This document shows, piece after piece, positions 1 to 64,000 of a stretch of DNA of 64,000 nucleotides. The DNA comes from Candidatus Entotheonellaceae bacterium (lineage in GTDB: Bacteria; Tectomicrobia; Entotheonellia; Entotheonellales; Entotheonellaceae). Both the position numbers and the translations under genes were made by a program. Numbering within the stretch: position 1 is the first letter of the stretch; each line of letters starts with the position of its first letter. The stretch is taken from NCBI GenBank assembly GCA_965238075.1, contig OZ250173.1, positions 128,001 through 192,000 of the forward strand. Direction: 5' to 3'. The notes under the pieces were generated by a model, which was not told the origin of the DNA, did not search any database, and worked only from the letters and a program-made list of their open reading frames with translations.

Positions 1-629
1 AACGCGTCGCTCTGGCTCGCGCTCTGGCTCCCGGTCCGCAACTCCTGCTGCTCGATGAACCGTTCAGCAATCTGGACGTCAACCTGCGTCGCCAGCTTAG
101 GCAGGAGATGCAGGACGTTTTGCGGCGTACGGACATGACCACCATTCTCGTTACCCACGATCAGGAAGAAGCCCTCAGCTTGGCTGACACACTCGCTATT
201 CTCGATCAGGGCCGCGTCGTGCAGTACGACACCCCGGAGGCCATCGTGCAGCGCCCCTGCACCCGTTTCGTGGCCGAGTTCCTCGCCCTCGGGCACTTCC
301 TACCCGGCGAAATCCGCGACCACTGCATCGTCACCGAAATGGGTCCCGTCCGCCTCGACCCCGACATGCCCACTGTCCCGGACGGCTGCCGCGAAGTCGA
401 CCTCCTGATTCCGCCCGAATGCCTCACGCTGTGCGACAACGGCCACGGCACCCGCGCCCGGGTAACGCAGATTACCTTTCAGGGCACCCGCAAGCTCTAC
501 ACTGTCCGCCTTCCCTCCGGGGCCCACTTGCAAGGCCTCTGCGCCCACGATGCCCCCCTGCAAACCGGCGCGCAAATCAACGTGCGCTATGAACCCACGG
601 TTCTGATTACCTTCCCCAGCGAGCCTTGA
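1..629 (+). CDS. ABC transporter ATP-binding protein, FbpC/PotA type with C-terminal TOBE domain (5' part outside window)
   Basis: Frame open from the window edge: RVALARALA...LLLDEPFSNLD (Walker B/D-loop), VTHDQEEA switch, TOBE-like C-terminus. Confidence 0.85.
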   Translation, partial: RVALARALAPGPQLLLLDEPFSNLDVNLRRQLRQEMQDVLRRTDMTTILVTHDQEEALSLADTLAILDQGRVVQYDTPEAIVQRPCTRFVAEFLALGHFLPGEIRDHCIVTEMGPVRLDPDMPTVPDGCREVDLLIPPECLTLCDNGHGTRARVTQITFQGTRKLYTVRLPSGAHLQGLCAHDAPLQTGAQINVRYEPTVLITFPSEP

Positions 630-672
630 ACGACGCGTCATTGACTTGGTTTTAATGTGCCAGGCTATCGCA

Positions 673-917
673 ATGCAAGCGAGAGAAACCGAAATGGCCG
701 AGTACATGGGCGAACGTTTTCTCGGTATCGAGAAGCGCATGGAGCAGGGATTTGCGCATGCCGAAATGGCGCGGGAACAGGACTTTGTTCATATCAACCC
801 GCGTCTGGACGACATGAACAAGCGCTTCGACGCCTTGAGGAATACGATGCTGATGCTTTACATCCCCGTTGCCTGGCCATTTCGGGCGCGGTGGTGACGT
901 ATCTTTTCTTCCAGTGA
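673..917 (+). pseudogene. Small coiled-coil protein with C-terminal TM anchor (DUF1640/CCDC90-like), frameshifted near 870
   Basis: IEKRMEQGF...RLDDMNKRFDALR coiled coil; hydrophobic tail LYIPV continues as LAISGAVVTYLFFQ* in another frame. Confidence 0.5.
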
Positions 918-970
918 CATATAAACCCCTCCCCCACCAGAGCAGCGTGCAGCGCAAATAACGTCAAAAT

Positions 971-1033
971 ACCCACTCATAAAGAGGTTGCCAGCAGATG
1001 CCTCCGGTTGTATAAATGATAACGGTTTTCATT
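971..1033 (+). promoter_or_regulatory. Sigma70 promoter (TTGCCA-N17-TATAAA, 988-1016) overlapped by a Fur-like box (1015-1033), with an upstream palindromic site (971-988)
   Basis: AATGATAAC-G-GTTTTCATT is a 9-1-9 inverted repeat (8/9 match); all elements recur at 59820-59888. Confidence 0.75.
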
Positions 1034-1079
1034 ATTATATTTCCGGCGAGTAACTCCGCCGGCGCCGGAGGGACCCCCT

Positions 1080-1328
1080 ATGGATTCGGTTGTTGCAGAC
1101 ATACAGGAGAGCCTGCTTCAGGACTTCGGCAGCCGGCTGCGGCAAATGCGCAAGATGCGGCGGCTGCGGCAACTGGACATGGCCTCGTTCGGGTTGAGCT
1201 ACAAGTACTACCAGCGGATCGAGGCGGGCCAGGTGAACCCCACCTTGATCACCCTGCATCGGCTGGCATCGGCGTTCAATGTGTCGGTGTACGATTTCTT
1301 CCGCCCGGAAGTGACGACGGAAGCATGA
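1080..1328 (+). CDS. XRE/Cro-C1 family HTH transcriptional regulator (82 aa), copy 1
   Basis: FGSRLRQMRKMRRLRQLDMA...YYQRIEAGQVNPTLITLHRLASAFNVSV is a typical HTH_3 pattern. Confidence 0.9.
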   Translation: MDSVVADIQESLLQDFGSRLRQMRKMRRLRQLDMASFGLSYKYYQRIEAGQVNPTLITLHRLASAFNVSVYDFFRPEVTTEA

Positions 1329-1472
1329 GGCTGCCCAATTTACGCAGGCCGTACACCGTTCGGCGTTAAGCGCTCCGCTTCAGGCTCATTGAACAAAGTG
1401 CCTGACACGTCCTTCCTCCCTACGTGCAGGCGCGCCCGGCAGGGGTCGGCGGAGGCCCCTGCCACTCCCTGA
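1326..1472 (+). ncRNA. Candidate structured 3'-UTR sRNA with C-rich anti-SD loop, copy 1
   Basis: Hairpins at 1341-1353, 1398-1433 (loop CCTTCCTCCCT) and 1438-1463; compensatory changes relative to the copy at 60187-60333. Confidence 0.55.
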
Positions 1473-1608
1473 ATCACCCTGAGCGGTGCGATCCGCAACA
1501 ACGCACCGCTCTCCCAAACCTGGGTGCAATTTCCGGCCACTCACCTTATACTGCCCTGTCTTTTCGGACAGCCAGTCAACCCGCCCAATAAGGTGAATCC
1601 TCGCTCTG

Positions 1609-2730
1609 ATGCTTGCCTACATCATTCGCCGCTTGATTCTGATCGTGCCCACCCTGTTCGGCATCATGCTGATCAATTTTTTCGTCATTCAGATTGTGCC
1701 GGGCGGACCGGTTGAGCAGTTGCTGGCAGAGCTCTCGGGCGAGGCCATCGAGGCGACCGCTCGCTTCGGCGGTGCGGCGTCGGACGACCCCATGGGGCGA
1801 CAGACCCAGGAGCAGGCTACGGGCGGCGCCTCAACCAGCGTCACCAGCAAATACCGCGGCGCCCGCGGGCTCGATCCGGATCTGGTGCGCGAGATTGAGG
1901 TCATGTACGGGCTGGACAAGCCGCTGCACGTGCGCTTTGTGGACATGATGCGCTCGTATCTCACCTTCGACTTCGGCGACAGTTTCTTTCAGGACCGGCC
2001 CGTGGTGGATCTCGTCCTGGACAAAATGCCGGTGTCCGTCTCCCTCGGCCTGTGGACCACCTTTCTCGTTTATCTCATCTCCATCCCGCTCGGTATCAGC
2101 AAGGCGGTGCGCGACGGCACCCGCTTCGACGTGACCACCAGCAGCGTCATCACCGTCGGCTACGCCATCCCCAGTTTCCTGTTTGCTCTCATTCTCATCA
2201 TCCTTTTCGCCGGCGGGCGTTACGTGTCGTGGTTTCCGCTGCGCGGCCTGACGTCGGAAAACTGGGCCGAACTGAGCGCCATGAGCAAGGTGGTCGATTA
2301 CCTGTGGCACCTGGTGCTGCCCATCATCGCCATGGTGATCGGCGGTTTCGCCACCCTTACCCTGCTGACCAAAAACTCCTTCCTGGACCAGATCGGCATG
2401 CAGTACGTCATGACCGCCCGCGCCAAAGGGCTGAGCGAGCGCCGGGTGTTATACGGCCACGTGTTTCGCAACGCCATGCTGATCGTCATTGCCGGGTTTC
2501 CGGGCGCCTTCATCAGCATTTTCTTCTCGGGCGCGCTGCTCATCGAGGTGATCTTCTCGCTCGACGGCCTGGGCCTGCTGGGGTACGAGGCGGCCATCAA
2601 ACGCGACTACCCCATCATGTTCGCCTCCCTCTACTTCTTCTCCCTGTTGGGCTTGGTGATGGGCATCGTCAGCGACCTGATGTACGCCTTCATTGATCCG
2701 CGTATCGACTTCGCCTCCCGGGAGGTGTGA
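1609..2730 (+). CDS. yejB: Microcin C/peptide ABC transporter permease
   Basis: MLAYIIRRLILIVPTLFGI, PGGPVEQ, SKYRGARGLDP, TKNSFLDQI, TARAKGL motifs. Confidence 0.92.
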   Translation: MLAYIIRRLILIVPTLFGIMLINFFVIQIVPGGPVEQLLAELSGEAIEATARFGGAASDDPMGRQTQEQATGGASTSVTSKYRGARGLDPDLVREIEVMYGLDKPLHVRFVDMMRSYLTFDFGDSFFQDRPVVDLVLDKMPVSVSLGLWTTFLVYLISIPLGISKAVRDGTRFDVTTSSVITVGYAIPSFLFALILIILFAGGRYVSWFPLRGLTSENWAELSAMSKVVDYLWHLVLPIIAMVIGGFATLTLLTKNSFLDQIGMQYVMTARAKGLSERRVLYGHVFRNAMLIVIAGFPGAFISIFFSGALLIEVIFSLDGLGLLGYEAAIKRDYPIMFASLYFFSLLGLVMGIVSDLMYAFIDPRIDFASREV

Positions 2731-2733
2731 GCC

Positions 2734-3759
2734 GTGACGCCCTTGAATCAGCGACGCTGGGCCAATTTCCGAGCCAACCGGCGCGGCTACTACTGCCTGT
2801 GGATATTCACCCTGCTGTTCGTGGTCACCCTGTTCGCCGAATTTCTGGCTAACGACAAGCCGCTGCTCGTCTACTTCGACGGCGACCTGCTGGTGCCGGT
2901 GGTGGCGCAATTTCCCGAGACCCGCTTCGGCGGGGAATTTCCGACCGAAGCCGATTATCGTGACGAGTACGTCGTCGAGCTGATTGAAGCCAAGGGCTGG
3001 ATGGTATGGCCCCTCATCCCGTTCGCCTACGACACCATCGTGCGCGGCCGGCGGGCGCCGGCGCCGCCGTCGGCGGTGAACTGGCTGGGTACCGACGACC
3101 ACAGCCGCGACGTGCTGGCGCGCCTCATTTACGGCTTCCGCATTTCGGTGCTGTTCGGCCTCGTGCTGACGGTGTTTTCCATGCTCATCGGTGTCTCGGC
3201 GGGCGCCGTGCAGGGCTATTTCGGCGGCTGGCTCGATCTCACCCTGCAGCGGCTGATGGAGGTGTGGTCGTCCATGCCCACGCTCTATCTGTTGATCATC
3301 CTGTCGAGCGTCGTGCAGCCGAATTTCTGGTGGCTGCTGGGCATTCTGCTGCTGTTCAGTTGGATGGGCTACGTCGGGGTGGTGCGCGCTGAGTTTCTGC
3401 GGGCGAGAAACTTCGACTTCGTGCGGGCGGCGCGAGCGCTCGGCGTGTCGAACGCGGTGATCATGTTCCGCCACGTCCTGCCCAACGCCACGGTGGCCAC
3501 CATCACCTTCCTGCCGTTCAGCCTCAGCGGCGCGGTAACGGCCCTCACGGCGCTCGATTTTCTGGGCTTCGGCCTGCCGCCCGGCTCGGCCTCGCTGGGC
3601 GAAATGGTGACCCAAGGTCGCAACAATCTGCACGCCCCGTGGCTTGGGCTGACGAGTTTCTTCACTCTGGGAATCATGCTGATCTTGCTGATTTTTACGG
3701 GCGAAGCGGTGCGCGACGCCTTTGACCCCCGCAAGACCTTTGCGGCCCGGCCGGAGTAA
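2734..3759 (+). CDS. yejE: Microcin C/peptide ABC transporter permease
   Basis: NQRRWANFRANRRGY, FLANDKPL, WLGTDDHSRDVLARLIYGFRIS. Confidence 0.92.
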   Translation: MTPLNQRRWANFRANRRGYYCLWIFTLLFVVTLFAEFLANDKPLLVYFDGDLLVPVVAQFPETRFGGEFPTEADYRDEYVVELIEAKGWMVWPLIPFAYDTIVRGRRAPAPPSAVNWLGTDDHSRDVLARLIYGFRISVLFGLVLTVFSMLIGVSAGAVQGYFGGWLDLTLQRLMEVWSSMPTLYLLIILSSVVQPNFWWLLGILLLFSWMGYVGVVRAEFLRARNFDFVRAARALGVSNAVIMFRHVLPNATVATITFLPFSLSGAVTALTALDFLGFGLPPGSASLGEMVTQGRNNLHAPWLGLTSFFTLGIMLILLIFTGEAVRDAFDPRKTFAARPE

Positions 3760-3776
3760 TCCCCCTCGGAGGTCGT

Positions 3777-5405
3777 ATGGCGGCGTTGTTGGACATACAG
3801 GACCTGGCGGTGGATTTCCGTACCGAAGGCGGCGCCGTGCATGCCGTTGCGGGACTGTCCATGTCGATTGACCGCGGCGAAACCGTCGCCCTGGTCGGTG
3901 AATCCGGCTCCGGCAAGTCGGTCACGGCCCTAAGTGTTTTGCAACTGCTGCCCTACCCCACCGCCTCGCACCCCGGCGGCAGCATCCGGCTGGACGGCCA
4001 GGAGCTGCTTGGCGCGCCCGCTTCAACGATGCGTACAGTGCGCGGCAACCGCATCGCCATGGTCTTCCAGGAGCCCATGACGTCGCTCAACCCGTTGCAT
4101 TCCATCGACAAGCAGCTCGGTGAAACGCTGCGGCTGCACAAGGGCATGGGAAAGACGGGTGCACGACAACGAACCCTGGAATTGCTGCACCTGGTCGGTC
4201 TGGCCGAGGCCGAGAAACGCCTGACTGCCTTCCCGCACGAACTTTCCGGCGGCCAGCGCCAGCGCGTCATGATCGCCATGGCGCTGGCCAACGAACCCGC
4301 CCTGCTGATCGCCGACGAACCCACCACCGCGCTCGACGTCACCATTCAGGCGCAGATTCTGCAACTGCTCAAGAGCCTGCAGCGCCGGTTCAACATGGCA
4401 ATGCTGTTCATCACCCACGACCTGACCGTCGTGCGCAAGGTGGCCGACCGCGTCTGCGTCATGCAGCACGGCGTGATCGTCGAGACTGGCGCCACCGCCC
4501 GCATTTTCGAGACCCCCGCCCACCCCTACACCCAGCAGCTAATCCAAGCGCAGCCGAGCGGCACGGCACCGGCCGCCGCCGCCGCGGCGCCTCTGATACG
4601 GACCGAAGACCTCCGGGTCTGGTACCCCATCCGCGCCGGCCTGTTGCGCCGTACCGTCGATCACGTCAAGGCGGTGGACGGCCTGACGCTCACCGTGCAC
4701 GCCGGCCAGACGGTCGGGGTGGTCGGGGAATCCGGCTCCGGCAAGACCACCCTGGGCCTGGCGCTGCTGCGGCTCATTGCCTCGCGGGGCGTCATTCATT
4801 TCCGCGATACCCTCATCCAGGGATTGAAGTCGCGCGCCCTGCGGCCGCTGCGGCGGGAAATGCAGATCATCTTCCAGGACCCGTTCGGAAGCCTGAGCCC
4901 GCGTTTGTCGATTGCCCAGATCATCGAAGAGGGTCTCAAGGTGCACGGCACCGTAAGCACCGCCGAGGCGCGCGACGAAATCATTATCGCCGCGCTGCAA
5001 GAAGTAGGGCTCGACCCGGTAAGCCGGCACCGCTATCCGCACGAGTTTTCGGGCGGCCAGCGGCAGCGGGTGGCCATTGCCCGCGCTCTCGTGCTCAAGC
5101 CCGCTTTCATCGTCCTGGACGAGCCGACGTCTTCGCTCGACGTCAGCGTGCAGGCCCAGATTCTACTCCTGCTGCGCCAACTCCAGCGCGACCACAATCT
5201 CGCTTACCTGTTCATCAGCCACGACCTGAAGGTCGTGCGGGCGATGGCCAACTATCTGGTGGTCATGTACCGTGGCAAGGTCGTTGAAGAAGGCCCGACC
5301 GAGGCGATTTTCGAGCACCCCCGGGACGCCTACACCCAGCGCCTGTTGGCCGCCTCGCTTGACCTGGATTCCCCTCCGGACAATACAGTGGAGGGTGATC
5401 AGTAG
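3777..5405 (+). CDS. yejF: Peptide ABC transporter ATP-binding protein with two ATPase domains
   Basis: Two GESGSGK Walker A motifs, two SGGQRQR signatures; operon context. Confidence 0.92.
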   Translation: MAALLDIQDLAVDFRTEGGAVHAVAGLSMSIDRGETVALVGESGSGKSVTALSVLQLLPYPTASHPGGSIRLDGQELLGAPASTMRTVRGNRIAMVFQEPMTSLNPLHSIDKQLGETLRLHKGMGKTGARQRTLELLHLVGLAEAEKRLTAFPHELSGGQRQRVMIAMALANEPALLIADEPTTALDVTIQAQILQLLKSLQRRFNMAMLFITHDLTVVRKVADRVCVMQHGVIVETGATARIFETPAHPYTQQLIQAQPSGTAPAAAAAAPLIRTEDLRVWYPIRAGLLRRTVDHVKAVDGLTLTVHAGQTVGVVGESGSGKTTLGLALLRLIASRGVIHFRDTLIQGLKSRALRPLRREMQIIFQDPFGSLSPRLSIAQIIEEGLKVHGTVSTAEARDEIIIAALQEVGLDPVSRHRYPHEFSGGQRQRVAIARALVLKPAFIVLDEPTSSLDVSVQAQILLLLRQLQRDHNLAYLFISHDLKVVRAMANYLVVMYRGKVVEEGPTEAIFEHPRDAYTQRLLAASLDLDSPPDNTVEGDQ

Positions 5406-5488
5406 TGGTTACCAAACAGCAACTATGTTCAGAAGAATCCGGCTGAATCCAATCAGTCCGTACGAACACCAATATGGAGGAATGACGC

Positions 5489-7327
5489 ATGAACCGATTT
5501 GGATGGTGTCTTGTCATGGTGGCGCTCGTGCTGCCGGGAATCAGCGCGGCGCAGGACGGCGGCGAGGTGCATCGGGCGCACGCCATCGCCATGCACGGGA
5601 CGCCGAAGTACGGCGCGGACTTTGAGCATTTCGAATACACCACTCCCGACGCCCCAAAGGGCGGCAGGGTCGTCTTCAGCGCGTTTGGGAGCTACGACAG
5701 TCTGCATCCGTTCATATTGAAAGGACAACCGGCGGCCGGCGTTGGCAACCTGTTCGAATCCCTCACCATGAGTTCGTCGGACGAGGCCTTCTCGCGCTAC
5801 GGCCTGCTGGCGGAATCGATCGAGTGGCCGGAGGACCGCTCGTGGGTGGCCTACACCCTGCGCCCGGAAGCGCGTTGGCACGACGGTCAGCCGGTGACCG
5901 TGGAGGACGTTATATGGTCTTTGGAGACTCTGAAATCCCAGGGGCACCCCGGCTTTCGCCAGTATTTTGCCAACGTTACCGGTGCCGAAAGAACCGGCCC
6001 GCGAACCGTGCGCTTCAGCTTCAGCGGTCCGACCAATCGCGAGTTGCCGCTCATCATCGGCGAGTTGCCCATCCTGCCCAAGCACTACTGGCAGGATCGC
6101 GACTTTCAGGCCACAACCCTTCAGGCGCCCCTTGGGAGCGGCCCCTACCGGGTGAAAGCGGTCGACCCGGGGCGGTCGATCACCTACGAGCTCGACCCGA
6201 ACTATTGGGGTAAGGACCTGCCGGTGAACCGCGGCAAGGACAATTACGGCATCATGCACTACGAGTACTACAGGGACCGCGGCGTGCAGCGCGAGGCGTT
6301 CAAAGCCGGCAAGATCGACTTCTTCTCCGAAAACGTCGCCAAGGAATGGGCCACGGCGTACGACTTGGCGACGGTCCGCAACGGCGTGATCAACAAGCGC
6401 CTGATCCCGCACGAAAATCCGCAGGGCATGCAGGCGTTCGTCTTCAACACCCGGCGTGAGATGTTCAAAGATCGCCAAGTCCGCGCCGCGCTGGCCTACG
6501 CCTTCGATTTTGAGTGGACCAATCAAAACCTGTTTTACGGCGCCTACACGCGCACCAGAAGCTATTTTTCCAACTCGGAGCTGGCGTCCAGCGATCTGCC
6601 AAGCGACGCCGAGTTGGCCGTTCTGGAACCCTACAGGGATCAATTGCCGCCCGAGGTGTTTACCCGGGCGTATGAGCCGCCCATGACCGACGGCAGCGGC
6701 AATCTGCGCGGCAATCTGCGCACCGCGCTGCGGCTCCTGAAAGGCGCCGGGTGGGATATCCAGGACGGCGCGCTGACGCACGGCGACAGCGGCCTCGTGA
6801 TGCAGTTCGAAGTCATGCTGATGTCGCCCGACTTCGAGCGCGTGGTGCTGCCGTTCACCAAGAACCTGGAACGTCTGGGTATTGTCGCGGACGTGCGAAC
6901 GGTGGACACGGCGCAATATCAGCAACGTATGGACAGTTTCGACTTCGACGTGGTCGTCGGCGGCTGGGGCCAGTCGCTGTCGCCAGGAAACGAGCAGCGC
7001 AACTATTGGCATTCACAGGCGGCGGACATCCAGGGCAGCCGCAACACCGCGGGCATTCAGAATCCGGTTGTGGATGACCTGATCGAACTGGTGATTTCGG
7101 CGCCGGACCGCGACAGCCTGATTGCCCGCACGCGGGCGCTGGACCGCGTGCTGCTGTGGAACCACTACGTCATCCCGCACTGGCACCTGGCCGCCTACCG
7201 CGTCCTGTACTGGGACAAGTTCGGCACTCCGGAGATCATGCCGAAATACGACCTCGGCGTGCAGTACTGGTGGATCGCCCCCGACCTGGACGCCAGTCTG
7301 GCCGAGCGCTGGGACGCCGTGCAATAG
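5489..7327 (+). CDS. yejA: Peptide ABC transporter periplasmic binding protein
   Basis: Signal peptide; HAIAMHGTPKY...PDAPKGG; RALDRVLLWNHYVIP. Confidence 0.92.
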   Translation: MNRFGWCLVMVALVLPGISAAQDGGEVHRAHAIAMHGTPKYGADFEHFEYTTPDAPKGGRVVFSAFGSYDSLHPFILKGQPAAGVGNLFESLTMSSSDEAFSRYGLLAESIEWPEDRSWVAYTLRPEARWHDGQPVTVEDVIWSLETLKSQGHPGFRQYFANVTGAERTGPRTVRFSFSGPTNRELPLIIGELPILPKHYWQDRDFQATTLQAPLGSGPYRVKAVDPGRSITYELDPNYWGKDLPVNRGKDNYGIMHYEYYRDRGVQREAFKAGKIDFFSENVAKEWATAYDLATVRNGVINKRLIPHENPQGMQAFVFNTRREMFKDRQVRAALAYAFDFEWTNQNLFYGAYTRTRSYFSNSELASSDLPSDAELAVLEPYRDQLPPEVFTRAYEPPMTDGSGNLRGNLRTALRLLKGAGWDIQDGALTHGDSGLVMQFEVMLMSPDFERVVLPFTKNLERLGIVADVRTVDTAQYQQRMDSFDFDVVVGGWGQSLSPGNEQRNYWHSQAADIQGSRNTAGIQNPVVDDLIELVISAPDRDSLIARTRALDRVLLWNHYVIPHWHLAAYRVLYWDKFGTPEIMPKYDLGVQYWWIAPDLDASLAERWDAVQ

Positions 7328-7354
7328 GACACATGGGCAGAGGAGGCCCGCCGA

Positions 7355-8134
7355 ATGGCTGAAGCAAAAAACGCCAGGCTCTCGCTGGCCGAGCAGGCGC
7401 GCACGTTGATGCACGTCGGGCGCGTCGGCATGCTGTCGACGCTGTCCGAGCGGCACCCCGACTGGCCGTTCGGCTCGGTGATGCCCTACGGTCTGGACGA
7501 CGAGGGCCGTCCGACGTTTCTGATCAGCTCGCTGGCGATGCACACCCGCAACCTGCTGCGCGACCCGCGGGCCAGCCTGCTGGTGGCCGAAGAGCGTGCC
7601 CACGAAGACCCCCTCGGCAGCGCGCGTCTCACCCTCCTGGGTTCCGTTGCCGAGGTGCCCGATGCCGACTTGGCAACCATTCGTGATAGCTACCTACAAC
7701 GCCATCCGCAAGCTGCGATGTGGGTGGATTTCGGTGATTTTGCTTTCTACCGGATGGACATTACGGAGCCGTACTACGTGGGCGGCTTCGGCGTGATGGG
7801 ATGGGTGAGGGCCAACGATTATCTCGCCGCCGAGGCCGACCCGCTGGCGGACCTTGCGCCGAGCGTCATACAGCACATGAACGACGACCACGCCGAGGCG
7901 TTGGTGTTGATGGCGCGGCATTTCGCGGGTTGTGCCGCCGAGTCGGTCACGATGACCGGCGTGGACCGCTTGGGGTGTGACCTGCAAGCGGTGTTGAAGG
8001 ATGGGGAACAGGACTTGCGGGTGTCGCTCATCCGGCCGGCGACCAACGGCAACGAGATCCGCAAGGTGCTGACGGAGATGTCGCAGCAGGCGCGGGCCGC
8101 ACTTGATCCCGGCGACAAGCCGGTCTCGCCATAA
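7355..8134 (+). CDS. HugZ/pyridoxamine 5'-phosphate oxidase-like split-barrel protein with C-terminal DUF2470
   Basis: PFGS, LISSLAMHTRNL, FGDFAFYR, VGGFG, HMNDDH motifs. Confidence 0.85.
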   Translation: MAEAKNARLSLAEQARTLMHVGRVGMLSTLSERHPDWPFGSVMPYGLDDEGRPTFLISSLAMHTRNLLRDPRASLLVAEERAHEDPLGSARLTLLGSVAEVPDADLATIRDSYLQRHPQAAMWVDFGDFAFYRMDITEPYYVGGFGVMGWVRANDYLAAEADPLADLAPSVIQHMNDDHAEALVLMARHFAGCAAESVTMTGVDRLGCDLQAVLKDGEQDLRVSLIRPATNGNEIRKVLTEMSQQARAALDPGDKPVSP

Positions 8135-8176
8135 CTGAGCGAGATTCGGTGCCACCACCCTTCTGAGGCAAGGGCG

Positions 8177-10540
8177 CTAAATTCGGTGAGCGGGATCCGG
8201 CGTTGAGGCAAGCCCGTTTTTGGCGCGTCTTGCGAGATAGCATCCCACCGCTGCTATCGTCATCGGCACCACGCCCAAGACGATGAAGACGAGATCTCCG
8301 GGAAGCCGCAGCCACTCCAGCGTTACCACCAGACGCTGATTCAGAAATGCCTCGCTTCGGGCATGCCAGTATCCGTTCTCGAGCACGTCGATGAGCTGAA
8401 GCACCCCAACAGGAAAGAGGTTGCTCAGTGACATGAGCGCCAGACCGATATTCAACCCCCAAAAACTCACTCGGACATAGCGCTCCAAACGATCCCACAG
8501 ATCTACCGGCGCAGCCTGACGCAGCGCAAACACGGTCAGGGCCATGGCCAGCATACCAAAGACGCCCATCATGGCGGTATGCCCGTGGTTGGGCGTGAGG
8601 AGCGTACCCGCTTCGAAGTAACTGACGATCGGCAAATTGATCAAGAATCCGAAAATCCCCGCCCCCACAAAGTTCCAGAACCCAACCGAGATGAGAAAAT
8701 AAAATGTCCATTTGTGGGGGACGGCAACCGACTCGCCACAGATATCGCACTCGGACCGCGTGAGCTTGATGAAATCCCAGGCATCCAGGGTCAGGAGGGT
8801 GAGGGGCACGACTTCCAGTGCCGAAAACACGGCACCCAGTGCCATCGTAACCGTCGGGTGTCCGGTCCAGTACCAATGATGTCCGGTTCCGATAAGGCCG
8901 CCGCCCAGATAGAGGATGGCGTCAAGGTAGACCACACGGGCTGCCGTCAGGGGTGTAATGAGACCCAGTTTGTTAAAGATGATTGCGACCATGACCGTGA
9001 CGAACAATTCAAAGAAGCCTTCGACCCACAAATGGATGATCCAAAATCGCCAGGTATCAACGACCGAAAAATGGCTGGAGCCATCAAAGAACATGGCCGG
9101 CAGGTAAAAAACGGGGATGGCCGCCGCCGTATACAGAAACAGGGAGGCGATTTCTCCACCGTCCGCCCGCTTTCGGGCCGGCGCCACGGCGCGGAACAGC
9201 AGGATGATCCAGAAGATCAGGGCGGCGGCGAGAAGAATCTGCCACAGGCGGCCCAGTTCGAGATACTCCCACCCTTGATGACCCAGCCAATACCACATGT
9301 TGCCAAGGAGTTGATGGAGCCCGAGAAATTCGCCCAGCATGCTTCCACCGACAACGACAACCAAGGCGCCAAAGAGGAGGTTGATACCCGGAACCTGCCC
9401 GCGGGGTTCGTGTCCGCCCATTGCATGGGCAAGCAGGAGCCCACCGGCCACATAGGCCGTCGCCACCCAGAACACGGCAAGTTGCAGATGCCAGGTACGG
9501 GCCAAGTGACTGGGCAACAGCGAAGAGACATCAAGCCCGTAAAAACTTCCCGGGTCCGCACGATAGTGGGCAGTGGCGCCGCCTAACAGGACCTGGGCCA
9601 GAAACAGGACCGTCACCAGAGCAAAGAATTTGAGGGTTGCCAACTGACTCGGGGTGAACTCGCCGGGCAGCATCTGAGGATGGGCGTGGTCGGTGGCGCT
9701 TTTCCATCCCAGGTAGTCGAATTTGCCAAACACGAATAAAACCCCGGCGATTCCGCCAAGTAGTGCGATCAAACTGAGAGCGCTCCAAAGGAGGGACTGG
9801 CCGGTGGGTGTATTCCCCGCCTCGGGTTCGTAAGGAAAGTTGTTGGTGTAGGAAGCTGAAGTACCCGGGCGCGTCGCAACTGACGCCCAGGCCGTCCAGG
9901 CAAAAAAGGCCGTGAGCTGCCTTAACTCTGAAGCATCAGTAATGTATCCGGCTGGCAAACCTCGACTGCGGGCGGGGTGGGCAAAATGATCTCGCCAAAT
10001 GCCGAGTTGTCGCTCGAAGGAATTGACTTCTGGTAGGGTGAATACCAGGGTTTCCGTGGCTGCGTCGTATCGATTCTGCTTTAGGAGCAGGGCAGTTCCC
10101 GCGCTAACGGTTCGAGAGGCGGTCGAACCTGGCGGGGCATCAGCGGGTGCCGATAGGGCCAAGTAGTCTCGTGTGTCCTCGACCAGGTAGTGCAGGTAAG
10201 CGGCCGAGAAATCGGGTCCAAGGTAGCCGCCATGCCCCCAAATCGAGCCGTTATCCATGAGGCCGTACCTGAGAAAGACCCGTTGCCCGGCAACAATATC
10301 GTCTCGGCTGAAGAGCGGCTCCCCGGTTGGCCCCTGAACCGTCTCCGGGATGGGCGGCGCGTGGGAATAAGACTGCACCGTCATCCAGATGAGGACGGCC
10401 AAGCCACCGATCAGGACCAAAATGACGGTGTGTTTCCACCAAGGCGAGAGTGTTTCAGTGCGTGGGATGGTTGTGCGCATCTGGAGGTATTTCCGGTTGG
10501 CACGGTTGTCTGGATGAGACACTGTTCCCTGGAACGCCAT
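8177..10540 (-). CDS. norB: Quinol-dependent nitric oxide reductase (qNor); start may be 10480
   Basis: GSIWGHGGYLGPDF, SYTNNFPYEP, HLWVEGFFE, GTGHHWYW, NHGHTAMMGVFG heme/Fe ligand motifs; 787-aa single subunit. Confidence 0.93.
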   Translation of the reverse strand: MAFQGTVSHPDNRANRKYLQMRTTIPRTETLSPWWKHTVILVLIGGLAVLIWMTVQSYSHAPPIPETVQGPTGEPLFSRDDIVAGQRVFLRYGLMDNGSIWGHGGYLGPDFSAAYLHYLVEDTRDYLALSAPADAPPGSTASRTVSAGTALLLKQNRYDAATETLVFTLPEVNSFERQLGIWRDHFAHPARSRGLPAGYITDASELRQLTAFFAWTAWASVATRPGTSASYTNNFPYEPEAGNTPTGQSLLWSALSLIALLGGIAGVLFVFGKFDYLGWKSATDHAHPQMLPGEFTPSQLATLKFFALVTVLFLAQVLLGGATAHYRADPGSFYGLDVSSLLPSHLARTWHLQLAVFWVATAYVAGGLLLAHAMGGHEPRGQVPGINLLFGALVVVVGGSMLGEFLGLHQLLGNMWYWLGHQGWEYLELGRLWQILLAAALIFWIILLFRAVAPARKRADGGEIASLFLYTAAAIPVFYLPAMFFDGSSHFSVVDTWRFWIIHLWVEGFFELFVTVMVAIIFNKLGLITPLTAARVVYLDAILYLGGGLIGTGHHWYWTGHPTVTMALGAVFSALEVVPLTLLTLDAWDFIKLTRSECDICGESVAVPHKWTFYFLISVGFWNFVGAGIFGFLINLPIVSYFEAGTLLTPNHGHTAMMGVFGMLAMALTVFALRQAAPVDLWDRLERYVRVSFWGLNIGLALMSLSNLFPVGVLQLIDVLENGYWHARSEAFLNQRLVVTLEWLRLPGDLVFIVLGVVPMTIAAVGCYLARRAKNGLASTPDPAHRI

Positions 10541-10653
10541 GAGAGAGAGTCATCTCTTACCCTGCAACTTCAGCTCTCAGCAAGAAATTCCGTGGCATCG
10601 ACTGATCCCGCAAGACCGCCGCCGCAGTCATGTGCTAGTTATGAGTCGTGAGC

Positions 10654-13600
10654 CTAATAGTCGATACGCCATAACAGATCGAGCGAGGTTTGCCCTTCGT
10701 CATTGCTGGTGCCCTTGAGCTTCACGTGGGGGCTCAGGCTGTACTCCACCCCCACGGTGTTGCGGTCTTGCTCGCCGAGTTGATGCTGGTAGGAGATAAA
10801 CAAATCTTGTGTGACGTAGCGACCGCCCGTCACGCTACCGCTACCAAACTCATCCTCCACGTCGACTTCCAGGGTGTCGAGTCCGAGGGTGCTGCCCACT
10901 CTTTTTTCCAGAAATTTCGAGATGACATTGCCCGCGACTTCTGCCGCGTGGCTGGAAAGAGCGGTTTTCTCCGAACCGCTCAGGCGGTCCCGGGTTTTGC
11001 CGAAGACAAGCAGCGACAAGATATCCTCTTCCGCAAGGTCCGGGGTGCTGCTGAAATTGAACTGGGGACGCTTGCTTTCGCCCTCGACATGCAGGGCGAT
11101 GCTGTAGCCAGAGACTTCGTGGCGGGCGACGACGTCGAGAAACGGGTTGAGCTCGTTAGCTCCCGTAAACGTCATTTTGCCGCGTTCGAGGTCGAATTTT
11201 TTCCCCATGAAGCCGACAAACCCACGCACAGTTTCGGCGCTGCCTCCGATAACGAAGGGCTCGTCGAAGTTCTTGGCGACGAGAAACGAACCCCGAAGCT
11301 CAAGGGCGGTTTCAGGGCCTACCAACCAGACGTTCTTGGGCATCCTGACGCTGAGTTCCGTTTGCAAATTCCGCGTGATGGACGATTCCGGCGCCGCCTT
11401 GTCGGCTTTCGCGGCATCGGTCTCTCCTTCAGGGTCACCGCCGTAGACGCCTGGCACGGTCAGATCAGAGGGTGACACGGAGACCGGACCGGCTCCGAAA
11501 TCATCGATGCGAATTCGCGCCCGCGCAATGGTCAGGTCGCCCTTGACCGTGAGCGCATCCAAGGAGCCTTGGGCTTCGACGGCGCCCGTTAACCGGGCTT
11601 GAATGGAAGGCGTATTCATTGCGGTAAAGTCGTGAGCCTGCAAGGAAAGTTGCAGCTGTTCCAGGCCGCCTCCGGTAACCTCCAGCCAGCCGTTCACACC
11701 GACTGTTCCGGTCTCTGATGCCATGCGTAAATCATCGATATCCAGGCGGTTGTTCGTCAATTTGAGCCGGGCCTGGATGTCGCGGTACGACTCGCCGATG
11801 ACGGCCAGCAGCAAGACACCGTCACGCAGGAAAATGTTGCCGTTTACCTCTGGAGCCTTGACGGTGCCGCCCACTCGCAACTGAGCATCCAGCCATCCGT
11901 TGCTCCGCTGGATCGCGTCGACGAAAGGGGCGAGCCTTGCGAGATCGAAGGACGACGTCACCTTCAAGTCCAGCGGGTAATTGTGCTGCAGCCCCACCCC
12001 GCCTTTCACGTCGAGAAGCGCCGTGCTGCCGTCGTGCCACTGTAAATGGTTGTCGACCGTGTCATCTGCCAGCCCCAAATCCAGGCGGATTTCACCGAGG
12101 GGCTGGTCCTTCAAAGTCAGGTCGCTCAGTTGCAAAACCCCAGCGGCTTCGGGATGTTCCACACTACCCTTTGCGGTTAGGCGGAGGTTCATCCGCCCAG
12201 CCGCAGGCACGCCCGGCACGAAGGTCTGCAGCCACGGTTCGATTTCTACCTGATTCAGGGAAAACGAGGCGGCGAGGGGGCCGGAGGGTCGCAAGGAACC
12301 GCTCGCGCGAATCGCCTGCTCACCGTATTGGAGATGGAAGTCCCTCAATAGAATCGTCCCGTTGGCCTGGCGAACCATCCGGATCGGGTTGGGATTCGTC
12401 CAGCGCCAGTGGCGATACTGCAGCCGCAAGATGTCAAGTCTGACGTCCTGATCCTCCTGCAGGGCGACGTGCCCGGCGATGCGCGTGTGCCGGTAAGGGC
12501 CATCGGTGACGGAGAAATCGACCTGAGCTTGTTGGTCACGGTAGCGCCCGTCGAACGTTACCGAGCTGGCCGGCAGAGCGCTTCCTTGAATGCCATCGAG
12601 GGAGGCGGTCAAGGTCGCGCGCGGATTTGTCGTCAATTCCTCTCCCTGGAACGTTACCCGAACCCGCTCCCCTTGGAAGTCGCCATAGCGCCAATCGTCG
12701 AGTTGCATCTGACCCTGAGCCTGGAGGGCGTCGAGAGCCCCGCTGAGCGAGCCGGTAAGGCCGCCGTTGGCCCGGACCGGTGTGCCAAGGTGCGGACCGA
12801 GCGGGGTGAGGTCTTTGAATAACACCTGGTAGTCAGCATGAAGTTGCCGCGTCTGCGATAACGCGCCTGCCGCCGTGAGTTGAGCGGGAATGCTGTCGAA
12901 GTGGAATTCATCGAGGGTCACGGCTGAACCGGCCAGCGCGGCCCGCACGACACCCGACAACTCTGGCGCCAGATTGAAGTCCTGGGAGTTGATGGTCAGG
13001 TGCAAATCGGCCCGGCGCTCGGACTCGGAAAATCCGCTCCCCTTCAGAGACATCTGCGCACTGAAGGTGCCGTCGGCAGCGGGCAGAAAAGTGGCGATGT
13101 CGAGGTCATTGAGCGTGATCTCGGCCGAGTACGCCGGGCGTTGCAGGTCGGCAGCCCCTTTCAGATGCACGTCGGTCTCCCCATAACGCAGGTGTGCCAT
13201 GAGCGTTGGCTCGGAGGTAGAGCCGCCAAGCTGCAGGGCACCCGTTACCTCACGAGAAAGCGAGGGCGGCCAAGAGGAGGCGAATTCAGTGAGATTCAGG
13301 CGAGGCACTTGAAGCCGCAGGTTGAACCTCCGATCAGCCAACGTCATCCGCCCGTGACCTTCAATACGACTCTTCGGGGTGATGATCCGCATCTGCCGCA
13401 GGTCGAACTGCGACGGGCTTATGTGAGCGCTTGCTGACAGCGTCGTCGAGGGTAGATCAAGGGCGTCGGTCGTAGCCTGAAAACGGTCAATGGTTGCCTC
13501 GAAGCCGTCGGGACTCCAAGCAGCATTCGCCTGTAGGCGCACATCTTTGACCGTGATGGGTTGCGCGGGTTGGTCCGGATCAGATGCGGGGAACTGTCCG

Positions 13601-16086
13601 CTGGCCGAGGCAATGCGGAGGTCGAGACGAGACACGCGCGGCTGCACCATGCCGGCTGTCAACGCCTGCGCCAGTTCGGGGACCGAGCCGGCGGTTTCGA
13701 GTTCGGCAGTCATGCGAATCGGCGCGTCGAGCGCCTCAATGGCGTTCTGTACGCCAAAGTTTTGTAGATCGATATCGGACGTTAACTGCAATTGTGCAAA
13801 GGTGCCGCGAAGCGTGACGTTGCCTTGCAGGGTACCAGACAAGGCCGGGGTGGGCACGATGGCCCGCAAAGAGACGAGCGAGGGCTGCAGGATTTGAACG
13901 GACAGGTTTACCGGTGCGTCGAGCAGGCGCTCTGAGAGAGGGACGTCGGCCAGCGCCAGGTCCAGCGGCGCCTCGACATCCACCCGCATCACGTCGCGGT
14001 TGTCGTGGCGCGCGGTGATCTGTCCGGTCAGTTTCTCCCCCTCATATCGCATGCTTGCCTGGAGACGGTCGAACAGCGACTCTTGCTCTGCGGGCGGGAT
14101 CAGACGGAGTTCGGCTTGGAATTGGGGCTCGGTCAACGTGCCGCTCGCGTACACGACGAGTGAGGCACGGCCTGCTATGAGATTCGATAACGCCAATTTG
14201 TCTTGTAAATACGTCAGGTCAACGGACGACGCTTCAAGACGCACGTTGCGAATGAACTCCTTTTCAATCCCGCCACTGAGCGAGACCGATTCCTCACCGT
14301 GTGCCAGTCGAAAAGACTTGATGTTGAAGGCCCCGGATTTCACCGTTACATCCCATGGCTCGGGGGCATGCCAAGTTCGGTCTTCAAAACGAAGCTGAAC
14401 GGTGTCGAGGACTACGTGTTGCACCCCCTCGTCCAGGGTGAGATGACCGGCCAGGTGACCTTCCATCCGGGTTGACTGGTTGAGTTGGGTGGCGAAAGTC
14501 ACCTTCCGTTGGACGCCATCATAGGTGGCTTGAAGCTGAGCGTCGGCGGCAGGGAATTCGCCAATCGACAGGTCGTGTAAACGCAGCTGGGCCGAGGCAC
14601 GCGGAGCCGTCCCGAGTTGGCTCGCCTGGTAATCGAGTTCGAGACGATGCAGGCGATGGGCATGGAGCTGCACCTCTGTGGCGGTCAGCTTGCCCGCCAC
14701 ATGGAGGTCCGGCCAAGTGCCTTTGACGCTGCCTTGCAGGCGCAGCCCGCCGTTGAGTGCGTCAACGCCGAATAGCGGCCTGAGCTGAGAGACCTGGGCT
14801 TTCGCCTCGTAGGTGAGATCAGACGTACCCTGAAAGTCGAGGGAGCCGCCTGCAGTGACGGTGGCCAGCGATGAGATGAGCTCAAAGGCTTCAACGTGAA
14901 CACGCTGTGATTGCGCCACGATGCGAATTTGTGAAGGGCTCAGGGTGACGTCGCCCAGATGGGAGGGCTGGATGGAGATGTTCAATTGCCCCTCAAGCGT
15001 TTGAGGCGACAGCCCTCTGGCATCGACATTCAACACCATGTTGAGATCGCTCTCCAGGTCTTGCCGGTTGGCCAATGCTGCTATATCGAGCTGGTGCACC
15101 TTGAGCGTGCCGCGGTATCGCGGAGGGCTGTCCGCCGCGTTGATGTGACCTTGAAATGTGACTTGGCCGGCTTCGGCGCGCAAATCCGCATCGAGGCGGA
15201 GATCGGCGAGAGGGCCTTGGGCTAGCAAATCCAGGTGAAGTTTCCCTCGCAGGGTGTCATCGGCCAGCAAGCGGCCAATTTCAGCCCCATCGACTGGGTG
15301 CAGCTTGGCGTTGAACTGAACCGGGTGAGGGTTGCCGGGCAGTATGAGGTTGAATTCCGCCTGCGTGTTCTTCGTCCGGAGTTGCAGTTGCTCGATTCGG
15401 AGCTGTTTTCCTGTCATGTGAAGCGTGCCGCGCAACCCGGTGAGATTCACCTGCGCCGGATGGGTCTGCGCGGTAAATTCCTGAACCGTCAAGTGAACGC
15501 CCGTGTCATCGGCGTGTCCTTCGAGCGTGATCTGCAAGCCTGAAATTTCGGTGACGCCTTTGAGGAAGCCGAGTGCAACCCGGCTGCGGCCGTCTTGTAC
15601 GCGAAGACGCTTGATTTGCACGGCGATCGGCGGCGCTAAGGAACCGCTTTGAGTCGCGGCGGAGTCGGCAGGCTGCGAAGTTGTTGGGACCAGACGGGCC
15701 AGGTTGAACGTCCCGTCGGGGGCCTGACTCAGGGCAAGGTCGGGGCGGATAATTTCGATATCGTGAATGACCAGCTTTCCACGCAGCAAGCTCGTTGGCT
15801 GATAGCGCAGGTGGACGGCATCGATGCGGGCGACGACGGCGTCCGTATGGTCGCGCACGACCACATTGGCGAGGCTGGGTGCGCTAAGCAGGGAACCCTC
15901 CAAGGCGCCGATTTCCAGGGTGCCATTGAGTCGGTGGGATATACGCTGAGCAGCCGTTTGAACAAGCCATGCACGGACGGGCGCGACAATGGGTCGAGCA
16001 GGCGTCGGAGCCGTGACCAGAAGTGTGAGAAAGAGAACAAGCAGCCCGAGACCCACACCTGCCGCAATGGATATCCTGCGCCACAT
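10654..16086 (-). CDS. tamB: Translocation and assembly module inner-membrane protein TamB
   Basis: 1810 aa, N-terminal TM, beta-rich body, DUF490-like C-terminus (SSTPDLAEEDILSLLVFG, GGRYVTQDLFISY); follows an Omp85 gene. Confidence 0.9.
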   Translation of the reverse strand: MWRRISIAAGVGLGLLVLFLTLLVTAPTPARPIVAPVRAWLVQTAAQRISHRLNGTLEIGALEGSLLSAPSLANVVVRDHTDAVVARIDAVHLRYQPTSLLRGKLVIHDIEIIRPDLALSQAPDGTFNLARLVPTTSQPADSAATQSGSLAPPIAVQIKRLRVQDGRSRVALGFLKGVTEISGLQITLEGHADDTGVHLTVQEFTAQTHPAQVNLTGLRGTLHMTGKQLRIEQLQLRTKNTQAEFNLILPGNPHPVQFNAKLHPVDGAEIGRLLADDTLRGKLHLDLLAQGPLADLRLDADLRAEAGQVTFQGHINAADSPPRYRGTLKVHQLDIAALANRQDLESDLNMVLNVDARGLSPQTLEGQLNISIQPSHLGDVTLSPSQIRIVAQSQRVHVEAFELISSLATVTAGGSLDFQGTSDLTYEAKAQVSQLRPLFGVDALNGGLRLQGSVKGTWPDLHVAGKLTATEVQLHAHRLHRLELDYQASQLGTAPRASAQLRLHDLSIGEFPAADAQLQATYDGVQRKVTFATQLNQSTRMEGHLAGHLTLDEGVQHVVLDTVQLRFEDRTWHAPEPWDVTVKSGAFNIKSFRLAHGEESVSLSGGIEKEFIRNVRLEASSVDLTYLQDKLALSNLIAGRASLVVYASGTLTEPQFQAELRLIPPAEQESLFDRLQASMRYEGEKLTGQITARHDNRDVMRVDVEAPLDLALADVPLSERLLDAPVNLSVQILQPSLVSLRAIVPTPALSGTLQGNVTLRGTFAQLQLTSDIDLQNFGVQNAIEALDAPIRMTAELETAGSVPELAQALTAGMVQPRVSRLDLRIASASGQFPASDPDQPAQPITVKDVRLQANAAWSPDGFEATIDRFQATTDALDLPSTTLSASAHISPSQFDLRQMRIITPKSRIEGHGRMTLADRRFNLRLQVPRLNLTEFASSWPPSLSREVTGALQLGGSTSEPTLMAHLRYGETDVHLKGAADLQRPAYSAEITLNDLDIATFLPAADGTFSAQMSLKGSGFSESERRADLHLTINSQDFNLAPELSGVVRAALAGSAVTLDEFHFDSIPAQLTAAGALSQTRQLHADYQVLFKDLTPLGPHLGTPVRANGGLTGSLSGALDALQAQGQMQLDDWRYGDFQGERVRVTFQGEELTTNPRATLTASLDGIQGSALPASSVTFDGRYRDQQAQVDFSVTDGPYRHTRIAGHVALQEDQDVRLDILRLQYRHWRWTNPNPIRMVRQANGTILLRDFHLQYGEQAIRASGSLRPSGPLAASFSLNQVEIEPWLQTFVPGVPAAGRMNLRLTAKGSVEHPEAAGVLQLSDLTLKDQPLGEIRLDLGLADDTVDNHLQWHDGSTALLDVKGGVGLQHNYPLDLKVTSSFDLARLAPFVDAIQRSNGWLDAQLRVGGTVKAPEVNGNIFLRDGVLLLAVIGESYRDIQARLKLTNNRLDIDDLRMASETGTVGVNGWLEVTGGGLEQLQLSLQAHDFTAMNTPSIQARLTGAVEAQGSLDALTVKGDLTIARARIRIDDFGAGPVSVSPSDLTVPGVYGGDPEGETDAAKADKAAPESSITRNLQTELSVRMPKNVWLVGPETALELRGSFLVAKNFDEPFVIGGSAETVRGFVGFMGKKFDLERGKMTFTGANELNPFLDVVARHEVSGYSIALHVEGESKRPQFNFSSTPDLAEEDILSLLVFGKTRDRLSGSEKTALSSHAAEVAGNVISKFLEKRVGSTLGLDTLEVDVEDEFGSGSVTGGRYVTQDLFISYQHQLGEQDRNTVGVEYSLSPHVKLKGTSNDEGQTSLDLLWRIDY

Positions 16087-16151
16087 GCTTAGCGCTCCTT
16101 CTCTCGGTTAGGCGGCAGACCAGGGCAATAGGCATCCTGACGCCGATCGCC

Positions 16152-18059
16152 TCAAAAGGCCTGGATGATACTGAGCTCAACGCGGCCAAACGGTTCATCC
16201 GGGCGACGGTCCGTGATGAAGCCTACGTCGAAGCGGAGCGGGCCAATCGGGGTATCGTAGCGAATGCCCGGACCGACGGCATAACGCAACTGATCGAGAT
16301 GATAGACGAGTGACGATTCAAACACCTGGCCGAAATCCACAAAAAGAACCCCACCCAGATCGCCGATGAATGGAAAGCGAAGCTCCGCGCTTCCTTCGAT
16401 CAAGCTACGACCGCCAAGGGGGGCATTGCCGTCAGTGAGCGGTCCCACCCGGTTAACGGCGAAACCCCGGATACTGCCCGGGCCGCCGGCAAAAAAGCGG
16501 ACGTTGAACGGCGCTACCTCGCTGTCTCCGTAGAGCTGCAAGAAACCGAGCTTGAGGCGTGCGGCAAATGTCACTCGGCGCCAGAGAGGGAGGTAGTGGC
16601 GCCCTTCGATGGAAGCCTTGACGAAGTCGAATTCCGATAGCAGGCCGGTCGCTGAGTGCTCCGTACGAAGCAGGGCTATAAAGCCCCGTGTGGCGTTAAT
16701 GGCGCTGTTGCTCGTGTTCCACGTCAGCTCGGCAAACTGCGTGAACAAAAAGTGGTCTCTTGCGACCTCAGGGTCGAGCCGGCGGATGGCATCTGGATCG
16801 ACGTTGCTGAAAGCATTGACGCTGAGCTCGATACCGGCCGAGCCGCCAAATGCTTTGGTGAATTGATGATCCACGCGCGATTCTCCCCCATAGCGTAGCA
16901 CGTCGAAGGCGGGCTGGGCATCCTCGATCTCGAGTATCCGATCCGTCAAGCCGAGGGGGTCCGTGCTGATCTCTTTCTGGCTGTCGACGAAGACGGTCTG
17001 GGTGAACCGGGTGCGCCGGGTGACGAAGTGTGGCAAGTGAAAGCGCGTTTCGAAAGCGAGGCCGGGGGACGAGATTTTGCCGGCCAGCGACAAGTGCTCG
17101 GCGCCGCCGAAGACATTGCGAAACGTCCACTTGGCCTGCAGGCGAAATTGTTCGACGGTGCTCAATCCCAGCCCGATTTCAAAGCTGCGCGGCTGGCGCT
17201 CGCTGAGCTCGAATTCGATGTCCAAAGGCGCGTCCGTCGCTTCCAAGTTGAGGCTTCGGTGCGTCACGGTGCGAAACATCCCGAGGTCGTATATGGCGGC
17301 TTGACTGTCGGTCAATTCGGTCGGGCTGTAGATCTGGCCGGGCTGGAACGTCAGGCGCCGTCGAATGGCTTTGGCTTTGACGTTTTCGGCGCCTTGGATG
17401 GCCACTCGGCCGAATGCCGTGCGCTCGCCCGATTCGAGCGTGTAGGTAAGGAACGCCTCATGCGTCTCCCGGTCGACCTCCGTGCGTGGATGAACTTTGG
17501 CGCGTGCGTACCCGGCACGCTGCAGCGCAAGCAGCAACCGGGCTCTGCTGCCATCAAACGCCGCCTTCGTAATCGGTTTGTCCACGCGCAGCGGCAGGTC
17601 ATTTCTCAGCGTCTCGACCGGCGGCAACTCCGGCGGTGCCGGATCCTGCACCTTTACCTCTACCTCGCGCACGACCGTGACTTCGCCTTCCTCGATTCGA
17701 ATATGAAGCTGGACGGTGTTGTTGGCCTCGTTTTGTTCCACCTTGACCAGCGTGGCGCGAACGTCGAGGTAACCACGATCGAAATAGTATTTCTGCAGGC
17801 GCAATAAATCGTCGTCGACCGTCGCAGGATTGTAGTCGCTGCCGCGCTTCCACGGAGAAAGAAGCGGGCGTTGTTGAGTGGCCATCGCGTTACGCAGCCT
17901 GGCGCTACCGAACTTTTTATTGTCGAGAAAGACGATCTTGCGGACCTCCGGAAAGGCGCTCGGCGGTTCGGTTTCCGGAAACGGCGCCTTTTGCGAGGCG
18001 CAAGCACTGAGCATGACCACGTGCAACACGAGCACCAGGGTGTATCGTGCGGCTTTCAT
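16152..18059 (-). CDS. tamA: Omp85 family TamA/TamL-like outer membrane protein, predicted lipoprotein
   Basis: Lipobox LSA-C; POTRA repeats; RFFAGGPGSIRGF, YDTPIGPLRFD, C-terminal F. Confidence 0.88.
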   Translation of the reverse strand: MKAARYTLVLVLHVVMLSACASQKAPFPETEPPSAFPEVRKIVFLDNKKFGSARLRNAMATQQRPLLSPWKRGSDYNPATVDDDLLRLQKYYFDRGYLDVRATLVKVEQNEANNTVQLHIRIEEGEVTVVREVEVKVQDPAPPELPPVETLRNDLPLRVDKPITKAAFDGSRARLLLALQRAGYARAKVHPRTEVDRETHEAFLTYTLESGERTAFGRVAIQGAENVKAKAIRRRLTFQPGQIYSPTELTDSQAAIYDLGMFRTVTHRSLNLEATDAPLDIEFELSERQPRSFEIGLGLSTVEQFRLQAKWTFRNVFGGAEHLSLAGKISSPGLAFETRFHLPHFVTRRTRFTQTVFVDSQKEISTDPLGLTDRILEIEDAQPAFDVLRYGGESRVDHQFTKAFGGSAGIELSVNAFSNVDPDAIRRLDPEVARDHFLFTQFAELTWNTSNSAINATRGFIALLRTEHSATGLLSEFDFVKASIEGRHYLPLWRRVTFAARLKLGFLQLYGDSEVAPFNVRFFAGGPGSIRGFAVNRVGPLTDGNAPLGGRSLIEGSAELRFPFIGDLGGVLFVDFGQVFESSLVYHLDQLRYAVGPGIRYDTPIGPLRFDVGFITDRRPDEPFGRVELSIIQAF

Positions 18060-18256
18060 GTCTTCTCCGTATGGTGTCCGCGCTCCGAATGGCAGGAATT
18101 TGCGGGGAGGATGGGTTCCTGGAGCGTCAAGGCGGATTCCTCAACGGAAGCGATTTCTCCGGCTGGCTCGCCTTCCCATGGCAATCACGTCTCCCCGTCA
18201 TTCACGGATAGCCGAATCGAGGGTTGTGCGCCGTCTTCCAACTCGCCGATGTGGGG

Positions 18257-19381
18257 TTAGTGCCCTGTCCCCCGAGCCACAATGGGCCACAGGGCTTCCA
18301 CGCGGTTGTTGCGTAGGCCAACGTACCAGTCGTAGAGGTTGACCGTCGGGTCGCAATGACCCGGGATGAGTCGCAGCTTGTCGCCGATGCGCACTGGGCT
18401 GTCGGGGTCGTGCAGCAGGACCTTGCCGTGCTCGTCGGAAGCGCCGGCGTACTCGGCCTGCGGCACATCAGCCACCTGCGGCAGGCCGGAGTCCACGCTC
18501 AACGCCTTCAACCCGGCGTCGACCACCGCCCATTCGTTGTTCCGTCGGCTCATCACCGTGGCGTACACGAACAGGCTATGCTCAAACTCCCGCCACGGCG
18601 CGCCGTCGGCGGCGAGATTCCTGCCGTAATCCACATCCATGAAGATATACGAACCGGCCTGCAGTTCGTTGTAGACCTGGCTGGCGGCCTCGAACGAATA
18701 GGTGCCGCTGCCGGCGCCGGTGACGAGCTCGCATTCCAGGCCGTGCTGCGATAGCAGGTTCGTCGTGTGCTGCACCTGTTCGACGGCTTGGCCGATGGCC
18801 TGCTGGCGTTCCTTGAACGACCGCAGGTGCTGCGCCCGTCCCTGATAAGCCTGCAGCCCGGCAAAACGCAGCCCCGGCGCCTGATCGATTTGCTGCGCCA
18901 GGCTCAGTGCCGCTTTGCCCGGCTGCACGCCGCAGCGGTTGGCGCCCACATCGACCTCGACCAGTACCGGCAAATCAATCTTGTAGGCCGCCGCCACCTC
19001 GCTAAGGTCCCCAACGTTCCCCGCATCGTCGGCGCACACGTATATCTGCGCCTGCTGTGCCAGAGCCGCTAACCGCTTCAGCTTGGCGGCCCCGACGACC
19101 TCGTTGCTGACCAGAACGTTCGGCACGCCGCCGTACACCATGGCCTCCGCTTCCCCAACCTTCTGGCAGCACACTCCCACGGCCCCAAGCGCCATCTGGC
19201 GCCGGGCGATGACGGCGCACTTGTGCGTTTTGGCATGCGGCCGCAATCGCACCGAAGAACCCGCCACCGCCGCGGCCAGGTGCTGTAAATTCCGCTCGAA
19301 GGCATCCAGGTCGATCAGCAAGGCCGGGGTGTCGACCTCCTCGAGGGCCATCCCGATGTCCGCTGGTGGACGAGTCGTCAT
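18257..19381 (-). CDS. DSD1/D-threonine aldolase family PLP-dependent enzyme
   Basis: TPALLIDLD, LRPHAKTHK, ELQAGSYIFMD, DAGLKA, SDEHG, IPGHCDPTVNL; SD AAAGGAG before the ATG at 19381. Confidence 0.9.
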   Translation of the reverse strand: MTTRPPADIGMALEEVDTPALLIDLDAFERNLQHLAAAVAGSSVRLRPHAKTHKCAVIARRQMALGAVGVCCQKVGEAEAMVYGGVPNVLVSNEVVGAAKLKRLAALAQQAQIYVCADDAGNVGDLSEVAAAYKIDLPVLVEVDVGANRCGVQPGKAALSLAQQIDQAPGLRFAGLQAYQGRAQHLRSFKERQQAIGQAVEQVQHTTNLLSQHGLECELVTGAGSGTYSFEAASQVYNELQAGSYIFMDVDYGRNLAADGAPWREFEHSLFVYATVMSRRNNEWAVVDAGLKALSVDSGLPQVADVPQAEYAGASDEHGKVLLHDPDSPVRIGDKLRLIPGHCDPTVNLYDWYVGLRNNRVEALWPIVARGTGH

Positions 19382-19652
19382 CGTTGCTTCTCCTTTGCGT
19401 GTCGGTGTGTGCCAGACCCGGTACAAGGCCGGATGTCCGATTATAGGACAATGCCGACGCATGTTAAGGCCCCGGACGGAATCCATCATGAAGGGCAGGG
19501 GCATAAAAGGCGTATTAGATAAAGAGCATCGGGGGTAATGAGTCAGGCAGCCACTTGCCATTCAATGGGCAAGCGCTCGGCCGTGTCCATCAAAGATGCC
19601 GTAGCCGAATCTGGCACTCTGTGACAGCCATGTTGTTACTGGGCCTACTACT

Positions 19653-19810
19653 TGGAGAGTGCCAAAAAGTGTGGGGCGATTGCGGATTTGTGCGGGTGGT
19701 GGCATAAGTTGAGGAGGTCGGGTCTGTAAGTATCCAAAGGTATTGTTCAAGAAGGGCCGACTGCTGGAGCTCAGCGCTGCACCCTCCCCTGCCTGTTTTG
19801 GCACTCTCCA
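19653..19810. mobile_element. Miniature element with 15-bp terminal inverted repeats (ISKra4-like ends)
   Basis: TGGAGAGTGCCAAAA ... TTTTGGCACTCTCCA; the left end resembles ends at 29912 and 32995. Confidence 0.6.
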
Positions 19811-19851
19811 CCATTAACGAGACAACCGCCTGAAAACTGTCCGAAGTATTG
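19810..19851 (+). mobile_element. Right-end remnant of a DDE_5 (IS4/IS701-like) element
   Basis: Last codons TINETTA* followed by CTGTCCGAAGTATTG, matching IS ends at 21923 and 27245. Confidence 0.6.
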
Positions 19852-20568
19852 CCAATGCAAGCTGTGCGAAAACTGACGTGGTCACCAAAACGGTGACCAC
19901 GTACCTCCGTGCTGACCAGTCTGCTTTGCTGTCATGTGCCATCCCGTGTTCTCCTTGGGACTTCCGACAATCCCGCCTCCTCTACTTTTGCCGATGTTAA
20001 CACCAGCTTCGTATAAGTCTCCAATATGTATACTTTGAATTGGCGCCATTACTGGCCGAAACGGCAGTCGCGGCAGGCGCCCTGCCGAAAATTTCCACCC
20101 CTAATAACGACGTAGACTGCGCCTCGAAACGGTGCGGCGAATTTGTCCTGAAAGGGCTGTCGTCCGGTCCTGAGTGGGGTACGGATGGGAGATTTTGACG
20201 CCGCACCCTGCCGTGGCGTTTCCCCAGTTGAAGGTCGCAACATCGCGCCTGACACGCCTGGATGGATAACCTCCCTCTGCCCGCTGACCCTCTGTCGGGC
20301 AAGGCTTCTCTCCAGACTCACGTCCAACTCCCCTGCTACCCCTTGATGATTCCTTCGATGCGGTTGTCCTGGCGTTCACAGTTGAGGTGACTCCTAGGGG
20401 TGTATCGAGGCGGTCGCTCGCCGCAAAATGATGCCTGGTTAGGCAATCTGCCCAGGTGGTTCTGATGCCGACAGTTAGACACAACCGGCAAGGGCTTTTC
20501 CACAGTTTGTGGGGAAAAATGGTGCCTTGTAGGGACTGATTCGGGATGTTATCCGCTCCGAAGTGGTA

Positions 20569-20847
20569 CTAAATAGGAACCTCTTCTGATTCCGCCAGTT
20601 TGAGGATGGCCCAGCGGATGGCGTTGAGCTTGCTGCGCCCGGTGCGACGCGCAAGGGCTTCCAGGCGAGCGTATTCGTAGGCGTTGAAGGGCACCCGAAT
20701 GGCCTTGTAGTTGTGGGCGGCGTGGGGGTCGGCCGGGGGGACGTCGACGGCCACAGCAGGCGGCCCGCCGTTGTCGGCGCCGGCGGCGAAGGCTTCCACC
20801 TCCTCCACGCTGGGCCGGTGGCCGGCGGCGGGTCGGCGTCTGATCAT
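20569..20847 (-). CDS. Small ParA partner protein (ParG/ribbon-helix-helix-like)
   Basis: Overlaps the parA stop; flexible N-terminus with EAFAAGAD; C-terminal KAIRVPFNAYEYARLEALARRTGRSKLNAIR is RHH-like. Confidence 0.75.
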   Translation of the reverse strand: MIRRRPAAGHRPSVEEVEAFAAGADNGGPPAVAVDVPPADPHAAHNYKAIRVPFNAYEYARLEALARRTGRSKLNAIRWAILKLAESEEVPI

Positions 20848-21476
20848 GTGAACACCTCCTTAGAAAGCGACCGCACCTCGGCGACAGCCTTGCGGTTGTC
20901 CGTATCAACAACGCCGCGGCCGTCGCTGATGGCGTCGCGGTAGACCTTGCGGTCGCGGACGATGGTCGTCAGAAGCCGGATGTCGGGATAGTCCAGCAGG
21001 TAGGCGCGCGCCTCCTTGACTTCGCGCACCAAGGGATTGGTGGGGGCCATGGTGAGGACGCCGTAGGCCGTGAGGCCGGGATTGAGGTCCCTGGCCTGAG
21101 TAATGATGGCCTGCAGGGTCGGCAGGGTGTCGAGGTCAGGCTGTGAGGGGCGCATGGGCACGAGCAGGACGTGGGTGGCGATCATGCCGGTGCGCAACTC
21201 GCGGCTGTCGCGCCCGGCGGCGTCGACGACGACGTGGTCGTAGCGGCGGTCGAGGTCGATCAGGGCGTTGCGGATGTTGTCGTATTTCTGGACACAGTGG
21301 ACCACCGGCAGGCCGGGGTGCTCGGCGCGGTCCATGGCCCAGGTGGCGGCGGTACCCTGGCGGTCGGCGTCGACGAGGATGACGTCGCGGCCGCGTTTGG
21401 CGAGCTCGGCGCAGAGGTTGACGGCGATGGTGGACTTGCCGCAGCCACCCTTCTGGTTCCCGACGAGTACAATCAT
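20844..21476 (-). CDS. parA: Type Ib plasmid partition ATPase (ParA/ParF)
   Basis: GNQKGGCGKST deviant Walker A, VDADRQG, VVVDAAG; about 210 aa with no N-terminal HTH. Confidence 0.9.
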   Translation of the reverse strand: MIVLVGNQKGGCGKSTIAVNLCAELAKRGRDVILVDADRQGTAATWAMDRAEHPGLPVVHCVQKYDNIRNALIDLDRRYDHVVVDAAGRDSRELRTGMIATHVLLVPMRPSQPDLDTLPTLQAIITQARDLNPGLTAYGVLTMAPTNPLVREVKEARAYLLDYPDIRLLTTIVRDRKVYRDAISDGRGVVDTDNRKAVAEVRSLSKEVFT

Positions 21477-21564
21477 GGTACCGATTTCATATGAATTAAG
21501 CGGGATTCTTATATGGATTCTGTATGAATCCAATACGGAATTAGTACCAGAAAAGTATCAGCAA
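21477..21564. repeat. Eight degenerate 11-bp tandem units upstream of parA (putative centromere/operator)
   Basis: ggtaccgattt/catatgaatta/agcgggattct/tatatggattc/tgtatgaatcc/aatacggaatt/agtaccagaaa/agtatcagcaa; AT-rich island. Confidence 0.6.
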
Positions 21565-21922
21565 GGAACCGGGACGGTCAAGGAGAATCGGCGGCGCTGG
21601 TGGTTTTCCTCCTAGGGCTGTGGCGGTGATGCATGGCGTGTGGCTTGGGCGGGACGCACGGAATCGTATGCGGCGGGGTCTTGGTTCCGCATCAGGGTGG
21701 ACCCCTTCAAAGGGGGTGGGTCAGTACCACGCTCTCGATGGTATGGGGCTCGGTTGCGTTTGAGACCATGCAGCCCATACTGCCACGTCGTATCGTACCC
21801 TGTGTGGACAGGCGGGCTCCACGCTTCAAGACGTTACCCCCGCGGCTTCCCGAGTTCCGCCAGTTGACGTACCCCTAGACAACCCATATTGATGGACCGA
21901 ATAGTCTGCGGGGCATCTCTAA

Positions 21923-22400
21923 CAATACTGCGCACAGAAATTAAGCAGCCATCTCAGAGATGGTGCCATAGTTACACAGCTCTTGGTAATCGGGGCTGGA
22001 TTTTTCCAGGCTATGCCCCTGGGCTAAATGCTGAGAAATTCGCTCCAGCAGATGTTGGTTGAAGGCGCGGCGTTTGAGGCTCGCCATGGAAAACCCTGCC
22101 TGGGCGCCGCAATCGCTTTGCTGTCGCGCTTCCAGCTTGCCCAAGGTCAGAGCTACTCATACTGGCATTGAAGTGAAAATGCAGCTTCGCTTGGGAGCGC
22201 GTATGACAGGCATTCAGAGACGTAAACTGCTTGGCATCCCTGAAGAGAAACTCGATCTGGAAGCGTGCTTTGTACCCACGATAAAGCGTCTGCGCATCCA
22301 AGTCGGTATCGCTGCTGAACAGAATCGCCCGCCGCTGGGTATGGGTATCCACGACGAGCACGACGCGCAGGTTGCGCCGAAGATGAACGTGGTTGAGGAC
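21923..22400 (-). mobile_element. Truncated, frameshifted DDE_5 (IS4/IS701-like) transposase with right end
   Basis: YKARFQIEFLFRDAKQFTSL; near-identical to 26555-27245; cut by ISAs1 at 22401. Confidence 0.8.
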
Positions 22401-23658
22401 CAGGGCAATCGCTATTTTAACGATGCCAGTAGCGGGCTCTCTCCAAGCCCTATGATAGGTTTCTCAAAACGAATGACTCATCAGAGGAGCCAAGGCCATG
22501 GCGTGCATGCCCGACGTATCGATCGTTTCCCACTTCAAAGACCTGCCAGACCCGAGAATCGAACGCGCCAAGAAGCATCGCCTCATCGACATCATCGTCA
22601 TTGCTCTGGGGTCCATCATGGTCGGTGGCGACGGATTCCGGGACATGGAACTCTTTGGCAAAAGCAAACAGGCGTGGCTGCAGCAATTGCTCGACCTGCC
22701 CAATGGCATCCCCTCGCATGACACTTTTGGGCGGGTCTTTGCCCGCCTCAATCCCAAACACTTCCATCCGTGCTTCCTGTCATGGGCCCAGGCCGTCTCC
22801 AAGCTCACCCAGGGCGCCGTGGTCTCGCTCGATGGCAAAACCGTCAAAGCGTCGTTTGACCGGGCCACCGAACTGTCCCCCGTACATGTGGTATCAGCTT
22901 GGTGCTCGCAAAACGGCGGGCTCGTCATGGGCCAACTCAAGACACACAGCAAGTCCAATGAAATCACCGCCATTCCGGAACTCTTGAAGCTCCTGGCCAT
23001 CAAGGGTTGCATCGTGACGATCGACGCCATGGGATGCCAGAGAGCCATCATCAGGCAGATCCTCGACCAACAAGGCGATTATCTCGTCACGCTCAAGGGC
23101 AATCACAAAAACACCTACCGTGCCGTCACTCGTTACTTCCATGACCACGTCGAGCACAACTTCAGCCTGCGAGATGAGGACACCTTCTTCGATGCCTTCG
23201 ACGTCTCCCACGGTCGGCGGGTTCGACGACGCCTCTGGGTACTACGCGACCTTGGCGGCATTGCTGAACTGGAGAAGTGGCCCGGAGTCAACTCGATCAT
23301 TGCGGTTGAAACGATCCGTGCGGCGCACGGCCGCGCCAAGGTCACCAGCAACTATCGCTTCTACCTGTCCAGTCTGACTCGCTGCGCGGCAGACTTTGCG
23401 GCCTTGATTCGTCAACACTGGCACATTGAGAACAAGCTGCATTGGTCTCTGGACGTTGCCTTCAATGAAGACCGCTGTCGGATTCGTAAAGACCATGCTG
23501 CGGCGAACATGGCTGCCTTGCGGCGTCTGGCGTTGAATCTATTACGACAGGAACGCTCCAGAGCCCTCAGCGTCAGGCAGAAACGACTCCTTTGCAGTCT
23601 CGATGACGGGTACTTGTTACAAGTATTGGCAGGGGCAACTTGAAATGCGATTGCCCTG
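22401..23658 (+). mobile_element. ISAs1 family insertion sequence
   Basis: Terminal IRs CAGGGCAATCGC / GCGATTGCCCTG enclosing an intact transposase; no target duplication visible. Confidence 0.9.
22498..23643 (+). CDS. ISAs1 family transposase
   Basis: GIPSHDTFGRVF, DGKT, KSNEITAIP, IDAMGCQ, HWHIENKLHWSLDVAFNED. Confidence 0.95.
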   Translation: MACMPDVSIVSHFKDLPDPRIERAKKHRLIDIIVIALGSIMVGGDGFRDMELFGKSKQAWLQQLLDLPNGIPSHDTFGRVFARLNPKHFHPCFLSWAQAVSKLTQGAVVSLDGKTVKASFDRATELSPVHVVSAWCSQNGGLVMGQLKTHSKSNEITAIPELLKLLAIKGCIVTIDAMGCQRAIIRQILDQQGDYLVTLKGNHKNTYRAVTRYFHDHVEHNFSLRDEDTFFDAFDVSHGRRVRRRLWVLRDLGGIAELEKWPGVNSIIAVETIRAAHGRAKVTSNYRFYLSSLTRCAADFAALIRQHWHIENKLHWSLDVAFNEDRCRIRKDHAAANMAALRRLALNLLRQERSRALSVRQKRLLCSLDDGYLLQVLAGAT

Positions 23659-24970
23659 TCCCGTACCGCTCTTCCCAGAGATCGAAGGACGGTAGGGGGA
23701 GATGGGTGTCAGGGTCGCGGTGGGCGAGCAGGAAGTCAGCGGATTTGAGCACGAGCTTCTTGTACAGCGGCCCAATGAACTCAATATCCCTTGCGCGTTC
23801 GTGGTGTATCCACAGCGCCCAGAGCACCAATGCGTCGAGTCCTCCTGGATCGGGAGTACTTGGCGACCATCCACCAGCCAGGGGTGCCAGGAGCTAGCCA
23901 ACGACCCATCCGGATTGTAGTGCTGCATCAAGTATCCTTCGTCCGAGAGCACGTCTGCGCAATAGTTGAAGAACCGCTGACACACGTCGGCATACCCGGC
24001 CTTCGCGAGCGCGGCAGCCACAAACGCTCCATCGCGACCCCACATGTAGGAATAGGTATCCTTGCCGAAGCGCACGATATCCGAATCGTTCGCCGGGATA
24101 ATCGCGCCGCGGTTGTCGATCTGTGTTCTGAGAATAAGAAGGCTCCGATTGAACAGATCGGTTACCTCAGTGGGAAGGTCTCCGAAGGATCGGGGTTCCT
24201 TCTGAATCCATGCTCCCCAGTAGTTGGATGTGAGCTTGATCATCTCGGCGGGTGTCTTCTCGAGGACGATCTCATTGAGTCGCGTCACGTCCCCGTATCC
24301 TGTGCCAGCCGTCACCCAGTAGAACGCCGTGGCGCTTCGTCCGGGCGGGACGTCAAGGGATATGGCGATGGTAGAGTCGGGGAAGCCCCACGCGGCTGGA
24401 TTACGGCTGAGCTTGCCATCCTTCGGCGTCGGTCCACGATCCTTGCTCGCAGAGGTGGTCTTTGACCGCACACGCGAACTCCTTCACTCCCCACGACGCG
24501 ACCGTGCCTCCGTTGACGAGAAAGAATCGGTTGGCGTTGTAGTGCACGATAGAACTGGTCCGCGGATCGAAATACGCCGTGTCCCCGATGTCGTGGCCGT
24601 ACACGTGAAAGTCGTGCGCGAAGAAGAGCGTCACATGCCGCGCGGTCTCTTCCAGGTTGACCACGCGGAACTCTTTCAGATAGATGTTCAAATCGAAGTC
24701 GACAGCGTCACAGCATCGCAGCTCCAACCCGAGGGCCTGGTGCCTGAGCACCACATTCGTGACCAAACTATCGTCACGATACCGGAGATCCCGTGTCCAC
24801 TCTGACCCGATCCAGGCGAAGCGCCCATCGGCCCAGACACCGAACCGGGAGGGGTGCCCCTTGGAATGATTTTCCTGGCCGACGTGGGGAAAGTAGATGT
24901 CGCGAATCCGGTAGTCCGAGTCGAAATTCAGAAGGAAGTTGCCGTTGCTGACGGGAAGGTCCTTGGGCAT
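23659..24970 (-). pseudogene. Glycoside hydrolase family 15 (glucoamylase-like), two frameshifts and 3' truncation by ISAs1
   Basis: RDIYFPHVGQENH; YSYMWGRDGA; HYNPDGSLASSWHPW; QEDST; SFDLWEERYG, spread over three frames (shifts near 24421 and 23830). Confidence 0.85.
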
Positions 24971-24986
24971 CGGCGGCTCCGCCTCG

Positions 24987-26246
24987 TTATCCGGCTACGC
25001 TCTCGAGGAGCAGCCGCTCGTGGAATCCAGGCTGACGGCGATGATAGTCGCTGATGACCCCGCGGTAGATGTCGGCGTACCTCGTCGCCATCCGAGTCGT
25101 GGAAAAGTGGGTGCCGACGTGCCGTCTACAAGCCTGCGGGTCGAGGCTGGCCAAGTGTGCTTCGGCCGCGACCATCTCCTCCATAGAGTTCACGACGAAC
25201 CCGGTACGGCCGGTGGCCACGATCTCCGACACAGCTCCCTCGTCGAACGCGAGCACGGGCGTGCCACAGGCCATGGATTCGAGCAGGACGAGGCCGAAGG
25301 GCTCCCGCCACCGAATCGGAAAGAGCGTGGCGCGGGCGTGCCGGTACCATTGTTTCTTCTGGTCGCCGCCGAGCTCGCCGATGTAGACGACCTGGCCGGA
25401 GCCCACCACGGGCTGAATGACACGTTCGAAATAGTCTGCCTCAACCGGAACCCGGCTCACGTCGACGCATGCGTCGAGCGAAGGCTCAAGGCCGGCGAAG
25501 AACGCGGCATCGTCTGACTTGTTCTGCACGCACCCGGCGATCACGAGTGTCGAACCCGTCCGCCGAGCGAGTTCAATGGCGCGATCCTGTCCCTTGACGC
25601 GTGACACCCTGCCGATCATGAAGAGGTATCCGCCGCGGGTGGGAGTCGTGTTGAACGGGAAGTCGTTGATGTCAATGCCGTGATGGACCGTGCCCCATGG
25701 CTTGACGATGGGCGCGTACTCCGCCGATTGACTATCGCTGATCGCTACGAAGTACACCGACTGCTTGGCGACGAGATCCCGGCGCAGGCCGCTTGCGGAT
25801 GCCGGGACGTGAAGAGTCATGACGATCGGCACAGGCGGGTTAAAGGTGCCGTCATAGATATAGTCCACCCACTCGTGCATGTGGATGATGTCGACATCGC
25901 CCATGGTCGTCCGGTCCAAGGCCGCCGACAGATGGCGTTCGATGAGGTCGCGTCGTTCTGCCGTGTCGTCGCACGCGTAGTTCCCAAGGCTCCGAGGCAC
26001 GGTGACGTGCCGCTCTCCCGAGATCCTCGCATCCGCGCTGCAGGCCACGATGGAGCGATGGCCGCAGGAACGCAGGCCCCGGTGAATGTTTTCGACGATG
26101 GTTTCGATTGGATTGTAGCCCAGATCTGTTCCGATCGGCTTGTTGAGAGTACCGATATGCAGCACCGTGAGCCTGCGGCCCTCCGGCTCCAGCGTCAACG
26201 GGGGTGGGGCCAGCCCATCCTGCTCAGACAGTACCAGCGCCGACAT
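24987..26246 (-). CDS. GT4 family glycosyltransferase
   Basis: IGRVSRVKGQD; FPIRWREPFGLVLLESMACGTPV. Confidence 0.88.
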   Translation of the reverse strand: MSALVLSEQDGLAPPPLTLEPEGRRLTVLHIGTLNKPIGTDLGYNPIETIVENIHRGLRSCGHRSIVACSADARISGERHVTVPRSLGNYACDDTAERRDLIERHLSAALDRTTMGDVDIIHMHEWVDYIYDGTFNPPVPIVMTLHVPASASGLRRDLVAKQSVYFVAISDSQSAEYAPIVKPWGTVHHGIDINDFPFNTTPTRGGYLFMIGRVSRVKGQDRAIELARRTGSTLVIAGCVQNKSDDAAFFAGLEPSLDACVDVSRVPVEADYFERVIQPVVGSGQVVYIGELGGDQKKQWYRHARATLFPIRWREPFGLVLLESMACGTPVLAFDEGAVSEIVATGRTGFVVNSMEEMVAAEAHLASLDPQACRRHVGTHFSTTRMATRYADIYRGVISDYHRRQPGFHERLLLESVAG

Positions 26247-26554
26247 GTGAGGCTCCTATCAAAACTCATGGACTGCGAGCGCCCTGGCGCGCCCACAGCG
26301 GGACAGCGACCCGAACGCGGCGCCGAGAAGAGCCAGTTCGCGGGGTCGAGAAAACAGTGCGAAGGCTTTGGTGAGGGTTGGAACTCAGGACTCGACGGGG
26401 ATGCCGAGGGTCAGCGACAGGACTCAATAAGGCGCCGAACTTCAAGAGTATACATCCATTGCTCGTTCACCGCTCGTTCACCGCCCGCAGCCGGTAACCG
26501 TGCGCCACGTGGTTGGTCAGCGCGAAGCCGTTCCCGGCGCCGGCGCGGTCGGCT

Positions 26555-27245
26555 GGGAGACACCTGGCATCTCGACGACGGGGTTCGCGCCTTGGGGCTT
26601 CGCCAGATGGGTAAATTACGCCGTGACGCCAATCTGCGCTATCTCTACCAAGGAGTAGGGCGCCCGGGACCAGGGCGTCCCAAGACCTATGACGGCAAGG
26701 TCCAGTGGGACGACCTGTCACGCTTTGAGCGGGTGCACAGTGAAGACGACGGTATTGTTCTCTATCATCAAGTCCTCAACCACGTGCATCTTCGGCGCAA
26801 CTTGGGTGTCGTGCTTGTGGTGGATACCCGCACTCAGCGGCGAGCGGTGCTGTTCAGCACCGATACCGACTTGGATGCGCAGACGCTTTATCGTGGGTAC
26901 AAAGCACGCTTCCAGATCGAGTTTCTCTTCAGAGACGCCAAACAGTTTACGTCTCTGAGTGCCTGTCAAGCGCGCTCGCAGGCCAAGCTGCATGTTCACT
27001 TCAATGCCAGTATGAGTGCTCTGACCTTGGGCAAACTGGAAGCGCGACAGCAAAGCGGCGGTGCTCAGGCAGGGTTTTCCATGGCGAGTCTCAAACGGCG
27101 CGCCTTCAACCAACATCTGCTGGAGCGAATTTCTCAGTATTTAGCCCAGGGGCATAGCCTGGAAAAATCCAGCCCCGATTACCAAGACCTTTGTAACTAT
27201 GGCACGATCGCTGACAGGGCGGCCTAAATTCTGTCCGAAGCATTG
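26555..27245 (+). mobile_element. 5'-truncated DDE_5 (IS4/IS701-like) transposase with right end
   Basis: GKLRRDANLRYLY, GRPKTYDGKV, RFQIEFLFRDAKQ; end CTGTCCGAAGCATTG. Confidence 0.8.
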
Positions 27246-27329
27246 CAAGGTCTGAATTAGCTGAATTGAACGTTTGCCAGCTGATGGCATGCGCCCGCCG
27301 GGCCCGAGCCCGACAGGCGCATCGGCGGC

Positions 27330-28673
27330 TTACGCCTCGTAGATGGCCTTCAGTTCCCTTTCGGCCGATTCAATGACGCTCTGGGTCGAGTCGCCCCGTA
27401 CCGCCTTGGCGAACAGGTCGACGATGATGTACTTGGCGGCTGCCTCGGAAGACTGGCGGTTGTACGGCCCGGCGTATCCGTGGTTGCGCCCGTACTGCGG
27501 CAGCTCGCGGTAGATGGTGACGGCCGGGTCCTCCTCCCACATCGGGTGTTCCTGCCACTTGGGCAGCGGGCCGTTGATGTAGCCCTTGTTGATGACCAGG
27601 AACTTCTCGAAGTTGTCGTCCTGGTGAACGAAGCGGATGTAGTCGCGCGCCGCCTCCTTGTTGGGCGAGTAGCGGGCGATGCAATTGGAGGCCGGTCCGA
27701 CGTCGTGATAGCGTCCGTGCGGGCCTTCGGGAATCAGGAAGTGGCCCAGCCGGTCGGCGAAACCGGGGGCGACCTTGCGGGGGTCGTTGCGGGCGACAAA
27801 ATAAATGCTGGCGCCGTTCAGGGTGACGGCGATGGTTTCCGCCAGGAAGGCGCGGTTGTTGCTGGTGCCGTCCCACGCCAAGCCGCCTTCGTCGCAGGCG
27901 GCGGACCAGAACTCCTTGAGGAAATCAACCGCGTTGGCCGTCTCCCGGCTATTCAGGGCTACCCGCCCGTCCTCGTCCACTTCCTTACCGCCGAAGCACC
28001 ACAACAGGGTATAGGCGAAACCGGGGGCGTCCCCAAAGGTGTGAGCGAGGCTTTGCCCGACCGGCATGCCGATGTGTTTCAATTTCTTGCCGGCTTCCAG
28101 GTACTCGTCCCAGGTTTCGGGCGGACGGGCGATGCCGACTTCCTCGAAGATGTCCTTGCGGTAAACGTTGGCGCCGCCGCCGAAGAAGTTGGGCACGCCG
28201 CGATGCACGCCCTTCACGTCGCGCACGGCCTCGCGGATGAACGGGTAAATCACGTCGCCGCCGAGCTCTGCGATGAGGCCGTCGTGGTCATCGAGCCCCG
28301 CCGCGTAAAGCAGCGGGTAGTTGCCGAACAACTGGATGATATCCGGGCCCGTGCCGCCCTCGATCGCCGCCGTGGCCCTGGCCGGCAGGTCGTTGGCGTT
28401 GATGTGCTCGACGGTCACCTTCACGCCCGCCTGCTTGCCGAATTCCGCTGCCTGCCGATCCCGCTCGACGTCGGCCGGCGCGACGAAACTACTCCACTCC
28501 AGGACGTGCAGCGTTCGCTCCCGCGCAAAAGCCGGTGCCCGGCCCGCCAGCCGGTTCGTGCCGGCGACCGCCGCCAAGACCGCTCCGACCTTGCCCGTAT
28601 AGCTCAGAAAATCCCGCCGCCGCATCCGCCCGGGGATCGATTCACCCCGTTGCCGCCCTGCTTCGTGTACCAT
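27330..28673 (-). CDS. Tat-exported ABC transporter solute-binding protein (sugar family 1), no adjacent permease
   Basis: RRRDFL Tat motif; PETWDEY; NNRAFLA...LNGASIY. Confidence 0.85.
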   Translation of the reverse strand: MVHEAGRQRGESIPGRMRRRDFLSYTGKVGAVLAAVAGTNRLAGRAPAFARERTLHVLEWSSFVAPADVERDRQAAEFGKQAGVKVTVEHINANDLPARATAAIEGGTGPDIIQLFGNYPLLYAAGLDDHDGLIAELGGDVIYPFIREAVRDVKGVHRGVPNFFGGGANVYRKDIFEEVGIARPPETWDEYLEAGKKLKHIGMPVGQSLAHTFGDAPGFAYTLLWCFGGKEVDEDGRVALNSRETANAVDFLKEFWSAACDEGGLAWDGTSNNRAFLAETIAVTLNGASIYFVARNDPRKVAPGFADRLGHFLIPEGPHGRYHDVGPASNCIARYSPNKEAARDYIRFVHQDDNFEKFLVINKGYINGPLPKWQEHPMWEEDPAVTIYRELPQYGRNHGYAGPYNRQSSEAAAKYIIVDLFAKAVRGDSTQSVIESAERELKAIYEA

Positions 28674-28819
28674 GACTTACCTCCATAAGGCGCTCTCGCG
28701 CCTGACTATCGTGTCTGCCCATTGCCATCGGTGAGCGGTCTAATATTGTGTTTTCTCCTGCGCTGTCAAGTCGATGCACGCTCCTGGAGCAGGGTAAGCG
28801 CAGATTGGGTAGATCGGAT

Positions 28820-28978
28820 TAGAGCATTTTTGGTTCTTATTGGATCTCTCAATGCTCCAAAGGAGGTCATTCCGGGCTTGACCCGGAATCCAGCGGCCCC
28901 CCGAAAACCTCTGGACTCCGGCTTTCGCCGGAGTGACATGGACATAATGTCAAGCCATTATGGTCCGAAAGTTCTCTA
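28820..28978 (+). mobile_element. ~156-bp MITE copy 1 with palindromic REP/RPE-like core
   Basis: TAGAGCATTTT...AAAGTTCTCTA; core GTCATTCCGGGCTTGACCCGGAATCCAG...CTGGACTCCGGCTTTCGCCGGAGTGAC. Confidence 0.85.
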
Positions 28979-29421
28979 GCCCCAGGCATAATCCGATCTA
29001 CAATTTGATCGGCAGGAAACGGAATGAGTGGAGCTACAGGGAGCGGAGGAACTGCAGCACGGCTTTGTTTTCTCGTAAGAAGCGATGCGTCATCTGGCAT
29101 ATTTTCACTCGTTTTCTTGACGGGAGGAAGCTGCGCAGCCCGAAGGTAAGCCGTCCAACGGACGTTGGGAGGCAAGCGGTCTCACAACCCCGGTTCCACG
29201 CTCAACAAGGTGAGTCCGTCTCAACTAATTGGGGCCTAGTCACACGTAATGTGGGCCGAAGGGAAATTGCAGCCAGATAATCTGGACCGAAAACGGAGAT
29301 GGTTACTCAAGTCGATACAGATAGGGTCAAGTTTCGTTTCCGACAAGGGGTGCTCTATGATCGGCGACCCGGCCTAATCAAAGATGGCAATCGGATCAAC
29401 ACCGAGGATAAGGAGAGCGGA

Positions 29422-29463
29422 ATGGGCCGGCTTGATGGCAAGGTCGCATTGATTAGTGGCGGC
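29422..29463 (+). pseudogene. N-terminal stub of a short-chain dehydrogenase (MGRLDGKVALISGG)
   Basis: SD AAGGAG plus a classic SDR start, abutting the pRiA4b ORF3 remnant. Confidence 0.65.
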
Positions 29464-29912
29464 GTGTGCGGGCAGGCCCCGGAGCCGCCGGTGCAGACGG
29501 GGTACGTTTTCTTCGGGTTCCGCTCCAGGAATTTCTCAAGACGGACCTCGTGCTCCCAGTAGTCGCCCATGTCGTAGAGGTAAGCGAAACGGTCATTGGC
29601 GCGAAATCGGAATTGCGAAAAGGCAATGTCCGGGTTTTGGGTAGACAACTCGAAGGAGCCGTAGTGCACGGCATGAATGTCGAAGTAGTAGAGATGAATG
29701 CCCCCCAGTCCATGCCCACCTGCAAGATGCCGTGCAACTCGCGCAGCGACACGGATGCAGGCAGCAGCACGCGCCGCCAGATCAAGGGGCTGATGTCCAG
29801 CAATCGGACCTTAAGTTGAACAATGCTCGTGGATTCTTCCGGTTTGGTCATGGGGACCTTATGCCATCACCTGCACGAATCCGCAATTGCCCCACATTTT
29901 TTGGCACTCCCC
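29464..29912 (-). mobile_element. ISKra4-like end with a frameshifted pRiA4b ORF-3 family passenger gene (start 29851)
   Basis: QLKVRLLDISPLIWRRVLLP...LHGILQ; second frame AYLYDMGDYWEHEVRLE...YPVCTGGSGACP; end GGGGAGTGCCAAAAAATGTGGGG. Confidence 0.7.
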
Positions 29913-30038
29913 TTCTGGGGGAACCTGTGCGGCCCGCTGTTTGCCGCGGAGATCAGGAAGCAGCGCATCGCCCGGCGTGGCTGCTCGAACCGGCGCTGGC
30001 GGGCGCCATGATGTGTCCCGCGCGATCCGGCTTGCCAA

Positions 30039-31586
30039 CTACGTGCGGAACAGGTCGCGCGACACGCCCGTGGTCTCGAACAGGTAATCGCGCGATGCCT
30101 CCAGTTCGCGCCGCAGCCTGGGAAGATCGGCGCCGAGAAGCGCGCCACGCCACTTCCTGATCTTGCCGGCTACGATGACGGTGTCGACATTGCTGCGCTC
30201 CATCAGCGTGACTACCGCGCCAGGCACGTGGTTGAGCGGGGCGACGTTGATGGCGTTCGCATCCAGAAGGACGATGTCGGCCTCCTTGCCCGGCGTCAGC
30301 GAGCCCACCTTGCCCTCCAGGCCCAGCGCCTTCGCTCCGTTCACGGTAGCGTAGTCAATGACGTCGCGCGACGTCAGAAGTTCGGGCAGATCCTTTTCGC
30401 CGGCAAGCGCCCGCTCGTTCACCAGCATACGTTGCAACGTCATCATGCCGCGCATCTGGGTGAAGAAATCGGCCGTCATGGTGCATTCGACATCGCTGCT
30501 GAGCGAAGGCTCGATCCCCAGCTCCATTGCTTTCAGGATCGGCGGCATGCCGTGGCGCATGGTCATCTCGATGGGCACCGCGATCGATACCTGTACACCC
30601 TTGTCGGCGACCGCCCGCCAGGCGCTGTCGGGCATCCCGGTCATGTGGATGAAGATGTTGCGCGGACCGATCATGTCCTGCTCGATCAGCCGGGCGAATT
30701 GCTTGGGAATGCCGAAATTCCCGAGCACGTGCGCGGCGATCGGCAAATCCAGTTCGCGGCCAATTTGCCATGCCGCGTCGTAACCGGGCAAATAGATCTC
30801 GCCGCCCATCACCATGGTCAAGAGTTGGTCGGCCGAGGCGAAATATTGGGACCGGATGCGTTTGGCGTCTTGCGGGTATCTGGTCCGGTCGCCATGCCCC
30901 TCGAAATAACCCAGTACGGCGCGGCGGCCGGAATCCCTGAGCCCGCCGATCGCCGAATCCGTGTGCGCCGGCGAGTGGTGGATCTGGGAGATATCGAGCA
31001 CCGTTGTCACGCCGGCGTCGAGCTGGCTCAGCGAGCCAAACAGCTCGGAGATGTAGACGTCCTCCGGCCGATAGGCGCCGGCGAACTTGCCCAGAATGAA
31101 ATCGAAATAGTTCACCTTGCCGTGCGGTAGGCCGTCATTGAACAACAGACCGTCCGCAAGGAAGCCACGCAACGCGGTCTCGAACTGGTGGTGGTGGGTA
31201 TCGATGAAGCCCGGCATGACGATCATGCCGTCGGCCTCGATCGCATCGGCGCCGCCGGTGTCGAGGTTGGGCCCCACCGCAGCAATCTTTCTGCCGTCGA
31301 CCAGCACGTCGTCGGCGGCGAAATCGCCGACACCGGAATCCATGGACAGCACCGCGCCGCCGCGGATGACGTAACGCCGGCCGGCAGCCCCGGTGTCCGG
31401 CGGCAGGGCCACGCCCTGCGCCCGGGCTGGCCGCGGGCCCAGAAGCACCGCGCCAATGGCGACGCCTCCGGTCGCCGCGGCGGTCATGAAGAAGTTGCGC
31501 CGTGACAGGCGCTGGACCTGCGGGTATCCGGCATCACACAGTTGGCACATTCTCTTCTCCCTGTTGATGAGATCATCATTGCTCAT
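30039..31586 (-). CDS. Tat-exported metal-dependent amidohydrolase (AtzA/MTA-SAH deaminase-like)
   Basis: SRRNFF Tat motif; MPGFIDTHHH; GSLTPGKEADIV. Confidence 0.88.
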   Translation of the reverse strand: MSNDDLINREKRMCQLCDAGYPQVQRLSRRNFFMTAAATGGVAIGAVLLGPRPARAQGVALPPDTGAAGRRYVIRGGAVLSMDSGVGDFAADDVLVDGRKIAAVGPNLDTGGADAIEADGMIVMPGFIDTHHHQFETALRGFLADGLLFNDGLPHGKVNYFDFILGKFAGAYRPEDVYISELFGSLSQLDAGVTTVLDISQIHHSPAHTDSAIGGLRDSGRRAVLGYFEGHGDRTRYPQDAKRIRSQYFASADQLLTMVMGGEIYLPGYDAAWQIGRELDLPIAAHVLGNFGIPKQFARLIEQDMIGPRNIFIHMTGMPDSAWRAVADKGVQVSIAVPIEMTMRHGMPPILKAMELGIEPSLSSDVECTMTADFFTQMRGMMTLQRMLVNERALAGEKDLPELLTSRDVIDYATVNGAKALGLEGKVGSLTPGKEADIVLLDANAINVAPLNHVPGAVVTLMERSNVDTVIVAGKIRKWRGALLGADLPRLRRELEASRDYLFETTGVSRDLFRT

Positions 31587-31890
31587 GGACGCGATGGATT
31601 ACAGTGTCATGTAACGGGTTCTGTGGACTGCCCACTCGTCGTTCTGTTCGACATCCTGCCCCATTCCATGGTCGGGTTCGTCAAGACCTATAACAGGCCC
31701 CGAATAGCGGGGAGCCTCGATACGTAAGCGGCTGGGTTCTTCAGACATCGACTTCATTCCTTCTGCATAACGTTCCGCGGAGCGCGTGACAATACAAAAA
31801 TACTGGAAATGTGCCAGAATTTCTGTGTTGATGGCAGCAGAGGATGAAGTCAACCGAAAGGTCACATAAACAAACTGAGGAACAAGACCG

Positions 31891-32994
31891 ATGATATTGA
31901 CACTACCTTGCCGGGCCGACCACGTGGGCAGTTTATTGCGGCCATCCCGGTTGAAATCGGCTCGCGCCGACTTTGAACACGGCAGAATAGATGCGGATGC
32001 GTTGAGGCGGATTGAAGATCAATGTATTCGAGAGGTGGTTGCCAAGCAGGAAGCCATTGGCCTGCAAGCCGTGACGGACGGCGAATTCAGGCGCTCCTGG
32101 TGGCACTTTGACTATCTTGCCGGGCTGGCTGGCGTTGAACTGGCCGAGAGTGAGCAAGGCATTCAGTTTCACGGCGTGCAGACAAAATCGGAAAGGATTG
32201 TCGTAACCGGTAGGGTGGGCTTCGACCAGCACGTCATGCTGGAACACTTTCGTTTTCTCCGTGGGGTTGCCGGCGTGACGGCAAAGATGACTATTCCCTC
32301 GCCCTCGGTCCTGCACTTTCGGGGCGGCAGGGCCTCCATCAGCAAGGACGTTTATCCCAGCATGGACACATTCTTTGCGGATACGGCAGAGGCTTATCAT
32401 CAGGCCGTGCAGGCGTTTTATGCTGCGGGATGCCGTTATCTGCAGTTCGACGACACCGTGTGGGCTTATCTCTGTTCTGCAAAGGAACAGCAGGCCGCGC
32501 GCGACCGCGGCGACGACCCGGCCCCGCTGCCGCGCATTTATGCCGACATGATCAATCATGCCCTGAGAGACAAGCCGCAGGACATGGTTGTGACCACCCA
32601 CGTCTGCCGCGGGAATTTCCGTTCAAGCTGGATAGCGGAAGGCGGCTATGAACCGGTTGCGGAGATCCTACTGGGAGAAACCGCGTACGACGGCTATTTT
32701 CTGGAATACGATACCGAGCGCGCCGGCGGATTTGAACCGCTGCGCTTCCTGCCCAGGGGCGATAAACGGGTTGTGTTGGGATTGGTGACGTCCAAGTCCG
32801 GCGAGTTGGAAGACAAGGACGCCATCAAGCGTCGTATTGACGAAGCCGCCCGGTTTGCCGATGTGGACCAATTCTGTCTCAGCCCACAGTGCGGTTTTGC
32901 TTCCACCGAGGAGGGCAACATCCTGACCGAAGACCAGCAGTGGCAAAAGTTGGGAATGATTGTTGAATTAGCTGGAGAAGTCTGGAACAGCTAG
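31891..32994 (+). CDS. Cobalamin-independent methionine synthase II family protein (MetE C-terminal/YxjH-like)
   Basis: DHVGSLLRP, TDGEFRR, HVCRGN, FLEYD, LSPQCGFAS Zn ligands. Confidence 0.92.
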   Translation: MILTLPCRADHVGSLLRPSRLKSARADFEHGRIDADALRRIEDQCIREVVAKQEAIGLQAVTDGEFRRSWWHFDYLAGLAGVELAESEQGIQFHGVQTKSERIVVTGRVGFDQHVMLEHFRFLRGVAGVTAKMTIPSPSVLHFRGGRASISKDVYPSMDTFFADTAEAYHQAVQAFYAAGCRYLQFDDTVWAYLCSAKEQQAARDRGDDPAPLPRIYADMINHALRDKPQDMVVTTHVCRGNFRSSWIAEGGYEPVAEILLGETAYDGYFLEYDTERAGGFEPLRFLPRGDKRVVLGLVTSKSGELEDKDAIKRRIDEAARFADVDQFCLSPQCGFASTEEGNILTEDQQWQKLGMIVELAGEVWNS

Positions 32995-33045
32995 GGGAGT
33001 GCCAAAAGCTGTGGGGCATACCGGATTCGTGCGGATATACGGCGA
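32995..33045 (+). mobile_element. Solo ISKra4-like end directly after the metE-like stop codon
   Basis: GGGAGTGCCAAAAGCTGTGGGGCATACCGGATTCGTGCGG resembles the ends at 19654 and 29912. Confidence 0.6.
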
Positions 33046-33947
33046 CATGGTCCACAAAACGCCAACCGACACCGCTATGGCGAGCGGCCGTCTCCACTGG
33101 GGCCGCGGAGAGGATTATCGACAAGCGGTTTGCAAGCGTCGGCAGATTCGATCGTGAAAGCCCGGTGCCCAACTCGTGCTACACACCTGGGCACGAGTCC
33201 TCGACGGGACGCTGGGCATCTCGCGGCCGAGGTTCTATCGTTATCTCGCTTTGCCCGATGTGGCCGGGCAAGATCAGATGCAAGCGCCTTAGCGTAACTT
33301 TTCGTTCCAATGATTGTCACGGACCGAAACGTTGAAAGGCCGATCATGCCCCGTTCGAAGGTGAACTCCTCACCCGCTTTGGATGGACCGTCACTGACAG
33401 GTGTTTCCAAAAACTCGAGTACTCGATCAGTTCCTACCCTATCCTGCACCCGGCCAGACCGAAATGGCGACGCGGTTGTGAGTCCTTATTGAAGTTAACT
33501 GATCGGCTGGTGGCATAACGTTGGCGCCGACACGCAATGTACCATCAAGATCGGAACTTAGACTGCATGGAGAGGACGTTGTAGAGGAAGTTTTGGCAAT
33601 TCATCGGGCCTTGAAAGAACGATGCGGGCACCGCCTGTCTTGTCATAGGTCGCGCTGCCGTCCGCCAAAATATACTTTATGTTTTTCTCACAACGAAAGC
33701 CGACCCATATCTCACGAAGTGTCATTCGGTCATTGAAGGGGAGCAAATACAATCCGGCATCCGGGTCTGGCTCATCGAGAAGCAGTTTTGCAACTCAGCT
33801 TGCTATCTGGCTTCCTTCTGGTATGTAATCAATACCCCGATGTGTACACTGCTATCCAGGATGGGAATCGAAGGGGCGAGCTGGAACTCGAATTACGGTC
33901 ATGTCGCACGCGGGTGCCGCATGGCCCCTGTATGGAGGAATCATCAG

Positions 33948-35336
33948 ATGCCAGTCCAGACGTTTGAACCGATGACCAAAGATTTTGCGACATTTGACTG
34001 CGATGCCCATGTGACGGAACCCGCCCGTATTTGGGAACGGGCACCCGAACATTTAACTCGGGACGAACTGCAGGCCCTCCAAGCGACGATTTGGTGGGAC
34101 ACAGAGACGCAGCAGCTCATCGTCAATGGAAGAGCGGGCGCGGGCATTGGCTCCCAGAGTCGCGGCGGCATTCCCGGCACCATGCGGGTGATTACGAACG
34201 CGGGACCCGGGGTTAAACACGACATTCAGCGCGCCCTCAATGTGCGCAATCTCAACCCCGAGACGGCGCTCACCCAGGAGCAAGTTGCGTACCTGGATCA
34301 CCCTGGCTCCTACGAGCCCAAGCCACGTCTGGGCGATATGGACGTACAGGGAATTGACCAGGTAATGATCATTCCCACCGATATCGATACCTACCCGTGG
34401 TTGCAGAACGCTGTGGGTGCCAAGGCGTTTTGCAAGGCCTACAACGAGTGGGCCTACGAGTACACCCTGGCTGATCCGGAGCGGCTCTTCTTTGCCGCCA
34501 TGCTGCCCATGCAGAATCCCAAATATGCGGCAGATGAGGTCTACCGTGTGGCTGAGCAAGGATGCCGCGTGGCTCTGGTGCGCCCCATGGACGCCATGGG
34601 CAATTACCCCTTGCAACCCAAATACGAGCCTGTCTGGCAGGCGATGGCCGATACAGGCGTGGTCTACGGCATGCACCCGTTCCCGGCCAGTGGCAACCTC
34701 AAGCCGTCGGGTTATGCCGAACAGTATTCCAGCGCCGAGTTGATTCGGAGAACCGTATCGACGTCAGGGCTCCCGCACTCGCTGCTGTCCAACGTGCAGA
34801 ATTTTCAGGCCGAGGCTTCTCTCTGGGTAACCCTGGTGCTGATGTCCGGTTTTTTCGAGCGCTATCCCACGATCAACGCCGCGGTGTTTGAAGCCTCCTC
34901 CACGTGGCTGAGCTTCCTGCTCGACGAGTGTGACAAGGCCTATAAACTCTATCGCAACGAGCGCCAACTGCCGCCCCTCAAACGCTTACCTAGCGAGACC
35001 TTTTTTCAGCACTGCATCACCGGCTTTGAGGGCGATGAAGCGCCCCCGTCACGCTTTCCCGAATTTTACCGGGATATCCTGGCCTGGTCCTCAGATGTCT
35101 ACCACCACGACGGCGATGACGCTTGGCGGGCCATTGAGATGATGCAGCAGTGCAACCTGTCGGTCGATGACCAGGCTCAGTTCCTGGGGGCAAACGCTCG
35201 CCGCCTGTACAAGATTGAGCCGCCCAAGAACATCATCCGCGAGCGGGTTTGCGAAATTCAACGGCCCGATTGGTGGCCGACTGAGGCGGAGATCGAAGCG
35301 TCCCTTGCACCGGAAGCCTCTGTGACCCATCGCTAG
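33948..35336 (+). CDS. Amidohydrolase_2 family protein
   Basis: DCDAHVTEP; LGDMDVQGIDQ; AYNEW; MHP; SD GGAGG. Confidence 0.85.
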   Translation: MPVQTFEPMTKDFATFDCDAHVTEPARIWERAPEHLTRDELQALQATIWWDTETQQLIVNGRAGAGIGSQSRGGIPGTMRVITNAGPGVKHDIQRALNVRNLNPETALTQEQVAYLDHPGSYEPKPRLGDMDVQGIDQVMIIPTDIDTYPWLQNAVGAKAFCKAYNEWAYEYTLADPERLFFAAMLPMQNPKYAADEVYRVAEQGCRVALVRPMDAMGNYPLQPKYEPVWQAMADTGVVYGMHPFPASGNLKPSGYAEQYSSAELIRRTVSTSGLPHSLLSNVQNFQAEASLWVTLVLMSGFFERYPTINAAVFEASSTWLSFLLDECDKAYKLYRNERQLPPLKRLPSETFFQHCITGFEGDEAPPSRFPEFYRDILAWSSDVYHHDGDDAWRAIEMMQQCNLSVDDQAQFLGANARRLYKIEPPKNIIRERVCEIQRPDWWPTEAEIEASLAPEASVTHR

Positions 35337-35350
35337 ATCGGAGAGACCTG

Positions 35351-36652
35351 ATGACCCGACAAAAAAACTTTGCGGTCTTCGACGGCGATGCCCACGTGGT
35401 GGAGCCGCGAACGGTATGGGAGCAGTACCTCGATTCCGAGTACCGGGTGTTCGGCAAACACGCCTTATGGCGGGAGGATGGCAAGACCAATGCCTACCTC
35501 AAAATCAACGGTGAGATCCATCGGGATACGACAAACATCAACCTGCCTCGGCACGCTCTCTGGCGGCCCGGCATGACCTGGGAATCGGTTGGCGAGCTGG
35601 ACCCCGATGTCCGCCACGCCATGAACGAGGGCGCCTGGGAGCCTCAGGCCCGGCTGCGAGACATGGATGCCATGGGCGTGGACCAGACCCTGCTCTACCC
35701 CACGTGGTTTGCCGAAGGGTTTCACCTGGTGCATGACCCCGACGTTGCCTATGCGCTGGCCCGAGCCTATAACCATTGGATTGCCGATTTCTGCCGGGCG
35801 GCCCCGGAGCGTCTCTTTGCCGTGGCCATGGTGCCGTTGCAGAACATGGATTTCGCCCTTGAGGAACTTCAGCGGGTCGCTGAAATACCCTGCTTCCGCG
35901 GCGCGTTTATCCGGCCGATGTTTATCGAGGATCGCTACTTCACCCATCCCTACTACGACACCCTGTGGGCGGAACTGGAGCGCCTGGGACTGACGGCTGC
36001 CGTGCACCCGACGCCGGGCTTGTGGAACCCGGAGTGGACGTCCCATGGCCCGTATTTTGAAAAAATACGTGACCGGCTGCACCAGCCCTCGCGCCTTACC
36101 GGGGGCGGCGGACCGTATTCGGGCGGCGGCAATGGGATACACGGGACCAGTTTTTTCACTGCCGCGACACCCCTCGGCCATCCGGTGGCGCCGATTCTAT
36201 CCGGCTGGTTGGACAACCATCTATTCGTTGCCTCGGTCCTGATTGGATTTACCGTGATGGAGCGCTATCCCGAACTGCGATTTGTGGTGGCGCACGGCAA
36301 AGCGTCCTGGATGGAGGAAGTGCTGGAGAAAATGGAGGCTTCGACAAAAGTCATTCCCCTGTTACACACCTATCCGGTGCACACGGAGCCAGAGGAGCTG
36401 TGGACAGAGGGTCGGGTCATGTTGGGGTTTGATGCCGAGGAGCGGCTGATTCAAAAACTGCCCGAAGACTTTGCGGCAAAGGTCGTCTGGGGCTCGCATT
36501 ATCCCCACCACGACACCACCAGTGCCTGGGATGCCATGGACAAGCTTACCCAAGCCAACGTGCCGGACTCCCTGATTGCCCGTATGATGGGAGGGAATGC
36601 CGCCCAGCAATTTGGCATTGAGCTCATACAGACGGTGAGTGTTCAGGCTTAA
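35351..36652 (+). CDS. Amidohydrolase_2 family protein
   Basis: DGDAHVVEP; LRDMDAMGVDQ; ARAYN; WGSHYPHHD. Confidence 0.85.
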   Translation: MTRQKNFAVFDGDAHVVEPRTVWEQYLDSEYRVFGKHALWREDGKTNAYLKINGEIHRDTTNINLPRHALWRPGMTWESVGELDPDVRHAMNEGAWEPQARLRDMDAMGVDQTLLYPTWFAEGFHLVHDPDVAYALARAYNHWIADFCRAAPERLFAVAMVPLQNMDFALEELQRVAEIPCFRGAFIRPMFIEDRYFTHPYYDTLWAELERLGLTAAVHPTPGLWNPEWTSHGPYFEKIRDRLHQPSRLTGGGGPYSGGGNGIHGTSFFTAATPLGHPVAPILSGWLDNHLFVASVLIGFTVMERYPELRFVVAHGKASWMEEVLEKMEASTKVIPLLHTYPVHTEPEELWTEGRVMLGFDAEERLIQKLPEDFAAKVVWGSHYPHHDTTSAWDAMDKLTQANVPDSLIARMMGGNAAQQFGIELIQTVSVQA

Positions 36653-36669
36653 CGCCCCAAGGCAATGGA

Positions 36670-36825
36670 TAGAGCATTTTGGTTCTGATTGAATCGCTCA
36701 ATGCTCCAAGGCGGTCATTCCGGGCTTGACCCGGAATCCAGCGGCCCCCGAAAACCTCTGGACTCCGGCTTTCGCCGGAGTGACATGGACTTAATGTCAA
36801 GCCATTATGATCCGAAAGTGGTCTA
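36670..36825 (+). mobile_element. MITE copy 2
   Basis: Near-identical to 28820-28978. Confidence 0.85.
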
Positions 36826-37113
36826 GTCGTTCCCCCGTAAGCGTCGGCGCGAACAGGACCTCCCTCCGCGCTGCGCGTGGCATCCGGGTGAGGCAGCCCT
36901 GCAACTCTATCTTTACCACCTTCTGCAGCCTCGCAAACAGGTCCCGCACTGGAGCATGCGGTAGCGCTGAACCCGCAAGCCCAGTGTCCCAATCGGGGGC
37001 GGCGGCTCGTCCAGCACCGGACAGAGTACCTGTTTCTTACGCGTTCCCTGACACCGTTTCTTCCCTTCCTCGACCGCGATGTGGCGCGACACCGGGGCGT
37101 GTGGACCTCGGAT

Positions 37114-37878
37114 TCAGCCGATTACCCGTTCCACCGGCACACCCCGGACGTCCATTTCAAAAGCCAATCCTTCGACCGGCGGTCGGGCGTAAGTCCAGGT
37201 GACACCGTCCGGTGCCGCACCGCGGCGGACGACCTCGTCGGCGAGAAAACCATGGATATCGTGGACCGTGTAGACTTGGCTCGTGGTGGCGTCCGCCCAC
37301 GTCAAGCCGAGCGCCGCCATGCGGAGCTTCAACGCTCCGAGGACGTATTGCGCCTTTTCTCGCATCGCATCGGGTGCAGTGTCCCCGAGGCGGATGATCC
37401 GGTCCGCATATCCTCCTGGTCCTTCGGGCGCTTCGCCGGAGCCCGAGATGACGAAGCTCTTCACCCCCGCCGTGTCGCTCGCCTCTGCCGGCATGGTGTA
37501 CGAGAACGCATGAAAGCAGGGTGCGATCGGAGGATCGACCTCGGGACATACGTTTGACCGCGCAACGGGATTCTCCTCGTCCTTGAAAATGCCCCAGCGT
37601 TCGAGGGTGCGCACATAGACCCGATTGAAGGCAGCGAAGCCTTCTTCCGTAAACTGGCCGGGCGAGCGCAGTTCGCAAGCGCAGAACGCGGTGGACGGTC
37701 GTCCGAGAGCGGCGAGATGCGTCTCGATCCGACGGAATCCTTGGTCAAGCGGCACGGATCGTGCGAATCGGGCACGTTCGATGACATATCCCTGCTCCGC
37801 TGAGACGCCCCCCGAGTACTTGAACTGCCCCCGCACGTAGCGATACCCGCCGGGTTCGAAAACTGCTGTTTCCGCCAT
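37114..37878 (-). CDS. CnbZ-like protein (2-amino-5-chloromuconate deaminase family)
   Basis: YSGGV, AFCACELRSP, NPVARSNVCP, FVISGSGE, RPPVEGLAFEMDVRGV. Confidence 0.75.
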   Translation of the reverse strand: MAETAVFEPGGYRYVRGQFKYSGGVSAEQGYVIERARFARSVPLDQGFRRIETHLAALGRPSTAFCACELRSPGQFTEEGFAAFNRVYVRTLERWGIFKDEENPVARSNVCPEVDPPIAPCFHAFSYTMPAEASDTAGVKSFVISGSGEAPEGPGGYADRIIRLGDTAPDAMREKAQYVLGALKLRMAALGLTWADATTSQVYTVHDIHGFLADEVVRRGAAPDGVTWTYARPPVEGLAFEMDVRGVPVERVIG

Positions 37879-38034
37879 ATCACATCTCCGGTAGTTGGAA
37901 TTACAAACTTACGAATTGACTCAGGTCCAGCTCTGTACCTGTAGTCCCTTGAATCTCCCGAAATCACTTGTTGGCGATAGGGGTCAAATCACAGACCATG
38001 TCGTTTCATGGCAAAAATATCCCCTCATCCCCAT

Positions 38035-38190
38035 TTAGTCACGCTCTTTCAAAGATCTTCCACCGGCGCGTTCACACGGTTGAAGACGTGACAGACCAAG
38101 CCGCCATCGTCCGCTCTTTTCCGCTATCCGTTCCCATAGCCCACGGAATCTCCTCCCCCCAGCAGGAAACGGTTTCTGACACCTTTTCTT
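38035..38190 (-). pseudogene. Degraded N-terminus of a REP-associated/Y1 tyrosine transposase with adjacent CTGACACC motif
   Basis: KRADDGGLVCHVFNRVNA then KIFE in a shifted frame; upstream AAAAGGTGTCAGAAACCGTTT. Confidence 0.45.
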
Positions 38191-38255
38191 CTCCAACTCG
38201 AAGCCGTGGTCAAGGACCTTGGCAAAACGAGGCCGCGGCCTCAAAACTCGCGGAC

Positions 38256-38412
38256 TAGAGCACTTCTGGATCATAATGGCTTGACATTAAGTCCATGTCA
38301 CTCCGGCGAAAGCCGGGGTCCAGGGGTCTTCGGGGGCCGCTGGATTCCGGGTCAAGCCCGGAATGACCGCCTTGGAGCATTGAGCGATTCAATCAGAACC
38401 AAAAATGCTCTG
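38256..38412 (-). mobile_element. MITE copy 3 (inverted)
   Basis: Reverse complement of copies 1, 2 and 4. Confidence 0.85.
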
Positions 38413-38679
38413 GGAGCGTGCCTGGCAGCGGCAGTCCTCGCATCACGCGAGGGAGGTGTTACCGGCGACAGCGGTGATATGTCGAGGGGTGGGATAGCGG
38501 TCGATGCCCTCGAAGACGGGCCGGAGTTGTCGGAGACCGTATTAAGAAGCTATCGATTTATTAAGACCTCGACAAAGAAACGATTGATTCGTAAACATTG
38601 AGTTTAGGAACGGAGCGTTTCTCAGCTGTGACTCCCGGACCGGTCAATATCGCATCACAAGCTCCCTCGGAGAGGAGGT

Positions 38680-38845
38680 TCGGCGCGTTCGTTCCCTACC
38701 CGCTGCCTCCGGCCCTCGCCCGTCTTGCCGCGGCTGGCGTCATGGTTCCGAGCACCGATTGGTTCCTCTACGGCTTCGTTCGCCAGGAAGCGGTCATCAC
38801 CTCGCAGATCGAAGGGACTCAGGCCACGCTCCGCGACGTCCTCTT
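38680..38845 (+). pseudogene. Fic family N-terminal fragment
   Basis: AFVPYPLPP...FLYGFVRQEAVITSQIEGTQATLRDVL. Confidence 0.75.
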
Positions 38846-38869
38846 GCCGGAGCCGCGAACGACTTCGCC

Positions 38870-39046
38870 GCCTTGGCAAGGAAGGTGCGGGCCAGCGTGG
38901 CGCCTTCCTCTGCGGGGGGGCGTCCCGGCAGGCCGCACAGGTACGGCAGCAGGTCTTCGAGGCGCACAAATTTGAGAGCCTCGACGAAGAATTTGTAGCG
39001 CCGCCTCAGGGGAGCGAGGTTCGGTTCGAGTGTGGGGAAGAATTCC
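38870..39046 (-). mobile_element. Transposase N-terminal remnant (IS1182/IS5-like)
   Basis: Unlisted frame reads FFPTLEPNLAPL...ALKFVRLEDLLP...GLPGRPPAEEGATLARTFLAKA. Confidence 0.5.
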
Positions 39047-39392
39047 TAGTGTCGTGACCGCTTCGGTGGTCGGCGATAACCAGGATGTCTTGGTCCATGG
39101 TCGACCTTGGGATGACCCCAACGCCCCCACCTTTCCGCGCAAAATGTTCCCGACAACCCCGGAAATATCTTTCTGCGATAAGATACGTTCAAGTAAAAGT
39201 TGTCGAGATCGAGAGGTCATCGCCTCATCAGCAACGAAACGTCACATCACGGATCGGGGGCAGATTGAACGGAAGCCGCTCGAAATCCGGCCGCCTCAGA
39301 AGTTTCGCAAGAGGTTTCGAAGAAGGAAGTCGTGCTAAAATTTTCCCTTCCCTTCCCAATCAACCGACAGATAGAGAAGGAGACCCACAACC

Positions 39393-39946
39393 ATGCCACC
39401 TTTCAACAAATCCGCCATCGCCCTGGCCCTGCTGATCGGAGTGTGTCTTGCTTGGCAGGTTGTGATAGCAGCGATGACGAGAGCTTGCAGCAGGAGGCAA
39501 TTGCGGAAATTGGTCCGACGACGGCGAGCGGAAGCAACGTGACCGGAGAAGCGGTTTTCACACAGGACGGTGACGACATCATGCTCACCGTTGATATCCA
39601 GAACGCATCTCCCGGGCTCCACGCCATTCATATCCATGCAACGGGAGATTGCAGTGCACCTGACGGCACCTCTGCGGGCGGCCATTGGAATCCTACCACT
39701 GAAGAGCACGGAAAATGGGGAGGGGATTCATTCCATCTTGGCGATCTCGGCAACATTCCTGTCGGCAACGATGGCACAGGCTATATTGAGCGGACGACAG
39801 ACCTTTGGGACATGGGCACCGGTTCCGACCGGGATATGGTTGGCAAAGCCATTATCGTCCATGCGGGGGAAGACGATTTCACCTCACAGCCTTCGGGCGC
39901 TGCGGGCGGGCGCATCAGTTGTGGAGTGATTGAACTGGAAGAGTAG
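39393..39946 (+). pseudogene. sodC: Cu/Zn superoxide dismutase lipoprotein with a frameshift in the signal peptide
   Basis: GLHAIHIH, SAGGHWNP, HGKW, FHLGDLGNI, IVHAGEDD, GAAGGRISCGVI; SD plus ATG 39393 is out of frame with lipobox LAGC. Confidence 0.8.
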
Positions 39947-39954
39947 AGACCCTT

Positions 39955-40162
39955 AGGGGTTGACACCTTAACAACCCACATACGCCCGTTCTCAGCCGAG
40001 TGAAGCCGAGGTCTTGGAAGGCGTCCGCAGCCTCAAGCAGTGGTACAACGACAACGGATACGAATTAAAGGGGAGCGACGGCATAGGCAGCCCACGCCTG
40101 AGTAGGAAATTCCCGTCTCTCGGATAAGGCGGCCTCGGTGCCCGGTCAAGGTGTCAAACCCT
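39955..40162. mobile_element. Possible ~208-bp miniature element
   Basis: AGGGGTTGACACCTTAAC ... GTCAAGGTGTCAAACCCT, a 16/18 inverted repeat. Confidence 0.45.
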
Positions 40163-40736
40163 GCCCGGATCGCTTCAGTGGATTCGTGCCGTTGGCGGCA
40201 CTGATTCCCCGCTCACTTCTTGCCGGAGCGGCGTGCAGTCTGGCCGGCGCCGTGGGTCAAGCGCTTGGAAGTGCCGCTACATGAGCGGCGTCGAAGGGGT
40301 TGCTAAGTGGATTTTCCCGGGAGGCGTTGCGAAGAACGAAGGCGCGGCTAAACAAGAACATCAGTAGTGAGCAAATCAGACGTGAGAACAGAGAGAGGAT
40401 GCACATGCTCTCTGACCTTTTCAACCCTGTCAGGAGAATTGGCACTCTCAATTTGGGGAAGGGAATATCGACATCTTCCATGTCCAAGTGGCTATCACGG
40501 TTGGCCCGACAGCAATTCGCGTGCATTCCGGAGCTCGAGATCCTGTTTGAGTGTTCTGAGACGGCATTTGCCTGACAGGTTGACCTGCCCAGAGGCGTGG
40601 TCATACCTGGGAATACGACGGGGCGTGGCCGCCATGGAACGGCTGCTGCACGGACCCATGAATGCGCGGGCAGCCTATATTCCCGGCATATCCTGGAAAT
40701 CGATGTCGGCGAAGCAACAGAAGGGGAAAACACGCT

Positions 40737-41717
40737 ATGGATCCGGCGGCGCTACACCGAGACGCGATCGTTTTCGACGGGCTGATCGTTGCCAACTGGA
40801 GCCGCGAGGTGTTCGAAGACATGCGCCGCGGCGGCTTGACGGCGGCGAACTGCACATGCTGTATATGGGAAGACTTCGCCGACACGATGAAGAACATCGC
40901 CCGCTGGAACGCTTGGTTCCGGGAGCACGACGACGTCATCCTCAAGGTTCGCACCCCTGCCGACATTGGCCGGGCGAAGGCCGAGGGCAGGACCGGAATC
41001 GTCCTCGGATTCCAGAACGTCTCCGCCTTCGAGGACCAGCTCGGCTACATCCAGCACTTCAAGGACGTCGGCGTTGGCGTCGCCCAGCTGGCCTATAACA
41101 CGCAGAACCTCGTCGCCACCGGGTGCTATGAATCAGAGGACCGGGGGCTGAGCGATTTCGGGCGCGAAGTCGTCGCGGAGATGAATCGGGTGGGCATTTT
41201 GTGCGACCTGAGCCACGTCGGCTCGAAATCATCCAAAGACACGATCCTCGCGTCGGACAAACCCGTCGCCTACACCCATTGCCTGCCGTCGGGGCTCAAG
41301 GCGCATCCGCGCAACAAGTCGGACGAGGAACTGCGGTTCATCGCCGATCACGGTGGCTTCATCGGCGTCACGATGTTCCCCCCGTTCCTGAGGCGTGGCA
41401 TCGAGTCCACGGTGGATGACTACGTGGAGGCCATCGATTACGTGGTCAACGTCGCGGGCGAGGACAGCGTCGGCATCGGCACCGACTTCACCCAGGGCTA
41501 CGGCCGGGAATTCTTCCACTGGATCACCCACGACAAGGGCTACGCCCGGCGGCTCACGGAGTTCGGCGAAATCGTGAACCCGGAAGGCATCCGGACCATC
41601 GGCGAGTTGCCGAGCCTGACCGCCGCGATGGTTCGGCAGGGTTGGCCGGAGGAGCGAATCCGGAAAATTATGGGTGACAACTGGCTGGCACTGCTCGCCC
41701 GGGTCTGGGGCGAGTAG
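40737..41717 (+). CDS. Membrane dipeptidase (peptidase M19) family protein
   Basis: GFQN, QLAYN, DLSHVG, HPRNKSDE, VGIGTDF. Confidence 0.9.
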   Translation: MDPAALHRDAIVFDGLIVANWSREVFEDMRRGGLTAANCTCCIWEDFADTMKNIARWNAWFREHDDVILKVRTPADIGRAKAEGRTGIVLGFQNVSAFEDQLGYIQHFKDVGVGVAQLAYNTQNLVATGCYESEDRGLSDFGREVVAEMNRVGILCDLSHVGSKSSKDTILASDKPVAYTHCLPSGLKAHPRNKSDEELRFIADHGGFIGVTMFPPFLRRGIESTVDDYVEAIDYVVNVAGEDSVGIGTDFTQGYGREFFHWITHDKGYARRLTEFGEIVNPEGIRTIGELPSLTAAMVRQGWPEERIRKIMGDNWLALLARVWGE

Positions 41718-41786
41718 GCTGGCAAGCCGCACCGGAAGTACCCGGCATGGCGTGGTTGGCCCATCCGTCGGCCGCCAGCAGAATCC

Positions 41787-41986
41787 CTAAGCCCGACGGA
41801 CCAAGGCGTGGGGCAAGCTGCGTGAGTTGACGATAGATTGCAATGGCTTTCGAGTCTGCTCATGCAATTCTGAAGGAGCCAACGGGCGTCCTGTTCGCAT
41901 CGGTTTCTCCTCTCTGGCAATATGTTTTGAGGAGGAATCTAACTCGCAGAACTGTATGATGCTGGATATTTCAACGACAAGACACT
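41787..41986 (-). mobile_element. IS630 family left end and transposase N-terminal stub
   Basis: MRTGRPLAP...SRSLPHALVRRA* from the ATG at 41900; end AGTGTCTTGTCGTTGAAATAT. Confidence 0.7.
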
Positions 41987-42051
41987 TCCAGTTCCAACTG
42001 TTCCTTGGGTGGATTTGATCGCGCCCTCGTTTGCAGAAAGGAGTCCACGTC

Positions 42052-44103
42052 ATGTGCAAGGTACGGCTCACGCGGAAGCAGTACGGCGTCCTGGTTTGCC
42101 TCATCCTAACACTCGTTGCACTGGCAATAGATGGCGGGGTAGCGCGACGGGCGTCGGCACAGGGCGGGGGTACGCTGATGGGCCGGCTGGAGGGGCCGCG
42201 GGTTATCACGGACCGGGAACAGTTTCCCAGACGTTTTCACGAGGCGCCCGCTCTGGCGGACCTGGTGCAGCAAGGCGAGCTGCCGCCAGTGCAGGAACGC
42301 ATCGGTTCAGATCCCCTGGTGATCGAACCGGTGCGGGAGATCGGCAACTACGGCGGCATCTGGCGGCGCGGTTTCAGTGGACCCGCCGACTTCTGGAACG
42401 GTTACCGTTGTTGTGGGCACGACAGGATCCTGTTTTGGGACTATACCGGGAATATCGTCGTGCCGAATGTTGCCAAAGGATGGGAGATCTCGGAGGGCGG
42501 ACGTGTCTTCACCATCTTTCTACGCCGCGGCATGAAGTGGTCTGACGGCCATCCTTTTACGGCGGACGACTTCATGTTCTGGTACGAAGATATCTACCAA
42601 CACGACGAGCTGGTTCCGACGAAAACGCCCATTCTGGCCATTGATGACAAACCGGGCAGGATGGAGAAGGTAGACGATAGTACCATCCGGTTTGTCTTCT
42701 CCCAGCCCTACTACGTCTTCCTCGATATGCTGGCAGGTGCGACGGCGCTTGGCGGCCACAGCTACCAGGGACGCAGTCTCATGGGCGGCTTTGCTCCCAA
42801 ACATTATCTGCAGCAGTTTCACCCCAGGTACGTCGGGCAAGAAGCGGTGGACCGATTGGTCAAAGCCGCCGGGTACGATAACTGGGCCAGTTTCATGAGA
42901 TTCATCAACGATTGGTCCCTCAACCCAGACTTGCCTGCCGTGACCGCCTGGCAGACCACCAGGCCGATCAACACCCCTATTTGGGTGCTCGAACGCAATC
43001 CCTATTTCTATATGGTGGACACCGCCGGTAACCAGCTTCCCTATATCGACAAGGTGGTCCTGACGCTGGCAGAGAATCTCGAAGTCCTCAACCTGCGCGC
43101 CATTGCCGGCGAGTATCATTACCAGTCCCGGCATATCGATATCAGTAAGCTGCCGGTCTTTCTGGAAAATCAGCGGCGCGGCAATTATACCGTCTCCCTC
43201 GATCCGGCAGACAGTGGCTGCGACGCCTGTCTCTTCTTCAACCAGACCTATGATGCAGACCCGGAAATCGCCACTTGGTTACAAAACCGTGACTTTCGTA
43301 TTGCCTTGTCTCATGGGATAGACCGCGAGCAGTTGAACGAGGCCTTCTGGCTGGGTCTCGGCACCCCTGGGTCACAAGTGCTGGCCGAATCGTCGCCGTA
43401 TAATCCAGGGCCGGAGTACCGTACGATGCATTCGACGTACGATCCGCAGCGGGCCAATCGGATGCTGGATGCCTTGGGCCTGACTCGCAAGGACAGCCGG
43501 GGCTACCGCCTGCGGACGGATGGCAAGGGTCGCCTGCGTCTTGAAATGTCCACCGTCGGGGGCCAGTTTCTGCAGTTCACGCAGATTGCGGAAATGATTC
43601 GGGAGCAATGGGGCAAAATTGGCATTCAGGCAGACGTCAATGAAATCGAACGGAGCCTGGCAATTACACGCGTGGGCGCCAATGAGCTTCAGATCCACCT
43701 GTGGCAGAACGACGGTACCGAACACCCCTTTACCTTCCCGGCGCATCTCTTTCCATTCACCCCCAGCGGCCTCGGCGGTTCCAACATCGGGCCCCTATGG
43801 AGTCGCTGGTTCCGCACCAACGGGGTGCAGGGCCGAGAGCCTACTGCCCCCATGAAAAAACTGATGGCGCTTTGGAAACAGGGATTTACAGTCCCTGATG
43901 CGCAGCGTATCGAGATTGGCAAAGAAATTTGGCGCCTGGCTGTCGAGCAGCAATGGGCCCTCGGCACGGTCGGCCTCTCCCCGGCGGGTATGGGGGTGCG
44001 AATCGTCAGCAATCGCTTGGGCAATTCTCCGGGTCGGCAATACAACAGCCCAGATGGTATGACGCCAGCGCCGTCGCGCCCCGAAACCTTTTTCTTCAAG
44101 TAG
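42052..44103 (+). CDS. Peptide/nickel ABC transporter substrate-binding protein (family 5)
   Basis: LPPVQERI, GMKWSDGHPFTADD, RNPYFYMVDTAGNQLPYID. Confidence 0.9.
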   Translation: MCKVRLTRKQYGVLVCLILTLVALAIDGGVARRASAQGGGTLMGRLEGPRVITDREQFPRRFHEAPALADLVQQGELPPVQERIGSDPLVIEPVREIGNYGGIWRRGFSGPADFWNGYRCCGHDRILFWDYTGNIVVPNVAKGWEISEGGRVFTIFLRRGMKWSDGHPFTADDFMFWYEDIYQHDELVPTKTPILAIDDKPGRMEKVDDSTIRFVFSQPYYVFLDMLAGATALGGHSYQGRSLMGGFAPKHYLQQFHPRYVGQEAVDRLVKAAGYDNWASFMRFINDWSLNPDLPAVTAWQTTRPINTPIWVLERNPYFYMVDTAGNQLPYIDKVVLTLAENLEVLNLRAIAGEYHYQSRHIDISKLPVFLENQRRGNYTVSLDPADSGCDACLFFNQTYDADPEIATWLQNRDFRIALSHGIDREQLNEAFWLGLGTPGSQVLAESSPYNPGPEYRTMHSTYDPQRANRMLDALGLTRKDSRGYRLRTDGKGRLRLEMSTVGGQFLQFTQIAEMIREQWGKIGIQADVNEIERSLAITRVGANELQIHLWQNDGTEHPFTFPAHLFPFTPSGLGGSNIGPLWSRWFRTNGVQGREPTAPMKKLMALWKQGFTVPDAQRIEIGKEIWRLAVEQQWALGTVGLSPAGMGVRIVSNRLGNSPGRQYNSPDGMTPAPSRPETFFFK

Positions 44104-44114
44104 AGGTCCTATCG

Positions 44115-45101
44115 ATGTTTGGCTATATCCTCCGCCGTTTGTTGATTGCGATGGGCACGGTATGGATGATCTCCATGATCGCCTTCGCGATTATTCAGTT
44201 ACCTCCAGGGGATTACGTCACGTCCTATATTGCCCAATTGATGGCGACCGGGACGTTGGTGACACAAGAGGAAGCTGAGAACCTGCGCATTCAATATGGT
44301 CTGCACCAACCCTTGTACGCCCAATACGCCAGATGGGTATGGCTCATAATGCAGGGCAATTTTGGCGTCTCAATGGAATGGCAACGGCCGGTGCTGGAGG
44401 TGATTGGCGATCGTCTCCTGCTGACCGCTTTACTGGCCTTTGCGGCGGTCATTTTTACCTGGGTTCTGGCCATCCCAATTGGCATCTACTCGGCGGTGCG
44501 GCAATACTCCATCGGGGATTACATTTTTACGTTCATTGGCTTCATTGGCCTTGCGGTGCCGAGCTTTCTGCTGGCCTTGGTGGTGATGTACCTGACGTTT
44601 GCTTATTTCGGTGCCAGTATCGGTGGCCTGTTCTCAACGGAATACCTCGATGCCCCATGGAGCCTGGCCCGTGTGTGGGATCTCTGCAAGCATTTGTGGA
44701 TTCCGGCGCTTATTCTTGGCACGGCCGGTACGGCCCAACTGGTGCGCATTCTGCGTGCCAATCTGCTGGACGAGTTGCGCAAACCTTATGTCGTGACGGC
44801 CCGCGCCAAAGGGCTTTCAGAGCTGAGAACGATCCTCAAGTACCCGGTACGGGTAGCCCTCAATCCGTTTATCAGCACGATTGGCTATACCCTGCCCTTT
44901 CTCGTCTCCGGCAGCATCATCGTCTCTATCGTGCTGAGTCTGCCAACTGTGGGGCCCCTGCTGCTCAAGGCCCTCATCGCCCAGGATATGTTTCTGGCTG
45001 GAACCATCGTCCTGTTGCTCGGACTCATGACCGTCATCGGCACCTTGATCTCCGATATTCTCCTGGTCTGGATCGATCCGCGCATTCGTTTGGAGGAGTA
45101 A
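44115..45101 (+). CDS. Peptide ABC transporter permease (DppB-like)
   Basis: QLPPGD, RANLLDEL...YVVTARAKGL, DPRIR. Confidence 0.9.
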   Translation: MFGYILRRLLIAMGTVWMISMIAFAIIQLPPGDYVTSYIAQLMATGTLVTQEEAENLRIQYGLHQPLYAQYARWVWLIMQGNFGVSMEWQRPVLEVIGDRLLLTALLAFAAVIFTWVLAIPIGIYSAVRQYSIGDYIFTFIGFIGLAVPSFLLALVVMYLTFAYFGASIGGLFSTEYLDAPWSLARVWDLCKHLWIPALILGTAGTAQLVRILRANLLDELRKPYVVTARAKGLSELRTILKYPVRVALNPFISTIGYTLPFLVSGSIIVSIVLSLPTVGPLLLKALIAQDMFLAGTIVLLLGLMTVIGTLISDILLVWIDPRIRLEE

Positions 45102-45104
45102 CCG

Positions 45105-46259
45105 GTGGCCAAAAACGCGCTCGTACACGGCGTCGAAGAGCCCAGGGCAGTAGACGCGACAGACGTTGGTGAACGACTGTATGTGGCCTCGCAATGGCAG
45201 CTGATGTGGTGGCGATTTCGCAAACACCGCCTGGCCATGGCGGCCGGGGCAGTCGTCGTACTTTTCTATCTGATCGCCATTGGCGCCGATTTTGTGGCCA
45301 CAACGAATCCCAATCTCTCCGATGCCCGGCGCTCGCTCATGCCGCCGCAGCGTATCTACTGGTTCGAGGGCTGGCGCATCAGGCCGCACGTCTACGCGGT
45401 GACGGGCAAACGCGACCTCCGAACGTTTAAGCGTGTGTACACCACCGATCCGAGCAAAAAGATCCCGGTGCAGTTCTTCGCACGCGGTTTTTCATACACC
45501 TTCCTCGGTCTGTTCCCTACCGACCGTCATTTGCTGGGCGTCGGAGAGGGGTATGAAGCAGCCCAAACCCTGTTCGTGCTTGGCACGGATGTTCAGGGAC
45601 GCGACCTGTGGTCACGCCTCCTGTTTGCTACGCGTATTTCCATGTCCATTGGCCTCGTTGGCGTCGCGCTCAGCCTGTTTCTTGGCATTTTGCTTGGCGG
45701 TCTCTCTGGTTATTACGGGGGCTTTGTGGATGGTCTCATCCAGCGCTTCATCGAGATCCTGCGCTCCATCCCGACCATCCCGCTGTGGATGGGTCTGGCT
45801 GCGGCGTTGCCACGCGACTGGTCCATCTTGCGGATTTACTTTGCCATTACCATCATCATCTCTCTGGTGGGCTGGACTGAACTGGCCCGCGTCGTGCGTG
45901 GACGTTTTCTGGCGCTGCGCGAGGAGGATTTTATTGTCGCTGCCCGCCTGGTTGGGTGCAGCCAGATGCGCATTATTTTCGTACACATGGTCCCGTCGTT
46001 CCTGAGCCATATCATTGCCGCCACCACGCTCGCCCTACCGGCCATGATTATCAGTGAGACCTCCTTAAGCTTTCTCGGGCTGGGCTTACGTCCCCCTGCC
46101 GTGAGTTGGGGTGTGTTGTTGCAGCAGGCCCAAAACGTCCAGACGGTGGCGCTCTCCCCCTGGCTGATGCTACCTGCCATTCCGGTTATCATCGTGGTCC
46201 TGGCGTTCAACTTCCTCGGCGATGGGTTACGTGACGCCGCAGACCCGTACGGACAGTGA
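45105..46259 (+). CDS. Peptide ABC transporter permease (DppC-like)
   Basis: LGTDVQGRDLWSRL, SLSFLGLG, GDGLRDAADP. Confidence 0.9.
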   Translation: MAKNALVHGVEEPRAVDATDVGERLYVASQWQLMWWRFRKHRLAMAAGAVVVLFYLIAIGADFVATTNPNLSDARRSLMPPQRIYWFEGWRIRPHVYAVTGKRDLRTFKRVYTTDPSKKIPVQFFARGFSYTFLGLFPTDRHLLGVGEGYEAAQTLFVLGTDVQGRDLWSRLLFATRISMSIGLVGVALSLFLGILLGGLSGYYGGFVDGLIQRFIEILRSIPTIPLWMGLAAALPRDWSILRIYFAITIIISLVGWTELARVVRGRFLALREEDFIVAARLVGCSQMRIIFVHMVPSFLSHIIAATTLALPAMIISETSLSFLGLGLRPPAVSWGVLLQQAQNVQTVALSPWLMLPAIPVIIVVLAFNFLGDGLRDAADPYGQ

Positions 46260-46275
46260 AGGATGGGATATTTTC

Positions 46276-47337
46276 ATGATGGATGATGCCAACACCCCTC
46301 TTGCCTTTCGTTCCTTCGGCCCTCCCCTTCTCTCCGTCCGCAATCTACACACGTACTTCCCTCAGGAAGAAGGGACGGTCAAGGCCGTCGATGGCGTCAG
46401 CTTCGATCTCTACCCCGGCCGCACGCTCGGTATTGTAGGGGAAAGCGGCTGTGGGAAGAGCATGACGGCCCGGTCGATCTTGCGAATTATTGACCGCCCC
46501 GGGCGTATTGTCGCCGGGGAGATCCTGTTTCGCCGCCGGAAAGCGTCGGCCATGTCGCCAGACAGCATGATCGACCTGACGCAACTCGATGCCAACGGCG
46601 ATGATATGCGGGCGGTCCGCGGCGCCGAAATCGCCCTCGTCTTCCAAGAGCCGATGTCATCGTTCAGTCCGGTCCATACGATAGGCAATCAGGTTGTCGA
46701 AGCCATCCTGCTGCACCAGAAGGTAGGCAAACGGCAGGCACGGGCACGCGCCATCGAGGTGTTTCGTCAAGTTGGCATTCCCCTCCCTGAGCAGCGTCTC
46801 GACGCCTACGCGTATCAATTGAGCGGTGGCCTGCGTCAACGCGCCATGATCGCCATGGCCCTGGTGTGTAACCCCAGCCTGCTTATCGCCGACGAGCCAA
46901 CCACGGCGCTGGATGTCACAACCCAGTCGCAGATTCTGGATCTCTTACGCCACCTGCAACAAGAATACGGTATGGCCATCATGCTCATTACCCATGACCT
47001 CGGGGTCATCGCTGAGATGGCGGATGATGTCGTGGTGATGTATCTCGGACGCGTTGTCGAGCACGCACCGGTTGACGAACTCTTCCATGCGCCCAAGCAT
47101 CCCTACACGCAAGCCCTGTTACGCTCGATTCCCCATATCCGCTCCCGCCCGCGTGAGCGCCTGGCATCTGTTGCCGGGGTCGTGCCGCATCCGTACAACC
47201 GCCCGACCGGGTGTCCGTTTCACCCACGCTGCGAGTCGTTCATGCCGGGTGTTTGTGACCGGCAGGCGCCAAGCCTGTTGCCAATCGGCGAGCAACATGA
47301 CGTGAGTTGTGTGCTTTACCACGAGGAGCGCTCATAA
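46276..47337 (+). CDS. Peptide ABC transporter ATP-binding protein (DppD-like)
   Basis: [28 protein letters not shown]. Confidence 0.9.
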
Positions 47338-48401
47338 TGCGTGTGCAGAACGTTGAGGAGGCGGATGTGAGTGCGGAGAACGGCGGCGCCTTGTTGGACG
47401 TCAGAGACCTGCAGAAGCTCTTCCCGATTCACAAGGGCTTTTGGAAGCGGACCGTGGGGCATGTGCGGGCCGTTGATGGGGTGAGTTTCACCCTCAATGA
47501 GGGAGAAACGCTCGGGCTCGTGGGGGAGAGCGGTTGTGGCAAGACCACCACCGCACGCTGTATTTTGCAAGCGCTGAAGCCAACCCAGGGACAAATCTTG
47601 TTCCGCACGGAGGCGGGTGCCGTCGTCGATTTGGCCACCTTGGACAAAACCGAGCTGCGGGCGCTCCGACGAGAAATGCAGATGGTCTTCCAAGACCCCT
47701 TTACGTCTCTCAACCCGCGCATGACTCTGCTCGACATTGTGGGCGAGCCTTTACGAGTACATGGGATGAAGAAGCGCCGTGAACGCGAAGCGCGGGTGGC
47801 CGAACTCCTGCGTCTGGTTGGGCTGCGGGCGGAATACATGCGGCGCTTCCCGCACGCCTTCAGTGGTGGCGAACGGCAACGCATCGGCATTGCCCGGGCT
47901 TTTGCGCTGCATCCACGCCTGGTGATCGCCGACGAGCCGGTATCGGCGTTGGACGTCTCTGTACAAGCGCAAATTCTTAACTTGCTGCTTGACCTGCAAA
48001 CGGAGCTGCGACTGACCTACCTTTTTGTGGCGCATGACCTGAGTGTGGTGAAGCATATTAGCGACCGGGTGGCCGTCATGTATGTTGGGCAGATGGTCGA
48101 GTTGGCGCCCACTGAGCAGCTTTTTATGGCTCCCAAACACCCTTACACGGATGCCCTGCTTTCCGCCGTGCCTGAACCCGACCCGCGCCAGCGTACACGA
48201 CGCGTTGTCCTGCAAGGCGAGGTGGCCAACCCCGCCGATCCGCCCTCCGGGTGTTATTTTCACCCCCGTTGTCCACATGCAGTTGAGGTTTGCCGTACGC
48301 AGGCGCCGACGTGGGAAGAGGTCGCACCGCAGCATTTTGCGCGCTGTCACCGCGCCCAAGAGTTGCAACTCTTGGGTGTGGAAGGAGTCGCAAGGACCTA
48401 G
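47337..48401 (+). CDS. Peptide ABC transporter ATP-binding protein (DppF-like); start may be GTG 47367
   Basis: [32 protein letters not shown]. Confidence 0.9.
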
Positions 48402-48536
48402 GGCCTGTGGGTCAATAGCGGCACCTCGCCGGGCGCAATGCCGCAATTGTCGACATAAGCGCCCATGCGTGCCATTTGAGTTGCCTGGCGACCCAAGAAA
48501 AGGCGTTTGATCCCTTCCGAGTCACAACGCCATCAT

Positions 48537-50156
48537 CTATTCGCTTGTCAACGGACCAAACCGTGCCGGCGGCTTGCGGTGTTGGGTGCCTTGTTCATAA
48601 GCATACGTATACCGGACGAGCTTACCTTCTTCGAACTCCTTCGCGATAAAGGTCAAGCCGGTTGGCAACCCATGATCGTTCGTGAATCCCGTGGGGACCG
48701 CGATGGCGGGCATGCCGGTGTGAGGGGAAATATGCTGGCTGTTGTCGCCATTGGGACTGTCCATGTCCCCGATTTTCCGAGGCTGATTGCTCCAGGTGGG
48801 GTAGACGAAGGCATCTACCTCGTGCTTGTCCATGGCTGCCTGAATCGCATTGCGAAACTCCTGGTTCTTCGCTTCGAGCTTTACACTCGTACAACTTCGT
48901 TCCGCAGGGTTCAGGTCTTGTTCCAGCGCAAATTTCATGCGTCCGTCGATATAGGGAAGATACAAGCCTGACGCGACGACTTCTCCCAGTTTTTTATAAG
49001 GTGCCTCAGGACCCAAGGTATCGAGATAGTTGTTGAAGTCAAAACGGAACGTGTTACACCATAGACGCCATGGGTCCGATTTGTCTTTCCCGTGGATCAT
49101 CTCTTCGAATCTGGGAATATCCATCTCAACCATGGTGGCGCCCAGGGCGCTCAAGTCTTCGACGGCTTGGTTGGTTAAGCGCCTGATCTCGGGGTCTGTG
49201 GTTTCCTGATTGAGGTGATAGCGAAAAACCCCGATGCGGGCACCCTTCAAACCATCCTTATCCAGAAACTTCAGGTAAGAATCCTCCACTCGACCGATGC
49301 TGGCCTCCGTCACCGGGTCCTGGGGATCATGCCCCGCGATCACCTCCAGAACGCGCACCGCATCCTCGACGGTACGACACAACGGCCCGCCGATGTCATT
49401 ACGCAAGAACAGCGGGATGATGCCGTCGCGGCTGGTCAGCCCCATCGTCGAACGTATCCCCACCAGACCGTTATGCGAGGACGGCCCGCGAATGGAATTC
49501 CCCGTGTCCGTGCCGAGTCCGATCACCCCCAGGTTGGAGGCAATCGCCGCCGCCGTACCCCCACTGGAGCCGGCCGGGACACGACTCAAGTCGTACGGGT
49601 TTCGGGTAATGCCATCGATAGAACTGACCGTGACGTAAGGACTGAAAGCCAATTCCGCCATATTGGACTTGCCGAGAATAATCGCCCCCGCCTCGCGAAG
49701 CTTCTTGATCTGGAACGCATCGTCAGGCGGCAGGGAGCCTTTGAGAGCCAAAGTGCCACCAGCAGTCTGCAAATCATACGTATCGTAATTGTCTTTCACG
49801 ACAGCCGGAATCCCGTGCAACGGCCTGAGCTGTCCCGTACGCTGAAATTCCGCATCCAATTCGTCCGCCCGGCTCAAGGCATTCGGGTTGAGCACAACGA
49901 AAGCATTCAATCTGGTGCTCTCGTCATAGGCCTCGATCCGATCCAAATACATCTGCACCAATTGCCGAAAGGTCAGATTTCCCGCTTTGACGTGATGGTG
50001 TATATCCGCAATCGTCGTTTCCATGATATTGAAGGTGTCCGACTGAGCAAGCGCCTGATCATTCACGATAAGGCCCTGCATGCCGAAGCTGAAAGCCATC
50101 ACGACAAATGCCATGGCCATTTCAAAAATCCGCAGCTTCTTAACAATTTGCCTCAT
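48537..50156 (-). CDS. Secreted amidase signature family enzyme
   Basis: Signal peptide; [27 protein letters not shown]. Confidence 0.9.
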
Positions 50157-50439
50157 GGCATACCTCCTTCTTGTTGCGACAAAATTGCGGCCAGGAGTCG
50201 GGATCTCGTGCGCTGCATGTTAAAGCGACCTTCCATGGTGTCAAGTCCTTTGTCTTCTCGATACCACGGCGGCGGCAAATGGCAGTTTCTGGCGACTATG
50301 TGAACAATGTGGTGGCCATGGCCCCAAGTGACCATTTTACGAACACCCAACCCTGCAGCTGGAGGCACAAGAGGTATCGGGTGGGGTTTTGGGGAGTGCG
50401 AGGTTGGCACAGACGGGCGAGCGCCGCGTCGGCCCGTGG

Positions 50440-50649
50440 GCGAGCCGCCCCGATACTGACTGCTGACTGACCGTTTCGGGATACACCCCAAGGCGCTCGG
50501 CAATATCGCCCCGGTGACCCCTTGCTGACGTAGTTCGTTTACCATCCAGTAGTCCTCTTGGGTGAGCATGCTTGCCTCCGGTTTCTTGGTGAAACCAGAG
50601 GGTTGCACGGGTCACTTGAGAGGACATCTTAAAATGCCGTTTTGGGGAC
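50440..50649 (-). mobile_element. IS21 family left-end and istA stub
   Basis: MLTQEDYWMVNELRQQGV, then DIAERLGVYPETVS in a shifted frame; abuts the IS3 end. Confidence 0.65.
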
Positions 50650-51877
50650 TGACCCTGCCCCCTAGTTCCTGCCATTGGATAGTAGAGTCTGTTCACGATC
50701 GTTGCTCTTCACAACGCCGCTGTTAGGGCCTGCGGCGTAGAGCCATGAAACAGCTCACGTTCAGCATGCCCGTCAATACACCTGAGGCCGGCGTAGATGC
50801 TTGGCGGCAGGCCGCCCAACGAACTGTGCGGCCGGATCGTATTGTAGTCCCGCCTCCAGTCTTCAATGAGGTTGCGCGCCTCGCCTAATGTCGTGCATAA
50901 GTGCTCATTGAGGCATTCGTCCCGCAGCCTGCCGATGAAGCTTTCGACGAAGGCATTCTGGGTCGGCTTGCCCGGCGCGATGTAATGCCAGTTGATCCTG
51001 GCTTCCTGCGACCCCTTGAGGACCGCGTGACTGGTCAGCTCGGTGCCGTTATCCGAGACGATCAGGATAGGCCTGCCACGCAACGAGACGATGCGCTCCA
51101 GCTCTCGGGCAACCCGAACCCCTGAGAGCGAGAAATCCGGCACGATGGCCAAGGCTTCGCGCGAAAAGTCATCGACGATGCACAAGGCCCGAAACCGACG
51201 CCCATCGGGGCGACTTGGCACGACCCTCGGCTTGCGCGTCCCTAAAGCTCGCTTGCGGCCCCGCCTACGTCGCACCGCAAGCCCCTCTTCACGATAGAGG
51301 CGAAAGAGCTTCTTGTGATTCACCAGGGTGCCCTCACGTCGTAACAGGATGCCCAAGCGCCGATAGCCAAACCGGCGGCGCTCGCCGGCCACCATCTTTA
51401 GCCGCTCTCTCAGGGCCGCGTCCGTACCCAGCTTCTTGTGATACTGGAACGTGGAGCGATCCAGCGCCACCAGCTTGCACGCCCGCCGCTCGCTCAAGCC
51501 GTGTATCGTCATCACGTGATGCACGGCTCTTCGCTTGGCGTCGGGCGTCAGAAGTTTTTTGTCGCCAGCTCCTTCAGGGCGGCGTTGTCCAGCATGGCCT
51601 CGGCCAGGAGTCGTTTGAGGTTGCCGTTTTCCGCCTCCAGGGCGCGTAGCCTTCGCGCATCGCAGACGGTCATGCCACCAAACTTGGCCTTGTACTTGTA
51701 GAAGGTGGCGTCGCTGATGCCATGCTTGCGGCACACCTCGGAGGTCTTCAAGCCCGCCTCTTGCTCGCGGATCATGGCGATGATCTGCTGGTCCGTGAAT
51801 CTACGCTTCATAGAGTCCATTCTCCCAACTCCAAGGGACTCTACATCGTCGCGGCCCGGATTCAAGGGGCTGGGTCA
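50650..51877 (-). mobile_element. IS3 family element (orfA 51811-51548, orfB to 50709, -1 frameshift A6C); probably defective
   Basis: TGACCC..CCCC inverted ends; [11 protein letters not shown] orf[25 protein letters not shown] orfB; the WSxDF segment is missing. Confidence 0.9.
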
Positions 51878-52108
51878 CTGGAGGTCCTCGAATCTGTCGC
51901 GGATGTTGCCCGGGGTGAAATACAGACAGAGCACGACGTCGTAAAGGCATCCTCGATGTGCCAGCGCGGCATCGCCCACAAAAATTCGGGCATTGTCGAT
52001 ATGTTCTTTTCGCCAGAGGGCACGAGCGGCTTCCGCGATGGCCGAGGCCCGCAAGACCGCTTCTCCATGCACGAATGCCCTGGCAAGAACACGAACTCGC
52101 CAGGGCAC
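51878..52108 (-). pseudogene. Possible SAM methyltransferase fragment cut by IS3
   Basis: NARIFVGDA...YDVVLCLYFTPGN resembles class I MTase motifs. Confidence 0.3.
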
Positions 52109-52492
52109 TCCTTTTCACCCGGCACCACAAAAGCATCCCACCACGAGCAGCAGGCCGGAAACAGCACCGAGCAGGGGCAAGCGCACGCTCTACATGGTGG
52201 AGTGGATCAAACATCCCGAACTGCGGTTCATGCCAGGTAGGCAGGTCTGTGGAGACTGCTGTCAGCGGTTGTCGGGAAGCGATTTGGCAAGCGTCAACAG
52301 ATGCGACGATCAAAGGGCGGTTCCACCTCGTGCTACAGACCGGGCGCGAACCCTCGACGGAATGCTGCGGGAGAAAACTCGAGCAGTGGTACCCGAGACC
52401 ACAGGCAGGGGACAGCACCCCCGAAACGGAACCATGCGCTGCCCGAATGCCTCAACTTTTTTGCTCCCCTAAACCACGATTTCGGTGGCCTC

Positions 52493-53464
52493 TCAAGGAT
52501 CGGTGAGATGGAGATTCAGCGGTAGGTTCCCGTCTTCCGAGTCAACAATGTACTTCTTCACTTTGGGGAGGATCTTTTCCATGGCTTCCAGGTAGAGTCG
52601 GATCCTCGTTATATCGGGGGCCTTTTCGTACTCGGTAAGCAAGGCCAGAAACCGACCGCTGTTGCCGATGGCTTCCGCCGTTGTCTGTTCCTTGTAGCTT
52701 TGCGCTGCCAACACGAGCGTACGGGCCTCACCTCTGGCTTTGGGCAGCAGATTGTTCACATACGTCTTTGCTTCGTTGATCTTCTTGTCGCGGTCGGCCT
52801 GGGCGTTAACCACATCCTGGAAAGCCTGGGCGACCGACTTATCCAGCGTGATGGTCATGATATTGGCAGACGTGACCTGAACACCACTGTGGTAGCGGTC
52901 CAGTGCGGTTTGGGTACTGTTCTTGACGTGCTCCTGAATCGCCAGCCGTCCGGTGGTGAGTACTTCATCGACTGACATCCCGATCACGGCGGCGGTTAGA
53001 ATCGCCTCCGCCAAACTGCCAATGAGTGTTTGGGGCGCTTCGACTTCGAACAGATAATCAGTCGGTTGTTGAACGACGTATTGCAGCACCATACCCACGC
53101 CGATGATGTTGGTGTCTCCGGTCAAGAGTTCGATGCCTGTTATCACCTCTCCTTCCACCTCCGGGAGGACGAATCCTACTCCGCTTTTCATCACCGCGGT
53201 GGTCTTCAAGGTATCGACCCGATCCACGGGCCAAGGCAGCCGGTAATGTATCCCGGGCCCCAGTCGGGCGGCGAGACGTCCAAAGCGCCGTACCACGGCT
53301 TGCTCGTCCGCAGCCACAGCAAAAATACCCGAGGCGAGGTAGAGCAGTATGAGGACAACACCGAGGAGCCCCCCCAAGAAGACACGCTTCAGCATCCACG
53401 ACGCACCGGCGGTGGGAGCGATGTCATCATGGTCCGGGGGAGACTGGGAGGCGGTTGTGTCCAT
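52493..53464 (-). CDS. hflK: HflK-like SPFH protein
   Basis: TM, EQAVVRRFG, GIHYRLPWP, LLTGDTNII, AFQDVVNAQ, LPKARGEA, APDITRIRLYLEAMEKIL. Confidence 0.88.
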   Translation of the reverse strand: MDTTASQSPPDHDDIAPTAGASWMLKRVFLGGLLGVVLILLYLASGIFAVAADEQAVVRRFGRLAARLGPGIHYRLPWPVDRVDTLKTTAVMKSGVGFVLPEVEGEVITGIELLTGDTNIIGVGMVLQYVVQQPTDYLFEVEAPQTLIGSLAEAILTAAVIGMSVDEVLTTGRLAIQEHVKNSTQTALDRYHSGVQVTSANIMTITLDKSVAQAFQDVVNAQADRDKKINEAKTYVNNLLPKARGEARTLVLAAQSYKEQTTAEAIGNSGRFLALLTEYEKAPDITRIRLYLEAMEKILPKVKKYIVDSEDGNLPLNLHLTDP

Positions 53465-53467
53465 GAT

Positions 53468-54394
53468 CTACTCTTGTGTCTGCGGCTGCGGATCAGGGTC
53501 CAACAGTTGCAGGGCTTCTGCATCGGCAGGAAAGAAAACGGTGGTGTTAGCATCCAGAAATTTCTCGTAAGCCTCCAGGGTGCGGAGGAATTTATAAAAT
53601 GGCGGATTGGCACGGAAAGCCTTGGCGTAAATTCGCATGGCTTCCGCATCGCCTGCACCCTTCAAGCGCTCCCCCTCTTTGTACGCTTCGGCCAGGATAT
53701 AGCCCTTCTTCCGTTCGCCCGCAGCGATAAGCTTCTTGAATTCTCGCCCTCCTTCAGAGCGGTGTCGCATGGCGATCCTGCCCCGTTCCGCCTTCATACG
53801 CGCAAAGACACTGGCGCGGTTTTGCTCTGGAAACATCAATTGCCGCAGCCACACGTCCACCACCTCGATACCGTAGTGCGACAGCGCTGCCTTGGAGACA
53901 CGCCCCCGGATCTCGGAAAGAATGGTTTGGTACTGGGTTTCCTGGCCGCGCGGAGCGATTATGGCAGCGAATGGATAGGTCCCCAGAACCGTACCGATTT
54001 CCGCAAAGACGATGTCGATAAGCCGGGCCTCGGCCTGTGTCCCGGTAACTACACGCTCTAGAAAGGCCTCGGGTTCCGCGATCTTCCACGTCACCAGGCT
54101 TTGGACCACAATGTTTTTCTTATCCTGGGTGAGATATTCGGCCCTGGGAGGTTTAAAGCTCAACAAGCGTTTTGGCAGGCGTACCACGCTTTCGATGGGG
54201 GTGGGCAACTTGAAGCGCAACCCAGGCTCGTCGATGACGCGCATCACCTGGCCGAAGCGGGTAACCACCACGTACTCTGTGATGTCGACAGCAAAAAAAC
54301 TCGCCTTGAGCCCCACGGCAAGGAGCACGACTCCCAAAAGCGTCAGTGTTCTAACGAGCTTGGTTTGGAAGACTGTATGTTGCATTGTCAGCAC
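53468..54394 (-). CDS. hflC: HflC-like SPFH protein
   Basis: VVTRFG, PGLRFKLP, LTQDKKN, VFARMKAER, FYKFLRTLEAY. Confidence 0.88.
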   Translation of the reverse strand: MLTMQHTVFQTKLVRTLTLLGVVLLAVGLKASFFAVDITEYVVVTRFGQVMRVIDEPGLRFKLPTPIESVVRLPKRLLSFKPPRAEYLTQDKKNIVVQSLVTWKIAEPEAFLERVVTGTQAEARLIDIVFAEIGTVLGTYPFAAIIAPRGQETQYQTILSEIRGRVSKAALSHYGIEVVDVWLRQLMFPEQNRASVFARMKAERGRIAMRHRSEGGREFKKLIAAGERKKGYILAEAYKEGERLKGAGDAEAMRIYAKAFRANPPFYKFLRTLEAYEKFLDANTTVFFPADAEALQLLDPDPQPQTQE

Positions 54395-54416
54395 TCACGC
54401 GGTCTGCTAGGCCCAC

Positions 54417-54573
54417 TAGAGCATTTTCGGTTCGGAATGAATCGCACAATGCTCCGAGGCGGTCATTCCGGTCTTGACCCGGAATCCAGCGGCCCCCGAA
54501 AACCTCTGGACTCCGGCTTTCGCCGGAGTGACATGGATTTAATGTCAAGCCATTATGATCCAAAAGTGCTCTA
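54417..54573 (+). mobile_element. MITE copy 4, inserted at the CTAG containing the permease-HflK stop codon
   Basis: CTAG on both sides (54416-54419 and 54571-54574). Confidence 0.85.
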
Positions 54574-56781
54574 GCGATTTTGCTTCATGCCATTGGGTTC
54601 GAGCAACCACAGATCGAGTTCGTTGACATCTTGACGAACCGGCCGAAGGAATTTCTGCACCGGTGGAAGGACCTCCTCGGCGGTCTCGAGGCGCAGGCGA
54701 AATCGGGTGAGATCGGGGGCATCCTGGTATGCGTTCTGGCGCAGGCTGTAGGCCATTGCGTCGCCCTCGGCCCGCAAGATCTTTTCTTCTCGAAAAGCCA
54801 AGGCTTCCTCAATCATGGCCGCGGCCTCCCCTGAAGCGAGATTCACCTTCTCTCCGGCAAAGGTCAGGGCGCGATTTATGATATGCATTTTGTCTTCCTG
54901 TGCGCTGGCCACGTCCCGAAAAGCCTGATGCACGTCCTGGGGGGCATGCAGGTTGAGGAAACTGAGGGATACCACCTGCATGCCGGCCTGGTAGGCGTCC
55001 AAGAGATCTTGCACCCGCGCCAGACTTTGGCGCTCCATTGTGCCCCGCGCGGTCGTCAGAACCTCGTCAATACTGATTGTGCCGACCGTCTCTCGCAGCA
55101 CAGACAGGATCAGACTGCGTACGAGTGCGTCCGGCGCCGAGATGTTATAGGCATAGGCAATCGCATTATGGATGCGATATTGCACCGCAACGCTAAGGTC
55201 AACAATGTTGGCATCACCCGTTAACACGAAGGCCTCATCATCAACCTTCTCCTTTTGGAACCAGAAGCCAGTTGAGGCGATCGCCATGGGTACAGGGTTG
55301 CCCGGTCCGCCAACGGTCAGACGCTGTCGCGCCTGGGCGCGCACCGTGCCGCTCTGCGGGTCAGTGCTTCTGAAGCCGAGTTCAATGCGTCGGATCAGGT
55401 CCTTGTGCACGATCTGATGACTCGCAATAGGCCAGGGCAGACGGTAATGAAAACCAGGTGACAACTCCCCGGCCACAATTTGGCCAAAGCGCGACTTAAT
55501 GCCTACTGCTCCCGGTGGCACAGCAAAAATGCCGCTCGACAGATACAGCAGGGCTAACGCGAGCGCGGTAGCGCCTTGTAAACGCACGGCCGTCAGATGC
55601 ACCCCTGTATGGGCGGTGAGGCTATCGCGCACCCCCAGCCATTCCTCTGGTACATGGGTGCGTCGCATACTGAGGAACAACAAAGCTATGAAAATCACGG
55701 CGGCAGCGACTTTGACCTGTTCAGGCACCCCGCCGGTAGCACGTCCAAAGGTCGCCTGCGGTTCTATGTCCCAGGCCTGATAGAGCCAATTCAACGTATA
55801 GCCGGCCAACAGGGTCATCACCACAATGGCGCCCAGGTAGATGGCAACGATCTTCCGTCCCAGAAATTTCAACAGGATAGGAAAACTTCCCAGGTTTGTG
55901 GCTGGACCTGCCAGCAGAAACACCAGCGCGGCCCCAGGGTTCAACCCCTTCAGCACCAGTGCCGCAGCAATCGGGGTCGAGGAGGACGCACACGTGTATA
56001 TGGGGATCCCGAGGATGAGCATGGCCACCATGGTGGTGAAGCCGCCGCTCAAATAGCGTTCGATGATGGAGGCAGGCAAGAGGACTGCCACGAGGCCCGA
56101 CAGGACAATGCCCAGCACCAGCCAGTGACTGGTATCGTCCAGCAAGTCACGGAAAGCATAGGTAAAGATCGTTCGGACAGTCGTATAGGACCCAACTGAT
56201 GCTCCTGGTGTGACTGCCTTGTCGCTTTCAGCATGAGATAAGTGGGAAGTATGATCATGGTCATGAGTATGGGTATGATGCGGTGTGACTGTATGCGGCT
56301 CTGGCAGAGTTGTGTCGGGATGGGAGGCGTCCTGTTCTACCGCAGGTTCGGTGGTGGTGGTTTCCCTCTCGCCCCAAAAATTGGTTGCGATGCCAGCAGC
56401 GATCGCCGTGGCCATAGCAGACAAGGGGCGAAAAATGGTCATCAGTGGATCCAGCAAGGCGTAACTCAAGCTGATTGAATCTACTCCCGTCTCCGGGGTT
56501 GCAATGAGAAATGAGACAGTCGCCCCTGGCGTTGCGCCCTGTCGCCGCAATCCCAAGGCCGTAGGCAACACCCCGCAGGAGCACAGAGGTAGTGGCATGC
56601 CCAGCGTTGAGGCCCATAACACCGACTTGATCTTACCGGTACCGAAGAAACGCAGGAGGGTTTTCAGAGGCATGAGAACAGCGAGAACACCGGCGACCAG
56701 AAAGCCGAACAGGAGAAAAATGCCTGCTTCTTTGACCACAAACCAGGTCTCTTGCGCAACCTGGAGCAAAAACTCAATCAC
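54571..56781 (-). CDS. Fusion of a DUF318/SO_0444-type (ArsP-like) metal permease with His-rich loop and a C-terminal HflK domain
   Basis: PLPLCSCGVLP, FLIATPETGVDS, HHTHTHDHDH, PIYTCASSSTP, FLLAGPATN; then GFHYRLPWP, LTGDANIV, AFRDVASAQED, APDLTRFRL in one frame. Confidence 0.88.
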   Translation of the reverse strand: MIEFLLQVAQETWFVVKEAGIFLLFGFLVAGVLAVLMPLKTLLRFFGTGKIKSVLWASTLGMPLPLCSCGVLPTALGLRRQGATPGATVSFLIATPETGVDSISLSYALLDPLMTIFRPLSAMATAIAAGIATNFWGERETTTTEPAVEQDASHPDTTLPEPHTVTPHHTHTHDHDHTSHLSHAESDKAVTPGASVGSYTTVRTIFTYAFRDLLDDTSHWLVLGIVLSGLVAVLLPASIIERYLSGGFTTMVAMLILGIPIYTCASSSTPIAAALVLKGLNPGAALVFLLAGPATNLGSFPILLKFLGRKIVAIYLGAIVVMTLLAGYTLNWLYQAWDIEPQATFGRATGGVPEQVKVAAAVIFIALLFLSMRRTHVPEEWLGVRDSLTAHTGVHLTAVRLQGATALALALLYLSSGIFAVPPGAVGIKSRFGQIVAGELSPGFHYRLPWPIASHQIVHKDLIRRIELGFRSTDPQSGTVRAQARQRLTVGGPGNPVPMAIASTGFWFQKEKVDDEAFVLTGDANIVDLSVAVQYRIHNAIAYAYNISAPDALVRSLILSVLRETVGTISIDEVLTTARGTMERQSLARVQDLLDAYQAGMQVVSLSFLNLHAPQDVHQAFRDVASAQEDKMHIINRALTFAGEKVNLASGEAAAMIEEALAFREEKILRAEGDAMAYSLRQNAYQDAPDLTRFRLRLETAEEVLPPVQKFLRPVRQDVNELDLWLLEPNGMKQNR

Positions 56782-56875
56782 CTCTGCTCCCCCCACACCA
56801 AATGGCCAACCGTAAGAAGAGGGAAAAGAGAGGAAGAAAAGTCCCCCCCTCTCTTCATCCCTCTATCTTTCCAGC

Positions 56876-57910
56876 CTATTGGGGTAAGTACCTTTTATCC
56901 AACTGACAGGCGACGGAATAACTCGGGTCGACCGCGTTGGCGATCTCCAAGCTAGCTGCCTGCCCCAGAAGCTGGTTGGCCTCAAGCTTGTCATACCCAT
57001 AGTCTTCCACGAGCCAGTTGATCAGGTCGACACAAGCCAGCCTAAGGGCATCGATTAAGGGCCGTGTACTGCCGATGGACATGATATGGGTATCGTTTAC
57101 CAGTCTCGGCCAATTGATGCTTTTTCCCTTGATCAGATCAACGGTGAATTGCACGTCCATTGAGGTTTCGATGGCAGCACCATCGATCTCGCCATCCCCT
57201 TGGGCGGCATGGCCATCACCGATCATGAGCAACGCACCCGGCTCAAACACCGGAAAGTACATGGTGACGCCGGATACCACCTCATTGAAATCCATATTGG
57301 CACCGTGGGGGCCTGGGGTCAGGGAACTCCAGCACTCTTTTCCCGCCGTGACTGTCCCGATGGTTCCAAGGAATGGACGCAGGGGGACTTCCACTCTGCC
57401 AATTTTGCTCTTGGGCATGTCCAGGATGCCAACATTCCTCTCCAGGTCCAAGTTCCAGACAAAGAGGATATCCGGCGCCGGTTCGGTAATCATGGCCGTT
57501 TTGTACTCCGGTTCCAAGGTGCCAAAGTAGGGGATCGAACCGCCCCAACCCCAGTCCCGATTCGGAACGACTTTTTCGAGATGGACCACCAAGGTGTCCC
57601 CAGGCTCAGCCCCTTCGATGTAGAACGGACCGGTCTGGGGGTTCACCCTACTCAGATCGAGCTTGGGAAAGAGGGTCTTGTCAGTGGTGGAATAGACATC
57701 ATTAGACGCATCTCGCGTGGTGGTGATCACCGTATCACCAGGTGAGATGCGCATCGCCGGGGGGTGGGAATGGCAATAGGTGAAATACACCGTGTCACCC
57801 GGATCGTATTCCACGGTCGCCGCCGCCGCCGGGAGCGTCAAGATGAGCCCCATCATGACAGCCAACATCACCTGAACAGCTACCATCTTGCTATTGCACA
57901 AATGCCGCAT
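56876..57910 (-). CDS. Acetamidase/formamidase (FmdA_AmdA) family protein with signal peptide
   Basis: NPQTGPFYIEGAEPGDTL, PFLGTIG, HGANMD, GDGHAAQGDGE, AIET; N-terminal hydrophobic stretch ending AAAA. Confidence 0.88.
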   Translation of the reverse strand: MRHLCNSKMVAVQVMLAVMMGLILTLPAAAATVEYDPGDTVYFTYCHSHPPAMRISPGDTVITTTRDASNDVYSTTDKTLFPKLDLSRVNPQTGPFYIEGAEPGDTLVVHLEKVVPNRDWGWGGSIPYFGTLEPEYKTAMITEPAPDILFVWNLDLERNVGILDMPKSKIGRVEVPLRPFLGTIGTVTAGKECWSSLTPGPHGANMDFNEVVSGVTMYFPVFEPGALLMIGDGHAAQGDGEIDGAAIETSMDVQFTVDLIKGKSINWPRLVNDTHIMSIGSTRPLIDALRLACVDLINWLVEDYGYDKLEANQLLGQAASLEIANAVDPSYSVACQLDKRYLPQ

Positions 57911-57990
57911 ACATGTCTCCTTTGCCTCATTACATAAAGATATAAAGAAAATCGTCACTTAGCTGAAACGTCTACAACACGACCTCTCCC

Positions 57991-58968
57991 CTACTGCCCC
58001 GCCACGTCCATCGGCCTCACCTCCTCCCTGTTCTGGAGCACTGGCGAACGCGGGTCATGAGTCCGAAAGTAGTAGGTGCTGTCATAGAGCATGTGGAACA
58101 ACTCAGAATCCAAAGCCAAGACCATTGTTGTTTGGGAATCGATGGAGCGGCGATAGGTCTGCAGCGTCCGCAGGAAGGTGTAGAACTCCGGATCTTTGCT
58201 CAGCGTCTCAGCATAAATCCGCGCCGCTTCGGCTTCCCCTTCGCCCCGATACTGCTGGGCAATTTTCAAGGCCTCGGCCATGATCGTGGCTTTTTCTCGG
58301 TCCGCGGTGGCCCGGATCTTCAGCCCTTCCTCCTCCCCTTCGGAGCGGTATCGCATACTGATGCGCGTACGCTCCGATTTCATGCGAGAGAACACACTGC
58401 TGCGGTTCTGAGCTGGGAAGTCCAAGCGCTGCAGCCGCACGTCGACCACGGCAATGCCGTAATCCCGCAGGGCAATCTCACGACATTCCCGGGCGACGGT
58501 GGCAAGGATGGCCTCAGCCCGGTAGCCCTCGGGATCCGTTGACACAAAGGCCGTCAGAGGATGCTGTCCGATGGCAGCGCCCAACGCTGCAAAGAGGATA
58601 TCGCTCAGTCGTGAAGCTGCTCCCGAGCGATCGAAAACGGTCTGGAGGAACTTTTGCGGGTCGGCAACGCGCCACAAAACAGCGCTGGCAGCGATGACAG
58701 TGGTCTTTTCCAGGGTGAGGAATTCGCCCAAAGGAGGAACGAGGATAAACAGGCGATTATCGAACCGGGTCACATTATGATAGGGATATTTGAGCTTCAG
58801 CCCCGGAGTTTTGATGACCCGTATAGGATTGCCGAATGCCGTGACCACCGCATATTCGCTGGCATCGACCGTGAAGAAGCAGAGGGTGCCCAGGAATGTC
58901 ACGCAAACGGCTGCACCCAGCAACACGACGGCCCTCACGCGTCCTTTGCCACCGGAGGTCATGGGCAC
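57991..58968 (-). CDS. hflC: HflC-like SPFH protein
   Basis: AVVTAFG, PGLKLKYP, VFSRMKSER, RSEGEEEG, DPEFYTFLRTLQTY. Confidence 0.88.
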   Translation of the reverse strand: MPMTSGGKGRVRAVVLLGAAVCVTFLGTLCFFTVDASEYAVVTAFGNPIRVIKTPGLKLKYPYHNVTRFDNRLFILVPPLGEFLTLEKTTVIAASAVLWRVADPQKFLQTVFDRSGAASRLSDILFAALGAAIGQHPLTAFVSTDPEGYRAEAILATVARECREIALRDYGIAVVDVRLQRLDFPAQNRSSVFSRMKSERTRISMRYRSEGEEEGLKIRATADREKATIMAEALKIAQQYRGEGEAEAARIYAETLSKDPEFYTFLRTLQTYRRSIDSQTTMVLALDSELFHMLYDSTYYFRTHDPRSPVLQNREEVRPMDVAGQ

Positions 58969-59819
58969 CGAACCTCTTATGAGAGAAGGAGCTAAATGGA
59001 AGGAACCCTGCGACGAATCAGGATTTGCCCATCCTTAGCATTACTTTCCTGATACTGTCAAGCGTCAATATTTCGGGCAGTTCTGACAGCAAGGTAATCG
59101 CACGAACCCTCCAATTTCATAGTGTTGCCCAACGCAACCGAGAAAGGAGGCGCTTCGTGCGACTGCTTCAGCGTTACTGCCGTAACTCACCCATAGCGGC
59201 CGGTCACATGCGCAACCTCCACCTGGAAGTTTGACCCTACAAGTCGGCGGTATCCCAAAAACAGACAGGGTCTTCACCGATTCCAGGCGTTTGGCACGAA
59301 AGGGTGCCGAAGAAAAAGCGGTTGTTTACCCGGTATTGGCATATGGAGATGTTCCGGGTTTATACATCGGACTCTAATGCCAGTCGTGCGCCTCGGGCAT
59401 CCGCAGGCGGGGTGTCGACGGCTTTCAGGTCCGACACGATGACAGCGCATTGCAGGCGAGACAAGGTGGGCGGGAAAAACCAGAAATAAAGCACTGGAAC
59501 AGAATATGGTGAGCGAGAGGCCCCTTTTCATAAAGTTGATCGGGGAAGGAGGTATTATCGGTGCGACGCCCTCCCCTAAGCAGGACTCTGTTCATAGCCA
59601 TCGGCGTTTTGACGACTTGAGAAATACGGCGCTGAGATTGTACATCCCGGTTGCCTCGACCCTTTTGGGTGCGATGGTGAAGTATCTCCTTTCTCCGAGT
59701 GAAATAGGCACCGCGTCAACCATCGCCGTGGCGTAACCAACTTGGAGTCCTGGAGACCCCGCTGGTTTCGGCCGTGCAAGCCATGCAGCTTAGCCCGCAC
59801 AAGGCAACAGCGCCAAGAT

Positions 59820-59888
59820 ACCCACTCATGAGAGGGTTGCCGATACTGGTGTCAGGGCGTATAAATGAAATTGATAACGGTTTTCATT
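59820..59888 (+). promoter_or_regulatory. Palindrome (59820-59837), sigma70 promoter TTGCCG-N17-TATAAA (59837-59865) and Fur-like box (59870-59888), copy 2
   Basis: ACCCACTCATGAGAGGGT; AATGAAATTGATAACGGTTTTCATTATTAT; homologous to 971-1038. Confidence 0.75.
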
Positions 59889-59939
59889 ATTATGTTACTG
59901 TGGCGGGAAGAACTTCCAAACACCGGGGGTAAGCCGTTC

Positions 59940-60189
59940 ATGGACTCGGTTGGTGTGAACCTGCAAAAACTGCGTGCTTCAGGATTTTGGCTGCCGGCTG
60001 CGGCAGATGCGCAAGATGCGGCGGCTGCGCCAAATGGATTTGGCCTCGTTCGGGCTAAGCTACAGGTACTACCAGCGGATCGAGGCGGGCCACGTGAACC
60101 CTACCCTGATTACCATGCACCGGCTGGCATCGGCGTTTGACGTGTCGGTGCACGATTTGTTCCGCCCGGAGATTCCAACGGAGGCCTAA
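59940..60189 (+). pseudogene. XRE regulator copy 2, +1 frameshift in an A5 run (or shorter intact form from GTG 59974)
   Basis: MDSVGVNLQK aligns to copy 1 MDSVVADIQE; remainder LQDFGCRLRQMRK...TEA lies in the next frame. Confidence 0.75.
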
Positions 60190-60333
60190 GGCGACTGATT
60201 CCGCGCAAGCCGCGCTCTCGTTGTCGCCTTAAGCGCTCCTCAGCTCACCCTTTGAACACATTGCCTCACGCCCTTCCCCCTCTGCGTCAGGCACACCCGG
60301 CAGGGGTCGCCGTGGGCTCCTGCCACTGCCTGA
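60187..60333 (+). ncRNA. Candidate structured 3'-UTR sRNA, copy 2
   Basis: Hairpins at 60202-60214 (inside stem 60187-60231), 60262-60293 (loop CCTTCCCCCTCT) and 60299-60324. Confidence 0.55.
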
Positions 60334-60423
60334 GGGATTGGTTGACCTCAACGGGGAACCTGACAAGGTGCAATTCGCAACACCCCGCGCCATCCACAAA
60401 GGTAGGCATTCATTCCCGTTAAC

Positions 60424-61509
60424 TCAACCGAGCCGATGCGGCTCCAGCTTTTCCCAGATGAAATCGACGCTGTGGCCGGGGCGTTCCGGGGCGCGGGCCA
60501 TGCCGTTGACGATGGGCAGAGGCACCTCCACGTAAGGCTCAACGCCGAAGCCGTGGATTTCGAGGTGGTTGGCGTTGGGAATGGCGGCCAGCAGGTGAAC
60601 GTGCAAGTCGTGGACGCCGTGCGAGGTGATGGGCAGGTTGTGGGCTTCGGCCATGTGCGCCACCTTCATCCATGGCGTGATGCCGCCGCAGTTGGTGACG
60701 TCGGGCTCGACGAACGACACGGCATTGGCAACCATGAACTTCTGGAACTCGTAAATGGTGTGCAGGTTCTCGCCGGCAGCGACGGGCGTCAGGCCCTCGG
60801 CAACGATGCGGGCGTGACCGGCGACGTCGTCGGGAATGGTGGGTTCCTCCAGCCAATAGACATCGTGCTCCGCCAGGGCGCGGGAGCGGCGAATCGCTTC
60901 GTCGACCGACCACTTCATGTTGGCGTCGACCATCAGGTGCACGTCCGCCCCGATTTCGTTACGCACCGCCCCGACGCGCTCGATGTCCTCGCCTAGCGTC
61001 TCCTTGCCCACGCGCATCTTGACGGCGTGAAAGCCGCTGTCCACCAGCTTTCGGTTCTGCGCGATCAGTTCGGGAATCGAAAAATTGAAATTGATGCTGC
61101 CAGCGTAGGCGTGCACATCCGGATTGTGCCCGCCGAGCAGGCGCCAGAGCGGAACGCCGAGCTTGCGAGCCTTGAGGTCCCACAGCGCGATGTCGATGGC
61201 CGACATGGCGAAGCTGGCCGCGCCGCCGCGTCCGGCGTAGTGCACGTGCCACCACATGTCTTTCCAGAGCGCCTCGATCAGGTCGGCATCGCGGCCTTGC
61301 AGAAACGGGCCCAGCTCGCCGTCGATGAGCGCGGCGATGCTCTTGCCGCTGTTGAGGGCGTAGGTATAACCGACGCCTTCCACCCCGTCGCCGTCGCGCA
61401 GGCGCACGACAACGAATTCGGAGTGAGTCATTTTGCCGTGCATGGAATCCTGCATGACGAACGGCAGCGGCAGGCGGTACAGAGAGGTTTCAACGTGCGT
61501 GATGGACAA
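60424..61509 (-). CDS. Mandelate racemase/muconate lactonizing enzyme family protein
   Basis: SAIDIALWDL, KMRVG, MVDAN, WLEEP, AGEN, PDV. Confidence 0.9.
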   Translation of the reverse strand: MSITHVETSLYRLPLPFVMQDSMHGKMTHSEFVVVRLRDGDGVEGVGYTYALNSGKSIAALIDGELGPFLQGRDADLIEALWKDMWWHVHYAGRGGAASFAMSAIDIALWDLKARKLGVPLWRLLGGHNPDVHAYAGSINFNFSIPELIAQNRKLVDSGFHAVKMRVGKETLGEDIERVGAVRNEIGADVHLMVDANMKWSVDEAIRRSRALAEHDVYWLEEPTIPDDVAGHARIVAEGLTPVAAGENLHTIYEFQKFMVANAVSFVEPDVTNCGGITPWMKVAHMAEAHNLPITSHGVHDLHVHLLAAIPNANHLEIHGFGVEPYVEVPLPIVNGMARAPERPGHSVDFIWEKLEPHRLG

Positions 61510-61743
61510 AGCGGTTTCCTCGACGAGTGTGCGGCGGCGTGGGCCGCCCGGGTGTTTGGGTGGACCTGTTCGGTCAGGGGTTGAAACGGCATTGTAAAGC
61601 AGCCGCCCGGCGGCCGTCTACCGTGCCAAGTGGCCGTTTGATTGCCCGATGAGGCGAGCGTAGGATAACTGTCCCGCAAGGGGCGAGGACCAATGTCAAC
61701 GGCCTTGTCAGGACATCATCCGCTCAATTTCAGGAGTGCGACC

Positions 61744-63393
61744 ATGTATACCTTGGACGTGTTGAATCCCGTCGCCCAGCAAAGGGGCGTGTTGACCACG
61801 AGGCCAATCAACCCGCGGCCCGCCAGCCTGCACCGCAAAACCGTCGGGCTGCTGTGGAGCGGTACGCATGGCGGCGACGTGGCGCTGAAACGCGTGGGCG
61901 AGCTTATTCAAGAGATGTTCACCGACGTGACCGTCAATTTCTACACTGGCGGCAACTACCCTGCCCCGCCATCGATCGTCCGGCAAGCCGCCGAGGAGTG
62001 TGACGTGGTCGTCGGCGCCACCGCCGATTGAGGAACTTGCGCGTCGTGGATGTGCCACGACATGATCGAGATCGAGAAGATGGGCAAGCCCGCCGTCCCT
62101 ATCGTCTCGGGACGTTTTGAGAAAGACGCCGTCGCCAGCTCCCGAACCTTCGCCATGCCGGATCTGAAATTCGTTACCGTGCCGCGGATCTACCGAAACC
62201 TCGCCCTGAATGAATGCGTCAAGCAAACGGAACTGGCGATTGACAACCTTGTCCACGCCCTCGTGAGCGGTGGGCAGGAGGCCGAGAACGGCGCCGACGT
62301 CCACGATCCCGAGCGGCGCTATTCGTACGACGCCGATGACCGCTACGCCGCGGTGCTGCGCATGAACGAGGATTTCCTGAGCCGCGATTGGGGCGACAGC
62401 CTGCCGCTTTACCCTGCTACCCGCCAGGCGGTTGATGCGCTTCTGCAAGGCACGTGTCTGCCGCCGGATCACCTGGTGTGCGACATGCCGCCCGGCTTCG
62501 GGCTCGCCACGGTGGAGAAGATCGCCATCAATGCGGTCATGGCCGGCGCCCTGCCGGAACACATGCCGGTGGTCATCGCCGCGGTCAAGGCGTTGTCGGA
62601 ACTCGGCCCGCACGGCGGCAAGTCGCTGCTGATGTCCACCTCACCGCACGCCCCGGTGCTGGTGGTGAACGGCCCCATCGCCGAGGAAATCGGCCTCAAT
62701 CCGAGGTCCGGGCTGGGACCGGGGCGCGACAACCGGGTCAACATCACCATTGGCCGCGCCTTCTCCCTGTGTCTGCGCAACATCGGCCAGTGGTATCCCG
62801 GCCACATGGACATGGACACCATCGGCACGACCCGCAAGTTTGTGCATTGCCTGGCCGAGAACGAGGCCATGAGCCCGTGGGAGCCGTTCCACGTCGACCG
62901 GGGTTTTAGGCGGGAAGAAAGCGCCATCAGCATCTTCGTCACCGACGGCGAACTGGACGTGCAGGATCAGGGCAATACCAGCGCCGAGGGGCTGCTCAAG
63001 ACCATCGCCTACGGCTGCACCTTCGGCACCCGCAGCCTCGGGGAGCGGCACGACGCCGAGCGGCTCATTTTCATGCCGCCGGACGTCGCCCGCCCGGTGG
63101 GGGCGCAGGGTTTCAGCAAGCGCGGCGCCAGGGAATTCATCCATCACAACGCCAACGCCAGCCTCGGGAAGATGATCCAGTACATGCCCCTGGAGGGCGA
63201 AGCGCGCGTCGCCGCCAACTGGAAGTGGCTGCTGAACCACAGCGAGCAGGAGCGCCTTGGGATGACCGTCCCGGTGCTCGAAAGCGCCGAGCGTTATTAC
63301 GTTCTGGTCATCGGCGCGGACCGCGCCAAGACGCTGGTGATGCCCAGCAGCCCGAGCCCGGCAACCGTCGGCATCGACGCGTACCGGCCTTGA
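61744..63393 (+). CDS. Probable selenoprotein (549 aa): UGSC-like domain with Sec-Gly-Thr-Cys fused to a ~350-aa C-terminal domain; UGA 62029-62031 = Sec96
   Basis: The two track ORFs are in one frame separated only by TGA: GATAD-U-GTCASWMCHD...EKMGKP; SECIS-like hairpin follows; SD AGGAG before 61744. Confidence 0.8.
62043..62061 (+). promoter_or_regulatory. Putative bacterial SECIS hairpin
   Basis: GTCGTGG-ATGTG-CCACGAC, a perfect 7-bp stem starting 11 nt after the UGA. Confidence 0.6.
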
Positions 63394-63435
63394 GCAGGTT
63401 GAGCACCACAGATGAAGCGCCTGCCATTCCCGGTA

Positions 63436-63707
63436 CTAATTCGCTGTGAGAGCCCAGGCGCACCAACTGTAACACGTCCCCGTTGGGCTTCCGGTAGATG
63501 AGGAGCAGATCGGGTCTGATGTGACAGTCCCGATGATCGCCACTCCCCCGTCAAAGGGTGATCGCGGTGCAGCGGCTCGAGCGGCAGGTCGTTGACGAGC
63601 GATACCAGCACCCCGACGAGAATGGTATCCAACGCGGCGCGGTTTCGGCCCCTTCGCACGCGTTTGTAGTCCCGTTTGAACCGCCCGGTGCGCTCAATCC
63701 GGTGCAT
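63436..63707 (-). pseudogene. yafQ: YafQ/RelE family toxin, frameshifted near 63540
   Basis: FKRDYKR...HRDHPLTGEW, then DHRDCHIRPDLLLIY...LVRLGSHSEL in another frame. Confidence 0.8.
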
Positions 63708-63915
63708 TCAGGTCTTCCATCAGCGCATCGACAGTCTCAAAAGACCTTACATTGCCGAGCCGGGCGTCGCGCATGGCAGCGATGGTTTCGTCATTTGGCA
63801 CCAAGGGATCGAACGGGAGGGCTTTTTCAGCCACCACGCGCATCAGCATCATGCGAAAGGCATCGGACACCGTCAATCCAATACTGGCCAGCACAATGGT
63901 GGCTTCCTCTTAGCG
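63694..63915 (-). pseudogene. dinJ: DinJ/RelB antitoxin lacking an intact N-terminus
   Basis: EEATIVLASIGLTVSDAFRMML...LPFDPLVPNDETIAAM; an in-frame TAA lies just upstream of EEA. Confidence 0.75.
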
Positions 63916-64000
63916 CACGGATGGATGACTGCCGAAAAACTACCCCATTGCCCCTCTTCTGAAGCTACCGAGACATCAGGTACTTCCGGAACCATTCAAG

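Follow-up and report, generated by a model that had tools for sequence, protein, structure and literature searches.

The small XRE regulator considered here resembles most closely, in structure, the controller proteins of restriction-modification (R-M) systems: C.AhdI, C.BclI and C.Esp1396I are likewise stand-alone XRE domains of about 80 residues, and the first two are its top structural matches. In the accessible parts of two reports, controller proteins are described as dimers on an 18-bp palindrome 5' of their own gene, an arrangement which is predicted for the XRE module as well, and as activators working from the distal operator through region 4 of sigma (PMC2691842, PMC3351150). Unlike in the R-M systems, the XRE module has one operator and not two, with a Fur box where repression occurs; its recognition helix and its motif are different, the latter not being the GACT-AGTC box; its sites are found at several iron promoters, and no restriction or methylase gene was seen among the neighbours scanned in the Tectomicrobia loci. 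The controller fold is present, the restriction/methylase partner and the paired operators were not found, and by membership XRE is not an R-M controller protein.

A second regulator beside Fur in iron homeostasis is known from Shewanella oneidensis, where the available parts of two papers present SO2426 (SsoR) as a positive regulator of siderophore genes (PMC3127752) and as part of a Fur-SsoR loop (PMC12442407). SsoR has the role proposed here for XRE but is of the response-regulator type, unrelated in fold, motif and lineage. Secondary regulators placed under a master iron repressor also include IdiB of Synechococcus (Crp type), PchR (AraC type), which senses a ligand, and RipA of Corynebacterium (under DtxR), which represses iron-using genes; the tiered logic is the same as that proposed here, carried by other protein families, whereas XRE has no sensor domain. 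In Myxococcus xanthus, loss of Xre228 alters the expression of iron-acquisition genes and the protein is placed upstream of pigment synthesis in phase variation, but, unlike for the XRE module, neither an operator nor a Fur box is given for it in the accessible portion of the report (PMC3986340). As to RNA regulators, IsrR is described, in the part of the source at hand, with a Fur box at its promoter and C-rich loops on stem-loops, as in the present module (PMC9410917); it differs from our 3' element in that it forms a gene of its own, ends in a terminator and belongs to an AT-rich genome, while the 3' element is a predicted 3' tail in a genome of 62% GC, confined to one genus.

Neither the regulator nor its motif was found in the literature searched, most subscription papers lying outside that search. 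A catalogue of 223 XRE motifs (PMC12565409), its whole table searched by terms, returned no match, although degenerate letters could hide one, and the available text of FeGenie (PMC7005843) makes no mention of XRE. Second-tier regulators beside Fur are already known, while a controller-type XRE protein in that role, with this motif and this regulon, was not found described. Tectomicrobia are an uncultured group including the Entotheonella sponge symbionts, and to our knowledge almost nothing is known of their gene regulation. The stretch of DNA analysed here, hereafter the window, comprises 64,000 nt from a member of this group and yields a regulator, a predicted operator, a predicted regulon and a circuit testable in E. 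coli with synthetic promoters.

The Duplicated Module

The module is present twice, at window positions 962–1472 (copy 1) and 59811–60333 (copy 2), with 75.5% identity over 531 nt (E 4e-93), so that the duplication of about 500 bp claimed in an earlier note on this DNA is real; in the 3.35-Mb single-contig genome no third copy was found at the DNA or protein level. Between the copies, identity amounts to 14/18 in the palindrome, 7/17 in the promoter spacer, 18/19 in the Fur-like box, 83% in the coding region, 84% in the second hairpin, 52% in the leader and 45% in the flanks. These values bear out what had been described from the letters, namely conserved -35 and -10 hexamers enclosing a diverged 17-nt spacer, a conserved 19-bp Fur-like box and diverged linkers; the neighbours are also as given there, an FbpC-like ATPase and yej-hugZ for copy 1 and a metal-permease/SPFH operon for copy 2, the HugZ-like gene scoring below the NCBIfam cut-off. 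Some details had to be revised: the XRE proteins, said to be near-identical, are not, copy 2 being frameshifted and its in-frame part differing at 12 of 71 codons; and of three hairpins claimed only two are conserved, the third being rejected because the first 70 nt 3' of the XRE stop are 62% identical between the copies and carry indels among orthologs.

Within the genus, the module occurs in front of the yej operon in 5/5 congeners with 84–94% identity, a second copy being found in one of them (G002) and a cut one in another (G003). Proteins with 89–99% identity belong to Candidatus Entotheonella and Tectimicrobiota. A search with a profile built from 40 homologs recovered the gene from this genome and from nine others of the phylum, 17 in all having been searched; several of the seven misses are fragmented assemblies.

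The XRE Protein

The copy 1 gene (1080–1328, plus strand; ribosome-binding site at 1067–1073, same strand) is intact and encodes an 82-residue protein of the HTH_3 family, matching PF01381 with 36.3 bits against a cut-off of 23. Its model consists of five helices (pLDDT 85.8), and a domain above the curated cut-off together with a five-helix fold places XRE among the HTH_3 transcription factors. The top five Foldseek rows for the model are C.BclI and C.AhdI, at an rmsd of about 1 Å and 28–35% identity. A homodimer is predicted with a score of 0.49, compared to 0.00 for the best control, the runs agreeing in at least 91% of contacts with a partner pLDDT of at least 74; among 30 solved pairs 20 attain the mark used for this score, as does one single chain out of 23, and the score may reflect the likeness of XRE to solved controller dimers. 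Apart from the HTH no sensor domain is present. No specific family was found in PHROGs or NCBIfam, every NCBIfam match falling below its cut-off, and a profile search of 1.84 billion representatives returned mostly generic multi-HTH proteins. As to the acidic patch in helix 2 by which class II activators contact region 4 of sigma, residue D33 is invariant among the homologs and adjoins L32, the putative counterpart, by our alignment, of the activating Glu25 of C.Esp1396I.

The Palindrome as a Predicted Operator

An 18-bp palindrome precedes the gene in copy 1 (971–988), its last base being the first base of the -35 hexamer, and sequence comparison locates the corresponding predicted operator of copy 2 at 59820–59837; the cross-genus consensus is ACCCACT-YRYR-AGTGGGT. 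In 40 Tectomicrobia-type loci, which are kin and not independent samples, the palindrome and a Fur box lie together 5' of the XRE gene in 19, the palindrome 23–43 nt before the Fur box. XRE is inside an operon with no operator nearby in 13 and, where the start of the operon is present, a Fur-type box and no operator is found there; one locus (L096) has a Fur box and no operator, and the remaining seven are either short or truncated, or carry the site at a greater distance.

Relatives sharing the YKYYQR recognition helix (47–59% identity) carry palindrome-like sites at the gene start in Rokubacteria, Eisenbacteria and Desulfobacterota; one of them (L102) has no such site. In the Rokubacteria and Eisenbacteria relatives, XRE faces away from a ferritin-like gene near FTR1, with the palindrome between the two, while paired sites, seen only in relatives of the Desulfobacterota type, are frequent there, with 3–6 mismatches, and the neighbours are of the primase, SUKH or SNF2 type, no iron gene being named. 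Since the motif tracks the recognition helix and not the iron genes, the palindrome is most likely the operator of XRE itself, and it is highly probable, judging from these sequence patterns, that XRE binds it.

Across nine XRE-bearing genomes, sites with at most two mismatches number 0–4 each and 18 in total, against 3 for the reversed control, whereas in six genomes without the XRE gene they number 5, against 9 for the control. The extra sites in the XRE-bearing genomes stand in front of imelysin, DUF2325, ApbE and TonB/hemin genes; two sites in G008 and G010 and one of the four in G007 look like chance, and G005 has no site within two mismatches.

A divergent arrangement of XRE and a ferritin-like gene, with FTR1, a multicopper oxidase or ApbE nearby, was observed in L105, L106, L072, L074, L075 and G006, metagenome contigs included; in G006 (L127:8799-9071) both XRE types flank a single ferritin-like ORF. 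Verrucomicrobial relatives (L107, L108, L110 and L076) have a YKYYQ(H/A) helix and a different but related upstream near-palindrome. In the congeners, an operator and a divergent ApbE gene lie upstream of a D-serine-dehydratase-like gene (window 19562–20500), both being missing here.

Promoters and Operator Geometry

The earlier note missed the main point: promoters of iron-uptake genes repeatedly carry the palindrome, and at a fixed place. A sigma-70-type promoter is predicted in copy 1 at 988–1016 (plus strand), with TTGCCA (988–993), a 17-nt spacer and TATAAA (1011–1016), and in copy 2 at 59837–59865 (plus strand), with TTGCCG (59837–59842), 17 nt and TATAAA (59860–59865); a strict promoter scan called neither, because the last base of the -10 hexamer is A. 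When all 61 offsets between operator and promoter are scored with sigma-70 weights, the placement of the -35 hexamer on the last base of the operator is among the top 3 in 11 of 12 XRE promoters and among the top 4 at 12 of 16 other sites. Taken by itself, the -10 hexamer, which shares no base with the operator, scores highest at offset 23, with means of 4.9 at self sites (n=11) and 4.6 at other sites (n=15), to be read with the proviso that the 28 sites of this test were picked after the -35 test, three misfits were dropped and orientations were chosen by the analyst. The operator centre falls at about -43.5, a position fixed relative to the -35 hexamer as in class II-type activation, and the promoter-side half-site is the better conserved half of the palindrome. 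Lambda cI acts at PRM from a similar position.

A genome-wide scan for operator plus promoter returned the two module copies and, third, a Fur-boxed promoter absent from the training set, that of DUF2325 at C1:1439703; these are 3 matches scoring at least 20, against 0 in four one-strand shuffles. The same layout is found at the DUF2325 promoters of G002, G004 and G005; in this genus, these promoters keep only the promoter-side half of the palindrome, with 5–7 mismatches to the whole. In L106 and L072, the divergent ferritin-like gene has a TTGAC-17-TA promoter that directly adjoins the site. The -35 hexamers of the operator-bearing promoters are near consensus, and a Fur-type box follows operator and promoter at many XRE and iron-uptake promoters.

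One further operator-like site (C1:2628433; L121:6434) lies in the spacer between the -35 and -10 of a strong promoter, between a cytochrome c and an amidohydrolase gene. Its standing is doubtful: it is kept in G001 and degraded in G005, and the region was not found in 3/5 congeners.

Fur Boxes and Iron Neighbourhood

The 19-bp Fur-type box of copy 1 (1015–1033), which covers the predicted start site (near 1022), and that of copy 2 (59870–59888) are the best and second-best sites of the genome when scored with a matrix for which other genomes supplied 27 Fur-like sites, the DUF2325 promoter ranking third, although the matrix is partly circular, its training sites having been chosen with a consensus drawn from the module box. 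Three sites score at least 24 in this genome, against 0 in three shuffles, and sites upstream of imelysin and fbpA genes are picked as well; with the same partial circularity, a box overlapping the promoter and common to iron-uptake promoters is what would be expected of a Fur regulon. The Fur array of copy 1 is 6 nt shorter than those of the congeners and of two RNA-run contigs.

Pfam-named iron or Fe-ABC-type genes lie near XRE in 8 of 9 genomic loci, the ninth having DUF2325 and ApbE, and in 14 of 21 metagenome loci, the other 7 having none among the ORFs scanned and many of the loci being close kin (neighbour ORFs scanned: 106 of 146 and 83 of 138 predicted). The genes concerned include Fur-rubrerythrin fusions, fbpABC-like ABC transporters, imelysins, di-haem oxidoreductases, FTR1, ferritins, TonB receptors and FecCD. 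The claim that the module is an iron-responsive regulator kept by selection, and not a transposon, is well supported by the orthologs at the copy 1 position in all five congeners, by the iron-gene neighbours in other genera and by the first and second ranks of its Fur-type boxes.

A Fur-rubrerythrin/ferritin-like fusion of 333 aa is encoded on the minus strand just upstream of the window (G000:C1:123690-124688; L178:690-1688). Its gene is 4.3 kb away from copy 1, on the upstream side, and diverges from fbpABC; the same fusion is also found near XRE in G007 and G008; the protein binding the box is probably this fusion.

Proposed Mechanism

On balance, we read the XRE module as a second-tier iron regulator, that is, a Fur-gated and self-activating activator of iron uptake. 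When iron is plentiful, the Fur-family protein, probably the Fur-rubrerythrin fusion, would occupy the box at the start site and keep the XRE gene off; when iron falls, basal transcription would supply XRE, which would bind as a dimer to the palindrome centred at about -43.5, touching the -35 hexamer, and there recruit RNA polymerase in the manner of a controller protein at its distal operator. XRE would thereby boost its own gene, in positive feedback, and the promoters with the same layout, namely those of the imelysin/di-haem clusters, DUF2325, ApbE and the TonB receptor/hemin ABC genes. Since XRE has no sensor domain, Fur would supply the signal and XRE would sharpen the response, the whole forming a coherent feed-forward loop. 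The computed basis of this reading consists of conservation, iron neighbourhood, recurrence of the motif, fixed geometry and fold; that XRE activates is rather likely. If activation holds, the module is a controller-type XRE switch under Fur, a pairing not found described.

The main rival, unlikely but to be taken seriously, is that XRE binds the same palindrome and represses: by blocking the upstream element and the edge of the -35 hexamer, it would cap its own gene and iron uptake once Fur is released, either making the response a pulse or setting a ceiling that guards against over-uptake. Repression is what most XRE proteins do, and activated promoters often need no near-consensus -35 hexamer such as those found here. 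The repressor reading also draws on the Rokubacteria and Eisenbacteria sites, which lie at the start of the XRE gene, on the C1:2628433 site, which occupies a repressing position in the promoter spacer, and on L32, by which (in our alignment) the activating Glu of controller proteins is missing; besides L32, the near-consensus -35 hexamers and C1:2628433, the 13 loci of 40 with no nearby operator, L096 with its Fur box alone, the lack of close sites in G005 and the half-site-only DUF2325 promoters count against activation. What speaks for the activator is that a repressor could tolerate many positions, yet in several genera the promoters of XRE and of its presumed targets keep an offset that does not vary by a single base, and that it is the promoter-side half-site which is better conserved.

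The 3' Hairpins

Downstream of the activator proposed above, two hairpins are predicted on the plus strand of each copy: in copy 1 at 1398–1433, with an 11-nt C-rich loop (1411–1421) and found only in this genus, and at 1438–1463, GC-rich and with no U tail; in copy 2 at 60262–60293, again with a C-rich loop, and at 60299–60324. Region 1395–1475 folds better on the plus strand than its shuffles (z -3.56, 0/200), the minus strand of 1329–1475 giving z -0.02, and nine sequences of the genus retain the C-rich loop, with 96% of their cells paired. The one-sided changes mostly create or remove G-U pairs, which favours the plus strand, and the element stays behind XRE although what lies further downstream is of three different kinds. 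The possibility that a short antisense ORF underlies the G-rich strand of hairpin 1 was discarded, since indels among orthologs disrupt its frame.

The earlier note proposed a regulator-plus-sRNA cassette, of which the regulator part is well supported. In the sRNA part, which is compatible with the activator reading and which we regard as rather doubtful, the 3' end of the Fur-controlled transcript would be processed to an sRNA that silences iron-using proteins, its C-rich loop pairing with their Shine-Dalgarno sequences. The fold, the pairing, the kept loop and the pattern of G-U changes fit this, as does the lack of any Rfam match at gathering scores within the window, and a Fur-controlled iron-sparing sRNA, IsrR, is reported in the accessible part of its description to use C-rich loops (PMC9410917). 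On the other side, the element was found in 0 of 21 folded XRE loci outside the genus (best outside match E 0.038); covariation is limited to one double change, with a score reached by 91 of 500 shuffles; the 79-nt piece of copy 2 folds no better than shuffles (z -0.82); no U tail follows; and a crude duplex scan of 4725 predicted starts gave, in its top 60, ordinary purine-rich sites among which no iron theme could be made out by eye. The data would fit just as well with a 3' stem-loop that protects or terminates the transcript. Contigs from RNA runs cover the module from fbpC into yej (X1) and window 944–2160 (X5), none of the 32 contig matches listed holding the hairpins as a piece of their own; coming from 4 of the 22 listed runs, these contigs show neither ends nor levels, may include DNA, and are not counted as evidence.

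A combined scheme is quite unlikely as a whole: a controller-type switch would have been rewired for iron in Tectomicrobia, with a variant form in Rokubacteria and Eisenbacteria, the operator activating and the Fur box repressing in a positive-feedback switch, possibly with memory, and in this genus the transcript would also release a 3' anti-Shine-Dalgarno RNA. If true, one promoter would turn uptake on and iron use down.

Other Possible Readers of the Palindrome

It is improbable that the palindrome belongs to another regulator of iron loci, SufR-like or the Fur-rubrerythrin fusion, or that its conserved half is an extended promoter element, XRE being merely one of the genes controlled. A SufR-like gene does adjoin XRE in several loci, and both the DUF2325 promoters with only a half-site and the XRE loci with no operator would be accommodated in this way; the motif, however, follows the XRE helix into Desulfobacterota loci where no iron gene is named, and the five sites found in G011–G015, where the XRE profile finds nothing, are all devoid of the promoter and Fur layout, G009 having no site at all.

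Descent and Decay of Copy 2

A tree of the XRE proteins, built on 38 rows and as few as 57 columns and with many of its forks open, places both copies within the genus clade (100/98) and joins the two copy 2 proteins, of this genome and of G002, to each other (95/87); the duplication therefore took place within the genus. The copy 2 gene (59940–60189, plus strand) is a probable pseudogene: read from its ATG (59940), the frame is lost before ten codons are complete, in an A-run near 59965, while the G002 ortholog is intact. The frameshift could be an assembly error; decay is nevertheless the probable explanation, judging from the residue changes, since over 71 codons the protein differs from that of G002 by 7 replacements and 2 silent changes, and four of the replacements occur in this genome only. 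They include K42R in the recognition helix, where 40 homologs all have the same residue, and M34L, at a position that hardly varies.

In G002, genes for DUF2325, a TonB receptor and an ABC transporter of the hemin type adjoin the intact ortholog in back-to-back orientation. Upstream of copy 2, the sequence matches that of G002 only as far as about 59445; the DUF2325 promoter next in line there is found here at C1:1439735, 1.25 Mb away. A link between the SPFH operon and the module was dismissed, 57000–59440 continuing into the module in 0 of 12 other genomes. Copy 2 thus looks like a copy cut from its iron island, and its adjacency to the metal-permease/SPFH operon like a rearrangement; the duplication, taken earlier as a signal of function, is real, but its second member is a damaged remnant in a secondary place. 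The DUF2325 gene of this genome (G000:C1:1438425-1439735), which judged from G002 formerly adjoined copy 2, retains the operator-promoter-Fur layout and is frameshifted, and no match to the ApbE and ferritin-like genes of a congener was found in this genome. Copy 1 would be the working gene, with most of its targets lost; frameshifted second copy, frameshifted DUF2325 and missing ApbE and ferritin-like genes make this a genome in which the loss of a regulon can be seen under way.

A repeat of about 115 nt (window 59065–59180), resembling an IS end, is present in many copies in the congeners, often at contig ends in G003, and lies 640 nt upstream of copy 2; the statement that no IS ends are visible must be qualified to this extent, the module itself being confined to two copies. 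The remnant of a small multi-copy ORF was duplicated along with the module, its end at 822–921 (plus strand), outside the regulatory unit and missing from this place in G003 and G004, corresponding to 59604–59706 (plus strand) with 78% identity over about 100 nt. That the module is a dispersed mobile repeat or an assembly artefact, as this repeat and this remnant might suggest, is barely tenable and largely refuted by its having two copies only, some 75% alike, in place of the many near-identical copies at variable sites of an insertion sequence or MITE, by its fixed synteny in 5/5 congeners, by the pairing of the copy 2 proteins inside the genus clade and by the 14 synonymous changes between the copies.

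Other Features of the Window

Remnants of the small ORF family just mentioned extend over 646–921 and 59506–59736, with related pieces elsewhere in the genome and no match in Pfam, NCBIfam or PHROGs. The operon preceding copy 2 (52493–58968) contains three stand-alone SPFH genes, an ArsP_1 permease-SPFH fusion and an acetamidase-family gene, and its part at 57000–59000 has no close DNA match in 12 relatives. At 63297–63910, a YafQ-like toxin ORF matches its family over the first 58 residues only and is preceded by an antitoxin-like fragment, recognized by eye, the locus being probably a decayed bacterial toxin-antitoxin pair. The window also carries a nitric oxide reductase of the long NorB type (8177–10540) and a Cu/Zn superoxide dismutase (39332–39946).

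Follow-up and report, generated by a model that had tools for sequence, protein, structure and literature searches.

A conserved, strand-specific RNA structure with a C/U-rich hairpin loop at the 3' ends of genes with Fur-box-like sites in one genus of Tectomicrobia

Does the DNA that follows a small regulator gene in a genome of the phylum Tectomicrobia encode an RNA with a role of its own, and what would such an RNA act upon? The window analysed here (the whole stretch of 64,000 nucleotides) contains a 280-nt gap between the gene of an 82-aa XRE-family helix-turn-helix (HTH) protein (1080-1328) and an ABC-transporter permease gene (1609-2730). The interval 1326-1472 is the start of this gap and opens at the stop codon of the HTH gene. 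The original prediction, which was made from the sequence letters alone, placed here a covarying RNA of three hairpins with an exposed anti-Shine-Dalgarno loop and proposed an iron-sparing small RNA processed from the 3' UTR under Fur control. All letters that it quoted for this interval and for a second copy at 60187-60330 are present. We conclude that the element is a real, conserved and strand-specific RNA structure, found in one genus and linked to genes with Fur-box-like sites, and that it is a plausible anti-Shine-Dalgarno small RNA or 3'-UTR riboregulator.

The second copy of the 3' region, at 60187-60330, and the first are parts of a duplicated module of about 850 bases, in which a small ORF, an A+T-rich promoter with a Fur-box-like site, the XRE-HTH gene and the 3' region follow in this order. 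The mean column identity between the two module copies is 77%. The 3.35-Mb genome contains two copies only; the remaining matches all have E values of at least 0.17. The features used below are as follows; mismatches are counted relative to a 19-mer Fur consensus.

1018..1036, + strand: Fur-box-like site GATAACGGTTTTCATTATT, HTH promoter of copy 1, 4 mismatches to the 19-mer consensus
1080..1328, + strand: XRE-family helix-turn-helix gene, copy 1, 82 aa (Pfam HTH_3, E = 5.7e-9)
1341..1353, + strand: hairpin A, TACG-CAGGC-CGTA, 4 bp, weak and confined to the genus
1388..1397, + strand: leader UUGAACAAAG, single-stranded and conserved; it forms the 5' limit of the conserved unit, where the similarity to the paralogue and to distant copies begins
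1398..1433, + strand: hairpin B, with 7 bp, a bulged A, 5 bp and the 11-nt loop CCUUCCUCCCU
1438..1463, + strand: hairpin C, 10-bp stem rich in G+C, 6-nt loop, not followed by a U-tract
1464..1475, + strand: 3' tail ACUCCCUGAAUC, partly conserved
1481..1511, + strand: hairpin D, 10 bp, GAGCGGTGCG...CGCACCGCTC, outside the core model, read from the sequence and alignments
59873..59891, + strand: Fur-box-like site of copy 2, identical in all 19 letters to that of copy 1
59974..60189, + strand: XRE-HTH reading frame of copy 2, 71 aa, GTG start
60203-60215, + strand: hairpin A of copy 2
60262..60293, + strand: hairpin B of copy 2, with the loop CCUUCCCCCUCU (60272-60283)
60299..60324, + strand: hairpin C of copy 2, with a G-C to G-U change

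Several irregularities were seen in the coding parts of the module. In the copy 2 HTH gene (59940-59975) the A-run at 59965-59969 has one extra base compared with copy 2 of genome G002, which puts the ATG at 59940 out of frame and leaves the 71-aa frame from the GTG at 59974 as the only one; the extra base may reflect a genuine frameshift or an error of sequencing. The small ORF located 5' of each HTH copy (646-917 and 59506-59736) matches no Pfam family and is a putative gene. Its copy 2 version has a hydrophobic C-terminal part, and the two versions differ by a 1-base indel, due to which the copy 1 frame ends early. In copy 1 of G002 (L013, about 1611-1664, - strand) the HTH stop codon reads TCA, not TGA, the frame extends by 17 codons to a TGA at the first bases of the RNA core, and a 16-nt deletion takes out part of the spacer. 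Since this frame stops at the initial TGA of the core, the core is untranslated in every case.

The conserved unit is about 90 nt long, from the UUGAAC at 1388 to a few bases past hairpin C. RNAalifold applied to nine sequences of the genus predicted hairpins B and C and did not predict hairpin A. The first two recur in 11 sequences, from six genomes of one genus and one metagenome contig. Hence two of the three hairpins originally proposed are real, while hairpin A is a 4-bp stem seen in the genus only and lying outside the conserved unit: in the nine sequences of the genus 30 of its 36 cells pair, with two pairs changed on both sides, and its region is unalignable in L094 or in the L061 / G004 extra copy. 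The loop of hairpin B (CCTTCCTCCCT in DNA letters, 1411-1421) contains UCCUCCC. Its length varies from 9 to 15 nt across the 11 sequences, and it consists of C and U only in eight of them and has a single A in each of the other three. The loop is predicted to be unpaired, and the exposed C/U-rich loop described originally is supported and conserved. Hairpin C of copy 1 has the letters GGCAGGGGTC-GGCGGA-GGCCCCTGCC.

The copy 1 core (1388-1475) taken as the + strand folds into exactly hairpins B and C, with z = -3.45 and none of 200 shuffles as good, whereas z = -0.45 was obtained for the - strand (61 of 200 shuffles as good). The corresponding values are z = -2.53 for the + strand of the L094 core (1/200) and z = -5.87 for the L061 core on its own strand (0/200). 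For the copy 2 core on the + strand z = -0.62, with 46 of 200 shuffles as good; the minimum-energy fold of this 86-nt core swaps hairpin B for another pairing, and the hairpin is present in the fold of a 154-nt stretch. By these folding energies hairpin B of copy 2 is thermodynamically marginal. The whole interval of the original prediction folds more weakly, with z = -1.59 for copy 1 and z = -2.62 for copy 2.

Individual sequences modify the stems. The extra copy in G004 has C-G in place of U-A at the top of hairpin B, and the apex of its hairpin C is GUCGC-CACA-GCGAC, replacing GUC-GGCGGA-GGC. An inserted A and a C-to-A change weaken hairpin C in G003 and in the sequencing run X5; as the same variant is shared by both, it is real and not an assembly error. 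Two further helices were considered and rejected. A closing helix around hairpins B and C (UUCAGG at 1378-1383 with CCUGAA at 1467-1472; in copy 2, CCUCAG with CUGAGG) appears in the folds of both copies, but was dropped because it is broken or deleted in copy 1 orthologues. A helix drawn by RNAalifold between alignment columns 22-25 and 53-56 was set aside, the region being unalignable outside the genus. The orthologues of copy 1 have hairpin D, copy 2 has a part of it, and a block GGTGCRATYCGCAAC is common to both copies after a 21-nt insertion. This hairpin could be the true 3' end of the RNA or a part of the leader of the ABC operon.

In the 11-sequence alignment, standard pairs occupy 97.0% of 237 cells, and a shift of the 3' partners by 1-3 columns brings this down to 31-57%; as the alignment was fitted to the structure, these counts are biased towards it. 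Ten of the 22 stem pairs are invariant and only two are changed on both sides. Among 500 shuffles, 60 reached the observed percentage of paired cells, 64 had as many two-sided changes, and the covariation score was matched by 40. The covariation claimed from two copies is therefore not significant with 11 sequences, and, given the fitted alignment, the structure is conserved and compatible with them, yet not proved by covariation. The strand assignment by G-U pairs was borne out: at two positions of the stems U-G is the most frequent pair, further G-U variants are present, and the + strand folds better in all 11 sequences, the mean energy being -39.1 vs -32.6 kcal/mol.

No family of Rfam matched the 64-kb window at the gathering score. 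At E values up to 10, the region 900-1700 yielded two unrelated eukaryotic families only, both on the - strand at 1008-1088. Accordingly, no known cis element or repeat was matched by the element, which had been named in advance as a possible refutation.

The distribution of the element was studied at several levels. A DNA search in 61 genomes found the HTH gene together with the 3' region in all five other genomes of the genus, and the HTH part only in two further genera. A covariance model, R1, was built from nine core sequences (86 positions, 22 base pairs). In 17 genomes of the phylum it matched six, all of the genus g1 and including the genome studied here (G000); the remaining 11, which belong to seven further genera, gave no match. 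It also found a new context: in G004, two identical copies of the element are located 33 nt past the stop codon of a TonB-dependent receptor gene. The intact receptor has 752 aa with Plug and beta-barrel domains. The second receptor copy is truncated to 280 aa next to transposase-like ORFs (4225-4999), and the locus (L102, G004:C1:1082000-1098000) contains a segmental duplication of about 6.4 kb that comprises the end of the receptor gene, the RNA element and the next gene.

A scan of metagenomes with a degenerate pattern gave 37 stretches, one of which, L094, is a true relative (62.7 bits, E = 8e-16 with R1); the other matches have E values of at least 0.046. At 26 loci with HTH homologues from other lineages R1 found nothing credible (best E = 0.037), and in the 11 other-lineage HTH loci inspected no hairpin with a C/U loop was seen within 200 nt after the stop codon.

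Sequence identity is 78-84% in the core, 55-65% in the spacer between the stop codon and the core and about 50% after the core; at the third codon positions of the HTH gene it is 65-78%. The strain represented by runs X1 and X2 differs from the window at four positions of the 59-nt spacer and at none of the 88-nt core. The family is young and known from one genus only, so that a part of this conservation reflects relatedness. The same core is located 3' of three upstream genes, always in the sense strand: HTH copy 1, HTH copy 2 and the TonB-dependent receptor.

The proposed link to Fur was strengthened. Sites with at most four mismatches to the consensus occupy seven positions at five loci of the genome, vs 0.78 expected genome-wide from base composition, and two of the five loci are the promoters of the HTH copies. 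The copy 1 site is invariant in orthologues. When 13 of roughly 40 HTH loci were checked, a Fur-box-like site was found 5' of the HTH gene at all nine loci from Tectomicrobia (three genera and L094) and at none of the four loci from other phyla. In G004, a site with three mismatches is located directly upstream of the intact element-bearing receptor gene and is flanked on the other side by a divergent gene of a periplasmic binding protein. As the HTH copies and the G004 receptor each have such a site, all three gene contexts of the element stand behind a Fur-box-like promoter. So far as sequence can tell, the iron link is stronger than the earlier reader could see, and Fur would presumably bind these sites.

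The genome has two Fur-family genes. One fur gene is located 4.4 kb upstream of copy 1, and between them lies an ABC importer, made up of a solute-binding protein, a permease and a TOBE-domain ATPase. In L094 an orthologous fur (80% identity over 50 residues) directly adjoins the HTH gene and is divergent from it. The fur gene near the locus studied (G000:C1:123688-124689, - strand, equal to L103:2188-3189) is a 333-aa open frame with the Fur domain at residues 32-148 followed by rubrerythrin and ferritin-like matches at residues 178-329, and may encode Fur fused to a di-iron domain.

Other Fur-box-like sites were recorded in passing. The other best sites of the genome are outside the window: the one at G000:C1:270075 precedes an imelysin (Peptidase_M75) gene, the one at G000:C1:1439653 precedes a gene whose orthologue in G004 carries DUF2325, and the one at G000:C1:1534646 is inside a coding region. 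L094 has a second site (937-961), 110 nt past the RNA element, and the product of the gene after it starts with a twin-arginine-type signal (SRRRLMGAG). In L042, from another genus of Tectomicrobia, the HTH homologue keeps the site (894-912) and has no hairpin with a C/U loop; 85 nt past this homologue (downstream of 1191) there is a gene that may be ferritin-like, as judged by eye.

An exposed C/U loop, a conserved leader, a fixed strand and a core that moves between genes with Fur-box-like sites together point to an RNA that pairs with purine-rich sequences, for which ribosome-binding sites would be the obvious class of partners. We tentatively favour the reading that the element is an RNA module that rides on transcripts of the Fur regulon and acts via its anti-Shine-Dalgarno loop, although we would put it at somewhat below an even chance. 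The module of about 90 nt, that is, the single-stranded leader UUGAACAAAG, hairpin B with a C/U loop of 11-13 nt and the G+C-rich hairpin C, would be transcribed as the tail of mRNAs behind Fur-box-like promoters. When iron is scarce, Fur would leave the promoter, and transcription of the upstream gene would yield the module as well. The loop of the module, similar to the anti-Shine-Dalgarno tail of 16S rRNA, would then pair with purine-rich ribosome-binding sites of other mRNAs and lower their translation in trans. The module may act after cutting near the A/U-rich leader, which we suggest as a processing site, or while still attached to the mRNA. Known RNAs with C-rich anti-Shine-Dalgarno loops work in this way, some of them without Hfq (PMC8034643, PMC9410917).

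The main rival is a role in cis only: the element would be a 3'-UTR or intercistronic structure in which hairpins B and C block 3' exonucleases and hairpin C also works as a leaky terminator or attenuator, setting the ratio of upstream to downstream gene expression in Fur-regulated operons with no targets in trans. We consider this doubtful, but it is to be taken seriously, in view of the transcription data. Nine RNA-type runs (X1-X9) from three studies contain part of the stretch. Four of them were compared as assembled contigs, which are blind to level, strand and ends, and DNA can occur in RNA libraries. A single contig covers 500-1899 in X1; in X2, from the same study, one covers 932-1899, with a break at 919-932; in X5, from a second study, one covers 1054-1900. 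Contigs of two studies thus run unbroken from the HTH gene through the element into the first part of the permease gene (1054-1899). X9 covers only 718-750, 1127-1333 and 1870-1900. The end of the X5 contig at 1054, just past the Fur-box-like site, was rejected as a transcript end, being the contig end of a single run, and for the same reason the X2 break and the X9 gaps were regarded as uninformative on transcript ends.

Further, a terminator scan does not call hairpin C, the tail ACUCCCUGAAUC being devoid of a U-tract. In the first 20 kb of the window, terminators with U-tracts number 24 vs 17.4 +/- 4.6 in shuffles, that is, they are not clearly enriched, and this, together with the strong, G+C-rich stems of the element, speaks for the role in cis. 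Copy 1 and the G004 element are each flanked by two genes of the same strand with no evident promoter in between, and a scan of the copy 1 region found no promoter between the HTH stop codon and the core. Since the contigs run through hairpin C into the permease gene and no U-tract follows it, nothing marks a discrete small RNA, and the role in cis remains a serious rival.

This explanation leaves two features unaccounted for, namely, the C/U composition of a 9-15 nt loop, kept in all lineages, and the conserved single-stranded UUGAAC leader. Moreover, the next gene is convergent in copy 2 and has its own Fur-box-like site in L094, so that operon tuning cannot be the shared role of the element. 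In favour of processing, RNase E/G is encoded in the genome. Against the preferred reading, neither Hfq nor CsrA was found in it (the genome is scored as 93% complete).

Partners of the loop were sought by computing the duplex energies of both loops against Shine-Dalgarno-like windows genome-wide. At -13 kcal/mol or better there were 11,845 and 20,420 windows for the two loops, and no discriminating targets emerged; at -17 kcal/mol or better there were 2,423 for the copy 1 loop and 7,678 for the other. The 206 starts common to both loops likewise have no discriminating power in a genome with 62% G+C. One high-ranking start, of a nitrite-reductase-like gene, was rejected as evidence, as Pfam assigned to it a fragment of pyridine-nucleotide-disulphide oxidoreductase only.

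The loop might instead fold back on the Shine-Dalgarno site of its own mRNA and limit translation of the upstream gene, as the 3' UTR of icaR in Staphylococcus aureus reportedly does. Pairing with the ribosome site of the HTH gene is feasible, with 7 bp in copy 1 and energies from -10.2 to -15.5 kcal/mol in eight sequences. These energies are ordinary, however, and no better than the genome background, where the copy 1 loop alone has the 2,423 windows mentioned above, and from copy to copy the loop and the ribosome site show no clean pattern of joint change. This makes self-pairing very unlikely.

That the inverted repeats act as DNA, being palindromic operators for the HTH protein or another regulator, is highly improbable. 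The HTH gene next door and the strong conservation of the stem letters, with the ten invariant pairs, would suit an operator; but U-G pairs, the commonest at two positions and joined by more G-U variants, are mismatches in a DNA palindrome, the - strand folds worse in 11 of 11 sequences, the orientation relative to the upstream gene is constant, and one copy follows a receptor gene without an adjacent HTH gene. Least credible of all is the absence of any function, with chance G+C-rich hairpins left over from a recent segmental duplication: despite the restriction of the family to one genus and the position of copies 1 and 2 inside a larger duplicated module, conservation of the core clearly exceeds that of the DNA flanking it on both sides, and in G004 the core stands behind an unrelated gene with nothing else of the module.

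The preferred reading, an RNA module on Fur-regulon transcripts with an anti-Shine-Dalgarno loop, can be extended. The element might be a portable riboregulator cassette that, as the genus evolved, was added to the 3' ends of various Fur-regulated genes (those of the TonB-dependent receptor and of the two HTH paralogues) and borrows their iron-responsive promoters. We regard this extension as unlikely; if true, it would mean a promoter-less, modular spread of an iron-sparing anti-Shine-Dalgarno small RNA within a regulon.

To our knowledge, no regulatory RNA has been described in this candidate phylum. A literature search for small RNAs of Entotheonella gave nothing on the subject, judging by titles and the starts of abstracts. 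The preferred reading, if true, would make the element the first candidate regulatory RNA in Tectomicrobia, the phylum of Entotheonella-like sponge symbionts. Fur-linked small RNAs that block ribosome-binding sites would then have arisen independently once more, here attached to the tails of genes for iron uptake and for regulators, and in a genome that yielded no Hfq. The element offers a short, concrete and testable sequence for studying the iron economy of uncultured symbionts.

Among known systems, the element may be compared first with the CcsR or 'cuckoo' RNAs. As described in PMC8034643, these have anti-Shine-Dalgarno loops CCUCCUCCC, one on each of two hairpins, and are released by RNase E from the 3' UTR of a small-protein gene at A/U-rich sites. 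The element resembles CcsR1-4 of Rhodobacter sphaeroides (Alphaproteobacteria) in having a C/U anti-Shine-Dalgarno hairpin loop, with UCCUCCC inside CCUUCCUCCCU, a small protein gene upstream and paralogous copies. In contrast to CcsR, it carries the motif on hairpin B only, the loop of hairpin C being GGCGGA. The partner gene differs too: in CcsR it is a DUF1127 gene (CIN1 context) under the control of RpoHI/HII, and here it is the gene of an XRE-HTH protein or a TonB-dependent receptor behind a Fur-box-like site. Finally, the element does not match the cuckoo models (Rfam ar14 and related) and belongs to another phylum.

IsrR and FsrA are, according to PMC9410917, Fur-repressed RNAs whose single-stranded C-rich regions pair with Shine-Dalgarno sites, IsrR being independent of Hfq. 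The element shares with IsrR (Staphylococcus) and FsrA (Bacillus) a C-rich region, here predicted to be single-stranded, and a linkage to Fur boxes, here to Fur-box-like sites, in a genome where Hfq was not found. Unlike it, both are free-standing genes with Fur boxes at their own promoters and a canonical terminator; here the Fur-box-like site is about 370 nt upstream, before a protein gene, and there are one C-rich loop and no U-tract. No relation to IsrR and FsrA in sequence or in Rfam was found.

The proposed logic, in which Fur derepression yields an RNA that represses non-essential iron proteins, is that of RyhB and PrrF; these, however, depend on Hfq and have other seeds and structures, and the element has neither a match to them in Rfam nor an Hfq found in its genome. 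With intrinsic (Rho-independent) terminators it has in common a G+C-rich hairpin at the 3' end of a gene; it differs in that no U-tract follows hairpin C, contigs from RNA libraries continue past it, and a second conserved hairpin with its loop precedes it. On the preferred reading, the module would form a new family with a mode of action like that of CcsR, FsrA or IsrR; it belongs to none of these families.

Follow-up and report, generated by a model that had tools for sequence, protein, structure and literature searches.

The 64,000-nucleotide window (the whole stretch of DNA that was analysed) carries on its minus strand a gene in which a metal permease of the SO_0444 type runs on, within one uninterrupted reading frame, into an HflK-type SPFH and coiled-coil protein. 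On the comparison of sequences this fusion is genuine and its architecture ancient and conserved. The interpretation favoured here, to which we would give somewhat better than an even chance, is that the transporter is built into a dedicated SPFH assembly facing the periplasm, where it would assemble together with the products of the neighbouring HflC and HflK genes. The parts of the gene discussed below are as follows:

54571..56796, minus strand: fusion gene (SO_0444-type permease, linker, membrane helix and HflK-type SPFH domain with coiled coil), 741 aa
55660..56796, minus strand: permease domain, residues 1-379 (a pair of inverted halves and a ninth helix; NF033936 at 374.2 bits, AF2 model)
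56575..56583, minus strand: CSC motif C72-S73-C74 (within LCSCG), at a helix break (alignments A1 and A3, AF2 model)
56191..56373, minus strand: central His/Asp-rich loop, residues 142-202 (10 His; disordered in the models)
55987..55998, minus strand: YTCA motif (Y267, C269), at the second helix break (alignments A1 and A3, AF2 model)
55537..55659, minus strand: junction, comprising a K/R-rich linker helix (380-402) and an HflK-type membrane helix (403-420) (AF2 model, alignment, contigs)
54574..55536, minus strand: HflK-type SPFH domain and coiled-coil helices, residues 421-741 (TIGR01933 at 176 bits; 7vhp_E; 7vhq_E)
55225..55377, minus strand: clade-specific insert in the SPFH domain, residues 474-524 (consensus ..ARxRLTVGGPSNPVPxAIxxxGFWFQKExV..)

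The open frame from 54571 to 56796 holds 741 codons' worth of amino acids with no stop. A database copy of the protein (P0001, 736 aa, 100% identity) begins five codons downstream, at 56781, and this rather than 56796 is probably the start, giving a protein of 736 aa. A sequence-only reading of this DNA had proposed that a single frame unites a permease, an extra transmembrane segment and an HflK domain, and this is borne out. Pfam finds both ArsP_1 (residues 23-336, E 1.2e-46) and Band_7 (residues 426-638, E 1.4e-17) on the one ORF, and each half exceeds a curated NCBIfam cut-off: NF033936 (SO_0444 Cu/Zn efflux) scores 374.2 bits against 300 over residues 18-374, the match covering profile positions 2-348 of 351, while TIGR01933 (HflK) scores 176 bits against 159.4 over residues 425-716. 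In a full-length AF2 model (pLDDT 77.5) a linker helix (384-397) and a membrane helix (403-420), the tenth of the protein, are followed by the strands of the SPFH domain and by helices at 620-692 and 694-709.

It might be supposed that two genes have been wrongly joined, during either assembly or gene calling. All that can be said for this is that a change of frame occurs at the junction in three of the 49 metagenomic loci that show both halves (L023, L040 and L053); in 45 of these 49 the two halves adjoin and share one frame. The source genome forms a single contig of 3.35 Mb. Contigs from runs X3 and X10 span the junction (~55540-55660); a stretch of 937 bases assembled in a separate study's run covers 55187-56126 and hence crosses it. 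The linker is itself conserved, with R379, P383, E385, W386 and R390 nearly invariant in alignment A1 (the fused set, 85 sequences; a further alignment, A3, takes in unfused relatives too). These data refute an artefact, the chance of which we regard as practically nil. Nor are the homologues all encoded as separate genes, since ArsP_1 and Band_7 are both present, at 90-100% coverage, in every one of the 120 best relatives listed, and both halves occur in the same order in 116 of the best 150 cluster representatives at 50% identity. The permease-SPFH fusion is found in hundreds of sequence clusters; a scan of a genome collection with the single fusion protein returned 2 loci only. A FastTree tree of the permease has at least 14 changes between the fused and unfused states among its 125 rows, unfused or truncated sequences being scattered among the fused ones; it may be that the two halves need not always be joined, or that a good part of the unfused rows are fragments.

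As to the permease half, the cysteine motifs and the His-rich loop that had been picked out from the sequence hold up well. C72, S73, C74, Y267 and C269 show no variation in the 85 sequences of A1; C72 and C74 remain invariant in A3, unfused relatives included, and Y267, C269 and A270 are invariant in both alignments. The CSC motif, which passages of 10.1101/2022.07.06.499078 give as the hallmark and most conserved motif of the SO_0444 Cu/Zn efflux family, is present in 119 of 120 relatives, the sole exception (P0005) being truncated at its N-terminus. In an AF2 model of residues 1-385 (pLDDT 81.7, pTM 0.78) it sits in the break between helices 55-66 and 73-85, and YTCA in that between helices 252-266 and 270-282. 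The central loop, the His-rich stretch at 142-202, is disordered or of low confidence in AF2 models and would lie in the cytoplasm. It differs in length and composition among relatives, being His/Asp- or Cys-rich in most, Cys-rich in unfused relatives and almost free of histidine (0-1 His) in several cassette homologues; judged from these sequences, it is a variable trait of the family, independent of fusion.

The earlier description of the permease as a transporter of Cu/Zn/As type stands for the Cu/Zn part, given the NF033936 score, and falls for the arsenical part: the SaoE model, of arsenical type, gives 159.5 bits where its cut-off is 325. With the SO_0444 family (NF033936; ArsP_1/DUF318; TCDB 2.A.119) the fusion shares the CSC motif, the second Cys and a central loop rich in metal ligands, and its extra ninth helix has also been noted for the ArsP-family member Q8EJL9; however, typical SO_0444 members are stand-alone proteins of ~350-400 aa, whereas the fusion continues into an SPFH protein. 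For a DUF318/arsP relative from Shewanella, part of 10.1101/072470 gives a fitness role under zinc stress.

Simple hydropathy does not settle the number of membrane helices, and AF2 models, charge statistics and fold matches were used instead. Searching the sequences of solved structures with the permease half gave no matches up to an E of 1. By fold, the permease model matches ArsB (10tp_A, Z 13.0, 285 aligned residues, rmsd 5.4) and YdaH (4r0c_A, Z 11.7) among 13 elevator-type entries at Z 7.5-13.0 over 240-292 residues, the following match falling to Z 4.9; it must be remembered that these figures come from a predicted model at 8-13% identity, and that Z 13 is borderline for helical bundles according to the tool's own note. 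The predicted fold may be ArsB-like and of elevator type: it resembles those of ArsB (10tp), YdaH (4r0c), VcINDY (4f35), CNT and TRAP-QM, carriers from which the protein differs widely in sequence, and the model has two helix-break-helix elements bearing the conserved cysteines. There is also a bias of charge, loop 42-58 having a mean K+R of 4.1, the linker being K/R-rich and the N-terminus acidic. This bias, taken with the predicted hairpin-containing elevator fold, suggests that the linker lies in the cytoplasm and that the SPFH/coiled-coil part faces the periplasm.

The C-terminal half scores only 27.3 bits with the HflC model, and its likeness to HflK is clear: residues 147-342 of E. coli HflK (7vhp_E) align with it by sequence at E 1.9e-30, Foldseek ranks E. 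coli HflK 7vhq_E first (E 7.8e-15; target-normalised TM-score 0.66), and the top matches among solved structures are the HflK chains of 7vhq, 9cz2, 9paw and 7wi3 (E 7.8e-15 to 8.1e-11). Since several of the structures matched are of FtsH-HflK/C and the SPFH half exceeds the HflK equivalog cut-off of TIGR01933, one may ask whether the fused HflK and its partners serve instead to recruit or exclude FtsH, so that regulated proteolysis would fix how much transporter there is, and the fusion would have to do with turnover and not with placement. Degradation of membrane proteins by HflK/C-FtsH is established, according to published abstracts; E. coli HflK/C recruits or excludes FtsH in this manner, and the present genome has two FtsH genes. 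However, these lie megabases from the gene cluster described below, no protease gene occurs among 31 flanking ORFs of 16 loci, and a separate hflK-hflC-like pair at ~2.505 Mb of the genome could serve FtsH. Furthermore, the E. coli-type HflK model NF008181 gives the fusion 111.4 bits against a cut-off of 660; by these sequence criteria its HflK half is a paralogue of the HflK type and not the housekeeping orthologue. Control by way of FtsH seems to us unlikely, though it deserves some weight.

The fusion belongs to a cassette of five genes, in the order HflC', secreted FmdA/AmdA-like protein, fusion, HflC, HflK. Those surrounding the fusion are:

57991..58968, minus strand: HflC', an extra HflC-type SPFH gene, first in the cassette (TIGR01932 at 179.7 bits, cut-off 134.4; Band_7 E 1e-21)
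56876..57958, minus strand: secreted amidase-like protein of the FmdA/AmdA family (Pfam FmdA_AmdA PF03069, E 2.7e-33)
53468..54394, minus strand: HflC, directly downstream of the fusion (TIGR01932 at 173.5 bits, cut-off 134.4)
52493..53464, minus strand: free HflK, last in the cassette (TIGR01933 at 226.7 bits)

This order is kept in nearly all metagenomic loci of sufficient length. Where there is enough flank to judge, HflC' precedes the amidase-like gene in all 22 loci, HflC follows the fusion in 43 of 44 and the free HflK is present in 27 of 28, while the amidase-like gene is found in all 31 loci having at least 700 bp upstream. A second and simpler fusion module lies 47 kb from the cassette in the same genome, with the order fusion-HflC-HflK, which is seen in five of five loci of this three-gene type; it has no amidase-like gene, and is the only type in the five same-genus genomes searched. 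The presence of HflC and second HflK genes after the fusion fits the tethering of the transporter to an SPFH assembly. HflC' begins with a K/R-rich stretch followed by a membrane helix, and K/R residues ahead of the membrane helix in the partner SPFH proteins imply that these partners would face the same way as the fusion. It could be argued, from the homo-oligomeric rings made by stomatin, QmcA and flotillin SPFH proteins, that the SPFH part is a scaffold only, oligomerising the permease or anchoring it in a lipid microdomain, and that the neighbours' products assemble separately. This, however, would make the linkage of HflC and free HflK to the fusion in both types of module hard to explain, and in solved cages (7vhp, 7wi3) HflK-type proteins alternate with HflC; we would allow the scaffold a slim chance.

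The amidase-like protein is the best-conserved member of the cassette (68-86% identity). It scores 115.8 bits with PF03069 against a gathering cut-off of 27, and its matches in the PDB include 5ubu, a 'putative acetamidase/formamidase' (E 3.9e-61), and 2ii1 (E 3.5e-37); with the formamidase FmdA model NF045496 it reaches 83.6 bits against a cut-off of 500. Its N-terminus, retained in homologues, resembles a signal peptide ending in AAA before T. The sections of the formamide review PMC10781810 that were consulted make no statement on metals in FmdA/AmdA enzymes. The conservation of this gene could be taken to mean that the cargo is not a metal, and that the permease moves some small organic or organometallic compound tied to the substrate or product of the enzyme; the ArsP_1 Pfam family counts organoarsenical exporters among its members (according to the abstract of PMC7176098), and several cassette homologues are without the His-rich loop. 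Yet the permease exceeds the SO_0444 equivalog cut-off, its CSC and second Cys are invariant, the loops of most relatives are His/Asp- or Cys-rich, and the three-gene module manages without the amidase-like gene, which together make a cargo of this kind very unlikely.

Metatranscriptome contigs of a ~95% identical relative cover all five genes, one of which (55739-57662) links the amidase-like gene with the permease; this gives a weak hint that the cassette is expressed. A terminator-like hairpin lies near the free HflK, at 52397-52378. Upstream of the cassette, no inverted repeat was found in 58940-59400, no small regulator ORF was convincing, a promoter scan gave fewer sites than in shuffled sequence, and no metal-responsive regulator or operator was found. 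A Pfam scan of the 31 flanking ORFs of 16 loci revealed no conserved neighbour beyond the five genes, the flanks being unconserved and mostly unrelated to metals; several contain mobile-element or toxin-antitoxin genes. ZIP importer genes adjoin two cassettes.

The extra segment of roughly 30 residues before LTGD that the sequence-only reading had remarked upon is indeed there: between GF (474-475) and LTGD the fusion has 49 residues where the standalone HflK at 52493 has 15, an excess of ~34, which becomes ~48 if E. coli HflK is taken for comparison. Residues 481-514 have pLDDT <50. The insert is strongly conserved in the window-type clade and missing from the second fusion and from standalone HflKs, the loop at this position ranging from 5 to 60 aa among 116 fused cluster representatives. 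Its conservation is confined to the clade with the secreted amidase-like gene and the extra HflC in the cassette, an association that amounts, across these sequences, to a correlation; the client-docking loop proposed in the sequence-only reading is a conjecture. A complex prediction in which the SPFH domain, insert included (residues 421-640, alignment A1), was paired with the mature amidase-like protein (48-360, alignment A2) gave a score of 0.00 (mark 0.32), which speaks neither for nor against binding.

In the favoured interpretation, that of a transporter built into its own SPFH assembly, a single polypeptide would comprise a permease for thiophilic metals (Cu/Zn) of the SO_0444 type, joined at its C-terminus through a cytoplasmic linker to an HflK-type membrane helix. 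Its SPFH/coiled-coil part would most likely co-assemble with the co-transcribed HflC and free HflK as an HflK/HflC-like ring or cage, joined in the window's clade by HflC', so that the transporter would be a permanently tethered occupant of that patch of membrane. With a free HflK encoded beside the fused form, the cell would be able to adjust the number of ring positions that bear a permease. In the window's clade the unit may in addition couple metal transport at the inner membrane to the periplasmic FmdA/AmdA-like hydrolase. The topology, co-assembly, the shape of the cage, the direction of transport and the metal are all points that we infer, and the cage, if closed, might carry the permease in its wall, as was suggested at the outset.

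Some comparisons with known systems may help here. Like HflK of the E. coli HflK/HflC-FtsH complex (7vhp, 7vhq, 7wi3, 9cz1/2, 9paw), the fusion has the membrane helix, the SPFH domain and long coiled-coil helices, its gene is directly followed by HflC, and the same periplasmic orientation would apply; unlike it, the subunit bears a 9-helix transporter at its N-terminus and an insert of ~34-48 residues in its SPFH domain, and the cassette has two HflK-type and two HflC-type genes with no protease gene among them. SPFH rings with a specific membrane partner are known in QmcA-YbbJ (8z5g) and stomatin-aquaporin 1 (9zd2), where, however, ring and partner are separate polypeptides and not covalently joined as in the fusion. 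The nearest studied analogue lies in PA2435-PA2439 of P. aeruginosa, where the P-type ATPase HmtA stands beside an operon of three SPFH genes, PaFlo5-7, so that HflC-family, HflC and HflK-family genes adjoin a metal transporter as in the cassette (a likeness drawn from descriptions and not from sequence); HmtA differs from the permease in belonging to another transporter family and in not being fused. Transcripts and proteins of PA2435-PA2439 rise under zinc depletion (parts of PMC4542158, Table 2, PMC11761036 and PMC13086221), and deletion of the three PaFlo5-7 genes gave only slight phenotypes, the portions of PMC13086221 consulted reporting no metal-stress tests. By analogy with this induction by zinc depletion (PMC4542158, in part), and with ZIP genes beside two cassettes, supply of zinc would fit as well as detoxification.

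A more specific proposal is that the five-gene cassette builds a periplasmic chamber for metallation. A mixed HflK/HflC cage would fence off a patch of membrane holding the tethered Cu/Zn permeases, these would export cytoplasmic metal to the periplasmic space so enclosed, and the secreted FmdA/AmdA-like enzyme would be held inside, perhaps through the SPFH insert and the extra HflC, and there loaded with metal. We consider this doubtful, and put it forward as a long shot. If it were true, metal would be secured for an exported enzyme in times of scarcity, or shielded from competition; the bacterial periplasm would contain a protein-bounded reaction compartment; and an SPFH cage would have a first defined 'job' besides the control of proteases.

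Structures of SPFH cages (HflK/C, prohibitin, stomatin, flotillin, erlin) have become available in recent times, and their effect on the membrane proteins that they enclose is debated. A search of the literature, at the level of abstracts and passages, found no description of an SO_0444/ArsP-SPFH fusion, and the passages of PMC7176098 consulted contain no mention of HflK, SPFH or Band 7; the system, a natural client tethered to its cage, seems to be unstudied so far. A natural fusion of a transporter to a cage subunit names the client outright, and offers a tractable system in which to ask whether a client is placed within the ring or beyond it, what number each ring carries and how confinement affects transport, a free HflK beside the fused one suggesting a built-in control of occupancy. 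In combining a metal permease with a secreted enzyme, the cassette bears on how periplasmic proteins are supplied with metal, and also on the P. aeruginosa SPFH operon, zinc-regulated and so far unexplained.

The open reading frame joining permease and HflK runs uninterrupted over 741 codons, and the identical database copy of its product (P0001, 736 aa) starts five codons downstream, at 56781, in agreement with the end coordinate reached in the sequence-only reading. Both Pfam and NCBIfam recognise both halves:

Window 54571..56796, minus strand: fusion open reading frame, 741 codons, no internal stop
Fusion residues 23-336: ArsP_1 (Pfam, E 1.2e-46)
Fusion residues 18-374: SO_0444 family Cu/Zn efflux transporter (NCBIfam, 374.2 bits against a cut-off of 300)
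Fusion residues 426-638: Band_7 (Pfam, E 1.4e-17)
Fusion residues 425-716: HflK (NCBIfam, 176 bits against a cut-off of 159.4)

The single frame claimed from the sequence alone is thus borne out, as are the Cys motifs (LCSCG and YTCA) and His-rich loop proposed with it: C72-S73-C74, Y267 and C269 show no variation when 85 fused homologues are aligned, and a His-rich stretch lies within the central loop, residues 142-202. Two other identities can be discarded, as the NCBIfam models for arsenical-related SaoE (permease half) and for E. coli-type HflK (SPFH half) both score far below their own cut-offs. Public annotation gives fused relatives one of two names, “HflK protein” or “SO_0444 family Cu/Zn efflux transporter”.

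That the fusion is an artefact can be rejected on the grounds that the genome forms one 3.35-Mb contig; that both Pfam families, the architecture originally suggested for checking, are present in the fusion and in every one of the 120 top-ranking relatives from a set of 5.8 billion proteins (678-746 aa, coverage 90-100%); that of 49 loci in which both halves are visible (57 were fetched) 45 have them contiguous and in frame at the junction, the remainder showing a frame change (L023, L040 and L053) or, in one case, a parsing split; that contigs from another study's run, covering 55187-56126, span the junction, as had been sought; and that the linker is conserved, with R379, P383, E385, W386 and R390 nearly invariant. 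A metatranscriptome contig covers 54543-55678. Of the 150 best representatives in a 50%-identity cluster library, 116 have the permease half ahead of the SPFH half, at identities down to about 32%.

The fusion is the third gene of five on the minus strand, the others being, in order of transcription about it:

57991-58968, minus strand: HflC', an additional upstream HflC-type SPFH gene
56876-57958, minus strand: FmdA/AmdA-family (amidase-like) protein
53468-54394, minus strand: HflC
52493-53464, minus strand: free HflK

Identical order and orientation are found in two genome loci and in metagenomic loci. Among loci with sufficient flank the amidase-like gene occurs in 31/31, the upstream HflC in 22/22, the downstream HflC in 43/44 and the free HflK in 27/28, these counts applying to the window's own clade (46-61% identity), from which the search patterns were derived. 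The one locus without downstream HflC (L016, 2881-4081) has transposase-like ORFs in its place, and another (L050, 5790-7301) encodes a 503-aa permease with its C-terminus swapped for unrelated membrane sequence and no SPFH genes downstream. Scanning 31 flanking ORFs, several of them mobile-element or toxin-antitoxin genes, gave no conserved neighbour outside the five, while at two loci a ZIP zinc transporter gene lies divergently just upstream of the first cassette gene (L036 2893-3609 and L048 255-1265, both minus strand). Of the five, the amidase-like protein is conserved best (68-86% identity). It is similar to 5ubu (E 3.9e-61), a solved structure of a putative acetamidase/formamidase, and has at its N-terminus a hydrophobic stretch closed by an Ala-X-Ala-type site that homologues retain; this putative signal peptide implies that the enzyme may be secreted.

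Some further features of these loci may be recorded here. In a Gammaproteobacteria MAG (L002, 4850-5950) the amidase-like gene has stop codons and apparent frame changes, which may reflect decay or poor assembly, and the four SPFH/permease genes look intact. The gap between amidase-like gene and fusion holds a purine/pyrimidine-rich hairpin, at most 15 pairs long, and after it a T-rich tract (56823-56856); the element could be an attenuator or processing site. Between the fusion stop and HflC (54408-54571) lies a repeat of some 120-160 bp with internal palindromes, which matches the genome at 44 places, over its full length at six (92-100% identity), with three of these six elsewhere in the window (near 28844, 36692 and 38269); contig depth over it rises about 100-fold in 4/4 runs, a related-strain contig skips it, and it looks like a MITE-like insertion.

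The roughly 30 extra residues before LTGD noted in the sequence-only reading are also confirmed, GF-to-LTGD spacing being 49 residues in the fused SPFH domain against 15 in the window's standalone HflK; the excess over E. coli HflK is about 48. Members of the five-gene clade show strong conservation of this insert (consensus ARxRLTVGGPSNPVP..GFWFQKE); in the fused family at large, loop length at this position is anywhere from 5 to 60 residues. The genome encodes a second fusion 47 kb past the end of the window (701 aa, about 40% identity to the first); it heads a module of fusion, HflC and HflK (G000:C1:228148-232271, equivalent to L003 4148-8271) that has no amidase-like gene, upstream HflC or insert; standalone HflKs also lack the insert. 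Insert, extra HflC and putatively secreted enzyme thus co-occur, a correlation across one clade boundary only; as the client-docking loop first proposed, the insert is a candidate.

Five of five loci of the second type have fusion-HflC, then HflK where the locus is long enough, and nothing similar upstream. Searches of five same-genus genomes gave this type as the best match in each (40-41% identity, in open frames 707-716 aa long); the queries used found no close relatives there of the window's fusion or its amidase-like gene. As an IS3-family transposase pair (HTH_Tnp_1 ORF, then rve integrase ORF; 50709-51865, minus strand) also lies directly downstream of the cassette, acquisition by transfer is suggested, and the window's cassette is probably an acquired extra copy. 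Of 12 Band_7 matches genome-wide, seven fall in the two modules; the others include a likely housekeeping hflK-hflC pair (G000:C1, about 2504986-2506657) and two more SPFH genes (2131270 and 375399).

In a full-length AF2 model (pLDDT 77.5) the permease helices lead into helix nine (359-379), the linker forms a helix of its own (384-397), and residues 403-420 form the membrane helix that corresponds to the extra TM segment postulated earlier; SPFH strands come next, then two helices (620-692, 694-709). The central loop, the insert (481-514) and the final 30 residues are modelled with low confidence. The top Foldseek matches of this model are HflK chains of E. coli cages, followed by HflC, prohibitin, stomatin, erlin, QmcA and flotillin. 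The permease-only model (window 55660-56796; pLDDT 81.7, pTM 0.78) matches ArsB with Z 13.0 over 285 residues, a value that the tool itself regards as borderline for helical bundles, and twelve further elevator-type carriers (YdaH, VcINDY, CNT, TRAP-QM, NaS1, INDY, Pho90, DiT1) with Z 7.5-11.7, after which Z falls to 4.9. Given this clean gap and the coverage, a shared elevator-type architecture is likely, but not certain; the helix-break-helix elements carrying CSC and YTCA would then be re-entrant hairpins of inverted repeats, and with these the charge statistics of the 85 homologues fit one topology:

Predicted outside: acidic N-terminus; loop 240-251; loop 342-358; SPFH domain
Predicted inside: loop 42-58 (mean K+R 4.1); R84-R85; central His-rich loop; K310/R315/K316; K/R-rich linker

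Such a fold would conflict with the 4+4 parallel (TOG-superfamily) topology proposed for ArsP/DUF318 in PMC7176098. A cytoplasmic central loop suits its composition, Cys-rich in unfused relatives and His/Asp or Cys-Cys in many fused ones; since His is nearly missing from it in several cassette homologues, the design does not depend on this loop.

What is established is a covalent link between a transporter from a Cu/Zn-linked family and an HflK-type subunit; the subunit retains everything known to build HflK/C rings and is co-inherited with HflC and free HflK. Homology and gene linkage are most simply read as co-assembly of the three products, which would build an HflK/C-like ring or cage on the periplasmic side and hold the permease as tethered occupant, free HflK diluting the fused form so that the nine-helix domain need not occupy every position; a rival is plain oligomerisation of the fusion, without mixed assembly with its neighbours. 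Of the earlier proposal of tethering into a cage wall, the covalent tether to an SPFH-type subunit stands, and comparative evidence lends good support to the predicted tethering to an SPFH assembly; a place in the cage wall would be one possible position. Control through FtsH is another candidate, the genome's two ftsH genes lying far from the cassette. As for cargo, a non-metal substrate linked to the amidase-like enzyme is a rival candidate to a metal. For the physiology, detoxifying efflux and metal supply to the periplasm are both candidates: the two ZIP neighbours, the putatively secreted enzyme and the zinc-depletion induction of the P. aeruginosa three-SPFH operon PA2437-2439, beside HmtA (PMC4542158, Table 2; PMC11761036), lean towards zinc economy, and the fitness data behind the SO_0444 name (10.1101/072470 and 10.1101/2022.07.06.499078) lean towards efflux.

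Among solved systems E. coli HflK/C-FtsH comes closest, among transporter families SO_0444, and among genetic analogues the Pseudomonas PA2435-2439 cluster, where SPFH gene deletion gave slight phenotypes only, in assays that are not reported to have included metals (PMC13086221). Stomatin-aquaporin 1 (9zd2) and QmcA-YbbJ (8z5g) pair SPFH rings with specific membrane partners as separate chains, whereas here the connection is covalent. The literature searched yielded no description of a permease-SPFH fusion, which does not prove its absence from print. What appears new is the five-gene cassette with its putatively secreted FmdA/AmdA-like protein, the clade-specific, conserved insert, the two module types side by side in one genome, and the predicted elevator-type fold with its metal-ligand loop placed in the cytoplasm, all of interest to the SPFH and metal-homeostasis fields.

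Follow-up and report, generated by a model that had tools for sequence, protein, structure and literature searches.

The closest described system is a fusion found in Global Ocean Sampling (GOS) reads, in which a UGSC domain with a UxxC selenocysteine (Sec) motif is followed by a domain called Unknown_1 (Zhang & Gladyshev, 2008; PMC2398784, Fig. S1A). Table 2 of that paper places UGSC, with 255 Sec sequences in GOS, among the most abundant selenoprotein families of ocean metagenomes, and a 2026 review (PMC13188914), in the part that deals with this selenoprotein group, calls its functions largely uncharacterized. Searching the literature for 'UGSC family' as a phrase gave no match, and a search for selenoproteins in SAR202, Entotheonella or Tectomicrobia returned no title on selenoproteins among the matches listed, one of which uses 'selenoprotein' once alongside a lineage name. 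Two further systems invite comparison, the stand-alone UGSC proteins and the GrdB/PrdB selenoproteins. In the Grd/Prd mechanism, a Sec nucleophile acts with a resolving Cys and is re-reduced by a thiol system.

Within the window analysed here (the whole stretch of DNA, 64,000 nucleotides), translation table 11 yields two open reading frames at the locus, 61693..62031 (112 aa) and 62050..63393 (447 aa). A preliminary description had proposed that the two ORFs are one frame broken by a single TGA, with the peptide D-U-G-T-C-A-S-W around it, and translation bore this out: 61744-63393 on the forward strand is a single frame of 549 codons whose one internal TGA is codon 96 (62029-62031, local peptide A-T-A-D-U-G-T-C-A-S-W-M) and whose stop is the TGA at 63391-63393. 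The two motifs it had pointed out further downstream are present as well, WGDSLPLYPAT at residues 216-226 and TVEKIAINAVMAG at residues 256-268. ATG 61744 is favoured over the upstream ATG 61693 because distant full-length homologs (alignment A1) start at the equivalent position, a matching M-x-x-[LV]-x-V-[LMF]-N-P. The features of the locus are as follows.

61732..61736, forward strand: Shine-Dalgarno-like AGGAG, 7 nt 5' of ATG 61744 (sequence inspection).
61744..63393, forward strand: probable selenoprotein coding sequence, UGSC domain plus Unknown_1 partner domain (549 codons and a TGA stop; frame open with TGA read as U).
61759..62262, forward strand: UGSC domain, residues 6-173, predicted Rossmann-like alpha/beta/alpha (Pfam PF24696; AlphaFold2 model).
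62029..62031, forward strand: in-frame TGA, probable Sec codon 96 and first residue of U-G-T-C (TGA conservation; Cys homologs; paralogs).
62038..62040, forward strand: Cys99 codon TGC, likely the resolving Cys of the UxxC pair (conservation in the clade and in distant homologs).
62043..62061, forward strand: SECIS-like hairpin GTCGTGG / loop ATGTG / CCACGAC (minimum free energy (MFE) fold, conservation, paralog covariation).
62314..63390, forward strand: partner domain, probably 'Unknown_1', residues ~191-549 (conservation in alignment A2, family search, model pLDDT 93.7).

The domain order equals that of the fusion drawn by Zhang and Gladyshev, UGSC with its UxxC Sec motif and then Unknown_1. 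Comparing the alignments by eye, we find that the Unknown_1 block printed in PMC2398784 and residues 261-313 have A-[IV]-N-[AG]-V-M-A-G, P-E-x-M-P-[IV]-[LV]-I-A and V-N-G-[PS]-I in common, suggesting that the C-terminal domain is Unknown_1. Differences from the published figure are also clear: the Cys highlighted there in Unknown_1 (M-A-G-C) is Ala in the present protein and in 76 of the 80 clade sequences (in the remaining 4 this stretch was not located), the present motif is U-G-T-C, unlike the one shown, and the hosts are Entotheonella-like and Dehalococcoidia/SAR202 genomes, whereas the earlier examples are surface-ocean reads. The preliminary description had presented a fusion to a domain of unknown function; the fusion stands, but the novelty of the domain and of the fusion does not, Unknown_1 and its joining to UGSC being in that figure. 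The kind was already known in 2008, and the Entotheonella/SAR202 clade, with UGTC and Ala269, is a new member of it. Knowledge of the kind is left unchanged by the locus, the fusion having been in print since 2008. What the locus offers is a clean case of the entire fusion, modelled with high confidence (AlphaFold2, entire chain: mean pLDDT 94.2, pTM 0.94, continuous and confident through the TGA site), and as a single chain it lends itself well to being expressed, solved structurally and screened for substrates.

Assignment to the UGSC family, as first proposed, holds for the domain: PF24696 matches across the TGA with an E of 3.1e-27 (96.2 bits, cut-off 25), covering profile positions 2-170 of 172 (169/172). 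It fails for equivalence with the stand-alone protein, since the NCBIfam equivalog model NF041046 (147 positions) scores 89.5 bits, under its cut-off of 125, which points to a divergent UGSC domain and not to an equivalog. When scored on PF24696 together with the four stand-alone copies of the genome, the fusion reaches 92.6 bits and the stand-alone copies 162-199 bits. Stand-alone UGSC proteins (PF24696/NF041046) have in common with the present domain the Sec or Cys column and, in the four stand-alone paralogs of this genome, the register of a hairpin after the TGA. They differ in being encoded by a separate gene beside the partner, whereas the present domain is fused to it, and in having Ser in the motif where the fusion has Thr.

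The UGSC domain is predicted to be a Rossmann-like alpha/beta domain with U96-G-T-C99 placed where a beta-strand gives way to a helix. The AlphaFold2 model shows a beta-alpha repeat in this region (strand 88-94, then helix 97-112), and residues 30-180 form a doubly wound beta-alpha-beta sandwich. Zhang and Gladyshev, where they comment on the fold, had guessed it to be thioredoxin-like, unlike the model obtained here. Structural comparison of the domain with VIA-align gave a flat list in which the best matches are Rossmann-like chains (Z 9.1-11.6, model residues ~27-181); no thioredoxin is among the 50 matches listed, although in a list so flat absence does not amount to exclusion. Foldseek with the whole model returned only weak flavodoxin-like matches, the best being 1tik (E 3.9e-4, TMq 0.18).

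The partner domain belongs to a large family (4404 cluster representatives at E<=0.001) that includes stand-alone forms of ~340-370 aa, and it has no Pfam or NCBIfam match. Near-invariant residues in alignment A2 are D218, G219, P221, P225, T226, N263, G268, R338, E372, E374 and W379. Of the 132 A2 sequences, 112 have Cys at position 269, and the sole other widely conserved Cys of the domain is Cys369 (93/132 in A2, 78/80 in the clade). Since residue 269 is Ala in the Entotheonella/SAR202 clade, the chemistry there cannot depend on a Cys at this position. Searches for a structural relative gave little: a PDB profile search had no match at E<=10, the best Foldseek match of the domain was 7xky_A, a class I fumarate hydratase (E 2.2e-4, TM 0.22-0.26, rmsd 16.8), a wide VIA-align search peaked at Z 5.7 with none at 8 or above, and the nearest ESM Atlas clusters were unnamed 'hypothetical protein' families, with no usable named cluster. 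Fe-S hydro-lyases do recur at low Z in the VIA-align results (7xky 4.9, 6mso 4.7, CyuA 9fsl 4.4, L-serine dehydratases 3.5-3.6). We did not adopt a reading of the partner as one of these enzymes because the domain has no three-Cys site. With no clear structural or sequence relative, the partner provides no template for the chemistry.

Gene arrangement links the two domains beyond the fusion itself. The family of the C-terminal 360 residues usually has a gene of its own beside that for UGSC. In the 3.35-Mb host genome, every one of the five UGSC(Sec) genes is either joined to a partner-domain gene or next to one, which suggests that the host has invested heavily in the UGSC-partner system. All four stand-alone UGSC(Sec) genes directly adjoin a stand-alone partner paralog, and each contains one TGA, in a U-G-S-C motif. 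Together, the fused and the adjacent arrangements strongly support a functional coupling of the UGSC and partner domains.

As to how such a protein might act, GrdB/PrdB may be the nearest analogy. In PrdB/GrdB (PF07355), as here, the UxxC follows directly on a hydrophobic beta-strand and precedes a helix. The host genome itself encodes a GRDB-like selenoprotein. When the family was compared by hhalign with this protein and its Cys homologs, the U and C positions of both coincided, as did the E-x-x-G-x-[PT]-T-V strand that comes next; the alignments (probabilities 1.85% and 3.0%, E 0.027 and 0.015, 47 and 36 columns) are not significant, and the Pfam GRDB model (PF07355) has no match to the protein at E<=0.1. 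Among the neighbouring genes scanned there was no pyruvoyl proprotein partner (PrdA/GrdE).

The explanation that we favour, and hold to be highly probable as a whole, is that of one Sec-decoded UGSC-partner protein of 549 residues, its decoding directed by the hairpin, which would act as one redox enzyme. The evidence strongly supports that UGA 96 is decoded as Sec by the organism's own SelA, SelB, SelD and tRNA-Sec under the direction of the hairpin; both domains would form a single redox enzyme. A pocket of the partner, lined by its near-invariant polar residues D218, T226, N263, R338, E372, E374 and W379, would bind a small substrate. Sec96 would attack or reduce this substrate and end as a Se-S bond with Cys99, which an external thiol system would then re-reduce. 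The function as a selenol/thiol redox enzyme is one that we only infer.

A UxxC at the N-terminus of a helix is typical of dithiol-type redox carriers. The UGSC domain might accordingly be an electron carrier only, thioredoxin-like or GrdA-like, with the partner doing all the catalysis and Sec96/Cys99 reducing a group on the partner; we take this to be possible but rather unlikely. The placement of the motif speaks for such a carrier, and so does the occurrence of UGSC and partner as separate genes in the four own-genome pairs, as carrier and enzyme often are. The Cys that most A2 sequences have at position 269 could be its redox target, but that residue is Ala in nearly the whole clade and C369 is the only other widely conserved Cys that the partner could offer. 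Moreover, position 96 lacks Cys in 13 of the 50 distant homologs that extend over it, so some family members do without that redox centre. It counts against the favoured explanation that a link to thioredoxin, when looked for, was not borne out: none of 15 homologs scanned carries a fused thioredoxin or thioredoxin-reductase domain, and no gene for either is conserved beside the gene across 80 loci or found among their recurrent neighbours. One UGSC-partner pair of the host genome has a Pyr_redox_2 gene ~2.7 kb away, a pattern that is not conserved.

For the single redox enzyme, the neighbouring genes give a hint at the substrate. Neighbourhoods are variable over the 80 loci, the commonest neighbour being a family III CoA-transferase (19/80), and they include genes of the enolase superfamily, family III CoA-transferases and enoyl-CoA hydratases, which hint at organic-acid or acyl-CoA catabolism. 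The host lineages are well-known degraders of recalcitrant dissolved organic matter. It is a tentative proposal, and one we would rather doubt than assert, that UGSC and its partner constitute an undescribed class of selenium-dependent enzyme, with a partner fold that has no solved relative. In the clade such an enzyme would work with Sec96/Cys99 alone, since the partner's usual Cys is Ala, and it might reduce organic-acid or acyl-CoA substrates, as the neighbouring genes suggest.

Of the 80 related loci, from Entotheonella and Dehalococcoidia/SAR202, 79 extend over codon 96 and all 79 have TGA there (L069 begins at residue 108 and hence lies outside the count), and in related loci residues 1-549 of the read-through protein are matched in one frame at 65-96% identity (tblastn). 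We regard as very improbable that the locus instead holds two separate genes, or a pseudogene with a nonsense mutation, giving a 95-residue peptide and a 447-residue protein. The two table 11 ORFs would fit this, as would the gene calls of the best 120 public homologs, which all start 3' of the TGA; but the TGA stays at one codon in two phyla with both flanks conserved, the site lies inside both the Pfam domain and the predicted strand-helix element, and the Cys forms are uninterrupted. The best 120 homologs (395-502 aa) cover at most 81% of the query and all are without the N-terminal 95 residues, just as expected from the earlier statement that standard gene callers would split the gene; among distant representatives, 65 of 131 likewise start just past the Sec site. 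Judged by the sequences, the two apparent genes are one selenocysteine-encoding gene, cut at the Sec codon by public gene calls, and the locus thus exemplifies the truncation of the UGSC-partner fusion in public annotation. RNA-library contigs cover relatives of the gene (90-99% identity) in 4 runs from 2 studies, and in 2 runs of one study they span the TGA, with 31 or more letters per side (X12 record 2, X18 record 10). They are weak evidence for the presence of the gene's relatives in RNA libraries: being contigs, they carry no information on level, strand or ends, and they may include DNA.

A search for homologs with Cys at residue 96 had been suggested, with Trp or another non-Cys residue as the outcome that would speak against Sec. 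Among the 50 distant homologs covering the site, column 96 holds 37 C, 5 S, 2 T, 2 I, 2 A, 1 G, 1 L and 0 W. The motif is CGSC in 26 of the 37 with Cys, and other forms are CGAC, CGGC, CGNC and CGTC. Cys-form fusions are 539-591 aa long, with 26-41% identity. The likely resolving residue is kept as well: Cys99 is found in 80 of 80 clade sequences (TGC 74, TGT 6), and column 99 is Cys in 33 of the 50 distant homologs. All clade members have U-G-T-C, in which U, G and C of the U/C-G-S-C motif are kept and Thr replaces Ser. TGA conservation and Cys homologs, together with the stand-alone paralogs, strongly support a genuine selenoprotein gene in which UGA 96 is probably read as Sec.

The perfect hairpin that had been noticed 11 nt past the TGA is indeed there. 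It has a 7-bp stem and a 5-nt loop (GTCGTGG 62043-62049, ATGTG 62050-62054, CCACGAC 62055-62061), and the spacer is 62032-62042. The hairpin by itself is only modestly unusual: 62020-62090 folds with an MFE of -24.1 kcal/mol (z -2.07), a stability equalled by 4 of 200 shuffles. That it is more than chance follows from conservation, namely the invariant TGA and the frozen synonymous sites. Codons +3 to +10 are near-fixed synonymously (TCG 78/80, CAC in 72 of 74 His, GAC 79/80, GCG in 67 of 73 Ala), whereas four-fold sites beyond the hairpin are free, for example Thr +2 (ACG 28, ACC 26, ACA 17, ACT 9). The two TCA-bearing sequences are the same two that have CAT. Across 64 distinct sequences, the upper-stem pairs (columns 16-21/27-32) persist in 59-64. 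Pairing is lost in the lower stem of the MFE fold, where columns 8-9/41-42 pair in only 37 and 9 of the 64. Because the hairpin is so conserved, covariation within the clade is thin, with one compensatory pair, in two sequences that possibly reflect a single event. Beyond the clade, a hairpin with different letters stands in equal register in each of the four stand-alone UGSC paralogs, and in an alignment that includes paralogs (9 hand-picked rows) both partners are changed in 3 of 8 pairs. An Rfam search of the hairpin returned no SECIS model and only chance-level miRNA/snoRNA rows (E 0.86-7.3). The preliminary description had likened the spacing to that of the E. coli fdhF minihelix, said to sit 11 nt from the UGA; our literature search gave no passage confirming this spacing for fdhF, and its sole match uses the phrase for something else. 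On the conservation evidence, a role of this coding-region hairpin in directing Sec decoding is strongly supported.

Sec machinery, whose absence would have counted against the proposal, is complete in the host genome. The profile scores of selD (318.8 bits), selA (606.7 bits) and selB (357.7 bits) are all above curated cut-offs, and so is that of tRNA-Sec (73.9 bits), the selC product, which ARAGORN calls as SeC with anticodon tca. That TGA 96 instead encodes a standard amino acid, through recoding to Trp or Gly or through near-cognate read-through, would leave the frame just as open under any code reading TGA as a residue, but it is very improbable given Cys as the prevailing residue at column 96 (Trp in none, Gly in one), the full machinery and a hairpin conserved at a spacing like that of a SECIS, and given that the gene itself ends in TGA, so that TGA is also a stop in the host. 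Unlike the fixed TGA of codon 96, which this difference marks as Sec rather than a stop, the stop codon of the gene varies among the 80 clade sequences (TAA 32, TAG 30, TGA 17, with 1 off the contig end). Outside Entotheonella, 5 of 5 Dehalococcoidia genomes with the TGA form have a selA that scores above its cut-off.

The preliminary description had proposed that two ORFs in the window are one frame broken by a single TGA. This is what we observed: with TGA read as U from ATG 61744, a single frame extends over 549 codons with one internal TGA. The read-through peptide around it is V-V-V-G-A-T-A-D-U-G-T-C-A-S-W-M, bearing the D-U-G-T-C-A-S-W stretch first noticed, and the perfect hairpin GTCGTGG / ATGTG / CCACGAC does lie 11 nt past the TGA. 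Window positions are as follows:

61693..62031, ORF (table 11), 112 aa
AGGAG, 7 nt upstream of ATG 61744
61744-63393, + strand, fusion gene: UGSC domain and partner domain (residues ~191-549)
62029-62031, sole internal TGA of the fusion gene (codon 96)
62043-62061, hairpin
62050..63393, ORF (table 11), 447 aa
63391-63393, TGA, terminal stop of the fusion gene

Sequence comparison indicates that the fusion gene is a real selenoprotein gene, split by standard annotation, as the preliminary description had proposed from the sequence. Its proposed place in the UGSC family is supported by Pfam UGSC (PF24696), which covers residues 6-173 and spans the TGA (E 3.1e-27; 96.2 bits, cut-off 25), yet the NCBIfam equivalog model NF041046 gives the fusion protein 89.5 bits, under its cut-off of 125. 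Scanning the read-through protein against one genome per species yielded 105 relatives in 123 candidate stretches, the best 80 of which (65-96% identity) we refer to as the clade; their record titles name Candidatus Entotheonella/Tectimicrobiota and Dehalococcoidia/SAR202/Chloroflexota. Most of these 80 loci align over residues 1-549 in a single frame, and 79 have TGA as codon 96, flanked as [AG]-D-U-G-T-C-[AC]-S-W-M; the 80th (L069), which starts only at residue 108, lies past the site. Because the terminal stop varies in the same 80 sequences (TAA 32, TAG 30, TGA 17, and one off the contig end), TGA is conserved only where it is decoded.

To look further away, we searched 1.84 billion cluster representatives and found 4404 relatives at E<=0.001. 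We aligned 131 of the best 150, excluding 17 short fragments and two proteins of more than 700 aa; 28 are full-length homologs aligned over their full length. Column 96 is reached by 50 of the 131: it is Cys in 37 (C-G-S-C in 26), S, T, I, A, G or L in the remaining 13, and Trp in none. Another 65 begin at residues 97-130, as would be expected of gene callers that pick the earliest Met past a Sec codon, and 16 begin further on; a Sec codon directly upstream is demonstrated for the 79 clade loci only, not for these 65. That standard callers split the gene is also apparent from the 90%-cluster database, in which each of the best 120 matches (395-502 aa) covers at most 81% of the query.

The genome of the window, a single 3.35-Mb contig, has the machinery needed: selA (606.7 bits), selB (357.7 bits), selD (318.8 bits) and tRNA-Sec (73.9 bits) are all over their cut-offs, and ARAGORN calls a SeC tRNA with anticodon tca. 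selA is likewise over cut-off in 5/5 Dehalococcoidia genomes with the TGA form. The fusion protein is 76-79% identical to Dehalococcoidia/SAR202 copies (loci L024-L027, L041-L042 and L047-L050) and 81% to that of Candidatus Entotheonella TSY1; given such near-equal identity across different phyla, the fusion gene may have been transferred laterally between Entotheonella-like and Dehalococcoidia/SAR202 lineages.

The E. coli fdhF minihelix has an 11-nt spacing as well. Folded alone, 62020-62090 gives -24.1 kcal/mol (z -2.07), and 4/200 shuffles are equally stable, so that the hairpin is unremarkable by energy alone. Across the 80 clade sequences, synonymous sites of codons +3 to +10 past the TGA are nearly invariant (TGC 74/80, GCG 67/73 Ala, TCG 78/80, CAC 72/74 His, GAC 79/80), while four-fold sites nearby are free to vary, such as Thr +2 (ACG 28, ACC 26, ACA 17, ACT 9) and Ser +26 (TCC 40, TCG 17, TCA 13, TCT 10). 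Two clade sequences, and these alone, have TCA in the hairpin together with CAT, so that an A-U pair stands in place of G-C. Upper-stem pairs (columns 16-21/27-32) are kept in 59-64 of 64 distinct sequences; conservation does not extend to the lower portion of the MFE fold. In 44/80 clade sequences the loop is ATGGT or ATGAT (codon +8), with a possible extra A-U pair that would leave a three-base loop. A hairpin in that codon register, though spelled with other letters, is also present in this genome's four stand-alone UGSC genes. In an alignment of nine hand-chosen rows (five genes from this genome and four fusion variants) 88.9% of cells pair, versus 13.9-44.4% with partner columns slid, and both sides changed in 3/8 pairs.

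Contigs from four metatranscriptome runs (two studies) align to the fusion gene at 90-99% identity, and the TGA is bridged, with 31 or more letters to either side, in two runs of one study (X12 record 2, X18 record 10). Summed contig depth peaks in the bin with the TGA and hairpin, which fits nucleotide-level conservation of this segment among relatives. These contigs are weak evidence, since they cannot give expression levels and DNA may be present.

The genome holds five UGSC matches, each with exactly one TGA, and six partner-domain matches. The fusion is one of the five; each of the other four has a U-G-S-C motif at its in-frame TGA and is directly adjoined by a stand-alone partner paralog (4/4), with the partner first in three pairs and UGSC first in one. 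Genome positions are:

533417-534190, + strand, partner copy without adjoining UGSC
1106248-1107795, + strand, stand-alone UGSC and partner pair
2110858-2112459, - strand, stand-alone UGSC and partner pair
2668173-2669725, - strand, stand-alone UGSC and partner pair
2942324-2943788, + strand, stand-alone UGSC and partner pair

The preliminary description had presented a fusion to a domain of unknown function. The domain part of this claim stands, as residues ~191-549 match nothing in Pfam or NCBIfam and fall among unnamed 'hypothetical protein' clusters in the ESM Atlas, but the kind is already described: UGSC fused to 'Unknown_1' (Zhang and Gladyshev, 2008; PMC2398784). The Fig. S1A block of that paper shows the motifs A-[IV]-N-[AG]-V-M-A-G ... 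P-E-x-M-P ... V-N-G-P, which, compared by eye, are shared by residues 261-313 here; the fusion has been known as a kind since 2008. Passages of reviews from 2022 and 2026 include UGSC, the latter (PMC13188914) describing the functions of its selenoprotein group as largely uncharacterized. Literature searches found no paper on this clade: none came up for 'UGSC family', and among 12 listed of 78 papers matching selenoprotein and a lineage name (SAR202, Entotheonella, Tectomicrobia), no title is about selenoproteins and a single paper has the two words together, once. New here are the clade, with UGTC and Ala269, in Entotheonella and SAR202; a full-length model of the fusion with high confidence; and the presence in one genome of five UGSC(Sec) genes, all of them adjoining a partner-domain gene or fused to one.

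AlphaFold2, given a 132-sequence alignment, modelled the whole chain with mean pLDDT 94.2 and pTM 0.94, and the partner domain alone with 93.7 and 0.92. The UGSC domain is predicted as a beta-alpha repeat, with Sec96 between strand 88-94 and helix 97-112. Its VIA-align neighbours are Rossmann-like chains in a flat ranking (312 at Z>=8, the highest 11.6), and the top 50 include no thioredoxin; the thioredoxin-like fold suggested in a passage of PMC2398784 is not seen in the model. No solved structure is clearly related to the partner domain: there were no PDB profile matches and no VIA-align hit at Z>=8 (best 5.7), and the best Foldseek hit was 7xky_A (E 2.2e-4 but TM 0.22-0.26).

Near-invariant partner residues are mainly Gly/Pro, plus D218, T226, N263, R338, N346, D356, E372, E374 and W379. 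Position 269 is Cys in 112/132 aligned family sequences and Ala here and in 76/80 clade members (in the remaining four we did not locate the motif); C369 is retained in 78/80. We infer that the fusion protein is a redox enzyme. Between it and the GRDB-like selenoprotein of the same genome with its Cys homologs, hhalign sets U on U and C on C; at a probability of just 1.85-3.0%, this likeness is an analogy, with membership not demonstrated. No thioredoxin or thioredoxin reductase is a conserved neighbour in the 80 clade loci or fused in the 15 homologs scanned. Gene neighbourhoods are variable: a family III CoA-transferase lies just downstream in 19/80 clade loci; one UGSC-partner pair of this genome is flanked by MR/MLE, a B12-binding domain, MeaB and enoyl-CoA hydratase; and further pairs have a TRAP-type DctP binding protein, ComA, a Zn-dependent alcohol dehydrogenase and a TPP enzyme nearby. 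Around the fusion gene, the window contains:

54571-58968, - strand, three genes upstream: an ArsP-type permease + SPFH/Band 7 fusion (741 aa), an acetamidase/formamidase-family protein and a second Band 7 protein
58969-60423 (~1.45 kb, Band_7 to MR/MLE gene), no ORF >91 aa on either strand
60424-61509, divergent enolase-superfamily (MR/MLE) gene
63694-63894, - strand, RelB-type antitoxin ORF (PF04221)

After the antitoxin comes a YafQ-like toxin ORF (pair at 63297-63894, - strand) that matches profile positions 2-54 of 88 only; a further ~80 unrelated residues take it into the fusion gene's 3' end, which lies on the opposite strand. The toxin ORF has probably decayed or suffered a frameshift. 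The genome contains a second split selenoprotein (L107:11151-12347, - strand; G000:C1:2947150-2948346 on the contig), in which a 160-aa GRDB-like ORF (PF07355, profile 211-347) runs in frame past a TGA, at the motif T-P-T-U-P-L-C, into 237 more residues. Most of its database homologs are the post-TGA piece (227-232 aa), and one source calls full-length Cys forms, which have 393-399 aa, 'D-proline reductase PrdB'.
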